From contig CM000155.2 of NCBI GenBank assembly GCA_000004695.1, positions 2,176,001-2,240,000 on the forward strand: DNA of 64,000 bases, given 5' to 3'. Source of the DNA: Dictyostelium discoideum. Its lineage: Eukaryota. Shown piece after piece: positions 1 through 64,000 of the stretch. The translations under genes were made by a program, and so were the position numbers. The notes under the pieces are model-generated. The model ran no database searches. It saw nothing but the letters and a program-made list of their open reading frames with translations, and was not told the origin of the DNA. The number at the start of each line of letters is the position of its first letter. Positions within the stretch are counted from its first letter, which is position 1.

Positions 1-54
1 CATGGCCACCATCAAACGAACGGTTTCGGGTAAAAAAATTTTAATTTCATCAAA

Positions 55-137
55 CCGGCTTTGGCGCAATGGTAGCGCGATTGACTGTAGTTATAATAGT
101 GATCAATCGGTTGCTAGTTCGAATCTGGCAAGCCGGA
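55..137 (+). tRNA. tRNA-Tyr (anticodon GUA) with ~11-nt intron 3' of the anticodon
   Basis: Folded by hand. Acceptor stem 55-61 CCGGCTT pairs with 130-136 AAGCCGG. D-arm is GCGC/AATGGTA/GCGC (64-78). Anticodon stem is ATTGA(80-84)/TCAAT(103-107) with loop CTGTAG and an intron at 91-101. The T-arm is GCTAG/TTCGAAT/CTGGC, the discriminator is A137, and a T5 Pol III terminator follows at 139-143. Eukaryotic tRNA-Tyr genes characteristically carry an intron. Confidence 0.85.
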
Positions 138-159
138 CTTTTTATATGGACACCAAATC

Positions 160-176
160 GGCGCATGTTCGATTCC
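160..176 (+). promoter_or_regulatory. extra B-box (exB) downstream of the tRNA gene
   Basis: GGCGCATGTTCGATTCC matches the B-box consensus GGTTCGANTCC about 25-35 bp 3' of the tRNA. This arrangement is typical of Dictyostelium tRNA genes. Confidence 0.5.
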
Positions 177-471
177 ATAATCAAACAGCTTAACAAGTTT
201 TTATAATATTAATTTCTTTCTTTTTGAAATTTACTAAAAACCTCATGAATAAATAAGCGACATACATTAACAAATTAAGTTTCATCACTAATAATAATAT
301 CACTGATAAAAAAAAAAAAAAAAAAAATAATAATAATTAAAAAACAAAAAAAAAAATTCTGGTGGTAATAATCGAAATAAATAGAGTCCAAGGTTTTACA
401 ATAATTTATTTTATAAAAACAAATAATCCTATATGAATGTTTTTAAAAAACTGATTAATTAATCATTTTTA

Positions 472-681
472 TTAATGGTTTGGACATCCCACTGCACATT
501 TTTCATTGATATTTTTGCAATTTAATTTGTCTGATTGACTGTGTCCAATGGCCCAAAATTTAAAATAATCTGGATTAGCATTAGCACACTTGGCGATACA
601 GCCAATTTTATCTCCATTTACTGCATTCAAATTTGATAGTAATGAGAATATCACTAAAATAGTTACTAAAATTTTTAACAT
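472..681 (-). CDS. small secreted cysteine-containing protein (69 aa, predicted signal peptide)
   Basis: ORF begins MLKILVTILVIFSLLSNLNA (hydrophobic signal) followed by a Cys-containing mature peptide. No recognisable family. Short and unverified. Confidence 0.35.
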   Translation of the reverse strand: MLKILVTILVIFSLLSNLNAVNGDKIGCIAKCANANPDYFKFWAIGHSQSDKLNCKNINEKCAVGCPNH

Positions 682-825
682 TATTATTTTTATTTTTTAT
701 CTTTTTTTAAAAAACCATTAATATATAAATATATTTTAAAGTTTTTCAGATATTTATTTTTTACCTTTTGAAAATTTATTCCTATTATTTAATAATAAAA
801 TATAAAATAAAAAAAAAACTTTGAA

Positions 826-876
826 TTGCAAAAATATTAATGAAAAATGTGCAGTGGGATGTCCAAACCATTTTTA
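826..876 (+). repeat. inverted copy of the 3' coding end (479-529) of the adjacent small ORF
   Basis: Plus-strand 826-876 (ttgaattgcaaaaatattaatgaaaaatgtgcagtgggatgtccaaaccat) matches the reverse complement of 479-529 at about 47/48 nt. Both encode ...LNCKNINEKCAVGCPNH. Confidence 0.6.
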
Positions 877-907
877 CAAAATATTAATGAAAAATTCTAA
901 AAGCCAT

Positions 908-941
<34 letters not shown>

Positions 942-998
942 CTTTTTTGATTATATATTTTTTTTTTTTTTTTTTCTAAACAATTTTAATTTTATTAT

Positions 999-2975
999 TT
1001 ATTTTTTATTTGTTGATTTTTTAATTGAATAAAAAATAAAACTTAAATCAAATGACCATTTTTTAGTTAATGAATTTCTATCATTTGGACCGAAATGACC
1101 AGAATCATCATCAATACCTAATAAAATGAGTGGAGAATTATTATTATTATTATTATTATCATCTCCATGTGTTAAAGATTTTAATTTATTTCTTAATTTA
1201 GCAACCCATTTTAATGGTTGCCAAAATGGTACACGATAATCACTAGTTGAACATGTAATATAAAGATTTGGTAAAGATTTTAATGATGATTGAATATTTG
1301 GATCATCTAAAAGAATGTATGGATCGTATTGTTTGATATAGTTGAAAACTTGTTTATCCAAATTTGGATTACCCCATTCACCATATTCATGAATTGTCAA
1401 AGGCAATGATTCATCTAACATTGAGGTTAAAACATCGGCAAATGGAACTTGAGAGATAATTCCACTGAAATAATGAGGATAGGTCAAGGCAACATTACAC
1501 ATTAACAATCCACCAGCACTTGAACCTCTACCAATTAAATAATTTGGACTTGTGTATTTATTTTCAAATAAATATTCAACGCAATCGATATAGTCAGAGA
1601 AAGTATTCTTCTTATTCAAAAGTTTACCATCATTATACCAAGTTCTGCCCAACTCACTACCACCTCTAACATGTGCCCTTGCAACAATAAAACCAGCATT
1701 CATCAAAAGCAAATCCTCAACATTATACAATAGAGAATAGACAGTGCCATAGGAGCCGTATCCGTGAAGTACACATGGTGTTTTGCCATCGAATCTGACT
1801 GCTTTTTTATTGTAACAAATTGATAATGGTATTTTAATTGACGGATCTGATTTTGAAGGTACCCAAAGTATGTCAGTTTCAAAAGCGTCTGGATTTATAG
1901 TTAGAGGACCTCTTTCAATTGATTCACCCAGTATAGTAATCGTTCCATCCTTTAGGGAAATCTTTGTACGAATTACATTTTGAGTTGGTGTACAATATGA
2001 TAAAAAGAAATGCTCATTATTTTCATAGCCCCCATTAACACCCATTGACAATTCAATGATTTTATGTGGAAATGTTATAATCTTTTCTAAAGATTTATCA
2101 AATCGATTTGTTTCTGCATTTTTAGAAATTATACGAATTCTTGGTTGAAACTTGTGTAAATCATTCAATACTAAATAATCTTTATACATATCAACATCTT
2201 TTATCATTGATTGAGCCTCTGAAGGTATAAATAATTCTAAATCATGAAATTTACCATTTTCAATTGTATCCTTAACTTTATAAATATTTAAATCACCCTT
2301 ATTTGCATTTGCAAATATATAAAATTCATCACCATTATGTTCTGCATAATATTCTAAATTATCAACTCTTGATAACATAATCTTATACGATTTCGATGTT
2401 ATTGGTTCACTTGGATTATCATGTAATTTATTATAATAAATTAAAGTTGATATTTTACAATTTGATAAATAAAATATATATTCACCATCTTTTGGAACAT
2501 AAATATCTAAATAATAAGCTGGATTTTCTTCATATATCATTAATTCAGATTGATTAACTTCTTCTTCATTTAATTTAATATTATTTTTAATTGATTTTTT
2601 AAATATCTAAAATAATAATAATAATAAATTACAATTAATTACCTTTTTTTTTTAAACTTATTTATTTAAATTTATAAATTACTACATACTTTATGAGAAC
2701 GATGAAAAACAAGGTCATGTTCAACATAAAACAAATCGTTATTTTTACCCCATTCAATTGAACTACAATTTTTAATTACATCTACAACTGGTGCACCTGG
2801 AATTGATATTTTTTTAATTATACAAACTTTATTTTCACTACTATCAACTTCTGTAACAAATGAAAAAAATGAATTATCCCTTGAAAATCTAAAAACAATT
2901 ATATCTCTTAAATTTATTTCATATCCTGCTATTTTTTCACCATCTGATAATAATAACTTTTTTTATTTATTAGTC

Positions 2976-3067
<92 letters not shown>

Positions 3068-3826
3068 ATATATAGTTGTTTTTACTAAAAATAAACATAC
3101 TTGAGTATAACCATCTGAAACTCTTTGACGGAATAAATTTTTATTTTTTATAATCATTTTATAACCATTTATGATTTCATCTTCATCTGGATGATCAATA
3201 AATACTCTTTTAAAAACTGATCTTAATTTTCTTGATAATGGACTTATATAAGATTTTGTAAATTTATCTTTATATTTATTTTCATTTTCAATATATTTTA
3301 ATACTTTTGGATCTTCAATATTTCTTAACCAATTATATGGATCATTTAAAGTTGTACCATGAATTTCTAATGAATATGGTTTTTGATCTGCAATTGGTGG
3401 TGGTAATGATTTTTTAGGTATTGATACTTTTTCTAAATAATAATTTAAATTACCTTTATTCAATCCAAAATCAAAATCAATTTTTTTTTTATCTTCAAAA
3501 TTTTCAACTTTATCAAGTATCTTTTCTTTTAAATCTGAAAGTAAATTAACAATACTAGAACTATATTTTCTTTTTAATAATGAATTTAATATTATTATAT
3601 TATTATTATTATCATTATTAATTTTATTGATATTATTATTACTATTGAATAAAAGAGATGATGATAAATTTTTTAAAGATATATTATTATTATTGTTATT
3701 ATTATTTTTATAATAATTAATTTTTTGTGTGAAATTTATTTTTTTTGATGTGTATGAATTTAACAAATTGTATTGATTAATCACACCCAAAGTTGATGAT
3801 AAAGGTTGAACTCTGAAAGATTTCAT
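999..3826 (-). CDS. oligopeptidase B / protease II-like serine peptidase (S9A prolyl oligopeptidase family)
   Basis: Three exons: complement(join(999..2606,2690..2956,3101..3826)). The N-terminus ...DPYNWLRNIEDPKVLKYIENENKY aligns to E. coli PtrB (DNYYWLRD..PEVLDYLQQEN). The beta-propeller region reads LLLSDGEKIAGYEINLRD..FRFSRDNSFF. The catalytic domain carries GRGSSAGGLLM (GxSxGG), VPFWQPLKWVAKLR and DSGHFG (catalytic His). Donors are CAA|GTATGT and AAA|GTATGT, acceptors AAAAAG| and TTTTAG|. Intron 1 (2957-3100) is mostly an (AAT)n microsatellite. Confidence 0.8.
2966..3068. repeat. (ATT/AAT)n microsatellite inside intron 1 of the peptidase gene
   Basis: About 100 bp of perfect ATT repeats between the donor at 3100 and the acceptor at 2957. 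The ORF track reads it as poly-N, but splice signals and homolog alignment place it in an intron. Confidence 0.6.
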
Positions 3827-3865
3827 ACTGAATGTATATATTTTAAAAACACCCCAAAGATTTAA

Positions 3866-3900
3866 TTATTCACACTAAATCACCCACCCACACAAAAAAA
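3866..3900. promoter_or_regulatory. CA-rich/G-box element (CACCCACCCACAC) in the 5' flank of the peptidase gene
   Basis: On the gene strand it reads GTGTGGGTGGGTG about 50-70 bp upstream of the ATG at 3826. It resembles Dictyostelium GBF-binding G-box/CAE elements. Further CA-rich runs lie at 4400-4500. Confidence 0.4.
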
Positions 3901-4289
3901 CAGTGAATTTTAAATAAATTTATTTTTAGGTCAGATTTAATTCAATTGGGGAAGGGTGGTGCACTGTGCTATGTAAATAAGAATTTCTTTCAAAATGAAA
4001 AAAAAATAAAAAAAAATAAAAAAATAAAAATAAAATAAAATTAAAAAAAATGAAAAAAATAGAAAAAAAAATAAAAAATGATTGAGATATGTTCTTATTA
4101 TTTTGTGAATTGATATTTATGGTGCAACCACACTATCATCTAGTTTTTATACCTTTATTTCCGATATGGAAATTTATTAATTGGAATCTTTTTTTTATTT
4201 TTTTTTTATTTTTTTTTTTTTTTTGAAAATGAAAAAATATTTAATAATAGACTATCAAAAAAAAAGATTCTTTGATTCTTTAAGTTGTG

Positions 4290-4305
4290 TGGTTAACCAC
4301 ACTTA
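4290..4305. promoter_or_regulatory. perfect 16-bp palindrome GTGTGGTTAACCACAC
   Basis: GC-containing palindrome inside a >90% AT intergenic region. A related ACCACAC half-site lies at 4123-4135. Confidence 0.35.
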
Positions 4306-4517
4306 ATTTGATAATTGTAGTAAAAATAAAAAAAATAAAAAATTAAACAAAAATAATAATTAAAAATAAATTAACAATGTGATAATTTTTGTATTTTTTC
4401 AAACCAAAACCACCACCTATAACCCACTACCACTACTATTATTAACACCATATTTCTATTTGTATTAAATCAAATTAAACCACAATTTTCACCCCACCCC
4501 CATTAACAAAAACACTA

Positions 4518-4569
<52 letters not shown>

Positions 4570-5332
4570 AAAAAGAAAAGAAAAATTAAAATAAAATAAT
4601 AATAATATTATTTTAATAAATACCAATATATTTATACAATAAATAAACTGGGTCACATTTTCATTAAGAATATAATTTTATTTTTAAATAATTTTTTTTT
4701 TAATCAAAACATACGAATAATTTTTTTATTTTTTTTTATTTTAATTTTTTTAATTTTTATATTTAATTATTTATTTAATTATTTTTTTTATTTATATATT
4801 TAAATTTATTCCTTCACACATTTTGATTGTTATCATGAAATTTAAAACATCACCATAAATAAAAATAAGACACCCCCCAAAAAATTACATATACAACACA
4901 TAATATTGTTTTTTTTTTTTTTTTTTATATTGTATAAAAATTAAATAAACCAAACACATATATATTTTTATTAATAATAATATTATTATTTAATATTAGT
5001 TTATTATTTTTTTTATTTTTTTTATTGTATTTTTTATTGTATTTTTTTTTTAATTTAATTATTAATAATACTAATTATTATTTGTCATTATTATTATTAT
5101 TTATTTATTTTTTTTTTTTTTATTGTATTATTTTTAATTCAAAAAAAAGGAATCTCCCACTTTCCAAATATAATTTTTCATACATTTTTAAAAAGTTTTT
5201 AATTAAAAAAACACTAAAAATCAAACATTATAAATATCATCATAACCAATCAGTAATATTTTCTTTATTTCAATTTTTTTACCTTTAATTTCAATTTTTT
5301 TACCTTTAATTATTATTTAATTATTATTATAT

Positions 5333-5370
<38 letters not shown>

Positions 5371-5554
5371 TTTAAAATATAGAGTATAACAATAAATAAT
5401 AAAATAAAAACAACACCATTGTTTTTTATAGCTTTTTTGTATTTTCATGAAAAATAAAAAATTTTAAAAAAAGTAATTTAGATTTGAAAATAAATTCACA
5501 AAAAATAAAATAATAAAACCATTCTACTAATGAAATAAATATTTTCTAAAAAAA

Positions 5555-6295
5555 ATGCAATATATAAAAAGTAAGTAAAATTTTATTTTACCAAATATTT
5601 TAAGTTTATTTTAAAAAAATAAAATAAAAATAAAATTAAAAAATAAAATAATAATAATAATAATTATTTTTATAATTTTTTTTTTTTTTTTTTTTACAAT
5701 TTAATTATTATTATTTATAGTGGTAATTTGTGGTGATGGAGCAGTTGGTAAAACAAGTTTATTAATTGCATTTGCATCAGGTGAATTTCCTAGAGATTAT
5801 CAACCAACAGTATTTGATAATTTTAGTACATTATATATGTTTCAAAATAAAGCCTATAATTTAGGATTATTTGATACAGCTGGTCAAGAAGATTTTGATA
5901 GATTAAGACCATTAGGATATAACGATACTGATTTATTTTTAATATGTTATTCTGTAATAAATCCACCATCATATGCTAATGTTTATGATAAATGGTATTC
6001 CGAGATTAAATTATATACCGGATCTGAAATTCCATTGATACTAGTTGGAACACAAAATGATTTGAGGCATGATAAAGCAACTCGTGAAACTTTAGCATTG
6101 AAACAACAAGCTCCAATCTCATATGAAGAAGGTATGATGATGAGAAAAAGAATTGGTGCTAAAGCTTTCACTGAATGTAGTGTTGTAAGTGGTAAAAATG
6201 TTAAACAAGTTTTTGAAGAAGCAATTAAAGTTTATCAAGATAGACAAATTGAAATTTCAAAATCAAAAGAAAAAAACAATTGTATAATCTTATAA
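5555..6295 (+). CDS. Rho-family (Rac-like) small GTPase with CAAX box
   Basis: join(5555..5570,5721..6295). Exon 1 ATGCAATATATAAAAA|GTAAGT encodes MQYIK. Exon 2 carries GDGAVGKT (P-loop), DTAGQE (switch II), TQNDL (NKxD-like) and a C-terminal CIIL (geranylgeranyl CAAX). Confidence 0.8.
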
Positions 6296-6854
6296 GTTAA
6301 AAAAAAATAAAAAATAAAAAATAAAAAACAATAAAAAAATAAAATAAAAAAAAAAATAAAAAAAAATAAAAATAATATACAAAAATAAAATTATCAAATC
6401 GATCTAATATTTTAAAAATTAAAAATAAAAATATCCAAAAATAAAACAATTGTCAAATTTGACACTTTTAAAAAAAAAAAAATTTTATTTAACTATGATT
6501 TAATTCAGTATTAAAAAATAGAGCACTCAAAAATTCACAAAATGTAATATAAAATATAAAAAAATGAATTATTTAATTAACAAAAAAACATATAAAATTT
6601 ATTCCCAACTCGTTATTCTTCAAAATAAAAAAACAATTACAAAAAATGGGATGGTAAATAATTAAATTCTAAAAATAAAATTATTGATTAGAAAAAAAAA
6701 AAAATAAAAAAAAGAAAATAATTAAAAATAAAAAAGTACACGAAAATATTACGAACATTTTCACATTAAAAAAAAAAAAATAAAAAAATAAAAAAAAACA
6801 TTTTTAGAAAATTTTCACATATCTCATACCACCCATTAAACAGACAAACAAAAT

Positions 6855-6882
<28 letters not shown>

Positions 6883-6886
<4 letters not shown>

Positions 6887-7707
6887 AAAGATTTATTTCA
6901 AATGTTTCAAAACAAATTTTAATTAAAAATCCAATTATTAAAAATAATAATAATTGTAAAATAATTAATAGTTTTTCAAACATATACAAACAACAACCAC
7001 TACAAAAACCAATTAGTTCATTATTTAATAATAATTTTAAAAATTATAATCAAAGATTTTATTGTGAAAAACAACAACAACCAAATAATTCAGAATCAGT
7101 TACAAATGCAGAGATTGATCATCATGGTGAAGATACAGAAAATGAATTTAAACCAGTAGTTGTTGATGGTGTTAGAATCGAACCAAAATATTATATCGAA
7201 TTTACATGTACATACGTTGATCCAAAATTAAAAACTGAATGTGGTTTCGTTTCAAAGAAAACTTTTTCAAAACATTCTTATCATAAAGGTGTAGTTTTAA
7301 TTAGATGTGATGGTTGTAAAAAGATTCGTAAGTATTTAAAACAGTTAAGAGAAACTATATATATATATATTTCCTTTTTTTTATTTTATTTTATTTTTTA
7401 TCTTAATAAAGTAATAAAAAAATAAATAAAAAAAAATAAAAAAAAGTCATATCTTTATTAATAATTATTATAATAATTAAAATCTAAATAAATACAAAAA
7501 AAAAAATAAAAAAAAAAAGATACAATTGCTGATAATTTAGGTTGGACAGGTTATGAAAATGCCAAAAATATTGAAGAAATTATGGCAGAAAAAGGTGAAA
7601 CAGTTAGAAGATATTTACTTAAACAAGATGAAATTGAAGATGAAAAGAAATCTGATGAGCCAGTTTTAATTGGTAGTTCAAATAAAAATGAAGAACCTAA
7701 AAAATAA
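6883..7707 (+). CDS. mtHsp70 escort protein Hep1/Zim17 (DNL-type zinc finger, Tim15)
   Basis: join(6883..7327,7520..7707). FTCTYVDPKLKTECG...FSKHSYHKGVVLIRCDGCKKI | HTIADNLGWTGY reconstitutes the CxxC...CxxC-HLIADNLGW motif across a phase-1 intron (C|GTAAGT ... AAG|AT). The N-terminus is basic and resembles a presequence. Confidence 0.75.
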
Positions 7708-7909
7708 AATTACAAATATATATAAATCCCTTTTTCATTTTTGTATAAATTTCGTGCAACACATAAATTATTATTTTTATTTTTATTTTTATTTTTTTTA
7801 TTATTATAATAATAATAATTAATAATAAAGGTAACCTATTTATTTTACTATAAACTAAAATCTTTTTTTTTTGTTTTAAATTTTATATTTTTTTATTTTT
7901 TGTTATTAT

Positions 7910-8044
7910 TTAAAAAGGTAATTCATTACCAGAATCCGCTTTTTGAAGTAATCTATTTACTAATGGATGATTTAATATATTTCCAATTATTGGTAATTTT
8001 CTAAGGATTGAAATAACAATTGGGAATGCGTCACTTTAAAGAAC

Positions 8045-8077
<33 letters not shown>

Positions 8078-8438
8078 TAGTATTTATAAATTTTTAAAAA
8101 AATGGATATGAAAATTAATAATAATAATAACAAAAATAATAACAAAAATAATAATAATAGTAATAAGATAATTACCCAAACAAATTTACAAAACCAAAGA
8201 TTTCAATGACCATTCCAACAAATGTCCATCTTGTTACTAATAATACAACGATACCAAAAAAGAATAAGATTGTTCCTTTTATTTTCTTCTTTTGGGCAAA
8301 AAACTTTGTAGTTTTTTGTAAACCTAAAATTAAAACTATACCAGATACCAATAAAAGGTTACCTAATGCTAATAAATTTCTATCTAAAAATAATAAAACT
8401 CCTAAAAATCCAAAAAATAATCCCATTGCTGAGAGCAT
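7910..8438 (-). CDS. Golgi transport protein Got1 (GOLT1) homolog
   Basis: complement(join(7910..8033,8176..8438)). MLSAMGLFFGFLGVLLFLDRNLLALGNLLLVSGIVLILGLQKT..FFAQKKKIKGTILFFFGIVVLLVTRWTFVGMVIEIFGFVNLFG | DAFPIVISILRKLPIIGNILNHPLVNRLLQ aligns along its length to human GOLT1B. The intron is phase 2 (TTTGG|GTAATT). Confidence 0.8.
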
Positions 8439-8959
8439 AGCTCCAATTTCTATAATTTATTAATTTATTATTATTTTTTTATTTTGTATTTATTTAGTAC
8501 TAATTTATGGTAATAATAATTGGTGAACTTGAAAAAAAAAAAAAATAAAATAAAAACAAATATTATTTTAATAAAAAAAAAAAAAAATAAAAAAAAAAAG
8601 AAATTTATAATTACTTTGTTGATCGGTAAACATTTTAATTTATTATATGTTTTATTTTAAAGCACGCGAATATCTTATTTATAAATATATTTAATTTTAT
8701 TGGCCAAAAAGAAAAAAAAAAAAAAAAAAAATGAAAAAATGAAAACTAATAAGTGAATTATCGTGTTGCTGAATTTGTTTTTTTTTTTTTTTTTTTTTTT
8801 TTTTGTTTTTTTTTTTTTTTCTAAATTTTTATTTTTATTTTTTTTATGAAATTGAAAAATTGAAAATTTTTTAAAAAAAAGGGTGACCACCTAAGATTTC
8901 CCAAGCTCAAAAATAAACCACAATTTAAAATGGAAATCCAAAAACAGTCAAATCAATTG

Positions 8960-9105
8960 ACTCAAATTATAATAATAAAAAAAAATAAAAAATTTTACAA
9001 TTAAATAAATTATAATATAAAAAAAAAAAAAAAAAAATTTTACAAATTGTTTAAATAAACTATAATAAAAAAAATAAAAAATTTTACACTTTGTTTATTG
9101 GGTTA
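8960..9105. repeat. ~45-bp tandem repeat (3 copies) 'aaaattttacaa(a/t)ttaaataaa(c/t)tataat'
   Basis: Copies lie at about 8985-9030, 9030-9075 and 9078-9105, between the pex13 3' end and the got1 5' flank. Confidence 0.45.
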
Positions 9106-9174
9106 TTTTTAGTTTTTTTCTTTTTCTTTTTTAAGGATTTTTTTTGTTTGCTTTTTTTTTTCCAAGAAAAAAGA

Positions 9175-9341
9175 TTAACTTTCCTCCACATATGGTTTAT
9201 CCATGAGTTCAGAGCGAGACAATTGCTGTGAGGTTTTGGATGGAGAAATTGGTCTTTGATTATCATTATTATTATTATAGATAATATTTTTTGATATACC
9301 ATCGTTATTACTACTAAAATTTGATTGTAGTTGATAATTGC

Positions 9342-9383
<42 letters not shown>

Positions 9384-10292
9384 TACTACTATAATCTGAA
9401 TATTCACTATTATTTAAATTATTATTACTATTATTTCTATTAAAACCATTATTATTATCATAAATCTGTACAGAGGTATTAATATTATTATTATTATTAT
9501 TATTGTTATTATTATTGTTATTGATATCATTTGGTGAAATTTTTTCAGTAAAATCGACTGGAAAGAAGCCACTTAAACCATTACATTCTCCAACCCACCA
9601 ATTATCGTGTGGTTTGTCAATTACATTTACAATATCGCCTACTCTTAATGGTAAATCACGAGTAGTTTCGGGGTTAAATTCGTAAATAGCCTTTACTTGG
9701 CCATAACCACCACCTTGTTGTTCTTCCCAACCTTTATCCAATCTTGATGCTTGTCCTCTTCTTCTTAAATTTAATAATTGACCAATTACCATTGGTACTC
9801 CTATAAATGTTGCTGCAATAATTAAAATCAAGGTACCAACTGATTGTTTCTTTTCGTTTTGAAAATTTCTAAAATCCTATAAAAAAAAAAAAATAATAAT
9901 ATTTGATAAATATTAGTCCAAAAGTTTCTATCTATTTTGCTCGATTCTATTCTATTTTATTCTATTCTATTCTATTCTATAGATCAAAACTTACGGAAAC
10001 ATCCATATTTGCTTGTCTTAAACTCTCTGTTATTGCATTACTTCCAAATTTGGAAGATGTATTGTTATTACTACTGTTACTTTTTGATTTCTTTCCTAAT
10101 AAATATCTAAAAACTCTTAAAAATCTAGATGCAACTGATTGAAACATTCTAAATAATGAATATGTTTTAATTATAGCCATAATTTCATAACTAAAGTGAC
10201 TCATACTTTGGCATAATCTAATAATAATATAATAAAAAAAAAATATATAATATTAGTATTTTTTATGTATAGAATAAATATATTATTTGGTT

Positions 10293-10328
<36 letters not shown>

Positions 10329-11115
10329 TTATGATTGACGAGAATGAACCATGAACTGCATCAAAATTTGCATCTAATAATCTAGAGAATCTGGAGAATG
10401 TGTCAACGATTGAATGTAATGCTTCCATCCAAGAATGACCACTCGATACTACACTTTGAAGTGCTCCTCCTTTTCCATCCATATTATCGTAGCCACGTTG
10501 GCCATATCCTCCACCATATCCTCCACCATATCCTCCACCATAACTACTACCATAACCTCCACCATAACTCGAACCGTATCCACTACCACCATAACTACTA
10601 CCATAACCACTACCATAACTTGAACCATATCCACCACCATAACTTGAGCCATATCCACTACCACCATAACCACCACTACTATAACCTCCACCCCCATACA
10701 AGCTACTACCATAACCACCACTACCACCACTACCATAACTACTGCCGTAGCCACTTGATCCGTAGCCACCACTACTATATGAATCTCTGTATCCGCCACC
10801 ATAACTACTTCTATATCCACTACTACCACCGACACCACCACCAAAACTATCTATACTTGAGGAACCTGCTCCACCACTCTCCCATGGTCTCATGGGGGTT
10901 CTAGGTCTTGTTACCAAAGGACCTCCTACTGATGTTGATGGTGAACCTGTATTATTTAATGTGCTAGTTTGAGTTGTGGTGCTGCTACCACCACCTGGTG
11001 ATGTAGTTCTTTGTGGACCACTCATTGGTCTTGATATTCCTCCTGAACCTGTCATTGATGTACTTCCTCCACCACCTGAATTGTTTTCCCATGGTTTGGG
11101 TGGGCTTCTTCTCAT
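9175..11115 (-). CDS. pex13: peroxin 13 (Pex13)
   Basis: complement(join(9175..9877,9995..10217,10328..11115)). Features are an N-terminal PPKPWE motif and a long Gly/Tyr/Ser-rich YG-repeat region (GYGSSYGGG...). A conserved block [27 protein letters not shown] follows, then a TM segment ([15 protein letters not shown]) and a C-terminal SH3 domain ([47 protein letters not shown]). Introns are 10218-10327 (phase 2) and 9878-9994 (phase 0). Confidence 0.8.
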
Positions 11116-11893
11116 TTCTTTATTTATCTATATATTAATTTTTTATTTTTTCTTTTTTTTTTATATTTCTTTGATTTCTTTTTTTATTTCTTTTTTACAA
11201 TTATTGTTTGTCAATATATAATTTCTAATTTAATTTGTGTAAACTATGTAAATTACACACTGATATCTATCTAGCTATAATTATATATATTTAAATTAAT
11301 ATTAATACTTTATTTCAGTTTATTTTAATTGATATGTTATTTTTATTAAACCATAAGACATATTAAAATTTTTGTGTTGTTTTTTTTTATTATTATATTT
11401 ATTTTTTTTATTTTTTTTATTTTTTATTTTTTATTTTTTTTGAAATATTTGTGTGAATGGTGGTAAAACGAATGTGTTATTATTATTTTTATTATTATTT
11501 ATATTTATTTAATTATTATTATTATTATTAATATTAATATTATTATTTTCTTTTTTTAATCATTGAGAATATGAAAAATAAATGTTATAGTAAAATTATA
11601 TATACATTTAAATAGAATATTCTATTGGTTTTTTTTTTTTTTTTTAGAAAAATTTAATTAAATTTATCAAAGATTGTGTGTGTTGAGAAAAAAAAAAAAA
11701 ATAAAAAAAATAAAAAAAAATAATAAAAAAAAAAAAAAAAAAAAATATAAAAAAAAAAAAAAAATAAAAAAAATTAAAAATAAAAAAAAAATTAAAAAAT
11801 AAAATAAAAAAAAAAAACTTTTCAATTTCCCAAGCCTTGTTTTGGGAAATTTCAACCATTTCGTCAGATGGGCTATGGGGGCTGAATGATAAT

Positions 11894-11931
<38 letters not shown>

Positions 11932-12047
11932 AGAATTGATTATTCATTGTTTTTAATTTGATTTTTGATATAATATTTTATTTTCATTTTAATTTATTTT
12001 AAAAAAAAAAAATAATAAAAAAAAAAAAAATAAAAAATTTCTAAAAT

Positions 12048-12078
<31 letters not shown>

Positions 12079-12381
12079 GAATAATAAACTTTTTTGGTTG
12101 TTTTGTTTTTTTTTTTTTTAAAAATATTTTTTAGAAATAGTTTTTCAATTTAATTTTACTTTTTACTTATTTGGTAATATTTTTTTTGATGAATATTATT
12201 TATAAAGGTTACTTTTTCAGAAAAAAAAAAAAAAAAAAAAAAAATGAATTAAATAGTAAGACTATTTTTTTTTATTTTTTATGTATATATATTTTATTTT
12301 TTTTTTTTTTTATTATTTTTTTTTTTTTTTTTTTTATTTTTTATTTTTTTTTTTTTATTTTATTTTAGTAAAAAGTAACGT

Positions 12382-14167
12382 TTATCTTGCAGTTGCAATA
12401 TCATCAATCTTTAATAACATTACAACGGTTTCAGTTGCTAAAGTTAAAGCAGAAGTTGAGACTAAAAGTGGCTGTACAACATTTTCTTGGAGGATATTTG
12501 TGATTGCGCCTTTTCTAACATTGATACCAGAGTTTATTTCACCTTGAGCATGTTTATTTCTTAATTCGGTGACGATAGAGATTGGATGAAGACCAGCATT
12601 TTCAGCAAGAGTGTAAGGGATGATCTCCAAGGCCTCAGCGTAAGCACGAACACAATAACTTGTGATACCAGTGAGAGTTTTAGAGAAAGCAGTGACTTGT
12701 TGTGATACTTCAATCTCTGGGGCACCACCACCAGCGATGAGGAATTTCTTTTTAACGAGGGAACGAATAACGCAGAGAGCATCGTGTAAGGAACGTTCGG
12801 CTTCATCTAAAACCAATTTATTTGAACCACGACATAAGACGGTGACGGTTTTACCAGGGTTTGGAATACCGGTGACCTTTACGATCTTACCATCACTGGT
12901 GCCAACCTCTTCGACCAAATCGGCTTTACCTAATTTATCGGCGGTGAAAGAATCGATGTTTGCTACTGGTTGACAACCGATGGTGTTGCAAATGAATTCA
13001 ATATCGTCACGTTCAATGTCCTTGATGACGAGGATCTTTAATTTAGCTAAATAGTGAAGGGAGAGATCGTTTACGGCATCACGGAGAATACTCTTTTGCA
13101 CCAACAAAACATTGCAACCACTCTTTTGAATCTTTCTACACATTTCCAATATTAACTTTGGTTCCTCTTTGATGACTTTATCCATCTTGGAATAATCAGA
13201 TACAACGATGTTGTTATCCATATATGTTTTTGGTGCAGACAAACAAAATTGAATCAAACCAATCTTTGCGTTTTGAATACGTGTTGGTCCACCTGCTGTA
13301 TGTGATGCTGTTTGATCAAATACTAAACCTTGTACTAATTCTGTGTCTTCGATGGTACCTCCTAACTTTTTAATCAATTTAATGTCCTTGAGATTTACAT
13401 TGACTGCAGTGGCTGGATTGATTACACTTAATACAGCATCGACTGCAATCGATGCTAAATTGGTATATTGTGATACTACTTTACTATTGAGTGAGGTGGT
13501 TGCACTCTTTACCAAACTAACTCTATCGGTTAAACTAACTGGAACTGACATTGATACCAATACCTCTAATGATTTATTCAATGCTAAATTAAATGCTTCA
13601 CTAATAATTGATGGATGAATACCTTTTGCCATTAATTGTGATACTGCTCCTAATAATGATCCTGCAATTACACATACTGATGTTGTACCATCGCCAGCTT
13701 CAATATCTTGTGCTTTTGCTAATTCTGCTAACTATAAATTTTATTTATTAATTTATTAATTATATTTATTATTATTATTATTATTATTATTAAATTAAAA
13801 AAAAAAAAATTATTAGTATATAGTTTTTTTTTTTTTTTTTTTAAAAAACGAATGAATTTTGAAGTGTGTTTTTTTTTTATTTTTTTTATTTTTTTTATTA
13901 TTTTTGATAAATTACCATTTTAGCAGCTGGATGTCTTAATTCTAAATTTTGAAGAATTGTAGCACCATCATTACTAATTAAAACTTCATTATTTGGTGAA
14001 ATGATCATTTTATCCATACCTTTTGGACCTAATGAGGTTCTGATTGCATCAGCGACTGCTCTTGCTGCAACAATATTTGATGTTCTTACATCCTTTTCTT
14101 TTTCTTTTTCATCAAAATCACTTCTTGATGGTAATACTTTTGCTGGTGCTGCTGCTGGTGCTGACAT
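12382..14167 (-). CDS. cct2: T-complex protein 1 subunit beta (CCT2 chaperonin)
   Basis: complement(join(12382..13731,13916..14167)). Exon 1 ends ...LGPKGMDKM...NDGATIL...AAKM|, and exon 2 continues [33 protein letters not shown] is the CCT-beta signature and GGGAPE the ATP-binding motif. The intron is phase 0 (ATG|GTAATT...TATAG|). Confidence 0.9.
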
Positions 14168-14281
14168 TTTTTATATTTAAATAAACTTTTTTTTTAATTT
14201 AAATAAAAAAAAAAAAAATTATATATAAAAATAAAAATATAAAAAAAAAAAAAAAAAAAAACAATGAAAATTTGTGAACCC

Positions 14282-14342
<61 letters not shown>

Positions 14343-14854
14343 AATAAAAAATTTTAAAACTCGACCCACTCCTTTTTTTCCATTTTTAAAATCAAATAAT
14401 CATTGCTTATAATCACAATTCATAAATGGAAAAAAAAAAATATAAAAATAAAAAAAATAAAAAAAAATATAAAAAAAAATATAAATAAAAATAAAAATAA
14501 AAAATTAAAAATGGAAATTAATGGAAAAAAAAAAAAAATATATATAATAATGATGACAAAATTGTTTTTTTATTTTATTTATAATTAATTAAATTTCTTA
14601 ATCAAATAATTTTAATTTTAAATTTAAATTTAAATTTAATTTCAATTTAATTTCAATTTCTTAATTAAAATAATAAATAATAAAAAAGAATTTTTTTTAA
14701 AAATAGTATTATTTTTTAAAAAATAAATAAATAAAATAAAATAATGTCTTATTTGGTTTCTTTAATTGGTTATTTATAATTAATTAAATTTTAGTTTCTT
14801 AATTAAAAATAATATATAGACATTTTTAGTTATTATTATTTTATTTTATTTTTT

Positions 14855-15532
14855 TTATTCTTCATCTTCACTTGAATTATCATAATTTCCCATTAAACTA
14901 GCAAAAGAATTTACAGATTGAGTATTTTTATCATTTTCATTTTCTTCAGTTTTAAGTTTCTTTTTTGATTCTTCTTCCTCTTCTTCTTCCTTTTCTTTAT
15001 CTTTGTCATTATTATTTCCATTTTTGTCATTATTATTATTCTCATTATTTTTCGGTATTAATTTTATATTTACAAGTTTTCTCTTTGTGGTGGTCACATC
15101 AGTTGTAGTAGTAGTAGTAGTAGTATTTTCAATTTTTAAAGAATTATCATTTGATTGAGTAGTTTTATTATTATTATTATTATTATTATTGCTATTTGAT
15201 TGAGGAGGAATTATTGAATTGAATAAATTTGAAGCTTGTGATTTTTTAAAATCTTCAAGTTCTCTTTCAATTTCATCTTGTTCTAATTTCTTTTTTTCAT
15301 TTTCAATTTTTTCATTCTCTTTATAATGTTCAATATCATCTTTATCTAAACCTTGTGACGGTTTAAATTTAGTTTTTTCAATTATTGATTCCTCTTTTAT
15401 TCTTTTATTTTCTTGTAACCTTTCATATAAAGTTCTACTATCATATTCACCATCATCCTTTTGTTTCCCACCATACAGTTTCCTTTGTTCTTCTAATTCA
15501 CTCTCTGAAACGAACCTATTATTAAATGACAT
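14855..15532 (-). CDS. NIP30/FAM192A (PIP30)-like protein
   Basis: Single exon. The N-terminus FVSESELEEQRKLYGG...DSRTLYERLQENKRIKEE...KFKPSQGLDKDD matches the NIP30 domain of human FAM192A (RFVSEAELDERRKRR...DPRSLYERLQEQKD...FKFKNMVRGLDEDE). The tail is acidic and low-complexity. Confidence 0.65.
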   Translation of the reverse strand: MSFNNRFVSESELEEQRKLYGGKQKDDGEYDSRTLYERLQENKRIKEESIIEKTKFKPSQGLDKDDIEHYKENEKIENEKKKLEQDEIERELEDFKKSQASNLFNSIIPPQSNSNNNNNNNNKTTQSNDNSLKIENTTTTTTTTDVTTTKRKLVNIKLIPKNNENNNNDKNGNNNDKDKEKEEEEEEESKKKLKTEENENDKNTQSVNSFASLMGNYDNSSEDEE

Positions 15533-15824
15533 TCTTTTTTTTATATTTCTATATTATGTTGTTTTCGTTGTTGTATTTGTATTTGTATGGTAGTGGTAGT
15601 AGTAGTGGTTGTTGTGTTTTGGCTGTTGAAAATCAAAAAGTTCAAGAATTTAAATTTTTTTTTTTATTTTTTTATTTTTTTTATTTTTTATTTTTTTTTA
15701 TTTTTTTGTTTTATTTTTAATTTCGCTCCATTATTTTCATTTTTTTTTTTTTATTTTTTTTTATTTATTTTAATTCAAAGACACTAATTTATAGTATTTA
15801 TAGTATTTATAAATAAAAATAAAA

Positions 15825-16580
15825 ATGGAAACAACAACAACAACAACAACAGCAGCAGCAACAAAAGGAACAAATGATGCAATGGAAACTAGTTCATCAA
15901 CAACAGCAACACCAACTACTGCAACTGTAGTACCACAAGTTGTTAGAAATGATGAATATATTAATACATTTTATGATATTGCAAATAAATTGGATACAAA
16001 TCCTTCATTCCCAGATGTATGTACAAATTTTTTTTGGATAGTTATATAATTTTGAATTTAAAGTTTAATAGTAATAAACTCCGAATCTCAATGTTTTAAA
16101 ATTATAACTACAGTTTATCCTTAATAATATTAGTTAGTTTTAATAAATTAATTAAAATTAATAAATTAAATAATAACAATAACAATAACAATAAATAATA
16201 ATAATAATAATTATTGAATTTTTACCTTTTTTTAATAAAAATAAAAATGAAAACAAAATCAAATAAAACTTAAAAAGGATGATAAATTATTTTCAAAAAT
16301 TATTGAATTATCTTCAAAAACCAAACAAACTAAAAAATTATCACCACAATTCATATCCAAATATTTTAAAAGATTCCCAACACTTCAAGAGAAAGCAATC
16401 GATTGTTTAATTGATTTATTTGATTCATCAGATGAAGATGTAATTATGAGAGTAAATGCTCTTAAAGCAATTCCAACAATTTGTAGAGATAATCCAGATC
16501 ATATCGCTAAATTAGTTGATATTTTAAGTCAATTATTAAATACAGGTTTGTAGTATACATACATATATATATATATATAG

Positions 16581-16635
<55 letters not shown>

Positions 16636-18186
16636 TTTAAATTATTAATTTTTATTCAAAAATAGATTCAAAAGTTGAAGCAGAACATACAAAAAATTCA
16701 TTAATTGAATTATATAAATTGAATTCAGTTACAACACTTAATTCATTTTTAACATTTTTAGAATCAGAAGAAAGTTCAATGGAAGATCAACCAGCATCAT
16801 CAACATTATTATCATTTTTAAAGGAAAGTATCATTCCATTGGTTCGTACAGAATATTCAAAAAGTTCAATAGAGACTCAAACATTCTTTAGAGTTCGTAT
16901 TTTGAAATTAATTGCAAAATGTACATCAACCACTGAATTGGATTTACTATTCCAATTATTAGAATGTTTCACACAATATAAAGTTCAAGAGACAATCACT
17001 GATTTAGAAACAAATGTCCTACCAGTAATTGAATCTCAATCATTGGATACCATTAGAAAGAAACTTATTAATTTCACTAAAATCTTACTTTTTAAATCAA
17101 AGGTATGGCAAATAAATAAGTAAAAAACATAATTCAAACCACCATTATTATTACTAACATTTTAAAATTATATATATATTTAGAAACCACATACAGAAAT
17201 TAATAGTAATAAATTATTTGATTTATATTTAAATAAAATTTTCCCAAAGGTTAATGAATTGGATGAAACTAATAAAACTGAACTAGTTTCAGTATTTTCT
17301 CAAGTCACACCTCATATGACACAAGAAATTTCAATGCAATTTTTAGAACCGGTTTATAATCTTTTCAAAGTATGTGTTATTAATCAATTAATTATAGTTA
17401 TTATTATTTATTATTTATTAAAATTTATTATTTTTTTTTTTTTTTTAGGCAACAGTACCATCAAAAACTACAACACCAGTTGCAGATGTTGATTTACAAT
17501 TTACAATAGTTGAAGCATTATTATTTGCATTATCATCAATTGGATCAAAATCAACAAGTTCACTTTGTAAATTATGTGGTTTCAAATTGGTTACAGGTCA
17601 ACCAAGTGATATGAATGCTGACCCAGTTAAATATGAGGATTTCTTGGGTAGACATAGATTTTTAGATGAAAAATGTAGAGAAACTTTGGGTAAAGCCAAA
17701 AAGGCAATTCCAAATCTTGGAAATCCAAAAGATAAGGCACAATTGAAATTGGCACAAAAAACACTCTTATCCACTCAAAACATTTTAACAATTATGCAAA
17801 ATTTATTGAAATCACCACCAGTTACAAACATCAATAATTTAGTAATCTCTTCAACAATTTTTAAAGGTAAACAAAATTTAATTCATAATGTTTCACCTGT
17901 ATTTAAACCACAACAACATCAACATCAACATCAACAACAACAAGTTCAACAAAAACAATATCAAAAATATCAAGCACAACAACAACAACAACAAAATATA
18001 CCAATTCAAAGAAATCAACAACAACAACAACAACAAAAATCAAATCGTTATCAACCATATGTTACACCTGGTAGAAGACATCAAGATTTAGATAAACCAA
18101 AACAAGATGGTGTTGAAGTTCATTATTATTCTGAAAAACATAATAAACCATCAAGTTTTAAAGGAAGGGGTCCAAAAAGTTATTAA
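15825..18186 (+). CDS. api5: apoptosis inhibitor 5 (API5/AAC-11) homolog
   Basis: join(15825..16016,16278..16545,16666..17102,17184..17369,17449..18186). Exon 2 KKLSPQFISKYFKRFPTLQEKAIDCLIDLFDSSDEDVIMRVNALKAIP aligns to human API5 KRLAAQFIPKFFKHFPELADSAINAQLDLCEDEDVSIRRQAIKELP. The C-terminal exon has a basic/Gln-rich tail. Donors are GTATGT, GTTTGT and GTATGG. Confidence 0.8.
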
Positions 18187-18667
18187 AATAAAATAAAATA
18201 AAAAAAAAATAAAAAAAAAAATAAAAATTATTGAAAATCTATTTTTTATATAAAATTTATTCCCTACCCCAAAAAAATTAATTATAATTACAAAAAATGA
18301 ATGATAAATAAATTATAAAAAGTAAATTATAAAATTATTGGTTGAAAAAAAAAAAAAAAAAAAAGTGATCATTTTGTGTATTTTTGAGTGTTATATTTAT
18401 CTATACTAAATTCATATTAAAAATAAATAAAATTAAATCATTGAATAAAAAAAAAATAATAAAAAAAAAATGAAATATTTAATAAATAAAATAATAATTA
18501 TAAAATTAAAAATAAAAAAAAAAGAAAAAAAAAAAAAGGCGATGGATTTTTCATTTTATTTTTTTTTTTTTTTTTTTTTTTTTAAAACACAATTTTTATT
18601 TTTTTTATTTTTTTAGTTTTTTATTTTTTTTTTTTCAAACATAACCCAAAAATAAATATATAATAAA

Positions 18668-20220
18668 ATGACAACTCAAATCTATCAGGTTCCAGTTGTC
18701 AGTAATGGTCTTAGAGAAACTGAATCTATTCTTCAAATTGTAGATTCACTTGAAAAACTTGAAAAGGTTTTTAATGATATGTATTCAACAATTTCTGCAA
18801 GAGTATCACATGAAAAATCAAGAATTGATAATGTTGCAAATAGATTAAATAATGCACAAGTATGTTTTTTTTTTTTTTTATATTAAAATGGTAATAATAA
18901 ATAGCTTACAACTAGTTGTATTAATATATATATATTCTATTTTTTATATGTTTTTTTATTATTTTATTTTTTTTTTTTAAAAAAAAAAAAAAGCATAAAG
19001 TTAATCAAATTGTTGGTAGTAAACAAGCAATAACAGTATTTAGTAGTGCAAAATATCCAGCAGATAAGAAATGGGGAGATTATGTACCAATTTATAGTGG
19101 AAAACATAAATTACCATTTAAACCATCACATTATCATGGATTGAATAGTGAAGATAGTCCAATTAAAAAGAGACCAGAGGATTCATATTTGGATGTAAAT
19201 GATTTAGTTTTCATTGAAAAGAGTATTGATACCACATCGAAAGAAGTGGAGGTTAAGGAAGGTCTTGGTAGAATTCCAGCACAGATTCCAAGTGTTTCAA
19301 ATCTTTTATTATTTAATACTCAAGAGAATCCATACAAAAAGTATTCAAATACATTGGACAATTTATCAGGTGGTGATGGTGGTGAAGATGACTACACAAT
19401 ATTTGGTGACCAATTGTCAAAGAAGAAGAGATTGGGTGACGCTCCAGTCACCGTTAAAGATGGTGATAGTAGAATCGATGCTGAAAACGTTAAAATCGGT
19501 TACGAACCTGGTACTTTTGAAATACCAGTTTACAATTTCCCTTCAATTTTACCACTTCCAAATGTAGCTGAAAATATTACATGGGCTGCTGAATCTCAAA
19601 GTATTGCTCCATCTCAAAAAGCGACTTTAAATTTATTACCAACTTATGATAATTCAAACTCAGGTAGTGCACCTGTAAATCAATCTTCAGGTGGTGATAA
19701 TAATGTAAATAATAATAATAATAATAACAATAGTAATAATAGTACAGGTATAATGCAACCACCACAACCTACAAATGCACCACCACCTCCTCCACCACCA
19801 CCACAATCTGCTAATGCCCCACCACCACCTCCACCACCACCTGTTTCTGCTCCACCACCATTTAATCCACCAAGTGTTAATAGTAACAATGATGACGATG
19901 ATGATGACGATGATGATAATGGTGGCGGCGGTGGACCAGGTGGTGCTATAGGTGATTTATTGGCTGATATTCGTCGTGGTCATAAAAATAGATTAAAAAA
20001 AGCTGATGTTGGTGGAGATAATGGTGATGGTGAAGATAATAAACCACCACCAGTTTCTGATGGAGGTGGCGGTTTAATGGGTGATCTTTTCAAAAAATTA
20101 GCACTTCGTAGACAATCCATTGCAACTACAAAATCAACTAAAAAACAATCAAAATCAAAGAAAGAAGATACTGATGACCAAGATGGTGAATCTGATACCG
20201 ATTCTTCTGAATGGGAATAA
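18668..20220 (+). CDS. WASH complex subunit 1 (WASH1)
   Basis: join(18668..18859,18994..20220). The N-terminus YQVPVVSNGLRETESILQIVDSLEKLEKVFNDMYSTISARV...AQ | HKVNQIVGSKQAITVFSSAKYP aligns to human WASH1 ([26 protein letters not shown]...GSKKAIKVFSSAKYP). SNLLLFNTQENPYKKY is the WAHD motif. The C-terminus has poly-Pro, a WH2-like LLADIRRGHKNRLKK, an acidic D9 run and a terminal EWE. Confidence 0.85.
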
Positions 20221-20240
20221 AATAATAAATTTCTGAAAAG

Positions 20241-20271
<31 letters not shown>

Positions 20272-20527
20272 ATAATAATAAAGTTTTATTAATTGTAATT
20301 GTCTCATTTGAATTTATTTTTTTTTTTTTTTTTTTTTCATTTTTTTTTTTTTTGATTGGCTTGGTATAATTTTAATGTTTTAAGTAAACACAACCACGAT
20401 TTAAATTAATTTTTTTAAATTTCCCAAAATAAAAAAAAAAAAAAAAAACAGTGTGTAACCGAATTTTTTTTATTTTTCATTTTTTATTTTTTTTTTATTA
20501 TTTTTTTTATTTTTTTTATTTACCCCA

Positions 20528-23039
20528 ATGTCCTTAACAATGCAACAAAGTGATAAAGAAAAAGCCTCAGAAAAACCTTCTGAAACTATTATTGAGGAAA
20601 AAGATTTAATAAGCCAACAAACTATACAAAATGAAAATATGTCAAATTCGATAACAACTACGACTACAACCACAAAACCAACCCAACCTTCACCATTATC
20701 AGCTGAGCAAATAATACGAAATAATTCCAAATCAACAGAATTAAAAAATGCATCATCTCAAGAAACCCCATCAAATCCACCACCACCAACACCATCAAAT
20801 CCCCAATCATCAAATCCCCAATCATCAAATCTTCAACCATCAATAACAGTTACTAAAGAAAGTGGTATGGAACCAGACTCGCCAACCATTTCATCAACTA
20901 AAAAGGTAAAGTATTTCCCTTTAACACCTTATCTTGATAAATTGGATCAAATTAAAAAAGTACAAGAAATCAGTGCCGATGATATGATGAATGATCCAAA
21001 TTTATTAAAGATGTTTGATGATGATAAAATGTTTTTAAGTACACCTGAAAAGAATTCATCTTCATCATCATCATCAGTATCTTCACATTCTGATAGAATT
21101 GATAGTAGTGGTGAAGTAGATTTTTTTGATTTATACGGTTCATTATCAGATAGTGATGATTCTAGAGTTTCATCTCCATCAGTGGATCTTTCAGATTCAT
21201 CATCAATAGCATCTCCATCATCAACACCAGTAATCAATGCAACCCCACAATTAGTTTCAATCTCCGAATCTAATGAAAATGATTTATCAATATCAATATC
21301 AACTTCACCACCAAACCAATCTTCAATGAAAATCGACGATAATAAAAAACCAATAAATGAAGGAGAGAAAATTATACAAATTGAAAATGAAATAAAAGAA
21401 CAAACTTATTTGGAAACTATTAAAAATGTTGAAAACACAGTATCAAAAACATCAACCATAGCAACAACACCAACACCAACATCAACACCAACACCAACAC
21501 CAAAATCAACACCAACACCAAAATCAACACCAACGACAACAACAACTACCACATCTGTAAATAATATAACACCAACCATGGTTTCGAATGAAAAACAAAC
21601 CACTACAACAACCACTAAAACTAAAACATCACCACCACCACCAACACCACCACCAACATCACCAACATCAACAACATCACCAACGTCATCAACACCACCA
21701 ACACCACCAACACCACCAACACCACCAACACTACCAACTAAAATAACAAAAAAATCTTCCACAAATAAAACATCAGAAAAAAAAGAGGAAACAAATAATC
21801 AAAAAGAACAACCATCATCATCATCATCATCGTCATCATCATTAAAAAAGAATATAGTTCAAAAACAGATTAAAAAAATTAAAGTAAAAATTGAAGATAT
21901 GGCAAACAAAAAATATCCAAATAGTAAAAGAGTAACCATCAATGGTGGGTCAGCACCACCAGATGATGAATATTATCAAAATTTATTGGAATACTTAAAG
22001 GAGGAACAAGAATTTAAACCAAGTCCATTACCAAAAGAATCATTAAAGGATGGACATGTATTTATAGTTTATGGTGATTTAACAAAGTTGGTATGTGATA
22101 TTAGAATGGTACCATGTAGTCATAATGTAGTATTTAGAGATACAATCAATGGATGGTTGAAACCTGATTGGATGTTATTCCCCTTTGAAATTAGAAATAA
22201 ATTTAAGGATATTCGTATTGATTTCCGTGATGGTAGGGATAGAGTTTATAAATTAAAAGATTGGCCAACTGAATATCCAAACATTTCACAACCATGGCTT
22301 TGCAATGTGGTTCCATTCAAACGTGGTATCGACTCACATTGTTGTGCCTGGTATGTAAAAGGTGCAATTGACTTTTTGGATAAGGTCGGACACGATCTTG
22401 AAGTCAATAAGCCGCCCATCAAAAATGGAAGAGCAAAACCATTGGTAAGTCTACCCATTTTGGGTACTGGTGGGGGTGGCGGTTCCAGAATTGCCGGTCA
22501 AATTCTATCATTGCTAATTCATGAACTATTTGTTGCAACTCGTAAATGGAAGTATGATGTTGTTTTAGTAACAAATGAAATTTCAATGTACACAGCTGCA
22601 ACCAATATAAGAAAAGAATTAATAGAATCAAACCCAACCTTCTCTTCAATCTATCGTAATCTATTGGGTGATGAAATTATGAAAAAAGCACACACCTTGG
22701 GAAAACTATTAAGAGAGGATAAATTGGCAATATTCCTTGGTGCTGGTAGTTCTCGATCAGCAGGATTACCAACTTGGACAGGTTTACTAGATATGTTGGG
22801 AGCAAAACTTGGTATGACAGAAACTGAACTCAGACAAATGGAACAACTTCATCATTTAGATCGTGCAACAGTATTAGAATCTCGATGGAAAAAACAATTA
22901 AAAAAATATTCTGAAAATATTAAAACTTCTTCTAATTCTCCTTCTTCTTCTTCCTATTCTTCTTCTTCTTCTTCTTCAAATATTTTTACACCATCACTAA
23001 ATAAAATGTTTGAAAATGATAATTTAGATGGTGCAACAA

Positions 23040-23072
<33 letters not shown>

Positions 23073-24031
23073 ATGGTTTAAAAACTACAAAAGAAGTTAA
23101 TGATGAAATTTTAAAAATTAAAAATGAAGAGAGACAGAAACAAATAAGAGAAGAAAAAGAATTATTAGAAAAAAAAAACCGTGAAAAATTAGAAAAGGAA
23201 CAAAACTTTGAATATATTCATAAGAAAATCTATAATCAAATTAATGTGCCAATGCAAACAGAGATTGCAAATCTAATGAAGGTATCACATGCAGGTTTAC
23301 CTCATTTCCTATTGGCATCGACACCTGTTCAAGAGATTGTAACCACAAATTATGATCAATGTTTTGAGATTGCTAGTAGATCTATTGGGAAGGAAATTTG
23401 TGTTTTACCATACCATTCGTTGAATGGTCGTAATAAAAGATGGATTTTAAAGCTACACGGTTGTGTTTCAAATCCTAAAGATATCATTATAACTCGTGAA
23501 GATTACATTAGATATGGGGATAAGAACGAAGCATTGTCAGGCATGGTCCAAGCATTGTTAATTACAAAACATCTATTATTTGTTGGTTTCAGTTTAACTG
23601 ATGACAATTTCTATCAAATTATGTCTGCTGTTAAACGTGCGACATCCACTGGTGAAGACGGCAGTGTCAGATTAAAGAATACTTTTGGCACAGCCCTATT
23701 TCTTCAAAGAAATGATTTAATGAATGAAATTTGGGGTAAGGAATTAAATATTTTATATTTTGATGAAAATAAATCCGATATTGCATGGTGTGCTAGAAAA
23801 CAAGAAATCTTCTTGGAATATCTAACTGGAGTTTGTAGTAATAATAATACAAGTCATTTAATGGAGAAAAGGTTCGATTGTCTATTAAAAGAAGGTGAAA
23901 AAATATTTAGAGATCGTTTAATTGAATTTGTTTCTTCATTACCTGAAGAAGCAATTAAATCTGATGCTTTCAAAAAGTTTCATGTATTTTTAACTGAAAT
24001 GGGTTATGATAGTAGAAATTTTTATTATTAA
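20528..24031 (+). CDS. large protein: disordered S/T/P-rich N-terminus + cryptic Macro-like domain + C-terminal SIR2-like (SIR2_2/ThsA/FAM118-type) domain
   Basis: Single 1167-aa ORF. The C-terminal region has the three SIR2_2 hallmarks: KLAIFLGAGSSRSAGLPTWTGLL (GAGxS..G.P.W), IVTTNYDQCFE (TTNYD) and RWILKLHGCVSNPKDIIITREDY plus LLFVGFSLTD. The mid-region GHVFIVYGDLTKLVCDIRM ... PLVSLPILGTGGGGGSRIAGQILSLLIHELF...YDVVLVTNE resembles macro-domain motifs GDITxL...DAIV and FPAISTGxYGxP...A..I..fl. Residues 1-480 are Thr/Pro/Ser-rich repeats (TPTPTS..., PPTPPTPP). Confidence 0.75.
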
Positions 24032-24298
24032 AAAATTCATTAAATTTTTTATTATTTATTCATATATATATATTTTTTTTTTTTTTTTTTTTAAAACAAA
24101 ATAAATAAAATAAAATTAACATTGTAATATAAAAATAGAATTCTTTTTTTTTATTTTTTTACAAGAAAATCCATTTTATTCTGGATTTAATTTTGCGCCA
24201 AAAAAAAAAAAAAAAAATTTCACTCTTTTTTCAAATTTACTTTTTTTTTTTTTTTCTCTATTCTTTTTTTTTTTTTAATTAAAACAAATAAAATAATA

Positions 24299-25143
24299 AT
24301 GGATAAATTTGTTATTATTAAATGTATAAATCCAGGATTTATACCACCAAAAGAGAAAAAAGAGGAGCCAAAAAAAGAGGAGCCAAAAAAAGAGGAATCT
24401 AAAAAAGAGGAATCTAAAAAAGAGGAATCCAAAAAAGAGGAATCTAAAAAAGAAGAACCAAAAAAGGTTGAGATAAAATCAGAAACAAAAAAGAAAAGAG
24501 CAGCAAAATCAAAAACAACCAATAATACTACAACTTCATCTACTACTACCACAACCACCACAACCAATAATAATGAAAGTACAAAAACAGGATTAGCAGC
24601 AATAATAACACCAGTAACAGAAATTAAAAAACAACCACAACAGACCTTAGTAAGTCATTTCTTTTCAGCTAATACAGGTGATAAACCATCATATAAATTT
24701 TTATTTGAAAAAGAAGCAGCTGATAGAGCTGAAGAAGAAAGAAAAAGAGCAGAAAGAATCGCAAAAGAGGAGGCGATTTTGGCAGAAAAAAGAAAACAAA
24801 TCCAAAAAGCAAAATTAGAAGCAAAAAAGAAAAGAGAAATAGAAAGAAGAAAGAGAGAAGAAGAGGAATGGGAAGAGTATTTAGCAATGCAAGAAAAAAC
24901 AACCAAAGGTGTTGAAATTATACCACACCTTTATCTAGGTTCCTTTTTGGCTGCTAAAAACTCTGAATGGTTATTAGAAGCAAATGTTACCAAAATTGTA
25001 AATGTAACTTCCGAAGTACCATCTTACTTTTTAAGTAAAAAAGAAAAAGAAAATGATAAGATTATATCTGAAAAGGATGAAATTGATTCTTTTATTGTTG
25101 ATGATGATGAAGATGAAAATGAAGATGAAGATGATGAAGATAT

Positions 25144-25186
<43 letters not shown>

Positions 25187-26131
25187 AATGAAGATGAAAA
25201 TGAGGATGAAGATGGTAATCAGGATGAAAATGTTGACATTGGTGATGAAAAAGATAAAGAAATGAAAGATTTACCAATAACACCTTCCCCTAATGAAAAG
25301 AAAGAAGAAAATATAGAAATGAAAGATAATGATGATAAAGATCAAGAAATGAAAGATTCACCAGCGGCAGCAGCAGCAACATCTTCCACTAATGAAAAGA
25401 AAGAAGAAGAAAATGTAGAAATGAAGGATGAATTAACAATAAATAATATACCAATTAAAATTGATCAAGTTAATGAAGATGTTGATAGTGAGAAAATTAA
25501 AGAACTTTCAATTAAATATTTAAGAATTTCAATTTCTGATAGTTTTAGATCAAAAATTGAAAATTATTTCCAAGAAGCAATTGATTTCATTAATCAAGGT
25601 AATGTGGATGGTAGTGAAAAATCAAATGTTTTAATTCATTGTAAACAAGGTAGAAGTAGATCACCATCAATCGTAATTGCTTATTTAATGTCAAATGAGA
25701 AATGGACTTTAGAAAAGGCATTCAATCATGTCTCTAGTGTAAGTCCAAAGAATTTAACAGTTAATGATGGATTCAAAAAGAAATTAATGGATTTAGAAAT
25801 GGAATTATTTGGTTCAAACTCTATTAACTTTTTTGATAGATCAAATAGAACTTCAAGAGCAAATATTTCCTCTGCTGCAATCACTTCAACTTTAAATATC
25901 ACTCAAAAGAGAATTAAAAATCAGAATAAAAAAAATGATGATATTAACAACAACAACAACGACGACAATAATAATGAAGATAATAAAAATAAAAATGAAG
26001 AAAATGTCGTTGATACAGCAGATGTAGTATTACCAACAAATTTAAAAGTTGAAGATGATGCCTCCACTATCGATCAATTAAAAGTTGTAAAAAGAAGAAA
26101 AAATATCTCCATAGTAGAAGATGATGAGTAA
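24299..26131 (+). CDS. dual-specificity protein phosphatase with KE-repeat N-terminus and a large acidic insertion
   Basis: DSP start EIIPHLYLGSFLAAKNSEWLLEANVTKIVNVTSE. The P-loop VLIHCKQGRSRSPSIVIAYLM (HCx5R) lies about 190 aa downstream, after a D/E-rich insert (DDDDDDDDDDDDENEDE...). The N-terminus has (KKEE(S/P))n repeats. Confidence 0.8.
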
Positions 26132-26493
26132 ACTACAATATGTTTGAAAAAAAAAAAAAAAGAAAAAAAGTTAATGGATGGTTGTGGATCATAGAATAGA
26201 TTAATACAACAAATTTCTTTCTTTTTAACGAATATTTAACAATAAAAAAAAAAATTCTCTTTAATTTATTATGTTTTTTTTTTTTTTTGTTTGGTTTAGT
26301 ACCAATATTGTGTGTTTGTTTTTGATAAGTGGTAGTTGGTTTTTTTTTTTTTTTTTTTTTTAACTTTTATAAAAAAAAAAAATAAAAAAAGGAATTGGTT
26401 GCTATTGTTTTAAAGTATGTGTATTTGTATTGATGTTTAAATATATTGTTGTTGTATAATTTATATATATATATATATACATATATTATGGTT

Positions 26494-27379
26494 TTATCTT
26501 AACCATTTAAGACAAATGATTAAAGCAATGATACCCATTAATAAAAGAATGATAATTGATAAAATAACTTTGTTTGTTGCTAACCTTCTGGCAATTCCAG
26601 TCATAATTTTTCTAGCTGATTTAATTTGATCATCAGTTTCATGTAATTTATCCCTCATACCTCTAATTTGTTCACCTTGTTTACCTAAATCCATTAAAAT
26701 ATTTTGTCCAATTTGTTCACTTTGTGCTGAAATTTGATGTGTTCTTAATAATCTATCAGATGTTGAATCTAACATATTACTACCTTGAAGTAAATGTTGT
26801 CTTTGATTATCATATTGTGACTAAAATTTAAAAATTTAAAATGATAATATATAATTAGCTAATTTATTATATAACATAAACCTAAATAATAAAAATAATA
26901 ATAATATTTTTAGATAAACATACTTGGTAATCATCAGGTGCATTTGACCATGGATTACTATTTGTTTGATTTGAAGATTGTAACTGTGCTAATTGAACTT
27001 CTCTTTTATATTTTTGAATATCAGAATGATATTGTTTTGTTTTAGTTTGTAACTTTATTCTTTGTGGATGGTTTTGTGCTAATTTTTCCATTTCTGAAAT
27101 CTATAAAAAAAAAATAAAAACATAAACAAAGGTGTAAGTATTTACCCTTTTTTTTTTTTTTATTTTTTTTTATTTTTTTATTTTTCAAATATTGTTATAT
27201 ATATAACAATAGTTAATAATAATTCTTACAAATTTTAAAGCTTCATCAATATCATTTTCAACTTCTCTAACGGCGATCTTTTTCTTTTCACCTCCATAAT
27301 TTGGTAACTGTTTTATTCTTCTTGTGATTGAGTTGCATACATGCTGAAAATTTTGTTCGGTTCTTTCAAATACATCCAT
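26494..27379 (-). CDS. vti1: Qb-SNARE Vti1 homolog
   Basis: complement(join(26494..26820,26924..27100,27230..27379)). The SNARE motif LLRTHQISAQSEQIGQNILMDLGKQGEQIRGMRDKLHETDDQIKSARKIMTGIARRLATNK plus C-terminal TM LSIIILLLMGIIALII aligns to human VTI1B. Both introns are phase 0 (TTT|GTAAGA, CAA|GTATGT). Confidence 0.85.
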
Positions 27380-28193
27380 TTTATAATATTATTGTATCTT
27401 TTGTATTGTTGGTTTTATTTCTTTTAATATATATTTATTTTTTTTTTTTTTTTTTTTTTTTTTATATTTTTAATTATTGTACAAGTTTTATGTTATGATA
27501 AAAAAAAAAAGTATTTCCTATTCTCTCTACTCTCACAAAACGAAAGTTAATGTTAAATAAAAATTATTAATGAGATAGCGTGGTGGTGTGTTTCAATAAT
27601 AAAAAGAAAATTAATTTGAGTTTTTCTAAAAATTTTTAAACTTTTTTTTTTTTTTTTATTTTTTTTTATTTTTTATTTTTATTTTTTTTTTTCTCTCAAT
27701 TTTGTGGACTGAATAAAAAAATAAATAAAATAAAAATAAAAATAAAATATAAAAATAAAAATTAAAAAAGAAAATAGAAAATTATAAAATAAAAACAAAA
27801 AATAAAAAATAAAATAAAAATAAAAATAAAAATGATTAAATGATTTAAAAAAATATATCTTTTTTTTTTTTTTTTTTTAAAAATAAAAAAATAGATAATA
27901 ATTAATTTTTTTTCTAAGGATTTAGTTAACTTATTATTTCAGGGTTTAATATTATTAATAAAAATATATATATTAAAAATAGTTTTATTTTATTTTATTT
28001 ATTTTCTTTTTTTTTTTTTAGTTGGTGCGTGATTTTTTTTTATTTTTAAATATCTTAAAATATCTCTGTTTTTTTTATTTTTTTTATTTTTTTTTTGAAA
28101 AAAAAAGTTTTGGTGGTTCTTTTTTTTTTTTTTTTTTTTTTTATTTTTTGATAGCACCAATCATCCATTTTTTAGATTCGTTACCAATTAGAA

Positions 28194-31100
28194 ATGAAAA
28201 CAAATAAAAAGCGTATATATTTAATTATTTTATTATTATTTATAAATTTTATTAAAAGCGAGGTAATAAATTTAACAGATTTAAAACAATATGAAAAATA
28301 TCAAACTTTTACAAGTACCCAAACATGTGGATTTCAATTTAATATATTAGTAAAAGATGATTCTTTTAGTATTGATCGTATTGACTTGGATAATAGTGCT
28401 CCAAAAAGTTTAGGTCAATATACCAATTTTACAAGATTTTCAACGAATAGATCAACAAATTTTATATTAAATTTTGCTAATGTAGAATTTGGTGTCTATG
28501 AAAATATTAATTTTACCACAATTGTAAATGGAGTTAAAAAAGAATGGTTTATTCTTCCAAAATTCACCTGTAATAGTATGTTTTTTAATTATGAAAAAAA
28601 AAATAAAAAAAAAAAAATTTTTTTATGTTCCAGATATTAATAAAAAAAAATAAAAAAAAAAAAGAAATTGATTCAACAAAATTAAAAGTTACAACAATAA
28701 ATAAAATAAATGTGAATCAAATTTTTATAGGATCAAAATTGTCAGGTGTAATAAAGATTGAAGGTTTTGGAAATGAAAATTATCCTTATCTATTATCACC
28801 AAATCCAAGCACAATGTATTCAATTATTAAAAGTAGTTCAAGTATGGACGTTGCATTTTTCTATGTACATACTATCGATCCAATAAGTATTTTATCCAAT
28901 GGTTCCAATTTGAATTTTACAATATCATTTTTTGAATCACCAAGTATTAGTTTTAGTTTTGAAGCAGATTCTATTAATACCAATGATGGTGATATTAGTG
29001 TGGAGATTTTATCACCACCATCACCACAACAAAATGGAAATTATCAATTAATTGGCACACATTCTTCACCATACATATTAATTAAAGCATTGCCAAACTC
29101 AATATTTTCAATTAGAAATAATGGAACTCCAGAGTTTATATCTCAACAAGGTGTAAATGAAAGAGAAGTTACATATTATTTTAGGCTACCAATAGGAGGT
29201 ATTTTCGATTCTCCATCTAATAAAAAATTACAAAATAGTACAGTTATTATTGGGAATAGAGAAGGAAATTCTATTTTTAGTCATACTTTTTCTTATTTCT
29301 TTTTTAATTTAAACGCAACTTTTAAAAATCATAGTTGGAGTTCTAGTTCATTTATTAACCTATATTCACAAGTTACTGAAATTTCAACAATGTCAACCAA
29401 AGTCACACAATTAAATATAATACTTTTAAACTACATTGTTGATCACCCATTTGGTTTAATAAATGGTAATTTAAAAAATTGTTCAATAGATATATCGATT
29501 ACTCCTCAACCTTTTTACCCTTACCCAACGCAAATATCGGCATCTATTGATGGAAATCAGCAAATATTTTACGACAGTTCAGATAGACGTGGGGAAATAA
29601 CTAAACCTCAAATATTGGATTACTCATTCACAACTCTATATGATAATTATGTATTATTAATATTTTCTTTTACATCTAGTAACCCTATTTATATGGTTGT
29701 TATTGATGGTTTTAATGTATTTTATATTAATTCAATTGTATCGGGGAAAGACTCAAATGGTACATTCGAATGTATATTTCAACAAAAATTATTCCAAGAA
29801 GGGGGCATTGCCTCATTGGCATTGATTGATAACGGCGGTATACAAAGTACATTTTCAATTGGACAATTCTATCAATTACCAAGTTCAACGAGTAATGAAC
29901 AAAGAATATTCACAATTCCACAATTTATAAATGAAATTTCATTTACAAATATTAAAGCTATCAATTTTAAATATAATGATATAAATACAACAAATGTATC
30001 ATATTGGAATACAATGACTTTAGAATTAATTAATTCATCAATTAGTATAGGTGAACCAGTACAAATTTTATTTTATTATTCAAATTATGATGATTTTGAA
30101 TCATATGATTTAAAATTATTTTTATATTGGAATAATGATAAAAAACATTGGTCAAATGATTTTAAATTACCAGCTAATCTAATAACTGGAAATGTAAACT
30201 ATATTATTATAACAACCGATGGTAATTTCTTATCATCAAATATGTTTTCAAATGATTGGCAACTCCGTGTTTACTCTGAATCTGCTGATTTATTAGGTCC
30301 TGTATTTTCAAACATTTTAAAACTTCTACCAACCATTATTAACACCAATGGAGATATTAGTTTTGGTTGGAATTTAACAATATATGATCCAATCAATGGA
30401 TTTAATAATGGTCATGTCATAGTAAGAGGTGGAATTGATAATTCAATTTATAAATTCTATTTATCTTCAAAAAATGGTAGAATGGAACTTGGTGAAACTC
30501 ACTCAATTGTAATGGTAGTTGAAAATGTTACAATCTCACAAGAATATAGAATAACTGAAGTTTTATTAATTGATAACCAAAATAGAAAATCCGAATTTAA
30601 AGAAGCTGAATTAGATAAAAGTTATAATAATCCTAAAAGAGTTAATCCATTCCTTTATTATTTAAATGATTCAAAAATAAATAGTATTCAAGTTGAAACC
30701 GGTGCAATCTATTCAACAAATAATGAAATTGATGATTTTATAATTACAAATATTGATACATATCATTTTTCAGAGTCAATTGATCAAGTTAATCAACTTA
30801 GAAATGTTAATATTTCATTCACATTTAATCAAACTTTAATTTCAAATTCAATTAAAAAAAATACGTTCCCTATTGTTTATTTTTCAAGTGCACATTTTAC
30901 AGAACCAATAATTAAATCAATTAGTAAATTTAATAATATTTCGAATGAGTATTTTGTAAATGTTGAAATCCCATTAAACTTTTCATATCCACATAAAATT
31001 GGTATTTCAATTTATGGAATAATTAATAATGCTGGCTTTTTCAATGGTTATTCATCTCAACAAATGTTAGATTCAACATTTTATCAACATGAAATTGAAC

Positions 31101-32464
31101 CATATAATAATCCAATAAATGTAAACCCAAATCTTTATAAAGCAATTCTAACAAATAGGAATTCTAAATTTATAATCATTGGTAGAGGGTTTAAGAAAAA
31201 TCTAATTTTATCAATTAATATTAAACTTGAATCAACGAGTCATCCATTTACAAATTTCACAATTATATCAACTACTTCAATTGAACTTTTAGTAAATCCA
31301 AATTTATTTACTCATTTATCAATTTCTTTAAGTGCAACAGTTGTTGGTGGAAAAGAAACTAATGAGATTGTAATAATTCCAATAATACCGACCCCAATTC
31401 AACCACCAATTCCATCATTATCACCAATACCAACCAGTCAACCACAAAAATGTCAAGGTAATCCAGAATGTGGTGGACCAACCAATGGATATTGTAAAAT
31501 TGGTGTTGGATGTTTATGTTATTCACCATTTATTGGTATAGATTGTACTTCAAAAATTATAATTGTAACCCCACCAATTGTAAATCCATCAAAACCAGAA
31601 ACAACAATTGATGTACCAACACAATCAAATAATACTACTGGTAATAATAATGTTAAATCAATAATTTCAATTGTAGCATTACGAGAATTAAATTCAGTAA
31701 CTGGTGAAGAAGTTAAAATTCATTATTTTGAAAAATGGATTTATACAAATGTTTCAGAAACAATATCACATTATCAAAGTAATATTACAAATAATGGTGG
31801 TGGTAGCATGGTGACAAATGTAAAAGCTATATTACAATGGTTTAAAAATGATGAGAATATTACATTTGCAAATCAAGAATTAATAATGCATTCATCAACA
31901 ATGAAATATACAATTGAGTTATCTCCATACACTTTTTCAAATCCATTAAATAATTTACAAATTGTAATGTCTGCTCAAATTCAGTCAAGTAAAGAAAACA
32001 CGTGTTCAGATAAAGAATTTGGTAATACTGTTATTGATAATTCAAATTACATTAAATTAAAAGTTGATAAAAATAGTTTCTACGGTAGATACATTAAAAG
32101 AGGTATAATTGATGATAGAGTAGTATCAATAACAAATGAAGTTTTAGATTCAAATTTTAATATAAAAGATAATGAAAATAGTGTACAATCATTCATTGGT
32201 ATTTCAATTGGTAATTTTAAAAAATCAGTCATTATCGATCCAGATTTCTCAATATTATTAGAACAAAATTCAGCAACTTCAATTTGTAAACAACAATCAT
32301 CAAATAAAAGTTTAACAAAATCTCAATTAATTGGCATTATCATTGGTTCAGTTGCAATGTTTATTGTAATTTTAATAATAATTGGAAAATTAATTTATTC
32401 ATCTTCAAAATGTTTACCAATTAAAATTTTAGTTTATAAAATATTTAGAAATAAAAAACATTAA
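28194..32464 (+). CDS. large type-I membrane glycoprotein with C-terminal EGF-like module
   Basis: Signal peptide MKTNKKRIYLIILLLFINFIKSE. The ~1350-aa N-glycosylation-rich (many NxS/T) ectodomain contains an EGF-like CQGNPECGGPTNGYCKIGVGCLCYSPFIGIDC. TM segment LIGIIIGSVAMFIVILIIIG is followed by a short cytosolic tail. The two track ORFs (28194-28640 and 28625-32464) differ in frame. They most likely join through a phase-1 intron of about 28576-28731 (AAT A|GTATGT ... TTTTATAG|GA), but the exact junction is uncertain. Confidence 0.55.
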
Positions 32465-32836
32465 TAATTTACGGAAAAAAAAAAAAAAAATTTATTATAA
32501 ATTAAAATTCCTTATTTTTTAATTAACTATTAATTAAAAAATCATCCAAGTTTGCACACTTTTTAGAAATTTAAAAATTATTACTATATAATAATATCCT
32601 ATATTAAAAAAAGTGATTACAATAATCAATTCTTAAAATATTAAAAAATAAGAAATTGCCTAATTTATAATATTTATTTTTTAATTTATTATTTTTTAAT
32701 TTTTTTTATTTTTTTATTTTTTTTTATTAATTCATTGATTGGTATTTTTTTTTTATTTTTTTTTTTTTTATTTATTTATTTATTTATTTTTATTTTTAAA
32801 TTAAATAATAAATAAAATAATAATAATAATAATATT

Positions 32837-33856
32837 TTAACGTTTGACCAATGGGAATCTCTTTCTTGCTTTGAGTAAACCTGGTTTCTTTCTTTCAACT
32901 TTACGAATATCATTCTTGAGAAGACCAGCGATTTTAAGTGCTGGTCTATAACCGAGATCATAATTTACTAAAGAGAAACCTAGTGCACGACGAGCAGCTT
33001 CAGATTGACCTTTGAGACCACCACCGAAAGCTCTAATTGAGACATCCCATTTTGTGAGAGTTTCAGTGATAACCAATGGTTGAACTACATTATCTCTGTA
33101 GGAAATCGATGGGAAATAATCTAAAAGGGTACGACCATTTATGAGTATTGAACCATTACCAGGTTGAATTGAAACAACTGCACGACTTCTCTTTCTCTTG
33201 GAGTAACCGGACGAAGCGCCATCGATAACCGAAGTCTTTTGAATTTTTGGACGAACTGGTCTGAATGGAGAGAAACGAGTATTGTCAGAGAATGGTAACT
33301 CTTCTTGCTCTCTATTAGAGTTTGGACGTATGCTATTCAAGTAACTATCTGCAAAATCGTCTGGAAGGAGTTGTTTTTCATAATGTTCATCAAATTCTGG
33401 TCTTGGTACTGAAACTCTAACTCTGAAATTATCTGCTGGATCTTGTTTATTTGGAGTTGTTTCATCTCTAAATTTCTTAAAATAATCTTGTCTAGATTTT
33501 GAACCATCATAATAATCTTCAAGTAATTTACCTCTATTTGTATCACTTGTTGCTAATCCAATTTTACTATCCTCTTCTATTTGTTTTTCATTTTCAATGT
33601 TTTGTTTTGTTGAATAATATCTTTTATTATTATTATTCATGTTATTATATATATTGGTGTTGGTGGTGGTATTGGTTTTCTTTGTACATTTACAATTGCA
33701 TACACAATTTGTGCATTTACAATTATTTATTTTTTTATTATTGTTATTTTTATATATTGATAATTTTGAGAATTCTTTTAATAATCCATTGCTTATTGAT
33801 GAGGTATTCTTTGATGCAACACTATTGATAGTGTTGTTCAATACCAATTTTAACAT
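32837..33856 (-). CDS. mrps9: mitochondrial ribosomal protein S9 (uS9m)
   Basis: The C-terminal ~130 aa GRRKRSRAVVSIQPGNGSILINGR...YF...VVQPL...WDVSIRAFGGGLKGQSEAARRALGFSLVNYD..YRPALKIAGLLKNDIRKVERKKPGLLKARKRFPLVKR is the universal S9 fold. The long N-terminal extension carries a Cys-rich CKCTNCVCNCKC block. Confidence 0.8.
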   Translation of the reverse strand: MLKLVLNNTINSVASKNTSSISNGLLKEFSKLSIYKNNNNKKINNCKCTNCVCNCKCTKKTNTTTNTNIYNNMNNNNKRYYSTKQNIENEKQIEEDSKIGLATSDTNRGKLLEDYYDGSKSRQDYFKKFRDETTPNKQDPADNFRVRVSVPRPEFDEHYEKQLLPDDFADSYLNSIRPNSNREQEELPFSDNTRFSPFRPVRPKIQKTSVIDGASSGYSKRKRSRAVVSIQPGNGSILINGRTLLDYFPSISYRDNVVQPLVITETLTKWDVSIRAFGGGLKGQSEAARRALGFSLVNYDLGYRPALKIAGLLKNDIRKVERKKPGLLKARKRFPLVKR

Positions 33857-34263
33857 TTTTGATTTATATATTAATATATATGAAATATATATAAAATAAT
33901 AATATTATAATAAATAATTGAAATTTATTTTAATATTATTAATAATATTTAATATATAATATCTATAAATGTGAAAATATTAAATGTTAATTTATTATGA
34001 TACTGATCAAAATTGAAAACGAAAAAAAAAAAAACTTGAAAAAAAAAAAAAAAAAAAAAATGAAAAAAAAAAATTGAATTTTTTTTTTTATTTTTTTTAT
34101 TTATTTTTATTTTTATTTTTATTTTTTTTTTTTTTGATCATTTGTTTTACAAAAAATGAAAATAACAAAATAAAAAATAAAACAGTGGAACTGAATAAAA
34201 AAATTAAATAAAATATGTGATAATAGATAAAAAATTGATTATTTTTTTTTTTTTAGTAAATTA

Positions 34264-34298
<35 letters not shown>

Positions 34299-34346
34299 GA
34301 GATTATAATCGGGTGGCAATTAATAAACGAGTTGTTCAATCTGGGA

Positions 34347-34382
<36 letters not shown>

Positions 34383-34533
34383 AAAAAAAAATAAATTAAT
34401 TTTAAAATAAAATTAATAGTTTTATCCTAAAAAATAAAAAAAAAAAATTTTAATTTTTTAAGTGTTTAAAAAAACCCACCCCCTTATTGCCATAAATGTT
34501 TTTGGGAAAAAAAACCAAATTTTTATTTTTTAT

Positions 34534-34587
<54 letters not shown>

Positions 34588-35020
34588 TCAGGCATTTATT
34601 AAACTATTTTTTTAATTTTTGTTTTTTTTTTCATTTGAATTAATAAAATTACCAATTATATTTTTAAAATTTTTTTTTTTTCAAAAATAATAAAAATAAT
34701 AAAAATAATAAAAATAATAAAATTAATAAAATTTTATAAATTTTTTTTTTAAAAAATAAAATTAATAATTTAATTCATAATAATTATAAGTGGTGGTCAT
34801 AATATAATATTTATGATCAATATTAAAAAATAACACAATAGTATCAATAAAAGCAATATTAAAAAATAGTTTTATTAAACTACCAATAATCGTAAAGGTT
34901 AAAGTAAGGAAAGGTAATAATAATTAGGTAGAAGCTGAGAGAATAAAAAAAAAAAAAAAAAATAATAATAATAATAATAATACAAATAAAAAAACAAAGA
35001 AAGAGAAAAAAAAAAAAAAG

Positions 35021-35242
35021 ATGGGGAGGTCACCAGAAAAAGATCCATTACTTGGAGAGTCAAAAGATCCATATAGTTTTATGTATCCAGGACAGGGTCA
35101 TTCATCAACATTAGATATAAGTGGAATGGTTGATGAATTTGAAAGTAATAGCGATAATAGTTACTATTCTTCTTATAACGGATTAAATGGTGGTGGTGGT
35201 GTTAATGGTAGTAATACCAGTAATCAAAGTCAACATAATCAA

Positions 35243-35333
<91 letters not shown>

Positions 35334-37648
35334 GTCCAATGATTTTTAGTCCACATAAAGGTAATAGTGGTAGTATAGGTAATGGAAGTGATGATAATAA
35401 TAGCAATAATAATAATAATAATAGTAGCAATAATAAAAAGAATAAAAATCAAAATAGTTTAGAGAATAGTCCAATACAAAGTGTTGGTAGCATTGGTAGT
35501 GGTAATAGTGATATATTGATTGGTACAACAAATGAAAAGATGGATTTATCAGGTACACCATTAACAAAGATTAAAAAAGTTGGTGGATCAGGTGAACATA
35601 AGATTGGTCAATTATTTTCAACAGCAATATGTGGTAATGATATCACTTCAAGTATATTCTATACTGCGAGTAGTTGCACATTAAGTGCGGGTAAATATGC
35701 GCCTATCTCACTTTTGATAGTTTGTATAGTTTTATATTTATTTAGAAAGGTGTATGGTGAAGTTGGATGTGCATTACCACTAAATGGAGGTGCGTATAAT
35801 GTTTTATTAAACACAACAAGTAAGCAAATCGCATCGGTGGCAGCAGCATTGACGATGATAAGTTATGTCGCTACGGCAGTGGTTAGCGCGTCAACAGCAA
35901 TGAATTATTTACAAAACCTGTGGCAGGAATTGGATGTGTTTTGGGCGACTATTGGGCTATTGGGATTTTTCGCATTGCTGTCATTGATTGGCATAACCGA
36001 GAGTGCAGTGGTTGCATTCATTATATTCTCAATTCATATGGTGACATTGTTGATATTGGTATTTGGCGGATTTGGTATTTTTTTTTATAAACATGATTGG
36101 AGTGTATTGGTTGGCAATTGGAATGACGTTAATCCACCCGACCCCGATGGGACACTACAATGTGAACAGCAATTTTATTGGGGACAGAATTTCGCATATT
36201 GTATCTACTTTGGGTTTGGCTCAGCAATGTTGGGTGTGACAGGATTTGAAACGTCATCAAACTTTATCGAACAGCAAGACAAAGGAGTGTTTCCAAAAAC
36301 TTTGAGAAACATGTGGGCAATTGTAACGTTTTTCAATCCATTAATTAGCGTGTTAAGTCTTTGTTTCCTCGATACATGCACCATAGTCAATGCAAAGGGG
36401 TACGTATTGGCAACGGTTGCAAACGAGATATTTGGCCAATGGTTTCATATTTGGATTATAGTGGATGCAGTTTTAGTTTTGTCAGGTTCGGTTTTAACGA
36501 GTTATGTCGGCTTTGTGGGATTGGTTAGAAGAATGAGTTTGGATCGTTGTTTACCCCAATTCTTAATCGATATCAATTCATGTAGGAAAACCACTCATTG
36601 GATTATAGTATTATTCTTTTTAATTTGTTCATCACTTTATGCGATTGTTCAAGGCGCTCTATCAACATTGGAGGGTGTTTACGCGGTAAGTTTCTTGGGG
36701 GTAATGCTATTGTTTGCAGTGGGTAACATGCTATTGAAATACAAGAGATCATCATTGAAGAGAGAAATTAAAGCACCCTGGTTAGGAGTTTTCTTTGCTT
36801 CCGCGTCGGTTATATTGGGACTAATTGCAAATATCTATAAGGATCATTACATTGTTTTCTACTTTGGTATTTATTTCATGGTCACAATTTTCATTATCAT
36901 GGTAATGTTTACACGTGCCCGTTTGTTAAAGATGGTTTTATTCTTTAGTCAAATTGTAATTTGGTGGTCAGCTCCATTACGTGCAAAGGCTGCAAAATCA
37001 ATAGGTAATCAAATTAAAAATATTAATTCACAACCAATAGTTTTCTTTGCTTCAAAAGATGATACTGCTTATTTAAATAAAGCGATTCTTTATATTCGTG
37101 ATAATGAACAAACTAATTGGGTTAAAATTATACATTGTTATGATGGTCAAGATGAAGAAAATATTAATGGTAATCATCAAAATAATCATCAAAATGTTCA
37201 ATCACCACCAAATGAATCATCATCATTATTACAACAACAACAACCACAACAGCAAATAATAGAACAATCAAATAATGAAATTAAGCAAAATGGTATTGAA
37301 CATAATGATCATCATAACCAAGATGGTCATCATCATAATCATCATCATCACCATAACCACCACAATCACCACCACCATCATCATCATCATCATCATAATA
37401 TAGTACGTGAAACACATGATGATGTTGATGACTCATTCTCTCAACATGTTCAATTTTTAGATGGTTGTTATCCAAAGATTAGAATTGATTATATTAGAGT
37501 TTTTGCAAACTTTTCACCCTCAACAGTTGAAAAATTATCAATTTTATTAAAGGTACCCAAAAATTTCATGTTTATTGCGTGTCTAAAAGAAAATACAATT
37601 TTAAATATTGGTGATTTGGGTGGAGTTAGAATGATTACATCTTTTTAA
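35021..37648 (+). CDS. APC-superfamily amino-acid/polyamine permease-like transporter with His-rich C-terminal tail
   Basis: Multiple TM helices. An APC-like motif FRKVYGEVGCALPLNGGAYNV (G..P..GG.Y) is present. The N-terminus is poly-Asn and the C-terminal tail is HHHNHHHHHNHHNHHHHHHHHH. Confidence 0.65.
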
Positions 37649-38234
37649 AAATATAAATAAAAATAAAAATAAAAATAAAAATAAATAATGAAAATATGAG
37701 ATATTTTTATTATTTTTTTTATTTTATAAAATGGGAAAAAGAGTACCATAAGTTTCTCTATCCCTATTTTTTTTTAATAAAATAATAAATTAATTATTTA
37801 TTTATATTATATATTTATTAATTAATGCCTATTTTTTTTTTTTTTTTTTTTTAAATAATTTTATCTTGAATAAAAAAAATTAAAAATAATAAAAATAATA
37901 AAAATCTTTATTTATTTGATCTTTATTATTATTTTTAATGTTACTTGTTTCGAAAAAAAAAAAAAAAAAAAAAAAAAAATCAAAACAAACTTTAAAACAC
38001 AATAAAATTTATTTTGTATGTGAGTCATAATTGAATTTTATTTTATGCAAAGATTAGGTGTAAATAAAAAAAATGAAAAAAAATAAAAAAAAAAAAAAAG
38101 TTTTTTTTTTTTATATTTAATTTAATTTTGGTTTGTGAAACCTCCAAATTTAATTTAATTTTTCAAAAAAAAAAAAAAAAAAAAATATTACATAATAAAA
38201 ATATATAAATATATTTATATACATATATAAAAGA

Positions 38235-38480
38235 ATGAGTCAAAAAGTTCAATTACATGTTTATGATCTATCAAGAGGTATGGCAAAAACGTTCTCATTA
38301 CCTTTATTAGGTCGACGAATAGATGCAATTTATCATACATCAATAGTTGTTTATGGAACAGAATGGTATTTTGGTGGTGGTATTTTAAGAGATATACCTG
38401 TAAGTACACTTTCAAAATTTTATTTTATTTTATTTTATTTTATTTTATACAACGTGTATTCTAATTCGGTGTTGTTGTTT

Positions 38481-38515
<35 letters not shown>

Positions 38516-39853
38516 GTTTTTTTTTTTTAATAGTTTCAAACTCCACATGGTCAACCATTTGAAATTTTAGAATTAGGTGAAACTGAAATACCAAAAGAAT
38601 TATTTGAAGAATTTTTAAGTGGACAAACAGATAGATTTAGAATGGATAAATATCATTTACTTGAGAATAATTGTAATCATTTCACAAATGAATGTAGTAA
38701 TTTCTTATTAGGTGTCGGCATACCATCACATATTGTAGACTTACCAAATGAAGTTATGAGCACACCATTTGGTGCAATGTTACAACCAATGATTAATAAC
38801 TTTTTTAGTCAACAAGGTTGGGGTAATACAATGGGTCCTGTAAATCAACAACAACAACAACAATTACCAACTACAGCTACAACTACAAATACTACTACCA
38901 CTACAACTACAAATACTACAACTACAATAATTAATAATAATAATAAAGTTGAAAATCATCCAAAATCTAATATAACACATAGACATTATAAAAATTCAAA
39001 TAAGATACAATTAATATTAAATAGTAAATCAGTGTTATTTGAAAAGAGTGATGTTGAAGCAGTGTTTAATAAATTAAAAGAATTTGCTAATAAAGAATTT
39101 AAAGGTAAAGAAAATGAGCAATTATTAATTACCCAATATGAAAAAGAATCTAATCAATTGAAACAAATTATGAAATCGGTCGATGTGGATACACCAATTT
39201 CAATTGAAACATTGAAATATTTCGATGGCTTATTATCGACATTCTCTGACGACCACCAATTCCCATTATTAGAAATATTAAGAATGCTATTATTAAAGAA
39301 TCAAAGTAACCAATACTACACAAATCAAAGTAACCCAATTATTTCTAATATTCTATTAAAAATTCAATCTAAAAAATTATCAAAACCATCAGAATTATTA
39401 AGTTTTAGAGTTATAAATAATTGTTTTTTTTCAAAATCTGGTATAAATTATTTATTTAATGGTAATGGTAATGATAATAATAATGATAATTTAAATATTG
39501 TTATTGAATCTACTATTGATGCATTACATAGTATGGATAAAATTTTAAAGAGAGCAGTTAGTACATTGGCTTATAATTTATCAATTCATTTATCTATTGA
39601 TAATTCAAATCATCAAGAACAAGCAATTTCATTATTAGGTGCAATTGAACATATTTTATCGGAATCTGATTTTTCAAATGAAGACCCTGAAATATCATTT
39701 AGATTATTAATGGCATTAGGTACATTAATATATTGTAATGATGATCTTGTTGAAATTTTAAAAACTTTAGATTTTGATTTTAATAAATATTTAAATTCAA
39801 AAGAATTAAAAATTTCACAATTAATTAAAGAAATTCAATCATTATTAATTTAA
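38235..39853 (+). CDS. DeSI-1/PPPDE (peptidase C97) domain protein with C-terminal PUL-like helical domain
   Basis: join(38235..38399,38534..39853). VQLHVYDLSRGMAKTFSLPLLGRRIDAIYHTSIVVYGTEWYFGGGI...|...YHLLENNCNHFTNECSNFLLGVGIPSHIVDLPNEVMSTPFG aligns to human DESI1, including the catalytic His (HTS) and Cys (NCNHF). The C-terminal ~270 aa contains FPLLEILRMLLLKNQ and ELLSFRVINNCFF, reminiscent of the PUL domain of PLAA/Doa1. Confidence 0.75.
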
Positions 39854-40173
39854 TTTATATAAAAAAAAAAAAAAATAAAATAAAATAAAAAAAAAAAAGA
39901 TTTTTTTAGATTTCTAAAAATAAAAAATTATGGAGTGGATATCTATACTCACAAAGAAAATTTTTATTTTTTTTTTTTTCATATTTTTTTTTTCAAAGAA
40001 CTATTTTTTTTTTTTTTTTTTTTTTTTTTTTGGTTTAAAGATTGAAAATAAAAAAGAAAAAAATAATATAAAAATGTAATTTTCTTTTTTTTTTTTTTTT
40101 GTTTTTTTTTTAAATATAATAGTATACTATACTTATATGTTAATATAAAAAAAAAAAAAAAAAAAATTTAGAA

Positions 40174-41210
40174 ATGATTCAAAATAAATCAACCCCACTA
40201 ACTGAATTTAAATTTACAAATAATAATTTCGAATCGACATCTTTAGAAGTAGAACCTATAAATGGAATTGAAAATGGTTTACTAATTAAGAATCTATTAT
40301 CTCATGAAGAATGTAGTTTAATACAAAACTCAATTTTTAACAGTTTGGACAATAACGAATTTGTCAAACATGTAAGTGTAGTTTGTAGTTAATAATTAGT
40401 AGTTACATTTAATAATATATTAATAAAATAAAATTAAAATTTATTTTTATTTTCTTTATTTTTTATTTTTATTTTTATATTTTTAACACAAACACAAACA
40501 TACATTCACTACTATATATATAATAGGGGTTGAGAATTCATAAAAATTCTGAAGATTTTGCAAATATTATTTATGGTAGAATTGAAAATTGTTGTGTCAA
40601 AAAATTAAAAAGAAAAAACCCTTCAAATTCAAATGAACAATTGGAGTGGAATATTGACTCTGGTATGTTTTATTTTCTTTCCCTAATTTATAATTATTAT
40701 TATTATTATTATAATTATAATTATTATTATTATTATTATAATTATAATTATTATAATTATTATTATTATAATTATTGTAATTATTATAATTATTGTAATT
40801 ATTATTATAATTTTTTTTTTATATGCTTTTTAATATTAATTATTAATAATTCTATTTTTCTAAAAAAAAAAAAAAAAAAATTTATAGTTTCACCAAAATT
40901 TAGATTTATTAGATATAATGAAGGGGAATTGTTTCCAAACCATACCGATGGTGAGGTGAAAAATGAAAATAAAATGTCATTTTTTTCAATTTTAATATTT
41001 ACAAATGATTGTGGTGTTGACTTTAAAGGAGGTGAATTTAGATTCTTTAAAAAAGATAATAACTTACAATTAGAGGAAATTACAAGAGTTGAACCCAAAC
41101 GAGGAATGGCATTGATATTTGATCACACAATTATTCATGACTCTAATATAATTACATTTGGCCAAAAACAAACTATCAGATCAGATTTAATATATAGATT
41201 ATCTAATTAA
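40174..41210 (+). CDS. 2-oxoglutarate/Fe(II)-dependent oxygenase (prolyl-4-hydroxylase-like)
   Basis: join(40174..40371,40527..40662,40888..41210). HxD...H triad: LFPNHTDGE ... IFDHTIIHDS. The 2OG-binding Arg lies in TIRSDL. Intron 2 (40663-40887) is a TAT/TAA repeat that the ORF track mis-reads as poly-Tyr. Confidence 0.75.
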
Positions 41211-41496
41211 ATTATCTTAAGATTTTATAATAGTAATAAATTTCGATTATGTTGAAATAGTTTAAACTATAAGCCTGTTTTGTCTAAAAAAAAAAAAAAA
41301 TAATATGAGAATGTAAATTTATATATATACTTTATATATTTGTTTATATATATATATATATTACACATAATCATACATACATATAATATAATATAATATA
41401 TGATATAAAATATATATATAATATAAAATATATATATAATATATAATATATTAATATAATATATATTAAAAAAAAAGAAAAAAAAAATTTTAGTGA

Positions 41497-41726
41497 TTAT
41501 CCCAAATAAATTAACCCACCAACTGAATTTAAATTACAAATAATAATTTTGAATCGACTCTAAAAGTAGAACCTATAAATGGAATTGAAAATGGTTTACT
41601 AATTAAAAATCTATTATCAAATAAAGAATGTTGTTTTAATAAAAAATCAATTTTTAACAGTTTGGACAATAACGAATTTGTCAAAAAAGTAAGTGTTGTT
41701 TGTGGTTATATAATATATTAACATAA

Positions 41727-41784
<58 letters not shown>

Positions 41785-42440
41785 CGCATATCTTACACAC
41801 ACTATATATAATAGGGGTTTTAATAAATATTCTGATGAATTTGTAAATATTATTTATGGTAGAATTGAAAATTATTGTGTCAAAACGTTAAAAAGAAAAA
41901 AACCCTTCAAATTCAAATGAACAATTGGAGTGGAATAGTGACTCTGGTATGTTAATTTCTTTCCATATTTTAAAATAATAATTATAATAATTTATTTATT
42001 ATTATTTTTTTTTTTTAAAAAATGGTTATATTAATTATTAATAATACTTTTTTTTTATTTTTTTTTAAAAAAAAAAAAAAAAAAAAATTTATGGTTTCAC
42101 CAAAAATTTGAATTTATTTAATACACTGAGGGAGAATTATTTCCAAACCATACCGATGGTGAGGTGAAAAATGAATATAAATATTTTTTTTTCAATTTTA
42201 ATATTTACAAATGATTGTTGTGTTAGCTTTAAGGGAGGTCTCATCTGAGTTAGATTCTTTATAAAAGTTAATAACTTACAACTAGTGAAAATTACAATAG
42301 TAAATCCAGAACCTGGAATGGCATTAATATCACACACTTTTTCATGTATATTTAATAATTACATTTGGCCAAAAACAAACAATCAGATCAGATTATCTAA
42401 ACAAACTATCTCAAGATTTTATAATTATGTTGAACAGTTT
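41497..42440 (+). pseudogene. decayed tandem duplicate of the 2OG-oxygenase gene
   Basis: Segment-by-segment nucleotide similarity to 40185-41260 covers exon 1, the exon-1 donor, exon 2 and exon 3. The copy has no ATG and single-base indels (aaa-ttacaa, cgac-tct-aaaag). The final exon is heavily mutated (..ggaggtctcatctgagttag..). Confidence 0.65.
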
Positions 42441-42812
42441 TTTTTGGGGGTAAATTAGCCTATTTAGACAAAAAAAAAAAAAAATAAAAAAAAAAAAAAT
42501 AAAAAAAAAAAAATAAAAAAAAAAATAAAATAAAAACATCGCAACAAAAATAAAAAAAATGGATGACCAATATAAATAAAAAGGAGTTAACTTTGGCTCC
42601 CTCTTACAACTTATTTTAACACAGAAAAAAAAAAAAAAATTAAAAAATAAAAAATAAAAATAAAAAACAAAAAAAAAAAAAATTATAATAAAAATTATAA
42701 TAATAATAAAAACAATAAAAATAATAATAATAATAAAAATAAGGTAACTTTTTTTTTTTTTTTTTTTTATTATTTTATTAAAACTACAATAAATTTAAAA
42801 AATTTAAAAAAA

Positions 42813-42991
42813 ATGGAGGAATCATCAAATAAATCATTAGAACACATTGTATTTTTTATGTTGAAACCATTTGAAAATGATGAAATGGAAACAATAAAAA
42901 AAATAATTTATGAAATATCATTAATTAATGGTGTCGTATATTGTTTTTTCGAAAAGAATTTAAGTGAAAGAAGTAAAGGTAATATATTAAT

Positions 42992-43038
<47 letters not shown>

Positions 43039-43284
43039 TAAAAACTTACTAAAAAAAAAAAAAAAAAAATAATAATAATATTAGGTTATAATTATTTTTT
43101 AAGGATTGGGTTGGAAAGTGAAAATGATCTTTTGGTTTACCAAACACACAACTCACACACCAAATTAAAAAAATTTTTAAAAAATTATGAAATAGATATA
43201 TTAATTTTAGATTTTTACATCCCAAAAATTTACAAACATCATCCTTCCACCCAAAATTCAAAAATCAACAAACTTGTTTTATAA
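42813..43284 (+). CDS. Dabb (stress-responsive dimeric alpha/beta-barrel) domain protein, paralog A
   Basis: join(42813..42978,43085..43284). LEHIVFFMLKP..ING...SERSK|GYNYFLRIGLESENDLLVYQTHNSHTKLKKFL. The phase-1 intron sits at the same codon as in paralog B. Confidence 0.6.
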
Positions 43285-43415
43285 AATCAATTAAATAAAA
43301 AAAATTATTAACTAATCTCAAAATAGCTAAAATAGGAAAAAAATAGAAAAAATAAAAAAAAGTACTTGAAATTTTATTGATTATTATAAAAATAAAAAAA
43401 TACTTTATTTGTTTA

Positions 43416-43446
<31 letters not shown>

Positions 43447-43565
43447 TTTTATTTTTTTATTTTTTCATTTTCATTTTTTTTTTTTTTTTTTTATTTTATT
43501 TTATTTCATAATCTTGTGGACAACATTCCCCTGTTTTAATAAATAAATAAATTAATAAAATAAAA

Positions 43566-43780
43566 ATGTCAGAACAATCATTAGAACATATTCTCTTTAT
43601 GCAAATAAAAGAAGATACAAGTGATACAGATATTAAAAGACTAACTGATTGTATGGAAGAACTTAAACAATTACCAGGTGTTTTAAACATTTCATTTGGT
43701 AGAAATTTTAGTGATAGAAGTGGTGGTATGTAGATATATTGATAGATAGATAAATATATATAGATATTTATTATCCACAT

Positions 43781-43831
<51 letters not shown>

Positions 43832-44068
43832 TGGTTACACCTCACTGCATTTTCGTATCATTTCAACTGGTTATTCTTACTTTTCATTTTATTTAAAATA
43901 GGTTATAACTGGGGTTATCGTGTATTATTCGAGAAAAAATCAGATCTTGATTTCTATGGACCACACCCAATTCATGAAAAATTAAAGGCAATTCTTAATG
44001 AAGTTAAATCTGGTCCACCACTTGTTTGTGACTATTTGGTTCCAAAATTCCCATTCAACAAATATTAA
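43566..44068 (+). CDS. Dabb domain protein, paralog B
   Basis: join(43566..43725,43902..44068). MSEQSLEHILFMQIKEDTSDTDIKRLTDCMEELKQLPGVLNISFGRNFSDRSG|GYNWGYRVLFEKKSDLDFYGPHPIHEKLKAILNEV matches the Dabb pattern (H..F.K.K...L..iP.V..G.N.S....GY......F.....Y..HP.H). Confidence 0.7.
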
Positions 44069-44706
44069 GATAATTTATTGAAAAAAATAAAATAATAAAT
44101 AATAATAATAATTAATAATAATAATAAATATTAAATAATAAAAATAATAATAAATAAAAAACAATAAATAAAAAAAAAAAATTAAATAAAGATTATTATT
44201 ATAATTATTGATAATATAATTATTAATTTTTTATATTATCAACACAAATCATTGTCATTGTAAATGATAAAAACAAAAAAAAATAGAAATAATAATATTA
44301 AAAATAATAATAGTAATAATAATAATAATTTAATATTAATAAATAGAAAATAAATATTTAAAAAATTTAGATCAATAATTTATCAATAAAGTGACTCATA
44401 ATTTATTTTTAAATATATAAATATAAATATAAATTTAAAATGAATATTATTAATATAAATAAAATTTTTAATAATATCTGCAATCATCTTTTAATTAAAC
44501 CGATATGTTTTTTTTTTTTTTTTTTTTTAAAAAATAATTTTAATTTTATTTATTTTTATTTTCTTTTTGATGGTGATTCCATCAATAGATTATTTGTATT
44601 TTATTTAATATTATTTTTAAAAGACTTAAAATACAAATAATTGAATTTGTTATTTTTATTTAAAATTTTTTTTTTATTTTTATTTTTCTTTTATCATATT
44701 GGTATT

Positions 44707-45813
44707 TCAATCATTAATATTAATATTATAACCAATATTATTTTGTAAAGCTTTTTTGTAAATATAATTTGCTGTAGCAACATCTTGAATTGCAGTGCCT
44801 GATGATTTATAAACGGTTATAGATTTTGATGTGGTGGTGGTGGTTTGTTGTTTGTATTTACCAGAAACTACATCACTTAATTTTCCAAGTATATGAGATT
44901 TAGTGATAATATTTTCTTTGTTAATTGGAATAAATAATTCACCAGATACCATACAACTATTTACATCATCTACAATTAGATTTGAATTTGAGATGGTGAA
45001 TGAATCTAATTCACGATTGGTTGGTCTACTACTACCAACTGCACAAATTAACAATGGCTTTTTCTTGAAATCTCTTTGTTTTTCTGATAAAACCTCATGA
45101 CCATTAAAGAGTGGTTCATTTGATGATGTAGCTGTTACTATAATGTCTGCTTCTAAAAGATAACGATTTATAATATCTTTATCGTCACCAGCACCAGTAG
45201 CAGCACAATAGTTGAATTCTACAGCATCATTATTATAGTTATTTTCATTTTTAAGTTGGATAATTAGTTTATCAACATTTTCTTTTGATCTTGATGAAAT
45301 GTAAACTTTTTTAATTGTTGGTTTTAATAATAAAATCATTTCGATATGTAATTGTGCTTGAAGACTTGAACCAAATACAAAAATGGTTTCGGGTGATTCG
45401 GTTGCTAAATATTTCACAGAAATTGCACTACCAGCTGCAGTTCTCGCTCCAGTAATATAGGTTGCACCAATCACTGCATTTGCCAAACCTGTCTCTATAT
45501 CGTTCAATATAATTGTTGCTGGTACAGTTGGTAATCCTTTATTGGCATTGTTTGCAAAGGTTCCTACAATTTTAATGCCAACAGATTCATCCACTACTAA
45601 AGATGGTTTAAAATATAAATTCCCAACAAGTTGTTTTTTATTTATTGGTTCATTTGAATCTTGTTGTGGCTGTGTTTTCTCTACTGGTAAGATTATTCTT
45701 TCTGGACAAACTACTTCCTCTTTTGATTCTTTAATAAAAACCTGTTCATTTATATCAATTACCTCTTTCAAAGATATCAATTTTTTAACATCAGATTCTT
45801 TAATAATTAACAT
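44707..45813 (-). CDS. ornithine cyclodeaminase/mu-crystallin family protein (ketimine reductase-like)
   Basis: Single exon. Rossmann core AVIGATYITGARTAAGSAISVKYLA, ...VFGSSLQAQLHIEM..., ADIIVTATSS and LICAVGSSRPTNRELD are typical of the OCD_Mu_crystall family. Confidence 0.8.
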   Translation of the reverse strand: MLIIKESDVKKLISLKEVIDINEQVFIKESKEEVVCPERIILPVEKTQPQQDSNEPINKKQLVGNLYFKPSLVVDESVGIKIVGTFANNANKGLPTVPATIILNDIETGLANAVIGATYITGARTAAGSAISVKYLATESPETIFVFGSSLQAQLHIEMILLLKPTIKKVYISSRSKENVDKLIIQLKNENNYNNDAVEFNYCAATGAGDDKDIINRYLLEADIIVTATSSNEPLFNGHEVLSEKQRDFKKKPLLICAVGSSRPTNRELDSFTISNSNLIVDDVNSCMVSGELFIPINKENIITKSHILGKLSDVVSGKYKQQTTTTTSKSITVYKSSGTAIQDVATANYIYKKALQNNIGYNININD

Positions 45814-46121
45814 CTTTTTTTTTTTTTGAGATTATGTGTGTGTATTTGTATTTGTATGTGTATATTATTATTTTTTTTTTTTTTTTGTAATTATTGAAAA
45901 TTTTTATTTTTTTTTTAACTTTATATAAAATTTAAAAAAAAAAATGAAAAAAAAAAAAATTATAATTACACCCTCTTTATTTTTTTGTGGAACTTTCGAT
46001 TGATTATTATTATTATTTTTTTTTTTTTTTCTTTTTTTGAAAAATGTGGGTTAAGTTGAAGAACAAAACAAATTAAAAAAAAATTGTGGTGGTTGATTCT
46101 CGAAAATAATTATTTAAAAAT

Positions 46122-46155
<34 letters not shown>

Positions 46156-46434
46156 AATTAGATTTGGTTCTAGTCGATCCAATATACAAATTTGAAAAAA
46201 AATTAAGAAAAAACATTTTATTGAATAAAGAGTTACCAAACTGGTAATAAAAATGAGGGTAAATATTTTCAAAATTAAAAACCACATATGATTTTAATTT
46301 TGATTAGTTATTTGTTGTTTTTTTTTTATATGTATTTATTATTTATAATCAATATATATATATCAATATATATATATATTAAAATTAACACACACACACT
46401 ATTATTAAATCTCTTTTTTTTTTTAAAAAACTTT

Positions 46435-46474
<40 letters not shown>

Positions 46475-47271
46475 TTAAAAGATACCATAAAAATATTACT
46501 TCATATTAAAAAAAAAAAAAAAACAAAAACAAACAATAACAATAATAAATATACTCTTTTTAATACATTAATATCATGATAATAAAAAAAATAAAAATAA
46601 AAAAAATAAATAAAAAAAAAATAATAATAATAATAATTTTGTAACACCCTTCCCATATATGATTATTATAAATTATTTAATCTTACCCCTGTTTTTTTAA
46701 TAACTACTACCCAAAATTGGTCCTTGTTAAATTTTAATTGATTTCAAAAAAAAATTAACGCCTATAATAAATATATTAATTTGATCATTTTAAAAAAATA
46801 TTAAAATGCTAAGTAAAATAAAATAACAAAAATATTTTAAAAATAAAAAATAAATAATAATAATAAAAAAACAAAAAATTAATAAATAATTAAAAAAAAA
46901 AAAAATAAATAAAAAAAAAAAACCCATTATCTATAAAATCCACGTGACTTTAGTTTTAATAAGTTAAAAAAAAATACAAATTTTATAAAAAAAAAAATTA
47001 TTTCGTGCAGGTATGTCATGTGGATCATAAATGAGTTTTTTTGTCATCTCTTTTTATAACCAATCATATAAAAAAAAACAATTAAAAAGGAATTGCAAAT
47101 AGATTTTAAAAAATGAAAAATAAAAAATAAAAAATAAAAAAATATAAAAAATAAAAAAAGTAAAAATAATAAAAAAAACAGAATAAAAAAAAAAAATGGG
47201 GAAAATTACCATTTAAAAGTGTTTAATTAAAAAATGATGATCCAAAATAATATCAATTTTTTTTTTAAAAA

Positions 47272-47307
<36 letters not shown>

Positions 47308-47465
47308 AAAAAGCTTTTATTTTTTTTTTTTTAAAGTTTTTTAAAAAGTTTAACCATTTTTTTCTATTGTTTTAATTATTATTACTATTATTATCCATTT
47401 TTACTATCTACTTTTTATCTAAACTTATTATTTATTATAAAAAATAATTATTAAAAAAGGTTTGA

Positions 47466-47535
<70 letters not shown>

Positions 47536-48090
47536 GATAAATATAAATATAAAAATAAAAATCGTGGGTCATGGAGTCCACTTGTATTTTTGCCACCATC
47601 TTTAAATTTTCTTTATTTTTAAATCAATCCAATTTATGTAGTTATAATAAATAATGAAAAAAAACTAATTTTTGACAAATTTATCATTTTTTTTATTATA
47701 ACCAAATTAATGGTATAATCTATGTATTTACAAAATTATTTCCCATTTTTTTTTCCCTTTTTTATTTTTATTTTTTTTTTTTTAAACTTTTTTTCCATAA
47801 ATTTCATTTTTTTTCACTATATATATATTAAAGTCCTTTATAATCAAATTTATTTTAAAAAAAAATTTTTAAAAAAAAAAAAAATAAAAATAAAAAAATG
47901 ATAATAACTTTTAATAATTTATAATATAATAATTTTTCATATGTTTGTATCATTTTCCCCAAAAGTTAGATTATCTTTTTGATTGTCATCAACATTCCAC
48001 CTCAAATTAAGTTCCAATAATCCTTTATGATATTATTATTATTATTATTTTTTTTTTTTTTTTTTTTTTTTTATTTTTTAAACTTGTGGT

Positions 48091-48126
<36 letters not shown>

Positions 48127-48444
48127 TTTTTTTTTTTTTCAATAATCACACTAAACAAATATAATTAATATATTAATTAAACTATTTTTTTTTTTTAAAA
48201 ATAAAAAAAATTTGGATTTTAAAATAAAAAATTTTTATATATATAATTTAGGGATTTAAAAAAAATAAAATAATAAAAATAAAATAATAAATAAAATTAA
48301 AATAAAAATAAAAATAATATTATTATAATTAATAAAAAAAAAAATAAAAAATTAAAAAAAAAAAAAATTATTAAATAAAAAAAATTAAAAATTAAATTAA
48401 AAATAAAAAATTAATAAATAAAAAAATAAATAAATAAATAAATA

Positions 48445-49209
48445 ATGCCATTGGACTACTCAATAGAAAAAGTTACTTCTATAAAGTCAGAAAGTATACT
48501 ACCATTTATTAAAAATAAAACCAATAAAATTATAAACAAATTAACCAACCATACAAACTCTACAAATAATAATAATAATTATAAATCATCAATATTTCAA
48601 ATAGGTGATATTTTATCCTGTTCTCAATTATTAAATGAAGATTATAATGATAATAACGAAAGTTCATCATCGTCATCATCATCATCATCATCAAACCCTC
48701 AAAACAAAAAAAATTCAAATAATCATAACACTTTAATTTGTGATTCGAAACAGACTCCAAATAATCAATTTTCAAACGAAAGTAATAAAACCAATACCCA
48801 ACCAATTCATAGTAATAATAATAACAATAATAATGATAATAACTCCAATTCTATCATTTTAAATAATAATTCAAACAATAATGAAAAAAAATTAAAATCA
48901 TATGAAAAATATAAAAACGACTTAAAATACTATGGTAATAATTTAAATAATATTACACCAAATAATATTAATATATTATATAATGACCTTTTAAAAACAC
49001 AAAACAATTCTCCAAATATTAAAGCTAAGTATCCATATAAAGAAAATGAAAAAAAGAGAAAACCACAATCAAGATCAAATAGTCAAAATAGTTTAAAAAA
49101 TTTATATAATAGGAATAATAATAATAATAATAATAACAATTATAATAATAATAATATTATTAATAATAGTAATAATAATAATAATGGGTGTAATAATAAT
49201 AATAGCTCC

Positions 49210-49245
<36 letters not shown>

Positions 49246-50236
49246 TATAATAATAATAATAATAATTTAAATAATTGTAATAATATAATTAGATCATATG
49301 CAATTTGTTGTAATATTTGGGCATATAGTTTATCAATGGCATCAATATTATATGGTTGTACATTAGCATATAGAGTTACAAATTATATTGATGTTTTTAA
49401 TTTTTGTTTAATTCTTTCATTCTCGATAAATATTCAAGGAATTCAATCATTATTGGCAATCGATAGGGATATTAAAAATAGAGGTGAAATTGTATTAACC
49501 TCAAGAAATCTAACGAAATCGATAGTTAAGAAATTTTTAATAGGTCATTGTATATTCACAGTATTTTGTATTGGTACTATTTTATTTAGAGTTGGTTTTG
49601 AAAGATTTATTGTTATGGGCCCCTTAATGGCAATAACTTTTCTATTATGTCTTTTTATAATCGGGTATCCTTTAGAGGTTAGAATTTATGGTACAACTGA
49701 ATTGGCAGTTCCAATTTTCTTTGTGGTCTTAGTAAAACTTTCATATTTAATGCAAACTTTTGAATATAACGATTTGTTTTTTCTTTACGTTTTACCCATA
49801 GCATTGGTAATTGAAGGTTCTCATCATTCGTTTAATATGAAAAATATAAAATATAATTTAACTGAAAAATATAAATCCTTGGCTGGGGTTATGGATAGAA
49901 ATCATTCAGAAGTTTTATTTTTATTTTATTATATATTGTAAATATTACAAAAAAATTCTATTTTTATATATATTATTTATTTTCATAAATTAATTAATTT
50001 TATTTTTTTTTTTTATTTTTTTTTTTTTTTGTTTCTGAATTTAGATCTTATTTATTATTAATATTTATTTCAATACTTCAAAATAGGTTAATGATATCAT
50101 TACCAATATTAATTTTACCAAAGCTTAAAAAAATTATAATATCTTTAAAAAATGATAACCTCGAAGAATTAAATGAAGAAACATCTCAGTTTTCATTCTA
50201 TTTTGGTATTTTAACTTCAATTGGAATGATATATTA
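48445..50236 (+). CDS. polytopic membrane protein of unknown family (poly-Asn N-terminus); probable short 3' exon
   Basis: ORF 48445-49941 has at least 6 predicted TM helices after an N-rich region. The AT-rich tail of that ORF looks like intron read-through. A 55-codon stop-free hydrophobic ORF at 50087-50236 (LLMISLPILILPKLKKIII...FYFGILTSIGMIY*) follows a good acceptor (caaaatag|G). The donor is not resolved, possibly TT|GTAAAT near 49936. Confidence 0.45.
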
Positions 50237-50447
50237 AAAATATCGTTTGAAATTTGGTTTTGAATTTTTAAATTCTTTTTCTTTTCTCTCTTTTATTTTT
50301 TTGTTTTCTTTTTTTTTTTTTTTTTTATATCTCTTTTTATTGTTTTTTTTATATTGTGTCTCCTTTCCTATCATATGTATTATTTTTTTAAAAAAATAAA
50401 TACTGGTGACCCAAGAGATTTAATTCTCAATTTCAATTAATCAAAAG

Positions 50448-50512
<65 letters not shown>

Positions 50513-50644
50513 AAAAAAAATACAATAACAATAATGAAATTATAAAGAATTTTTTGTAAATTTTTTTATTCTCTTTATATTTTTTATTATTATTTTAAAG
50601 CTTACTCTCCTCTTTCCAATTAAAATTAAATTTTATTTTACACT

Positions 50645-50686
50645 TTTCCCCAATTTTTATTTAATTTTTATTTACCTTATAAAAAC
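50645..50686 (+). promoter_or_regulatory. DUSE-like element (TTCCCCAATT) plus TATA (TTATAAAAA) upstream of the candidate snRNA
   Basis: The C-rich motif sits about 55 bp and the TATA about 25 bp 5' of the ACTTACCT start. This arrangement matches that reported for Dictyostelium small ncRNA genes (DUSE consensus about [A/T]CCCA[C/T]AA at -60). Confidence 0.35.
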
Positions 50687-50702
50687 GTTGGTTGACTTGG
50701 AA

Positions 50703-50812
50703 ACTTACCTTTTGATCCTTATAATGAAATAAAAAGCTTTTTTTTGATCACCTTCCATAGCTATACAAAGATTAGAAAATATATTTCATCCTGGATCATA
50801 ACGATCCTTTTT
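50703..50812 (+). ncRNA. candidate U1 snRNA gene
   Basis: The 5' end ACTTACCT is complementary to the 5' splice site AG|GTAAGT. It is followed by a GATCA-containing stem-loop region (TTTGATCACCTTCC, compare U1 SL1 GAUCAC). There is an AU-rich Sm-like stretch (AAUAUAUUUCAU), a terminal hairpin GGATCataacGATCC (50793-50807) and a T-run. It lies in a 150-bp GC-enriched island with no ORF. Confidence 0.35.
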
Positions 50813-51621
50813 AAACTCCCATTCAATTATTTCCTTAAAAAAAAAAAAAAAATAAAAAAAAAAAAAATTAAAAAAAAGAAATCATTTAAAAATAAATTTT
50901 TTTCAAATGGGGTTTTGTTTTAAAAAAAAAAAAAGTATAAAAAAAAAAAAAAAAATTTTAAAAATGGTTTTTTTTTTTTAATTTTCATTGTTTTTTTTTT
51001 TTTTTTTAATAAATTTTCATTTTCTGTTTTTTCTTTTGTATTTTAATTCATTTGAATCTAATATCGAAAACTAATCCAGTACCAAAAAATTTTATTTTTT
51101 AGTAACTTTTCCATCAAATAGAACACCCAAAAACGCACAAAATGATATGAAATATAAAAAAAATGAATTGTATTCATTTTTTTGAATTTTTTTTTTTTTT
51201 TTTAAATTCTATTTTTTTAAAAATATATTCCTCAAATAAAAAAACAATCACAAAAAGTGAAATTAGATTCTAAAAATTTATTTAAAAAAAAAAAAAACCA
51301 AAATTGATTTGATTTAAAATTTGAATGTTTATCAAAATTTTTTTACTAAAAAATAATAATAATAAAAATAATATTAATAATAATATTAATAATAAACTTG
51401 TTTTTTAATTGAGTGACAACTTAATATGGTTTGTTTTTTTATAAAAATTCAAAAAATTGATACACGCGCTCCCAAAATAAAAACAATTACAAAAAATGAA
51501 TGGTAAGTAATTTAATTTTAAAAAAATGATTAAAAAAAAAAAAAAAGACAATGTTTTTTTTTTTTATTTTTCTAAGTGTTAAATTTGTATGTTTCTATTA
51601 ATAAATAATTTATTTGATTTT

Positions 51622-51654
<33 letters not shown>

Positions 51655-51994
51655 GATCATAAATTCCAATTTCTTTTAACTAGTTAACAAAATAGGAAAA
51701 AAAATTTTAAAAAAAATAAAAATAAAAATCAAAAAAATAAAAATAAAATAAAAAAATAAAATAAATAAAAAAAAAAAATAATTTAAAAAAAAAAAAATAA
51801 AAATTGAAAAAAAAAAAAAATTTCGAGACTTTCATACCTGGTCTTTTACAAAAATACATATATTCAATCTATGGAGTAATAATACAAATAATACAAATAA
51901 TACAAATAATATTAATCATAATAATAAATATAATAATATTAAATAATATTAATAATATAACATTAAATAGTAATAATAAATAAATAAATAAATA

Positions 51995-52037
<43 letters not shown>

Positions 52038-52052
52038 ATATATACATACAAA

Positions 52053-52168
52053 ATGAAATTAAAACAAGTATTCCTTTGGGTTAATGTTTTTATTTTTGTT
52101 ATCTCATTACTTTTAACTGTTTTTTTCTTTGATAAAATATGGGCTTTTGATGTAAGTTTTTATAATTA

Positions 52169-52216
<48 letters not shown>

Positions 52217-52936
52217 ACTATTTATAAATTTCTTTATTAATAATAATAAAAAAAGAGAGATTTACAAAATGAATTTAAAAAAGGTCAATGTGAAATCACA
52301 TCAATATTAGTATCAGAGAAAATAACATTTTGGCCATGTAATACAGAGAATAATAATTTATGGTGGTTTTCATATTATAAGGATAACTTTATAAAGGAAG
52401 TAGTTATGAAAGGTACCGATCCAAAAATGAATTCTGATGTCGATTCAGAGACAGATGTAAACTTTCAAAAATGTTATCATGGTATCATTAGTGTCAATTT
52501 TAACTTTTCCGACCCATTAAATAATGGTCAAATGGAATTAGCACATTCGAATATCTCTGGTCTATACTCACAAAATCAAACTTGGGTAAACGGTTATCTA
52601 ACACAATTTATAGAGAAACAACAAAAAGGATCTGGTATAATAGAATGTTATTACAAGCCATTGAATCCATACCAAGTACTACCATTCCTACCTGAAATTA
52701 GTAACCTTGGTTTAATTTGGGGTTCAATCTTTTTAGCATCAACTTGTATCTCCTTTATTTTAATCATTGTTTTCTTTTTATATCGTCATAAATATAGAAA
52801 AGATAAATATCAAATTTTCTTAAATAATAGTAGTAATAGTAGTTTAAATAATAGTGGTATTAGAAAAAGTATTGGTGGTAGTATGTCAAGTAGTAGTACT
52901 GGTAAAATTAGTACCGCTGGTATTGTTTCATTATCA

Positions 52937-52972
<36 letters not shown>

Positions 52973-53335
52973 GATAGTGGTGCAAGTGGTAGTGGTAAAA
53001 ATAATTCACCAGCATTATCATCAACATCATCATCAAAAAATAAACATGTAATTGAATCAACATTAGAATTCTCTGATTTTTCATTTAATTTACAACAAGT
53101 TGCAAATCAAAAACCACAAAAATCTGCATTAAAACAACCAATAAATCCAAATTCTGTAAACTCTTCTCCCTTTTCTTCCTCTCCTTCATCCTCTTCAAAA
53201 AAGAAACATAAAATAATTGATAATGATCCTTCTGATTCATTAGATCAATTAAACTCATCAGGAAGTGGTAATAGTAGTAATAGTAGTAATAGTAGTAATA
53301 GTAGTAATAGTAGTAATAGTAATATTAATTCACCA

Positions 53336-53406
<71 letters not shown>

Positions 53407-53410
53407 CTAA
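52053..53410 (+). CDS. type-I/signal-anchored membrane protein with Cys-containing ectodomain and Ser/Asn-rich cytosolic tail
   Basis: join(52053..52151,52256..53410). Exon 1 MKLKQVFLWVNVFIFVISLLLTVFFFDKIWAFD|GTAAGT. Exon 2 RDLQNEFKKGQCEITS..WPCNTENNNLWWFSYY... A TM segment LGLIWGSIFLASTCISFILIIVFFLY is followed by a poly-S/N tail. No family assigned. Confidence 0.55.
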
Positions 53411-53612
53411 AAAAAACAATAAAAACAAAATATGTATTTTATTTAATTGTAAAATATAAATAAATAAAAAAGGTATTTCCAAGACACCTGAAAAAGGGGG
53501 TTTTAAATATAAAAATAGAAAATTTTTATTATTTATTTATTTCTTTTTTTTCTTTTATTTAAAATTATTAATTATTAATTATTAATTATTATTTGTTATT
53601 ATTTATTATTAT

Positions 53613-53977
53613 TTAATTTGTTTTCTTTTTAATTGAAGATTTCTTCTTGTATGCTTTTACAAAGAATTGAATGAATAAACCAAGGAATGATAAAATTACG
53701 AAATCACTAAAAGCTGAAGTTGCCCAAGTACCAGAACAATAATTTGAGTTGTGATTACCTTGAGTATCATAAAAATGCCATGCTAAATGTGAACTCATAT
53801 CAACTATGAATTGTATGATTTGACAAGTTGTAATATGTTTTTTCCACCATGGATTAATTCCACGTTCAGTTTGGAAATAATAAAAGTACATAACAATATG
53901 AACGAAACAATTTGCTGAAATATCTACCCATTGACAGCCTAATATAATTAAAATTAAGGTATTAATATGCATATAAC

Positions 53978-54019
<42 letters not shown>

Positions 54020-54638
54020 GTATTGATATACTTTACCAGTATCATATTTAAGGTTTGCCCAAACAAGCCATAATGTAATGAAATGATGCCATACATGTAA
54101 AAATAATAAACTTTTCTAAAAGATTTTAAAAATAAAAAAAAAAAATGTGGGAAATATTAATATGGGTACCCATCATTTGATTTTTTTAAATTTTTAAATT
54201 TTTAAATTTTTAAATTTTTTTACTAACCTTTCTTAAAACTTGAATTATTGTATCAATAAATTCATAAACTTTACTAAGATAGAAAATGTAATAACTGAAT
54301 TGAACTAAACCACTATCAATTGGTTTACAAATTATATTGTATAAACCATGTGGGAATGAATATTTTGCCATTGGAATTACAATACCTAAAAACATTAATA
54401 ATGATAATAAACATAAGAATAAATTATGAAACATCGCAAATCCATGTAATTTAATTTCTTTTTTATTTTTCATAAAAATTTGTAATCCATAAATTAATGC
54501 CAAATAACCAAATGAACATACTATTGGGAAGAGAATATTTGAAAATGGTGTAACTTCATTCTTCCATCTAAATCTGTCAATTGTTCCAATTGGATCTTTT
54601 GAAAATTCTTGAAAATTAATATCATGAATATGTTCCAT
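53613..54638 (-). CDS. ELO-family fatty-acid elongase (ELOVL-like)
   Basis: complement(join(53613..53938,54037..54115,54228..54638)). The middle micro-exon KSLLFLHVWHHFITLWLVWANLKYDT supplies the HxxHH histidine box. Exon 3 has NCFVHIVMYFYY and WWKKHITTCQIIQF, with a C-terminal KKxx-like KKKTN. Donors are AAG|GTTAGT and G|GTAAAG. Confidence 0.85.
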
Positions 54639-55121
54639 TTTATTTTATTATTATTATTTTTTTATTTTTATATTTTTATTTTTATATTTTTATTTTTATA
54701 TTTTTATTTTTATATTTTTATTTTCAAATTAATTCAATTCTTTGATGATCTATTTATAAATTAAAAAAAAAAAAAAAAAAAAACAAAATTTAATTTATTA
54801 TTATTATTATTATTATATATATATATATACTACTACTATTTATTATAAAATTATTATTTTTTATTTTTTTTATTTTTATTTTAATTTTCGCAGTTTGTGT
54901 GTGTGTGTTTTGAACAACCTGAATGAAAAACGATAACAATGAAAAGGTGCCAAAAAAAAAAAAAAAAATAAAATAAAAATTTTTCGAAAACGAATAAAAT
55001 TTTTAAAAAAAGAATTTCTAGTTAATGTTGTGAAAAAAAAATAAAAAAATAAAATTAAAAAAAACCTTTGGGTTTTAATTATTTAAAATTTTTTTTTTTT
55101 TTTTAATTTAAGAAAATGAAA

Positions 55122-55156
<35 letters not shown>

Positions 55157-55841
55157 AGAGTTTAGGCCCAAAAAAAAAAAAATAAAAAAAAAAAAAAAAA
55201 AAAAAATAAAAATAAATTGAAATTAACGAAAAAAAAAAAAATCATACTGGCGTTTTTATTTCGGTTCCTTTGTGTTTGTATTAGTGAAAATAAAAAACTT
55301 TTAAAAGGGTATGCCCTCCAAACACATGTGAAAACAAAAAAAAAAAAAAAGATAAAATAATAAATAAAGATAAATCATTATAAATTTAATTATGGTTTGT
55401 GTAAACAAATCTGTGATTTCATATAAAATATTCTAAATGGCCATTCAATACTTTTTTTTTTTTTTTATGAATTCAAATTGGTTGGATTCCAGGATATGGA
55501 GTCATAAATATTATTTTATATTATTTTCTGTATTATTTTTATTATTATTATTATTATTTTATTTTTTTTTTTTCTCGATCATTTATAAATGTAAAAAAAA
55601 AAAAAAAATAAAAAAAATAATATAATAATAAAAAAAAAAAAAAAATATCTGTTAAAAGTTTTTGAAAAATCATTTATTTCATTGCCACACAAAAAATCAA
55701 AAAAAAAAAAGAGAATAATAAAAAATAAATAAAAGAGATTAAATCTTAATATTTTTATTTTCACTAATTTTTGGAAATAATATTTTTTTTTTTAAAATTT
55801 TTTTATTTTTTAATTTTTTTTTAATTATAGTTAATATATCC

Positions 55842-55925
<84 letters not shown>

Positions 55926-56139
55926 TTTTTTTTGTTTTTTGTTCTTGTTTTACTAATTAATTTTTTTTCCCGAAGAAGATGAAAATATACCATAATTTTA
56001 CAAGCAATTCTTTTAATTTATTTTTTTAATTTTTCAAATCATTATTTTTTTTATTTTTTTTTATTTTTTTTATTTTTTTATTTTTTTTATTTTTTTTTTT
56101 TATTTTTTCACCACACTAAATAAATAAATAAATAAAAAT

Positions 56140-56850
56140 ATGACTTCAAAATTAATTAATTTCATTACAATTGAAAAAGAAAGATTTGAAGATGAATGTG
56201 TTAAATTTATTAAAAATGTAATTACAGATTCAATTAATAGTAGAAATATTGCAACCATTGGTTTGTCTGGTGGATCAACACCAAAGCCAATCTATGAAAT
56301 GTTAGGTAACGATTCATCAATAGATTGGACAAAAGTGTATTTCTTTGCAGTAGATGAGAGATACATTGATAAAAGTAGCAAAGATTCAATCTATGATTTA
56401 ATTAGTAAATCTGTTTTCAAGAATAGAGAGAATTTATTAGTCGACCATTTCATTACCCCAAATACCTCACTTCCTTTGAAAGAATGTATTGAAACCTATT
56501 CAAACGATTTAAAGAAATTAATTGAAAAATCAAATGGTTCACCAGATTTAGTTACATTAGGTATGGGTGAAGACGGTCATATAGCATCCATCTTTCCAAA
56601 TTCTCCAAAATCGCCACTCGATGAAACTGATTTAGTCTATCATACAACCACTGAACGTTTTGCAATCTTTGATCGTATCACTACCAACATTAACTTTTTA
56701 GCTTCCTCAAAAAATAAAGTCTTCTTTATGAGTGGTTCTTCAAAGAAAAAAGTTTGGGATGAAATGGAATCTTCTCAAATAAATGTTTCTAGATGGCCAG
56801 CTCATAAAATAATTTCATCTGGTAATACAAATGTATTTTATAGAGAATAA
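56140..56850 (+). CDS. 6-phosphogluconolactonase
   Basis: Single exon. IGLSGGSTP, FFAVDERY and LGMGEDGHIASIFP are the diagnostic 6PGL/glucosamine-6-P isomerase-fold motifs. Confidence 0.85.
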   Translation: MTSKLINFITIEKERFEDECVKFIKNVITDSINSRNIATIGLSGGSTPKPIYEMLGNDSSIDWTKVYFFAVDERYIDKSSKDSIYDLISKSVFKNRENLLVDHFITPNTSLPLKECIETYSNDLKKLIEKSNGSPDLVTLGMGEDGHIASIFPNSPKSPLDETDLVYHTTTERFAIFDRITTNINFLASSKNKVFFMSGSSKKKVWDEMESSQINVSRWPAHKIISSGNTNVFYRE

Positions 56851-57467
56851 TAAATTTTTTTTAAAAAAAAAAATAAAATAAAATAATTATATAATTTAAT
56901 ATAGATATGCAATAGAAATGAGTTTTTTTTTTTTTTTATTCTTTTTTTTTTTTCTTTTTTAAATTTTCTGTTTTTTCTGGCCAACCAATCAATCAAAATA
57001 AAAAAAAAAATAAAAAAACAGAAATAATTACTAAATAATGCTAATTTTTAATCCGACGAAGTGTCTTTTATTTTTTTATTTTTTATTTTTTTTTATTTTT
57101 TATTTTTTTTTTTAAATTCGAAGACTAATTTGATCGAGATTGTAAATACAACCATTTGATATTTTATTATTGTTTTTTTTTTATTTTTTTTTTTTTATTT
57201 TTTGTTTTTTTTTTATTTTTTGTTTTTTTTTTAAAAATAGGTTTTTTTTGTTTAGAAAAAAAAAAATAAAAAAAGTTGAAAATAATAAAATTTGAATTTT
57301 TTGACATTTTTTTTTACCAGTATTAGTCATTTCTCTGTTTTATCCTGTTTGATTGCAAAGTTTTGTTTGAGAATTTGGAGTATTTTCCTTTTAGTTTTTT
57401 TTTTGCACATATTATTAATTTTTTTTATAATAATCTAACCAAGACACTTAACTTTTTATTAATATTA

Positions 57468-57541
<74 letters not shown>

Positions 57542-57830
57542 CCCATCCATAGTGAAAAAATAGTAGTAGCATTATTTAGAAAATATTAATTAGTTATCGT
57601 ATTATTATAATTATCAATAGCAATAATTTTTTTTTTTTTTAAAAAATTTTATATATATATATTATTTTGCATGATAAAAAATACAATAACTCTTTTTTTT
57701 TATTTTTTTTTAAACTTTAAAATATTCTAAGTTTGGTCAAAATTAAAAAAAAAAAAAAAAAAATAAAATAAAATAAAATAAATAATAATAACAAATAAAA
57801 AATAAAAAAATAAAATTTTTTTAATAATAA

Positions 57831-57865
<35 letters not shown>

Positions 57866-57949
57866 TAAATAATAAACATATATATATATATACACACAAA
57901 TAAAATTTTATTTATTTTTTTTTTATTTATTTTTTTTTTTTCTTAAGGA

Positions 57950-59576
57950 ATGTCAGTAAAAAGTAATTCAGGTGTTAGTGTTTCAGGTAGAAGTGCAATT
58001 TCATCATCTTCAACAACAAAAGTTTTAATAAATAATGGTAAAAGAGGCAGTGATTCAAGTAGTGTTGAATCATATGGTTCAGAGAGTGATAATGATTTAT
58101 TAAGAAAGAATTTAAGATTAGAAGAGTCTATACTCTATTGTGAAAAATGTGATTTTAAAAATGGTGGTTCCTTTAAATCAAATTATAATATGTTTGGTAT
58201 TACCCAAACAGCAGTTGTATTTTTCGGTTCATTCTCTGTAAAGAAAAAAAGAAAAATAGTACCATTTAAAAATATTTCAAATGTCGAATGGTTACAAGAC
58301 GATAGTGTTAGAATTGAATTACCAATTGAAAAAGGTAAATTTAAATATTATCATATAAATTTTAAAAAATCTCATAAAGGTTCTCCATTTAGATTAATTG
58401 AATCAAGATGGAAATCTGCAAATATTGATGTAAGTTTTTATAATTAAATAATAATAAATAATAAATAATAAATAAAAAATAAAAAATAAATTATAAATTT
58501 CTAAAAGTTTATTTTTTTTTTATATTTTATTTTTTTATTTTTTTATTTTATTTAATTAGCCATCTAGAAAATTGTCAACTGGTGAAGAATTGTACAGAAA
58601 TCCATCAACATCAAATTTATTAAGACATTTTCAAACTATACCAAGGGATGAAAGATTAGAATTATCATATAGATGTAGAATAAAGGGAGTTGATCAAAAT
58701 TATGGTGTAATGTTTGTAACACAAACTCGTATATTATTCCTTTCAATTGATACTATATTCAAAAGTGAAGAGATCAAATTTGAAAGAATTTTATCAATTG
58801 ATGAACCATTACCAACAAAAGGAAAATTAAAGAAATCAATTTTAATCACTATTGGAAAAGGTTTAGTTTACTGTTTCTCTTCATTTGAATCTAAAGAGGA
58901 GTCATATGACCAAATTAAATACTCTTGGGAAACTTTTAAAAAAATTGAACAAAATGATCAATTACAAAATAAACCAACTCATAGTAGTTATAATAGTAAT
59001 CATTTACAAGAATTACAATTTAAAAAACAACAACAACAATTATTATTAGAACAACAAAAACAACAACAACATCAACATCTTATTCCAAATCCTTTATCAG
59101 GTTCACAAGGTATTCCACCACCAAATATTCAATTATCCACAGATTCAAATCCATTAGGTTATTCACAAAGTTTACAAAATAAATCAATTACATATACAAC
59201 AACATCAACAAATCAACAACCAAGCACCTCTTCATCAGCATCCTCAACATATGGTAGTAATGGTTCATTAGATAGTAATAATAATAATGAATATGAATTA
59301 TTACAAATTCAATCTCAACAATCAGATCAACAACCATCCTCTGCTTCCCCACATAAATTAAATGTCAATGATGAAATTGTTTTAAATGGTTTTAGTAGTG
59401 TTTGTTTGCCAGTTGGAGGTGGAGGAGCAGGAGCATCTCAAAATCTTTATAGAAAAGTTAATGGAAATGAATCCTATAGTGATAGAGCAAACAAAATTTT
59501 CAACAAAGAACCAGAAGGTATAATCAAACAAAAAATTATGAAAATTAAAAATCGTGGTTGTTGTTTTTTCTTTTGA
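57950..59576 (+). CDS. double GRAM/PH-like domain protein, paralog 1 (C-terminal CCFFF)
   Basis: join(57950..58429,58560..59576). A first PH-GRAM-like module (ILYCEKCDFKNGGSFKSNYNMFGITQTAVVFFGSFSV...) is followed by a canonical GRAM (FQTIPRDERLELSYRCRIKG...NYGVMFVTQTRILFLSIDTIFKSEEIKFERI). The phase-0 intron DV|PS lies at the same place as in paralog 2. The tail is Q/S-rich and ends CCFFF (CaaX-like). Confidence 0.75.
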
Positions 59577-59796
59577 TTCAAATCAATTAAATTTAATTTT
59601 ATTAATTATTATTTAATTATTATTATTATTGTTAAATTAAAATTATTTAAAAAAAAAAAAAAAAAAAAAAATAATAAGAAATTCTTAATAACAACAACAA
59701 CAATAATAATAATAATTGAATAATAATATTTTAAAAAATATATATATTTATAAAAAAAAAAAAAAAAAAAAAATACAATATTATGTAATTAATTAT

Positions 59797-59839
<43 letters not shown>

Positions 59840-60385
59840 TTTAAAGAATAAAGATTGTTTAGAAAAAAAAAAATTGGGTTTTCATCATTTAAAAATTTTT
59901 TATTTTAGTTTATGCTTCACCTCTTGTTAAGATACATTCAAATAATAATTTAAGGGAAATCTAGATTTCCTGAAAATTAACCCAGACATAACATCGCGAA
60001 TATATTCGAAAAAAAAAAAAAAAAAAAAACGCATGATGGCAATATTATTCATTGAAAATTATTAAACGAATTTTAATTTATTTTTTTTTTTTTTTATTTT
60101 TTATTTTTTTTTTTTAAATTAAAAGTATTTTTTTTTTTTTTTTTTTTTATTATTTTTAAACTAAAAATTACTTTCATACACATAATAATTATATTTCAAT
60201 TTTTAATAATTTTTTTTTTTTTTTTTTTCTGAACCAAAGCTGGATTTTTAATATAATAATATTTAAATAAAAATAAATAAATAAATAAATTAATAAACAA
60301 ACAAATAAATAAATATAAATAAATAAATATTTAAATATAAATAAATAAATAAATAAATAATTAAATAAATAAAATAAATAAAAAA

Positions 60386-61563
60386 ATGGGAAGAAGTAGA
60401 AGAGGTAGTGTATCATCAAGTGCTAGTGAAAGTGCAAGTAGTTCAAGATCTGATATGTCAAGTTCAGAATCTGATAATGACCAATTAAAAAGACGTATGA
60501 AAATTGATGAACCAATTATATATTGTGAAGAGTGTAAATTAAAGACAGGATCAAAGTTTAATTTACGTTATAATACATTTGGTATCACTAATAATTCAAT
60601 AGTATTTTATGGATCATTCTCTGTTAAAAAGAAGAGAAAGATTATACCATTGAAATCAATTAAAGAGGTTGAATGGTGTGAAGATGATAGTGTAAAATTA
60701 ATCGTTCCAAGAGAACATAAAGATAAACCAAAAACATATCATATTCATTTTAAAAAATCTCATAAAGGTTCACCTTTTAGATTAATCGAATCAAGATTAA
60801 ATGCTTCTAAATTTGATGTATGTAAAATTATTATTATTATTCTTTTTATTATTTTTATTTTTCTCTTTTAATTAATTTTTTATTTTTATTTATTTATTTA
60901 TTTAATTAGCCATCAAATAGATTAACATCAGGTGAAGAATTATATAAAAATCCATCAACAGCAAATTTATTAAAACATTTCCAAAAATTACCTAGAGATG
61001 AAAGATTAGAACATTCATATAGATGCCGTATCAAAGGTCAATTGGAACAAAACTATGGCGTTATGTTTATAACTCAAACTCGTATATTATTTTTATCAAT
61101 AGATACAACATTTAAAAGTGAAGAAATTAAATTAGAAAACGTTTTAGATATTAGTGAATCATTACCAAAGAAAGGTAAATTAAAGAAATCAATTCTAATT
61201 GATATGGGAAAAAATCAAATCTATTGTTTCTCTTCCTTTGATAATAAAGAAGAGACTTTAGAAAATTTAAAAAGATCTTTAGATTCATTTAAAAAACAAC
61301 AAGTTTTACAGCAACAACAACAAAGAGTTCAAAGATCAACTTCACCATCTTCACCTTCTTCAACTACAACAACTACTACTACACCAAATCAAACAACACC
61401 AACTCAAACTCCAACTACTCCAAAGGTTACATATTTGAATGAAACACCTTTACCACATGGCTCAAAAACTGCCACATGGACGAGCGTTGGTTCTCCTCAA
61501 CCAGTAACATCCTCTCCTTTAACTCCATTACCTAATACTACTAATAATAACAATAACAATAAC

Positions 61564-61605
<42 letters not shown>

Positions 61606-61803
61606 TTACAAACAAAACCAACTACTACAACAACCACTAGACCACCATCTACACCATTATTACCAGAAAAAAAAGCTGAAAACTATGGGGATAGAGCAAA
61701 TAAACTCTTTCCAAAAGAAACTCCAACTGAATTAAAACAAAATGAAGAGATTAAAAATAAAACTACAGTTGATAAATCAAGAAGGTGTTGTTCACTTTGG
61801 TAA
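60386..61803 (+). CDS. double GRAM/PH-like domain protein, paralog 2 (C-terminal CCSLW)
   Basis: join(60386..60817,60910..61803). It is collinear with paralog 1 (IIYCEECKLKTGSKFNLRYNTFGITNNSIVFYGSFSV...; FQKLPRDERLEHSYRCRIKGQLEQNYGVMFITQTRILFLSID). The intron acceptor context ttatttaattag|CCATC is identical. Confidence 0.75.
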
Positions 61804-62006
61804 TAGAATTTTAACATATATATTTATTTTAGCAATCGTCTCAATTAATACTATAAAAACAAATAAAGTTTTAATATATAAAAATGGTATTAAAAAAATT
61901 AAAAAAATTAAAAAAAAAAAAGTTTATTCTCTAAATAAAATTTTAAAATATATACAAATAGTTTTATTAAAGTACAAAGGTTTTCTTTTCTTTTTTTTTT
62001 CTTTTC

Positions 62007-63863
<1,857 letters not shown>

Positions 63864-63917
63864 TATTTATTTATATATTTTATAATTTCTATTTTTTTAT
63901 TTTATTTCTTACTATTT

Positions 63918-63952
<35 letters not shown>

Positions 63953-64000
63953 AAAATATTGCTATGAATCTGTTTATCTTTAAATTTATAACAGAGGATT

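Follow-up and report, generated by a model that had tools for sequence, protein, structure and literature searches.

What kind of protein results when a macro-like region and a SIR2 domain of the type used by bacterial antiphage effectors share one reading frame in an amoeba, and could the former act as the switch of the latter? This question is raised by a locus of Dictyostelium discoideum lying within the window analysed here, that is, a stretch of 64,000 nucleotides (contig CM000155.2, positions 2,176,001 to 2,240,000). The original prediction proposed such a fusion, and both domains were indeed found in the single ORF, one by profile match and the other by fold. The novelty that it implied, however, does not hold, since both the architecture and this very protein were already catalogued by Bonhomme et al. 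(bioRxiv 10.1101/2024.09.18.613514) as SIRim clade C. This clade, described there as "SIRim fused to a Macro domain", branches with the ThsA-like bacterial sirtuins and spans 83 eukaryotic species, and its supplement also holds the homologs from Cavenderia, D. purpureum, Tieghemostelium and Capsaspora. The protein is listed in the clade by sequence, and its SIRim plus Macro architecture was confirmed here independently, with no structural difference. It is, in this sense, a good candidate and not a discovery, a catalogued architecture that has been rediscovered, and no functional study of it was found in the literature. What is added here are the full-length bacterial counterparts, the lack of a partner gene, the non-canonical loop 1 of the macrodomain and a rigid two-domain model.

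Gene and protein layout

The gene is a complete single-exon ORF (positions 20528..24031 of the window, on the + strand, as are all the features given below) that encodes 1167 aa plus the stop codon. Its product is identical to the EukProt entry EP00023_Dictyostelium_discoideum_P001125 over the N-terminal ~395 aa, the stretch that was compared with the supplement. The first 497 aa (20528..22018) form an S/T/P-rich, low-complexity and presumably disordered N-terminus. This region had been predicted and was found, and extended low-complexity N-termini of this kind are commonplace in Dictyostelium. It is poorly conserved among dictyostelids, save for the short linear motif KYFPLTPYLDKLDQIKKVQEI (aa 128-148, 20909..20971), which is kept in the dictyostelid orthologs within this variable context.

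A ThsA-type SIR2_2 domain

The C-terminal part (aa 716-1167, 22673..24028) comprises a SIR2_2 domain of the SIRim, ThsA type followed by a helical extension. It matches the PF13289 (SIR2_2) profile with 108.3 bits against a cut-off of 24.5 (E=4.4e-31), and structure comparison gives it a ThsA-like rather than a canonical sirtuin fold, its closest structural relatives being all defence effectors. By both sequence and fold, the closest SIR2 domain is that of the type I Thoeris protein ThsA (PDB 6LHX, 7UXT), with the same Asn and His. Following the Rossmann NAD-binding motif FLGAGSSRSAGLPTWTGLL (22733..22789), the alignment to ThsA places the predicted catalytic Asn, N941, in TTNYDQ (23342..23359) and the predicted catalytic His, H977, in KLHGC (23450..23464), as the equivalents of ThsA N112 and H152, respectively, and the conserved SIR2_2 strand and loop motif LLFVGFSLTD lies further downstream (23573..23602). 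N941 and H977 are invariant in two alignments of relatives, and mutating N112 or H152 in ThsA abolishes both the NADase activity and the phage defence (PMC7272460). The predicted SIR2_2 identity of this region is well borne out by the Pfam score, the fold and these two residues. The domain is broken by a lineage-specific insert (aa 797-895, 22916..23212), found in Dictyostelium and absent from the bacterial homologs, in which an S/T-rich segment (aa 810-851, pLDDT <50) precedes a long, K/E-rich predicted helix. The C-terminal strand and helical region (aa 1046-1167, 23663..24028), modelled with high confidence, is common to the bacterial Macro-SIR2 family.

The original prediction also held that this is not a deacetylase-type sirtuin, in agreement with the ThsA-like fold and with the lack of any CxxC pair in aa 716-1167, so that the zinc-binding Cys tetrad of deacylase sirtuins is not there; all SIRim proteins are described as devoid of this tetrad. 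The NCBIfam matches, on the SIR2 part, were limited to the sub-threshold Dsr2 and SIR2_antiphage models, and the PADLOC ThsA model matched over the SIR2 part only (positions 70-212 of 478). FAM118B and FAM118A (SIRanc), which are vertebrate, filament-forming and NAD-processing SIR2_2 enzymes, belong to the same subfamily and are likewise eukaryotic descendants of antiphage-type sirtuins. Nonetheless, the FAM118 clade is vertebrate, with at least 41% identity to the human FAM118 proteins (PMC12700824), whereas the Dictyostelium protein matches FAM118B by phmmer with E=0.04-0.07 and falls in clade C, not in clade A.

A divergent macrodomain

The region that precedes the SIR2_2 domain (aa ~508-712, 22049..22663) adopts, according to structure comparison, the three-layer alpha/beta/alpha fold of macrodomains, although in a divergent form. 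Its motif 1, GHVFIVYGDLTKLVCDIRMVPC (22052..22117), covers beta1, GDLT and beta2, and the His, Phe and Asp that are invariant in the family lie within it; in the alignment to GDIT..DA of the Thermus macro protein TTHA0132, D524 occupies the adenine-contacting position of macrodomains. The phosphate-binding loop 2, LPILGTGGGGGS (22451..22486), aligns with LLGTGVGG of TTHA0132, and both D524 and LGTGGGGG also align to macroH2A1.1. Across more than 60 members from bacteria and eukaryotes, the His, Phe and Asp and the GTGxGG of this pocket are invariant or nearly so, a pattern implying that the ligand site is conserved. With the fold, the adenine-contacting Asp and loop 2 all kept, the proposed macro-like nature of the middle region stands. 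The profile check suggested together with it came out negative, since the Pfam search with the whole protein and with the isolated middle region retrieved SIR2_2 alone, and no Macro, SLOG or LOG match even at E<=10. A weak hhalign comparison of the family profile with a single TTHA0132 fragment reached a probability of 45% and aligned motif 1 alone, so it is the fold, and not this comparison, that sustains the macro assignment.

Loop 1 departs from the canonical form: in a weak profile alignment, DAWLLPTD and a Trp-containing, glycine-free segment stand in the place of DAIVNAAN..LGAGVAGAI. Judging from the sequence, both the canonical Gly-rich loop 1 and the catalytic Asn of NAAN, typical of MacroD-type hydrolases, are missing, and the domain therefore seems to be a binding module and not a hydrolase.

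The two-domain unit and its relatives

The structural model of the macro and SIR2 domains together reached a pTM of 0.85, which implies a fixed interface suited to allostery, with the macrodomain predicted to be rigidly packed against the SIR2_2 domain. How widespread is this arrangement? Word-seeded homology searches with the middle region alone gave no matches, and those with the middle-domain profile only fragments; the relatives were retrieved by an exhaustive HMMER search. In bacteria, mostly Myxococcota, Planctomycetota and Actinomycetota, the whole unit of macrodomain, SIR2 and tail recurs in proteins of ~500 aa (515 cluster representatives, 460 genome loci), and it is also present in Capsaspora and Vermistella, being thus conserved from bacteria to amoebae. 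Among the 515 cluster representatives, nearly all the full-length ones contain SIR2_2, so the pairing is essentially obligate. The N-terminal appendages, in turn, differ among the eukaryotic members, that of Capsaspora carrying a B-box. The bacterial counterparts stand alone and are absent as a system from PADLOC. A scan of viral contigs yielded two SIR2-only matches and no Macro-SIR2, giving no support to the idea of a virus-borne vector.

Genomic context of the bacterial relatives

The neighbourhoods of 80 bacterial loci were inspected after calling genes with a GC3 criterion, which left ~12 of the 80 focal genes uncalled, the neighbour counts being therefore approximate. No conserved partner gene emerged, and no family appeared more than four times among 114 flanking ORFs. 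TIR was not among the recurrent Pfam families of these ORFs, nor did single-query phmmer find any TIR homolog among the 633 neighbour ORFs of the 80 loci; a TIR_2 gene lies nearby in one locus of ~85. Without a conserved neighbour or a recurrent TIR, a Thoeris-like two-component logic lacks the support of genomic context. Catalogued defence genes were not broadly enriched among the flanking ORFs, but some loci do adjoin genes of a defence type (giant helicases, NERD, a kinase-STAND protein, patatin), and others genes related to ADP-ribose or NAD (NrtR, ARPP-1, ADP-ribosylglycohydrolase). NUDIX-NrtR proteins, which regulate NAD metabolism in response to ADPR, are encoded next to the gene in 7 of the 80 loci (~9%) and in one further locus, and at 4 loci the gene is overlapped at its start by a DAGK_cat/YegS NAD-kinase-like gene.

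A proposed ligand-gated NADase and its alternatives

On the basis of analogy, we consider the chances about even that this gene encodes a eukaryotic SIRim clade C member whose SIR2 NADase is gated by an ADPR-type ligand bound to a macrodomain that is probably non-catalytic. The SIR2 domain, a predicted NAD+ glycohydrolase, would normally be held inactive; ADP-ribose or a nucleotide derived from it would bind the macrodomain pocket and change the conformation or the oligomeric state of the protein (an oligomer or a filament), and this change would switch on the consumption of NAD+, and the outcome for the amoeba would be a response of the stress, immune or cell-fate type. Such a mechanism is favoured by the conservation of N941, H977 and the macro pocket, by the fixed interface of the model, by the near-obligate pairing of both domains and by the ADP-ribose, NAD and defence-type neighbours at some loci. 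There is, moreover, a precedent in the type II Thoeris ThsA (TM-macro, PDB 8V6Q), an immune effector whose macrodomain is the nucleotide-sensing module and in which ligand binding to that domain drives oligomerisation. With the type I ThsA the protein would share the general logic, an NADase domain joined to one that binds nucleotides, yet the ThsA sensor is a C-terminal SLOG, while here the macrodomain is N-terminal and no SLOG/STALD follows the SIR2 domain, the region after it being the helical tail common to the Macro-SIR2 family. The authors of the SIRim survey infer the same for clade C (10.1101/2024.09.18.613514). Against this mechanism count the non-canonical loop 1, the failure of Pfam Macro to match, the lack of a conserved neighbour and of defence-gene enrichment, and the housekeeping genes that surround the ORF in the window. 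Altogether, ligand-gated NAD+ depletion appears plausible for this protein.

Could the same parts serve a metabolic purpose? The macrodomain may sense free ADP-ribose, the product of the protein itself, or the ADPR/NAD state, and tune the SIR2 NADase accordingly, with a role in NAD+ homeostasis or stress physiology and not as an immune effector. The neighbouring NrtR and NAD-kinase-like genes, the lack of a signal generator linked to the bacterial relatives and the stable retention of the gene in all dictyostelid groups speak for this reading, which we still regard as a minor possibility, given that NrtR adjacency concerns a minority of loci, that other loci have defence-type neighbours and that defence effectors make up all the closest structural relatives. 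It is rather improbable that the macrodomain no longer binds a ligand and has a purely structural or oligomerising role, activation occurring through protein-protein contacts. The trigger could then act via the disordered N-terminus in Dictyostelium or the B-box in Capsaspora, or be a pathogen protein as in DSR2. The non-canonical loop 1, the negative Pfam search and the different appendages acquired by the eukaryotic members are compatible with it, as are known defence systems in which a SIR2 protein encoded by a single gene senses phage proteins directly; however, the family-wide conservation of the adenine-contacting Asp and the GTGxGG loop would be difficult to account for if no nucleotide were bound.

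More doubtful still is a writer-eraser pair, in which the SIR2 domain would ADP-ribosylate a target, either protein or nucleic acid, and the macrodomain would remove or read the mark. In SirTM and the fungal macro-fused SirTM Mfs1 (PDB 8RSN), a sirtuin-fold domain is likewise coupled, functionally or physically, to a macrodomain, but the class M sirtuin fold and sequence were not found here. Equally doubtful is that the protein acts as effector in a eukaryotic, Thoeris-like pathway, where an ADP-ribose-derived messenger, made in trans by Dictyostelium TIR-domain proteins, would reach the macro pocket and cause filamentation and NAD+ depletion. Dictyostelium does need TirA for feeding on and defence against bacteria; ThsA, though, is accompanied by an adjacent ThsB (TIR) gene, which was seen neither among the bacterial relatives nor among the neighbours in the window. 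Finally, contamination with bacterial DNA, or a horizontal transfer of very recent date, suggested by the fact that the closest full-length non-eukaryotic relatives belong to soil bacteria such as Myxococcota, is refuted and can practically be discarded. The ORF is AT-rich like the surrounding DNA and carries low-complexity tracts typical of Dictyostelium, its flanking genes are ordinary eukaryotic ones and orthologs exist in all dictyostelid groups. In addition, it groups with Vermistella and Capsaspora in a Kimura-distance NJ tree (rough and with weak deep support), and it is a member of the published eukaryotic clade of 83 species (10.1101/2024.09.18.613514).

Significance

If the ligand-gated mechanism is true, haploid D. 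discoideum would offer a genetically tractable eukaryotic model for SIRim clade C, useful to learn what switches antiphage-type SIR2 NADases on in eukaryotes and what role they play there. One could likewise establish if a macrodomain is able to stand in for SLOG as allosteric sensor in a SIR2 of the ThsA type. The numerous stand-alone bacterial counterparts would provide a parallel test bed. Were the Thoeris-like pathway to prove right, amoebozoans would have their first demonstrated immune switch based on a ligand-gated SIR2 NADase, with the non-canonical loop 1 setting the specificity for a new signalling nucleotide.

Gene and domain architecture

The Macro-SIR2 protein is encoded by a single ORF of 1167 aa (20528-24031, + strand), in which all the motifs quoted in the original prediction were located where it had placed them. 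Residues 1 to ~497 are S/T/P-rich low-complexity sequence, followed by a divergent macrodomain (approximately aa 508-712) and a SIR2_2 domain with a C-terminal helical extension (aa 716-1167). The ORF contains homopolymer tracts typical of Dictyostelium, the window is AT-rich (GC 0.15-0.32), and the flanking genes are of the ordinary eukaryotic housekeeping type (WASH, a dual-specificity phosphatase, Pex13, a CCT subunit, a ComC-like protein, ribosomal S9 and an amino-acid permease). The ComC-like ORF (28625-32464, + strand, 1279 aa), identified as a Dictyostelium surface protein because of its DUF7035, DUF7034, DUF7949 and ComC supersandwich domains, bears no relation to the Macro-SIR2 finding. 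Within the disordered N-terminus, which evolves fast, dictyostelid ortholog comparison delimits a short motif, KYFPLTP(Y/H)L.K(L/F)DQ(I/L)K (20909-20971, + strand, aa 128-148), that is kept in all of these orthologs, including that of Cavenderia, and that may serve for docking or localisation.

A ThsA-type SIR2 domain

The sole Pfam match of the protein is SIR2_2 (PF13289; E=4.4e-31, 108 bits, for a cut-off of 24.5 bits), as had been claimed for the C-terminal region. Its top PADLOC model is ThsA (E=1.6e-32), followed by PDC-S25, Dsr2, LmuA and Dsr1, and the top matches among PDB sequences are the ThsA proteins of Streptococcus equi (7uxt, 2.7e-15) and Bacillus cereus (6lhx, 1.1e-13). The catalytic residues are present: N941 (TTNYD) aligns with ThsA N112 and H977 (KLHG) with ThsA H152, and both are invariant across all the alignments made. 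In ThsA, mutation of N112 or H152 abolishes the NADase activity, and N112A also abolishes Thoeris defence (PMC7272460). A CxxC zinc module was looked for in the SIR2 domain and is absent. When this domain was compared with others, SeThsA gave the highest value (22.6, with 280 residues aligned), ahead of KomC (21.3 and 20.8), Avs5 (18.7 and 15.8), the SIR2 of SIR2-HerA (15.6), FAM118B (15.2), canonical sirtuins (11-13.5) and SirTM (11.1). Taken together, these matches, the catalytic pair, the lack of CxxC and the comparison values identify the C-terminal domain as a ThsA-type SIR2_2. The label “FAM118-type” holds only at the subfamily level; the nearest affinity is to ThsA, with FAM118B appearing in the PDB-sequence search only at E=0.04-0.07. 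Alignment and structure prediction also delimit a 99-residue insert within the domain (22916-23212, + strand, aa 797-895), made of a disordered S/T low-complexity tract and a predicted long K/E-rich helix, which reaches its greatest length in the genus Dictyostelium, is reduced among other dictyostelids and is missing in bacteria.

A divergent macrodomain

The middle domain matched no curated profile and retrieved no relatives in a word-seeded search; an exhaustive HMMER search (E<=1e-3) returned 515 cluster representatives. A profile built from 32 trimmed members matches macroH2A1.1 (7ny6, E=1.8e-4) and, more weakly, the Thermus macro protein TTHA0132 (E=0.46), with both GD(I/L)T..DA and LP.LGTG.GG aligning. 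The family retains the adenine-contacting Asp (D524) and phosphate loop 2 with its invariant glycines. Unlike MacroD-type enzymes, which have NAAN and a Gly-rich loop 1, the family alignment shows (L/M)(L/V)P-x-(D/S) at the loop 1 position, followed by a glycine-free stretch with a nearly invariant Trp. We read this weak alignment as that of a binding rather than hydrolytic macrodomain, possibly with an altered specificity at the distal ribose. The originally proposed structural interpretation withstood all the computational tests suggested with it.

Distribution of the Macro-SIR2 unit

Orthologs are found in another strain of D. discoideum (96%), D. dimigraforme, Polysphondylium violaceum, Tieghemostelium lacteum and Heterostelium album, and likewise in Cavenderia fasciculata and D. 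purpureum. In the H. album model PPL_12611 (P0007 in alignment A1), the GAGxS segment for NAD binding and the next ~190 aligned SIR2 columns are missing, probably because an intron was mis-annotated or because the copy is degenerate. The unit is conserved across domains of life: bacterial homologues (~500-560 aa) align over its whole length, that is, macrodomain, SIR2_2 and C-terminal tail, with the macrodomain at the extreme N-terminus and an essentially obligate pairing of both domains. A genome scan confirmed 460 bacterial loci, the best 80 of which are full-length and belong mainly to Myxococcota (Polyangium, Minicystis), Planctomycetota (Gemmata), Actinomycetota and Chloroflexota, besides related soil or sediment lineages. 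Three metagenomic proteins (P0033, P0037 and P0105, 1112-1693 aa) contain a macro-like domain and two SIR2_2 stretches each, and may therefore be tandem or duplicated arrangements.

Other eukaryotes with the unit are Capsaspora owczarzaki (CAOG_00925) and the amoebozoan Vermistella antarctica. In a rough NJ tree the eukaryotic members cluster together, with a bootstrap value of 100% for Dictyostelia, which drops to 60% once Vermistella is included and to only 25% for the eukaryotes as a whole. In CAOG_00925 (P0047) the unit is preceded by a weak match to the B-box zinc finger (E=0.0011, 19.6 bits for a cut-off of 24.1). Were this match genuine, Capsaspora, a close unicellular relative of animals, would possess a TRIM-like architecture, which would hint at immune signalling. 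A scan of viral contigs turned up no virus-borne copy.

Bacterial gene neighbourhoods

The annotated neighbourhoods differ between loci, and clustering of the 80 loci revealed only lineage-restricted partners, SPFH genes among them. In four Polyangium loci (L026, L028, L031 and L032, about 2100-9900) there is an apparent three-gene operon, with a ~1300-aa Ser/Thr kinase-AAA_16 (STAND-like) gene upstream, overlapping the Macro-SIR2 start, and a 757-aa patatin-like phospholipase gene downstream, an arrangement that resembles a multi-effector conflict system absent from the catalogues. The Macro-SIR2 gene of Nocardioides salsibiostraticola (L003, 3551-8554) directly follows an NrtR-type WHD gene and has ARPP-1 and a 538-aa ADP-ribosylglycohydrolase as further neighbours, with giant DUF4011-helicase, UvrD and DEAD/MZB genes on the flanks of the cluster; given these neighbours, the locus is an ADP-ribose-centred island within helicase giants. 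An Actinotalea locus has NERD and HEPN-helicase neighbours, a TIR_2 gene lies two genes from the Macro-SIR2 gene in one metagenomic locus, and an FHA-GAF-HATPase_c gene precedes the closest bacterial homologue by 3 bp, a GAF-HATPase_c neighbour occurring in 5/80 loci. NUDIX-NrtR adjoins the gene in 7/80 loci (L020, L022, L025, L037, L041, L044 and L073), often followed by a ~310-aa unannotated gene and an SPFH/Band_7 gene. In another 4/80 (L042, L045, L050 and L056, from four phylogenetically diverse MAGs), a 301-aa DAGK_cat/YegS gene (NAD-kinase-like fold) lies immediately upstream and overlaps the Macro-SIR2 start by 9 bp.

Across the 114 ORFs that directly flank the genes, each Pfam family occurs 4 times at most and TIR is not among the recurrent families; their PADLOC matches are the four kinases only, and the macro half of the bacterial proteins falls outside every PADLOC model. 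Since there is no recurrent partner, the module is self-contained. Thoeris is defined by having a dedicated signal generator that is genetically linked, and the Macro-SIR2 loci lend no support to one.

Proposed mechanism and standing

As for activity, ligand, trigger and biological role, we infer as most likely a scheme close to the ligand-gated NAD+ depletion first proposed, and would give it an even chance: the NADase would normally be inactive, and ADP-ribose or one of its derivatives would control it via the macrodomain, a change of oligomeric state being the probable means, as in ThsA (including the macro-containing type II ThsA), Avs5, KomC and FAM118B. The two-domain structure model is confident, with a predicted fixed interdomain geometry (pTM 0.85). 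The presence of NrtR and YegS genes next to bacterial members would suit a feedback enzyme of ADPR/NAD homeostasis, which stands as a rival to this gated effector, as does a macrodomain that no longer binds ligand. A SirTM-like writer-eraser pair is disfavoured, given that the fold speaks against it and the catalytic macro motifs are missing.

Antiphage-type SIR2 (“SIRim”) domains have already been surveyed in EukProt and five eukaryotic clades defined, with EP00023_Dictyostelium_discoideum_P001125 listed in clade C of a supplementary table together with Cavenderia, D. purpureum, Tieghemostelium and Capsaspora homologs (Bonhomme et al., bioRxiv 10.1101/2024.09.18.613514). Clade C is characterised there by a Macro domain joined to the SIRim domain. 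The D. discoideum entry is identical to our ORF across the ~395 residues compared. The same survey places a second D. discoideum gene, EP00023_P009224, in clade A (FAM118/SIRanc-like), so this amoeba carries two independently derived SIRim lineages. In addition, the tree legend of the FAM118 structural paper shows SIR2_2 members with Macro fusions. The sequence was read correctly, and the finding is a rediscovery, because both the architecture and the specific gene have been published already, within a class that is uncharacterised; our literature search turned up no functional study of either this protein or the bacterial Macro-SIR2_2 proteins. What is added here is that bacterial counterparts are abundant and stand alone, that they lack a TIR partner, that loop 1 departs from the canonical form, that the affinity is to ThsA and not FAM118 and, as predicted by modelling, that the two domains are rigidly arranged. 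The remaining value lies in the Macro-SIR2 gene as a tractable candidate.

Follow-up and report, generated by a model that had tools for sequence, protein, structure and literature searches.

A highly diverged macro domain fused to a ThsA-like SIR2 domain in Dictyostelium discoideum and bacteria: a candidate nucleotide sensor lacking hydrolase motifs

In bacterial antiviral immunity, SIR2 NADases gated by a sensor domain have a central place as effectors, and their vertebrate relatives FAM118/SIRanc have a role in innate immunity. In the type I Thoeris system the sensor attached to SIR2 is a SLOG domain, while the ThsA of type II Thoeris (TM-macro) carries a non-catalytic macro domain by which an ADPR-derived signal (His-ADPR, ADPR or IAD) is received, the effector being activated through oligomerization (PMC11204291; bioRxiv 10.64898/2025.12.03.692087). 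The features linked to catalysis in macro domains are the NAAN motif, the catalytic residues and the arene (PMC11490716, Ariza et al.). GDAP2-like macros have lost all of the catalytic features and have no reported activity; the Zn-Macros, in which a Cx4HxC zinc loop replaces the Gly-rich loop, are still hydrolases and keep NAAN, the arene and Dx3H (PMC11490716). The occurrence of a macro domain together with a SIR2 domain in eukaryotes is the subject of one sentence, in which the SIRim clade C is said to be typically SIRim + Macro and to branch with ThsA-like proteins; the same preprint contains no macro-motif analysis, bacterial Macro-SIR2 family or clade C experiment (bioRxiv 10.1101/2024.09.18.613514). 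A full-text search found no paper that uses 'macro-SIR2' or 'SIR2-macro', and no Macro-SIR2 effector is listed in the Thoeris and TIR survey papers. The Macro-SIR2 architecture has therefore been noted in the literature and is uncharacterized. As far as we could find, its large bacterial family, its missing TIR partner and its full catalytic loss with retention of adenine and phosphate contacts have not been described.

The Dictyostelium discoideum gene lies in a stretch of 64,000 nucleotides (the window, to which all positions refer) that is very AT-rich, with a GC content of 12-37% per kb and ORFs full of homopolymer runs, as in other dictyostelid genomes. The initial annotation placed a putative macro domain, with a sensor role feeding a SIR2 effector, at 21990-22700. 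This interval falls inside a single uninterrupted ORF, 20528-24031 (+), and takes in the entire macro domain (aa ~508-705, nt 22049-22642); its first position is shifted by one base from the reading frame, in which the codon starts at 21989. Both of the motifs on which the proposal was built, MVPCSHNVVFRDTINGW (aa 527-543) and LPILGTGGGGGS (aa 642-653), are indeed present in the frame of this ORF. The features of the gene are collected in Table 1. A Pfam search of the 1167-aa protein detects SIR2_2 as the sole domain (E = 4.4e-31) and no domain in aa 1-507. The bacterial homologues lack an N-terminal extension and begin straight at the macro domain; the alignment of the D. discoideum protein with them starts at the first macro strand and runs through to the C-terminus, with very similar stretches in the SIR2 core, and its extras are the long N-terminal extension and one low-complexity insertion of ~105 aa. 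The insertion (aa ~802-905) is missing from the bacterial homologues in the alignment, and in the full-length model its residues 807-851 have a pLDDT below 50 and lead into a single long helix.

Table 1. Features of the D. discoideum Macro-SIR2 gene (positions within the window)
Feature	Position	Strand	Basis or remark
Single-exon ORF, 1167 aa	20528..24031	+	ORF list; low-complexity N-terminal half, macro domain, linker helix, SIR2_2
Low-complexity (S/T/P/N-rich) N-terminal region, aa 1-507	20528..22048	+	Translation; no Pfam match
Macro-fold domain (predicted), aa ~508-705	22049..22642	+	
Strand beta2 GHVFIVYGDL, ending in D517	22052..22081	+	gDL aligned with aDI of macroH2A1.1
Degenerate loop 1 MVPCSHNVVFRDTINGW, aa 527-543, replacing NAAN...GGGV	22106..22156	+	Aligned with VVHPTNTDFYIGGEVG
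Gly-rich loop 2 LPILGTGGGGGS, aa 642-653, putative phosphate-binding loop between beta6 and alpha4	22451..22486	+	Alignments to Af1521 and macroH2A
Linker helix from macro to SIR2, aa ~703-729	22634..22714	+	Helix 203-229 of full-length model
ThsA-like SIR2_2 NADase domain (predicted) and C-terminal helical region, aa ~733-1167	22724..24028	+	Pfam SIR2_2
SIR2_2 motif GAGSS	22727-22753	+	
SIR2_2 motif TNYDQ, holds catalytic Asn	23345-23359	+	
SIR2_2 motif LKLHGC, holds catalytic His	23447-23464	+	
Dictyostelid-specific insertion of ~105 aa in SIR2 domain, aa ~802-905	22931..23242	+	S/T-rich, then K/E-rich

The SIR2 part of the protein is most closely related to immune NADases. A sequence search of the PDB places it nearest to ThsA (7uxt, 6lhx, 8bto, 8wc0), KomC and DSR2, and weakly to FAM118B; the E-values against the ThsA structures 7uxt, 6lhx and 8bto range from 1e-13 to 4e-16, and the ThsA1 model of PADLOC matches at E = 8e-33. 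A Foldseek search with the full-length model likewise returns BcThsA, KomC, SeThsA and DSR2 at the top. ThsA, KomC and DSR2 are ligand- or partner-activated immune NADases. The SIR2_2 core, with its GAG motif, catalytic Asn (TNYD) and catalytic His (LHG), is intact, and these motifs are invariant in the family, including the catalytic residues N441 and H477 (alignment numbering). The fusion to SIR2 that had been proposed for this locus is, in the homologues examined, always a fusion to a ThsA-like SIR2 with catalytic Asn and His. The ThsA models of PADLOC align through the SIR2 part only (profile positions 71-212 of 478); a SLOG domain gave no match C-terminal to SIR2, where the region is helical in the model.

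The Macro-SIR2 module, a macro domain, linker and SIR2 domain that together comprise ~530 aa, is found in at least 537 bacterial species as well as in dictyostelids, Capsaspora and Vermistella. The bacterial count comes from a scan of one genome per species with full-length proteins (at least 537 loci), and the best 80 of these loci belong mainly to Myxococcota (Polyangium, Minicystis), Planctomycetota (Gemmata), Bradymonadia, Chloroflexota and Eremiobacterota/Xenobia. All of the full-length homologues examined are 510-560 aa long and consist of an N-terminal macro domain, a helix of ~30 residues, the motif 'LVLFLGAGVSxGAGLPxW' and the rest of SIR2_2; the length of the ~30-residue spacer before the GAG motif is conserved in all of them. 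Among eukaryotes, the D. dimigraforme orthologue (KAN0050425) shares 97% identity across the macro region, and further members occur in Polysphondylium violaceum, in another dictyostelid-like sequence from EukProt, in Vermistella antarctica and in Capsaspora owczarzaki, where a B-box lies upstream of the module. Where the eukaryotic members carry a functional name, it is hypothetical or SIR2-like.

The genomic context of the family was examined by clustering six-frame ORFs within 6 kb of the gene at 82 bacterial loci. No neighbour cluster is common to more than 20 of the 82 loci, and the largest one (20/82) combines kinases with response regulators. TIR/ThsB is absent from the 25 most frequent Pfam/PADLOC families of 50 close same-strand bacterial neighbours, and most of the bacterial neighbours are housekeeping genes. 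Some sub-clades have neighbours of their own, such as a DAGK/YegS-like kinase, an STK-AAA protein and a DruE-like helicase. A defence-island context in bacteria is unsupported; a DruE-like helicase, an STK-AAA protein and an MmeI-type methyltransferase with an integrase occur as single cases. In D. discoideum, the window contains 26 other ORFs that are 130 aa or longer, and no TIR or other NAD-signalling gene is among the 25 Pfam families listed for them; the neighbours are ordinary eukaryotic genes (WASH, dual-specificity phosphatase, v-SNARE, prolyl oligopeptidase, CCT subunit and Ras GTPase). Membership of a type I or type II Thoeris system is rejected, as no TIR-encoding thsB appears among the families listed for these bacterial neighbours or for the window ORFs. 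Since no neighbour is conserved, Macro-SIR2 behaves as a stand-alone gene and not as a Thoeris system.

The macro domain itself is invisible to standard annotation. The macro regions of the D. discoideum protein and ten homologues give no match in Pfam, NCBIfam or PADLOC, a word-indexed protein search with the macro domain alone as query returned 0 matches, and the same kind of search with the family profile returned 15 matches only, mostly fragments. An exhaustive HMMER search, by comparison, recovers 526 relatives at E<=1e-3. An AF2 model of aa 501-712, built on an alignment of 36 HMMER relatives, has a pLDDT of 89.6 and a pTM of 0.88, and the modelled domain displays a three-layer alpha/beta/alpha fold with the strand order of macro domains. 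When this model was compared with the PDB using Foldseek, 81 matches were obtained at E<=1e-3 (best 1.3e-5), and every identifiable match in the top 50 was a macro domain or a macro-derived designed protein, including YmdB, OiMacroD, TTHA0132, the PARP9/PARP14 macros, alphavirus nsP3, macroH2A and Af1521. A non-macro fold (SLOG, TIR-like or unrelated), the outcome that would have spoken against the initial annotation, was thus not obtained with AF2 and Foldseek. Profile comparisons point in the same direction: a family profile of 80 members (the D. discoideum sequence and 79 bacterial ones) matches the macro domain of Capsaspora macroH2A1.1 at E = 4e-5. Its alignment with rat macroH2A1.1 spans both nucleotide loops at an E-value of 0.36, which is not significant alone (E = 6e-4 with an earlier profile), and an hhalign comparison with the single Af1521 sequence scores below significance and extends no further than from loop 2 to beta7. 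Together, the predicted structure and the profile alignments confirm aa ~508-705 as a true, highly diverged macro domain. The full-length model has a pLDDT of 84.5 and a pTM of 0.82 despite the disordered insert of ~100 aa, and this pTM suggests a defined arrangement of the predicted macro and SIR2 domains.

Residue conservation in the predicted ligand pocket was counted in 175 pooled non-identical homologues, using the numbering of the D. discoideum protein. An Asp after beta2 and a Gly-rich loop 2, the marks of the macro superfamily, are both present by alignment and conservation. In beta2, H510 is conserved in 94%, F512 in 99%, G516 in 83% and D517 in 93% of the homologues, and D517 aligns, in the macroH2A alignment, with the Asp that contacts the adenine N6 in canonical macro domains; the equivalent Asp of the EcThsA macro, D83, hydrogen bonds to adenine N6 (PMC11204291). 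Loop 2 (LPILGTGGGGG) aligns with AFPSIGSGRNG of macroH2A and with AFPAVSAGIYG of Af1521, the latter in the non-significant hhalign comparison. It is conserved at P643 (99%), G646 (95%), T647 (91%), G648 (88%), G650 (95%), G651 (99%) and G657 (93%), which bears out the observation in the initial annotation that the pattern of this loop is kept. The residues of the cleft (D517, the Gly and Thr of GTGxGG, and W543) are, on the evidence of their conservation, under selection. Five residues elsewhere, H510, C523, D524, R635 and D677, are 93-100% conserved and by topology lie on the edge of the sheet opposite the cleft.

Loop 1, in comparison, is degenerate. Its mapping is based on the HMM alignments to macroH2A, in which VPCSHN...W is aligned with HPTNTDFYIGGEVG. 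The only conserved positions are P529 (99%) and W543 (96%), with no conserved Asn or Gly. The NAAN position reads PCSH in the D. discoideum protein, and across the family its pattern is P-[TCS]-[DGS]. Where NAAN has its last Asn, the family has D (63%), G (17%) or S (13%), and the D. discoideum protein has Ser. At positions 532-542, which replace the Gly-rich catalytic loop, no residue exceeds 50% and no Gly, Asp or His is conserved. Residues 537-544 have a pLDDT below 50 and are the least confident part of the macro domain in the full-length model. The active-site arene is missing as well, since Y145 of Af1521 corresponds to G650, a Gly in 95% of the members. The absence of the NAAN/GGG signature, reported initially for the one D. 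discoideum sequence, therefore extends to the whole family. Two points of that annotation need revision. Its labels 'proximal' and 'distal' for the loops are imprecise, given that both loops line the pyrophosphate and the distal ribose in solved complexes (PMC11204291). Its rule that the loss of the motif typically makes a macro domain a binder oversimplifies: macroH2A1.1, a known ADP-ribose reader, retains loop-1 glycines (IGGEVG), so that degeneration in the Macro-SIR2 family goes further, and Zn-Macros that lack the Gly-rich loop are still hydrolases. Because the loop-1 glycines are wholly gone, unlike in macroH2A1.1, canonical ADPR binding may be altered or lost. The total loss of loop 1 thus argues against hydrolysis, and is also compatible with an altered ligand or with none.

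What, then, does the macro domain do? The features of MacroD-type hydrolases (NAAN, GGG with a D/H dyad or an HGGG loop 1, and the arene) are missing family-wide. Loop 1 has not been exchanged for a Cx4HxC zinc loop in the 175 homologues, of which only 33% have Cys at position 530, and Dx3H does not occur; a zinc-loop hydrolase is ruled out when family conservation is set against the published criteria (PMC11490716). With the catalytic features lost and no zinc motif in the family, the domain is unlikely to belong to any of the macro hydrolase types described so far. A non-canonical hydrolase could still be imagined that removes ADP-ribose after its transfer by the SIR2 domain to the protein itself or to a target, or that processes a SIR2 product, making the protein a writer and eraser in one chain, and the SirTM/Zn-Macro pairs and the fused Mfs1 provide a parallel for such a design. 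In a motif alignment, however, a conserved Gly occupies what we take to be the position of the TARG1-type loop-2 Asp, and the invariant polar residues are by topology away from the cleft. Furthermore, NAAN, the arene, the Asp/His dyad and the Cx4HxC of Zn-Macros are all missing from the family, and its SIR2 domain is of the SIR2_2/ThsA type with a catalytic His, whereas Gln replaces this His in SirTM (PMC11490716). We regard an eraser function as very improbable. Instead, our analysis suggests that the macro domain is probably no longer an ADP-ribosyl hydrolase and serves as the N-terminal sensor domain of a ThsA-like SIR2 NAD+ glycohydrolase. This reading is favoured because the adenine and phosphate contacts are conserved, the catalytic features are lost, and the fusion is obligate and parallels the Thoeris sensors; from it we infer both ligand binding by the macro domain and activation, rather than inhibition, of SIR2. 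Mechanistically, a ligand containing adenine and diphosphate (ADP-ribose, an ADPR conjugate or isomer, or NAD+) would dock in the macro cleft, where the conserved Asp517 and the Gly-rich loop 2 could hold it, perhaps together with the invariant Trp543 of the flexible loop 1. With the cleft occupied, the macro domain and linker helix would pack differently against SIR2, or the protein would oligomerize, and either change may switch on NAD+ cleavage at the SIR2 active site (Asn941, His977).

Several observations weigh against a sensor, namely the loss of the loop-1 glycines, the lack of a conserved signal-producing partner, the failure of the Pfam Macro model to see the domain and the position of several of the most invariant residues on the sheet edge away from the cleft. 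One alternative is a 'dead' macro domain that has a structural or oligomerization role and binds no small molecule, with SIR2 being controlled by protein contacts or expression level, comparable to macro domains of the macroH2A1.2/2 or GDAP2 type that have lost ADPR binding. The conservation pattern makes this unlikely: the adenine Asp and five loop-2 positions are 88-99% conserved between bacteria and eukaryotes at ~30% overall identity, a pattern not easily accounted for unless the domain binds a phosphate-containing ligand, and W543 of loop 1 is 96% conserved. A further variant is that the macro domain senses the substrate or product of its own enzyme (NAD+ or ADPR) and forms a feedback or feed-forward gate that needs no external immune signal. 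It is a sub-case of the sensor model that sequence cannot separate from the rest, but constant millimolar NAD+ would require some means of holding the enzyme off, and we consider it quite doubtful. The sensor model in its general form remains the reading that we prefer.

If the macro pocket binds a nucleotide, the identity of the ligand would define a new trigger of NAD+ depletion, and Dictyostelium would become a tractable eukaryotic model of bacterial-type NAD immunity. In its most far-reaching form, Macro-SIR2 would be a self-contained, single-chain sensor-effector of an ancient NAD alarm pathway that bacteria (Myxococcota, Planctomycetota and others) have in common with dictyostelid amoebae and Capsaspora. 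The degenerate pocket, with an invariant Trp and a remodelled loop 1, would read a signal nucleotide unlike those of Thoeris I/II/IV, made by an enzyme encoded elsewhere or arising from ADP-ribosylation by a pathogen, and a eukaryotic cell would in response deplete its NAD+ or die. We offer this extended scenario as a speculation that is unlikely to hold. Of more immediate use, Pfam, NCBIfam and PADLOC are blind to the macro domain and the proteins are labelled 'SIR2-like' or 'hypothetical', and a profile made from the present alignments would mend the missing annotation.

Macro-SIR2 thus joins two known parts of Thoeris systems in a new way, a macro domain as the likely sensor and SIR2 as the effector. 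The ThsA of type I Thoeris (SIR2-SLOG) is the closest SIR2_2 protein by both sequence and fold, and it also has a nucleotide sensor fused to SIR2. However, its sensor is a C-terminal SLOG domain that binds 3'cADPR, whereas that of Macro-SIR2 would be the N-terminal macro domain, and type I Thoeris has an adjacent TIR protein (ThsB), whereas none was seen beside Macro-SIR2 among the families listed for neighbours at the bacterial loci or for the window ORFs. GDAP2 has a macro domain fused to a CRAL-TRIO/Sec14 domain and not to SIR2, and GDAP2-like macros showed no significant sequence relationship to the Macro-SIR2 domain in the searches run. Among the macroH2A-like readers (macroH2A1.1, PARP9 macro 2, and PARP14 macros 2/3), macroH2A1.1 has loop-1 glycines and the Macro-SIR2 family has none. 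The SirTM/Zn-Macro pairs and Fusarium Mfs1 contain an active hydrolase with NAAN, arene, D/H dyad and zinc loop, all of which the Macro-SIR2 macro domain lacks, and SirTM is an ADP-ribosyltransferase of a different sirtuin class from the SIR2_2 of Macro-SIR2. The macro domain of type II ThsA resembles that of Macro-SIR2 in its adenine-contacting Asp, which is aligned and conserved, and the eukaryotic SIRim clade C has the architecture that is shared by the D. discoideum protein.

Among the most invariant positions of the Macro-SIR2 family are five residues of the macro domain (H510, C523, D524, R635 and D677), which are kept in 93-100% of the 175 non-identical members. Strand topology places them at the edge of the sheet opposite the nucleotide cleft, and candidate roles for them include an interface, a salt-bridge network or a second site.

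Outside the macro domain, the otherwise low-complexity amino-terminal half of the Dictyostelium protein contains a short motif, KKVKYFPLTPYLDKLDQIKKVQEISADD (residues ~124-152), that is recognizably kept in the dictyostelid orthologues P0001, P0003 and P0005 and could be a docking or localization motif. The SIR2 domain, in turn, carries a dictyostelid-specific insertion, in which an S/T-rich disordered part is followed by a K/E-rich segment that is modeled as a single very long helix.

The Macro-SIR2 gene is flanked in the window by a WASH-family actin regulator, in which the amino-terminal and carboxy-terminal parts of WASH_WAHD are matched separately and which also contains a proline-rich tract and a weak WH2 match, and by a dual-specificity phosphatase with a long K/E-rich amino terminus and a poly-Asp/Glu insert. 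Further downstream, two short minus-strand ORFs (26882-27091 and 27185-27379) may be upstream exons of the Vti1-like v-SNARE gene.

Several bacterial homologues lie close to, or overlap, an upstream gene. In four Xenobia/Eremiobacterota-type loci, a homologous ORF of ~301 amino acids shares 10 nt with the beginning of the Macro-SIR2 gene, which suggests an operon specific to this sub-clade; the scanned ORFs, those of L025 and L047, both encode DAGK_cat/YegS-like kinases, whose fold is NAD-kinase-like. The 3' end of the Ser/Thr-kinase-AAA_16 gene of the Polyangium locus (L014) reaches 16 nt into the Macro-SIR2 gene, and similar long upstream ORFs in loci L011 and L012 belong to the same loose neighbor cluster, the domain assignment being that of the L014 ORF alone. 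In one deltaproteobacterial locus, 21 nt separate the Macro-SIR2 gene from an upstream DruE-like helicase gene. Two ENA metagenome contigs (L001 and L002) have the Macro and SIR2 parts annotated as separate short genes, probably through frameshift fragmentation (an assembly error or a pseudogene); an integrase and an MmeI-type methyltransferase are also found nearby in L001.

Coordinates of features in the window and in bacterial Macro-SIR2 loci
Feature	Position	Strand	Remarks
WASH-family actin regulator	18668-18886, 19141-20220	+	two exons; upstream of Macro-SIR2
Motif KKVKYFPLTPYLDKLDQIKKVQEISADD	~20897-20983	+	
H510	22055-22057		
C523, D524	22094-22099		
R635	22430-22432		
D677	22556-22558		
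SIR2 insertion	22931-23242	+	~105 aa; residues ~802-905
Dual-specificity phosphatase	24299-26131	+	DSPc, E=5e-25; downstream of Macro-SIR2
Vti1-like v-SNARE, C-terminal exon	26494-26775	-	V-SNARE_C, E=8e-13
Overlapping ORF, ~301 aa	L025:1638-2543, L027:712-1617, L039:6105-7010, L047:7093-8001		
Ser/Thr-kinase-AAA_16 protein	L014:4102-7998		1298 aa; Polyangium
DruE-like helicase	L018:2073-7970		1965 aa; Deltaproteobacteria MAG

The whole module is duplicated in tandem (Macro-SIR2-Macro-SIR2) in a JGI metagenome protein of 1112 amino acids (P0007), whose loop 1, 'VPTNHN', is nearer to the 'HPTN' of macroH2A. In a holozoan homologue, CAOG_00925 of Capsaspora owczarzaki (P0023; 1082 amino acids), the Macro-SIR2 module follows a B-box/ZZ zinc-finger match that is weak and does not reach the Pfam cut-off; this candidate layout recalls that of TRIM-type immune proteins.
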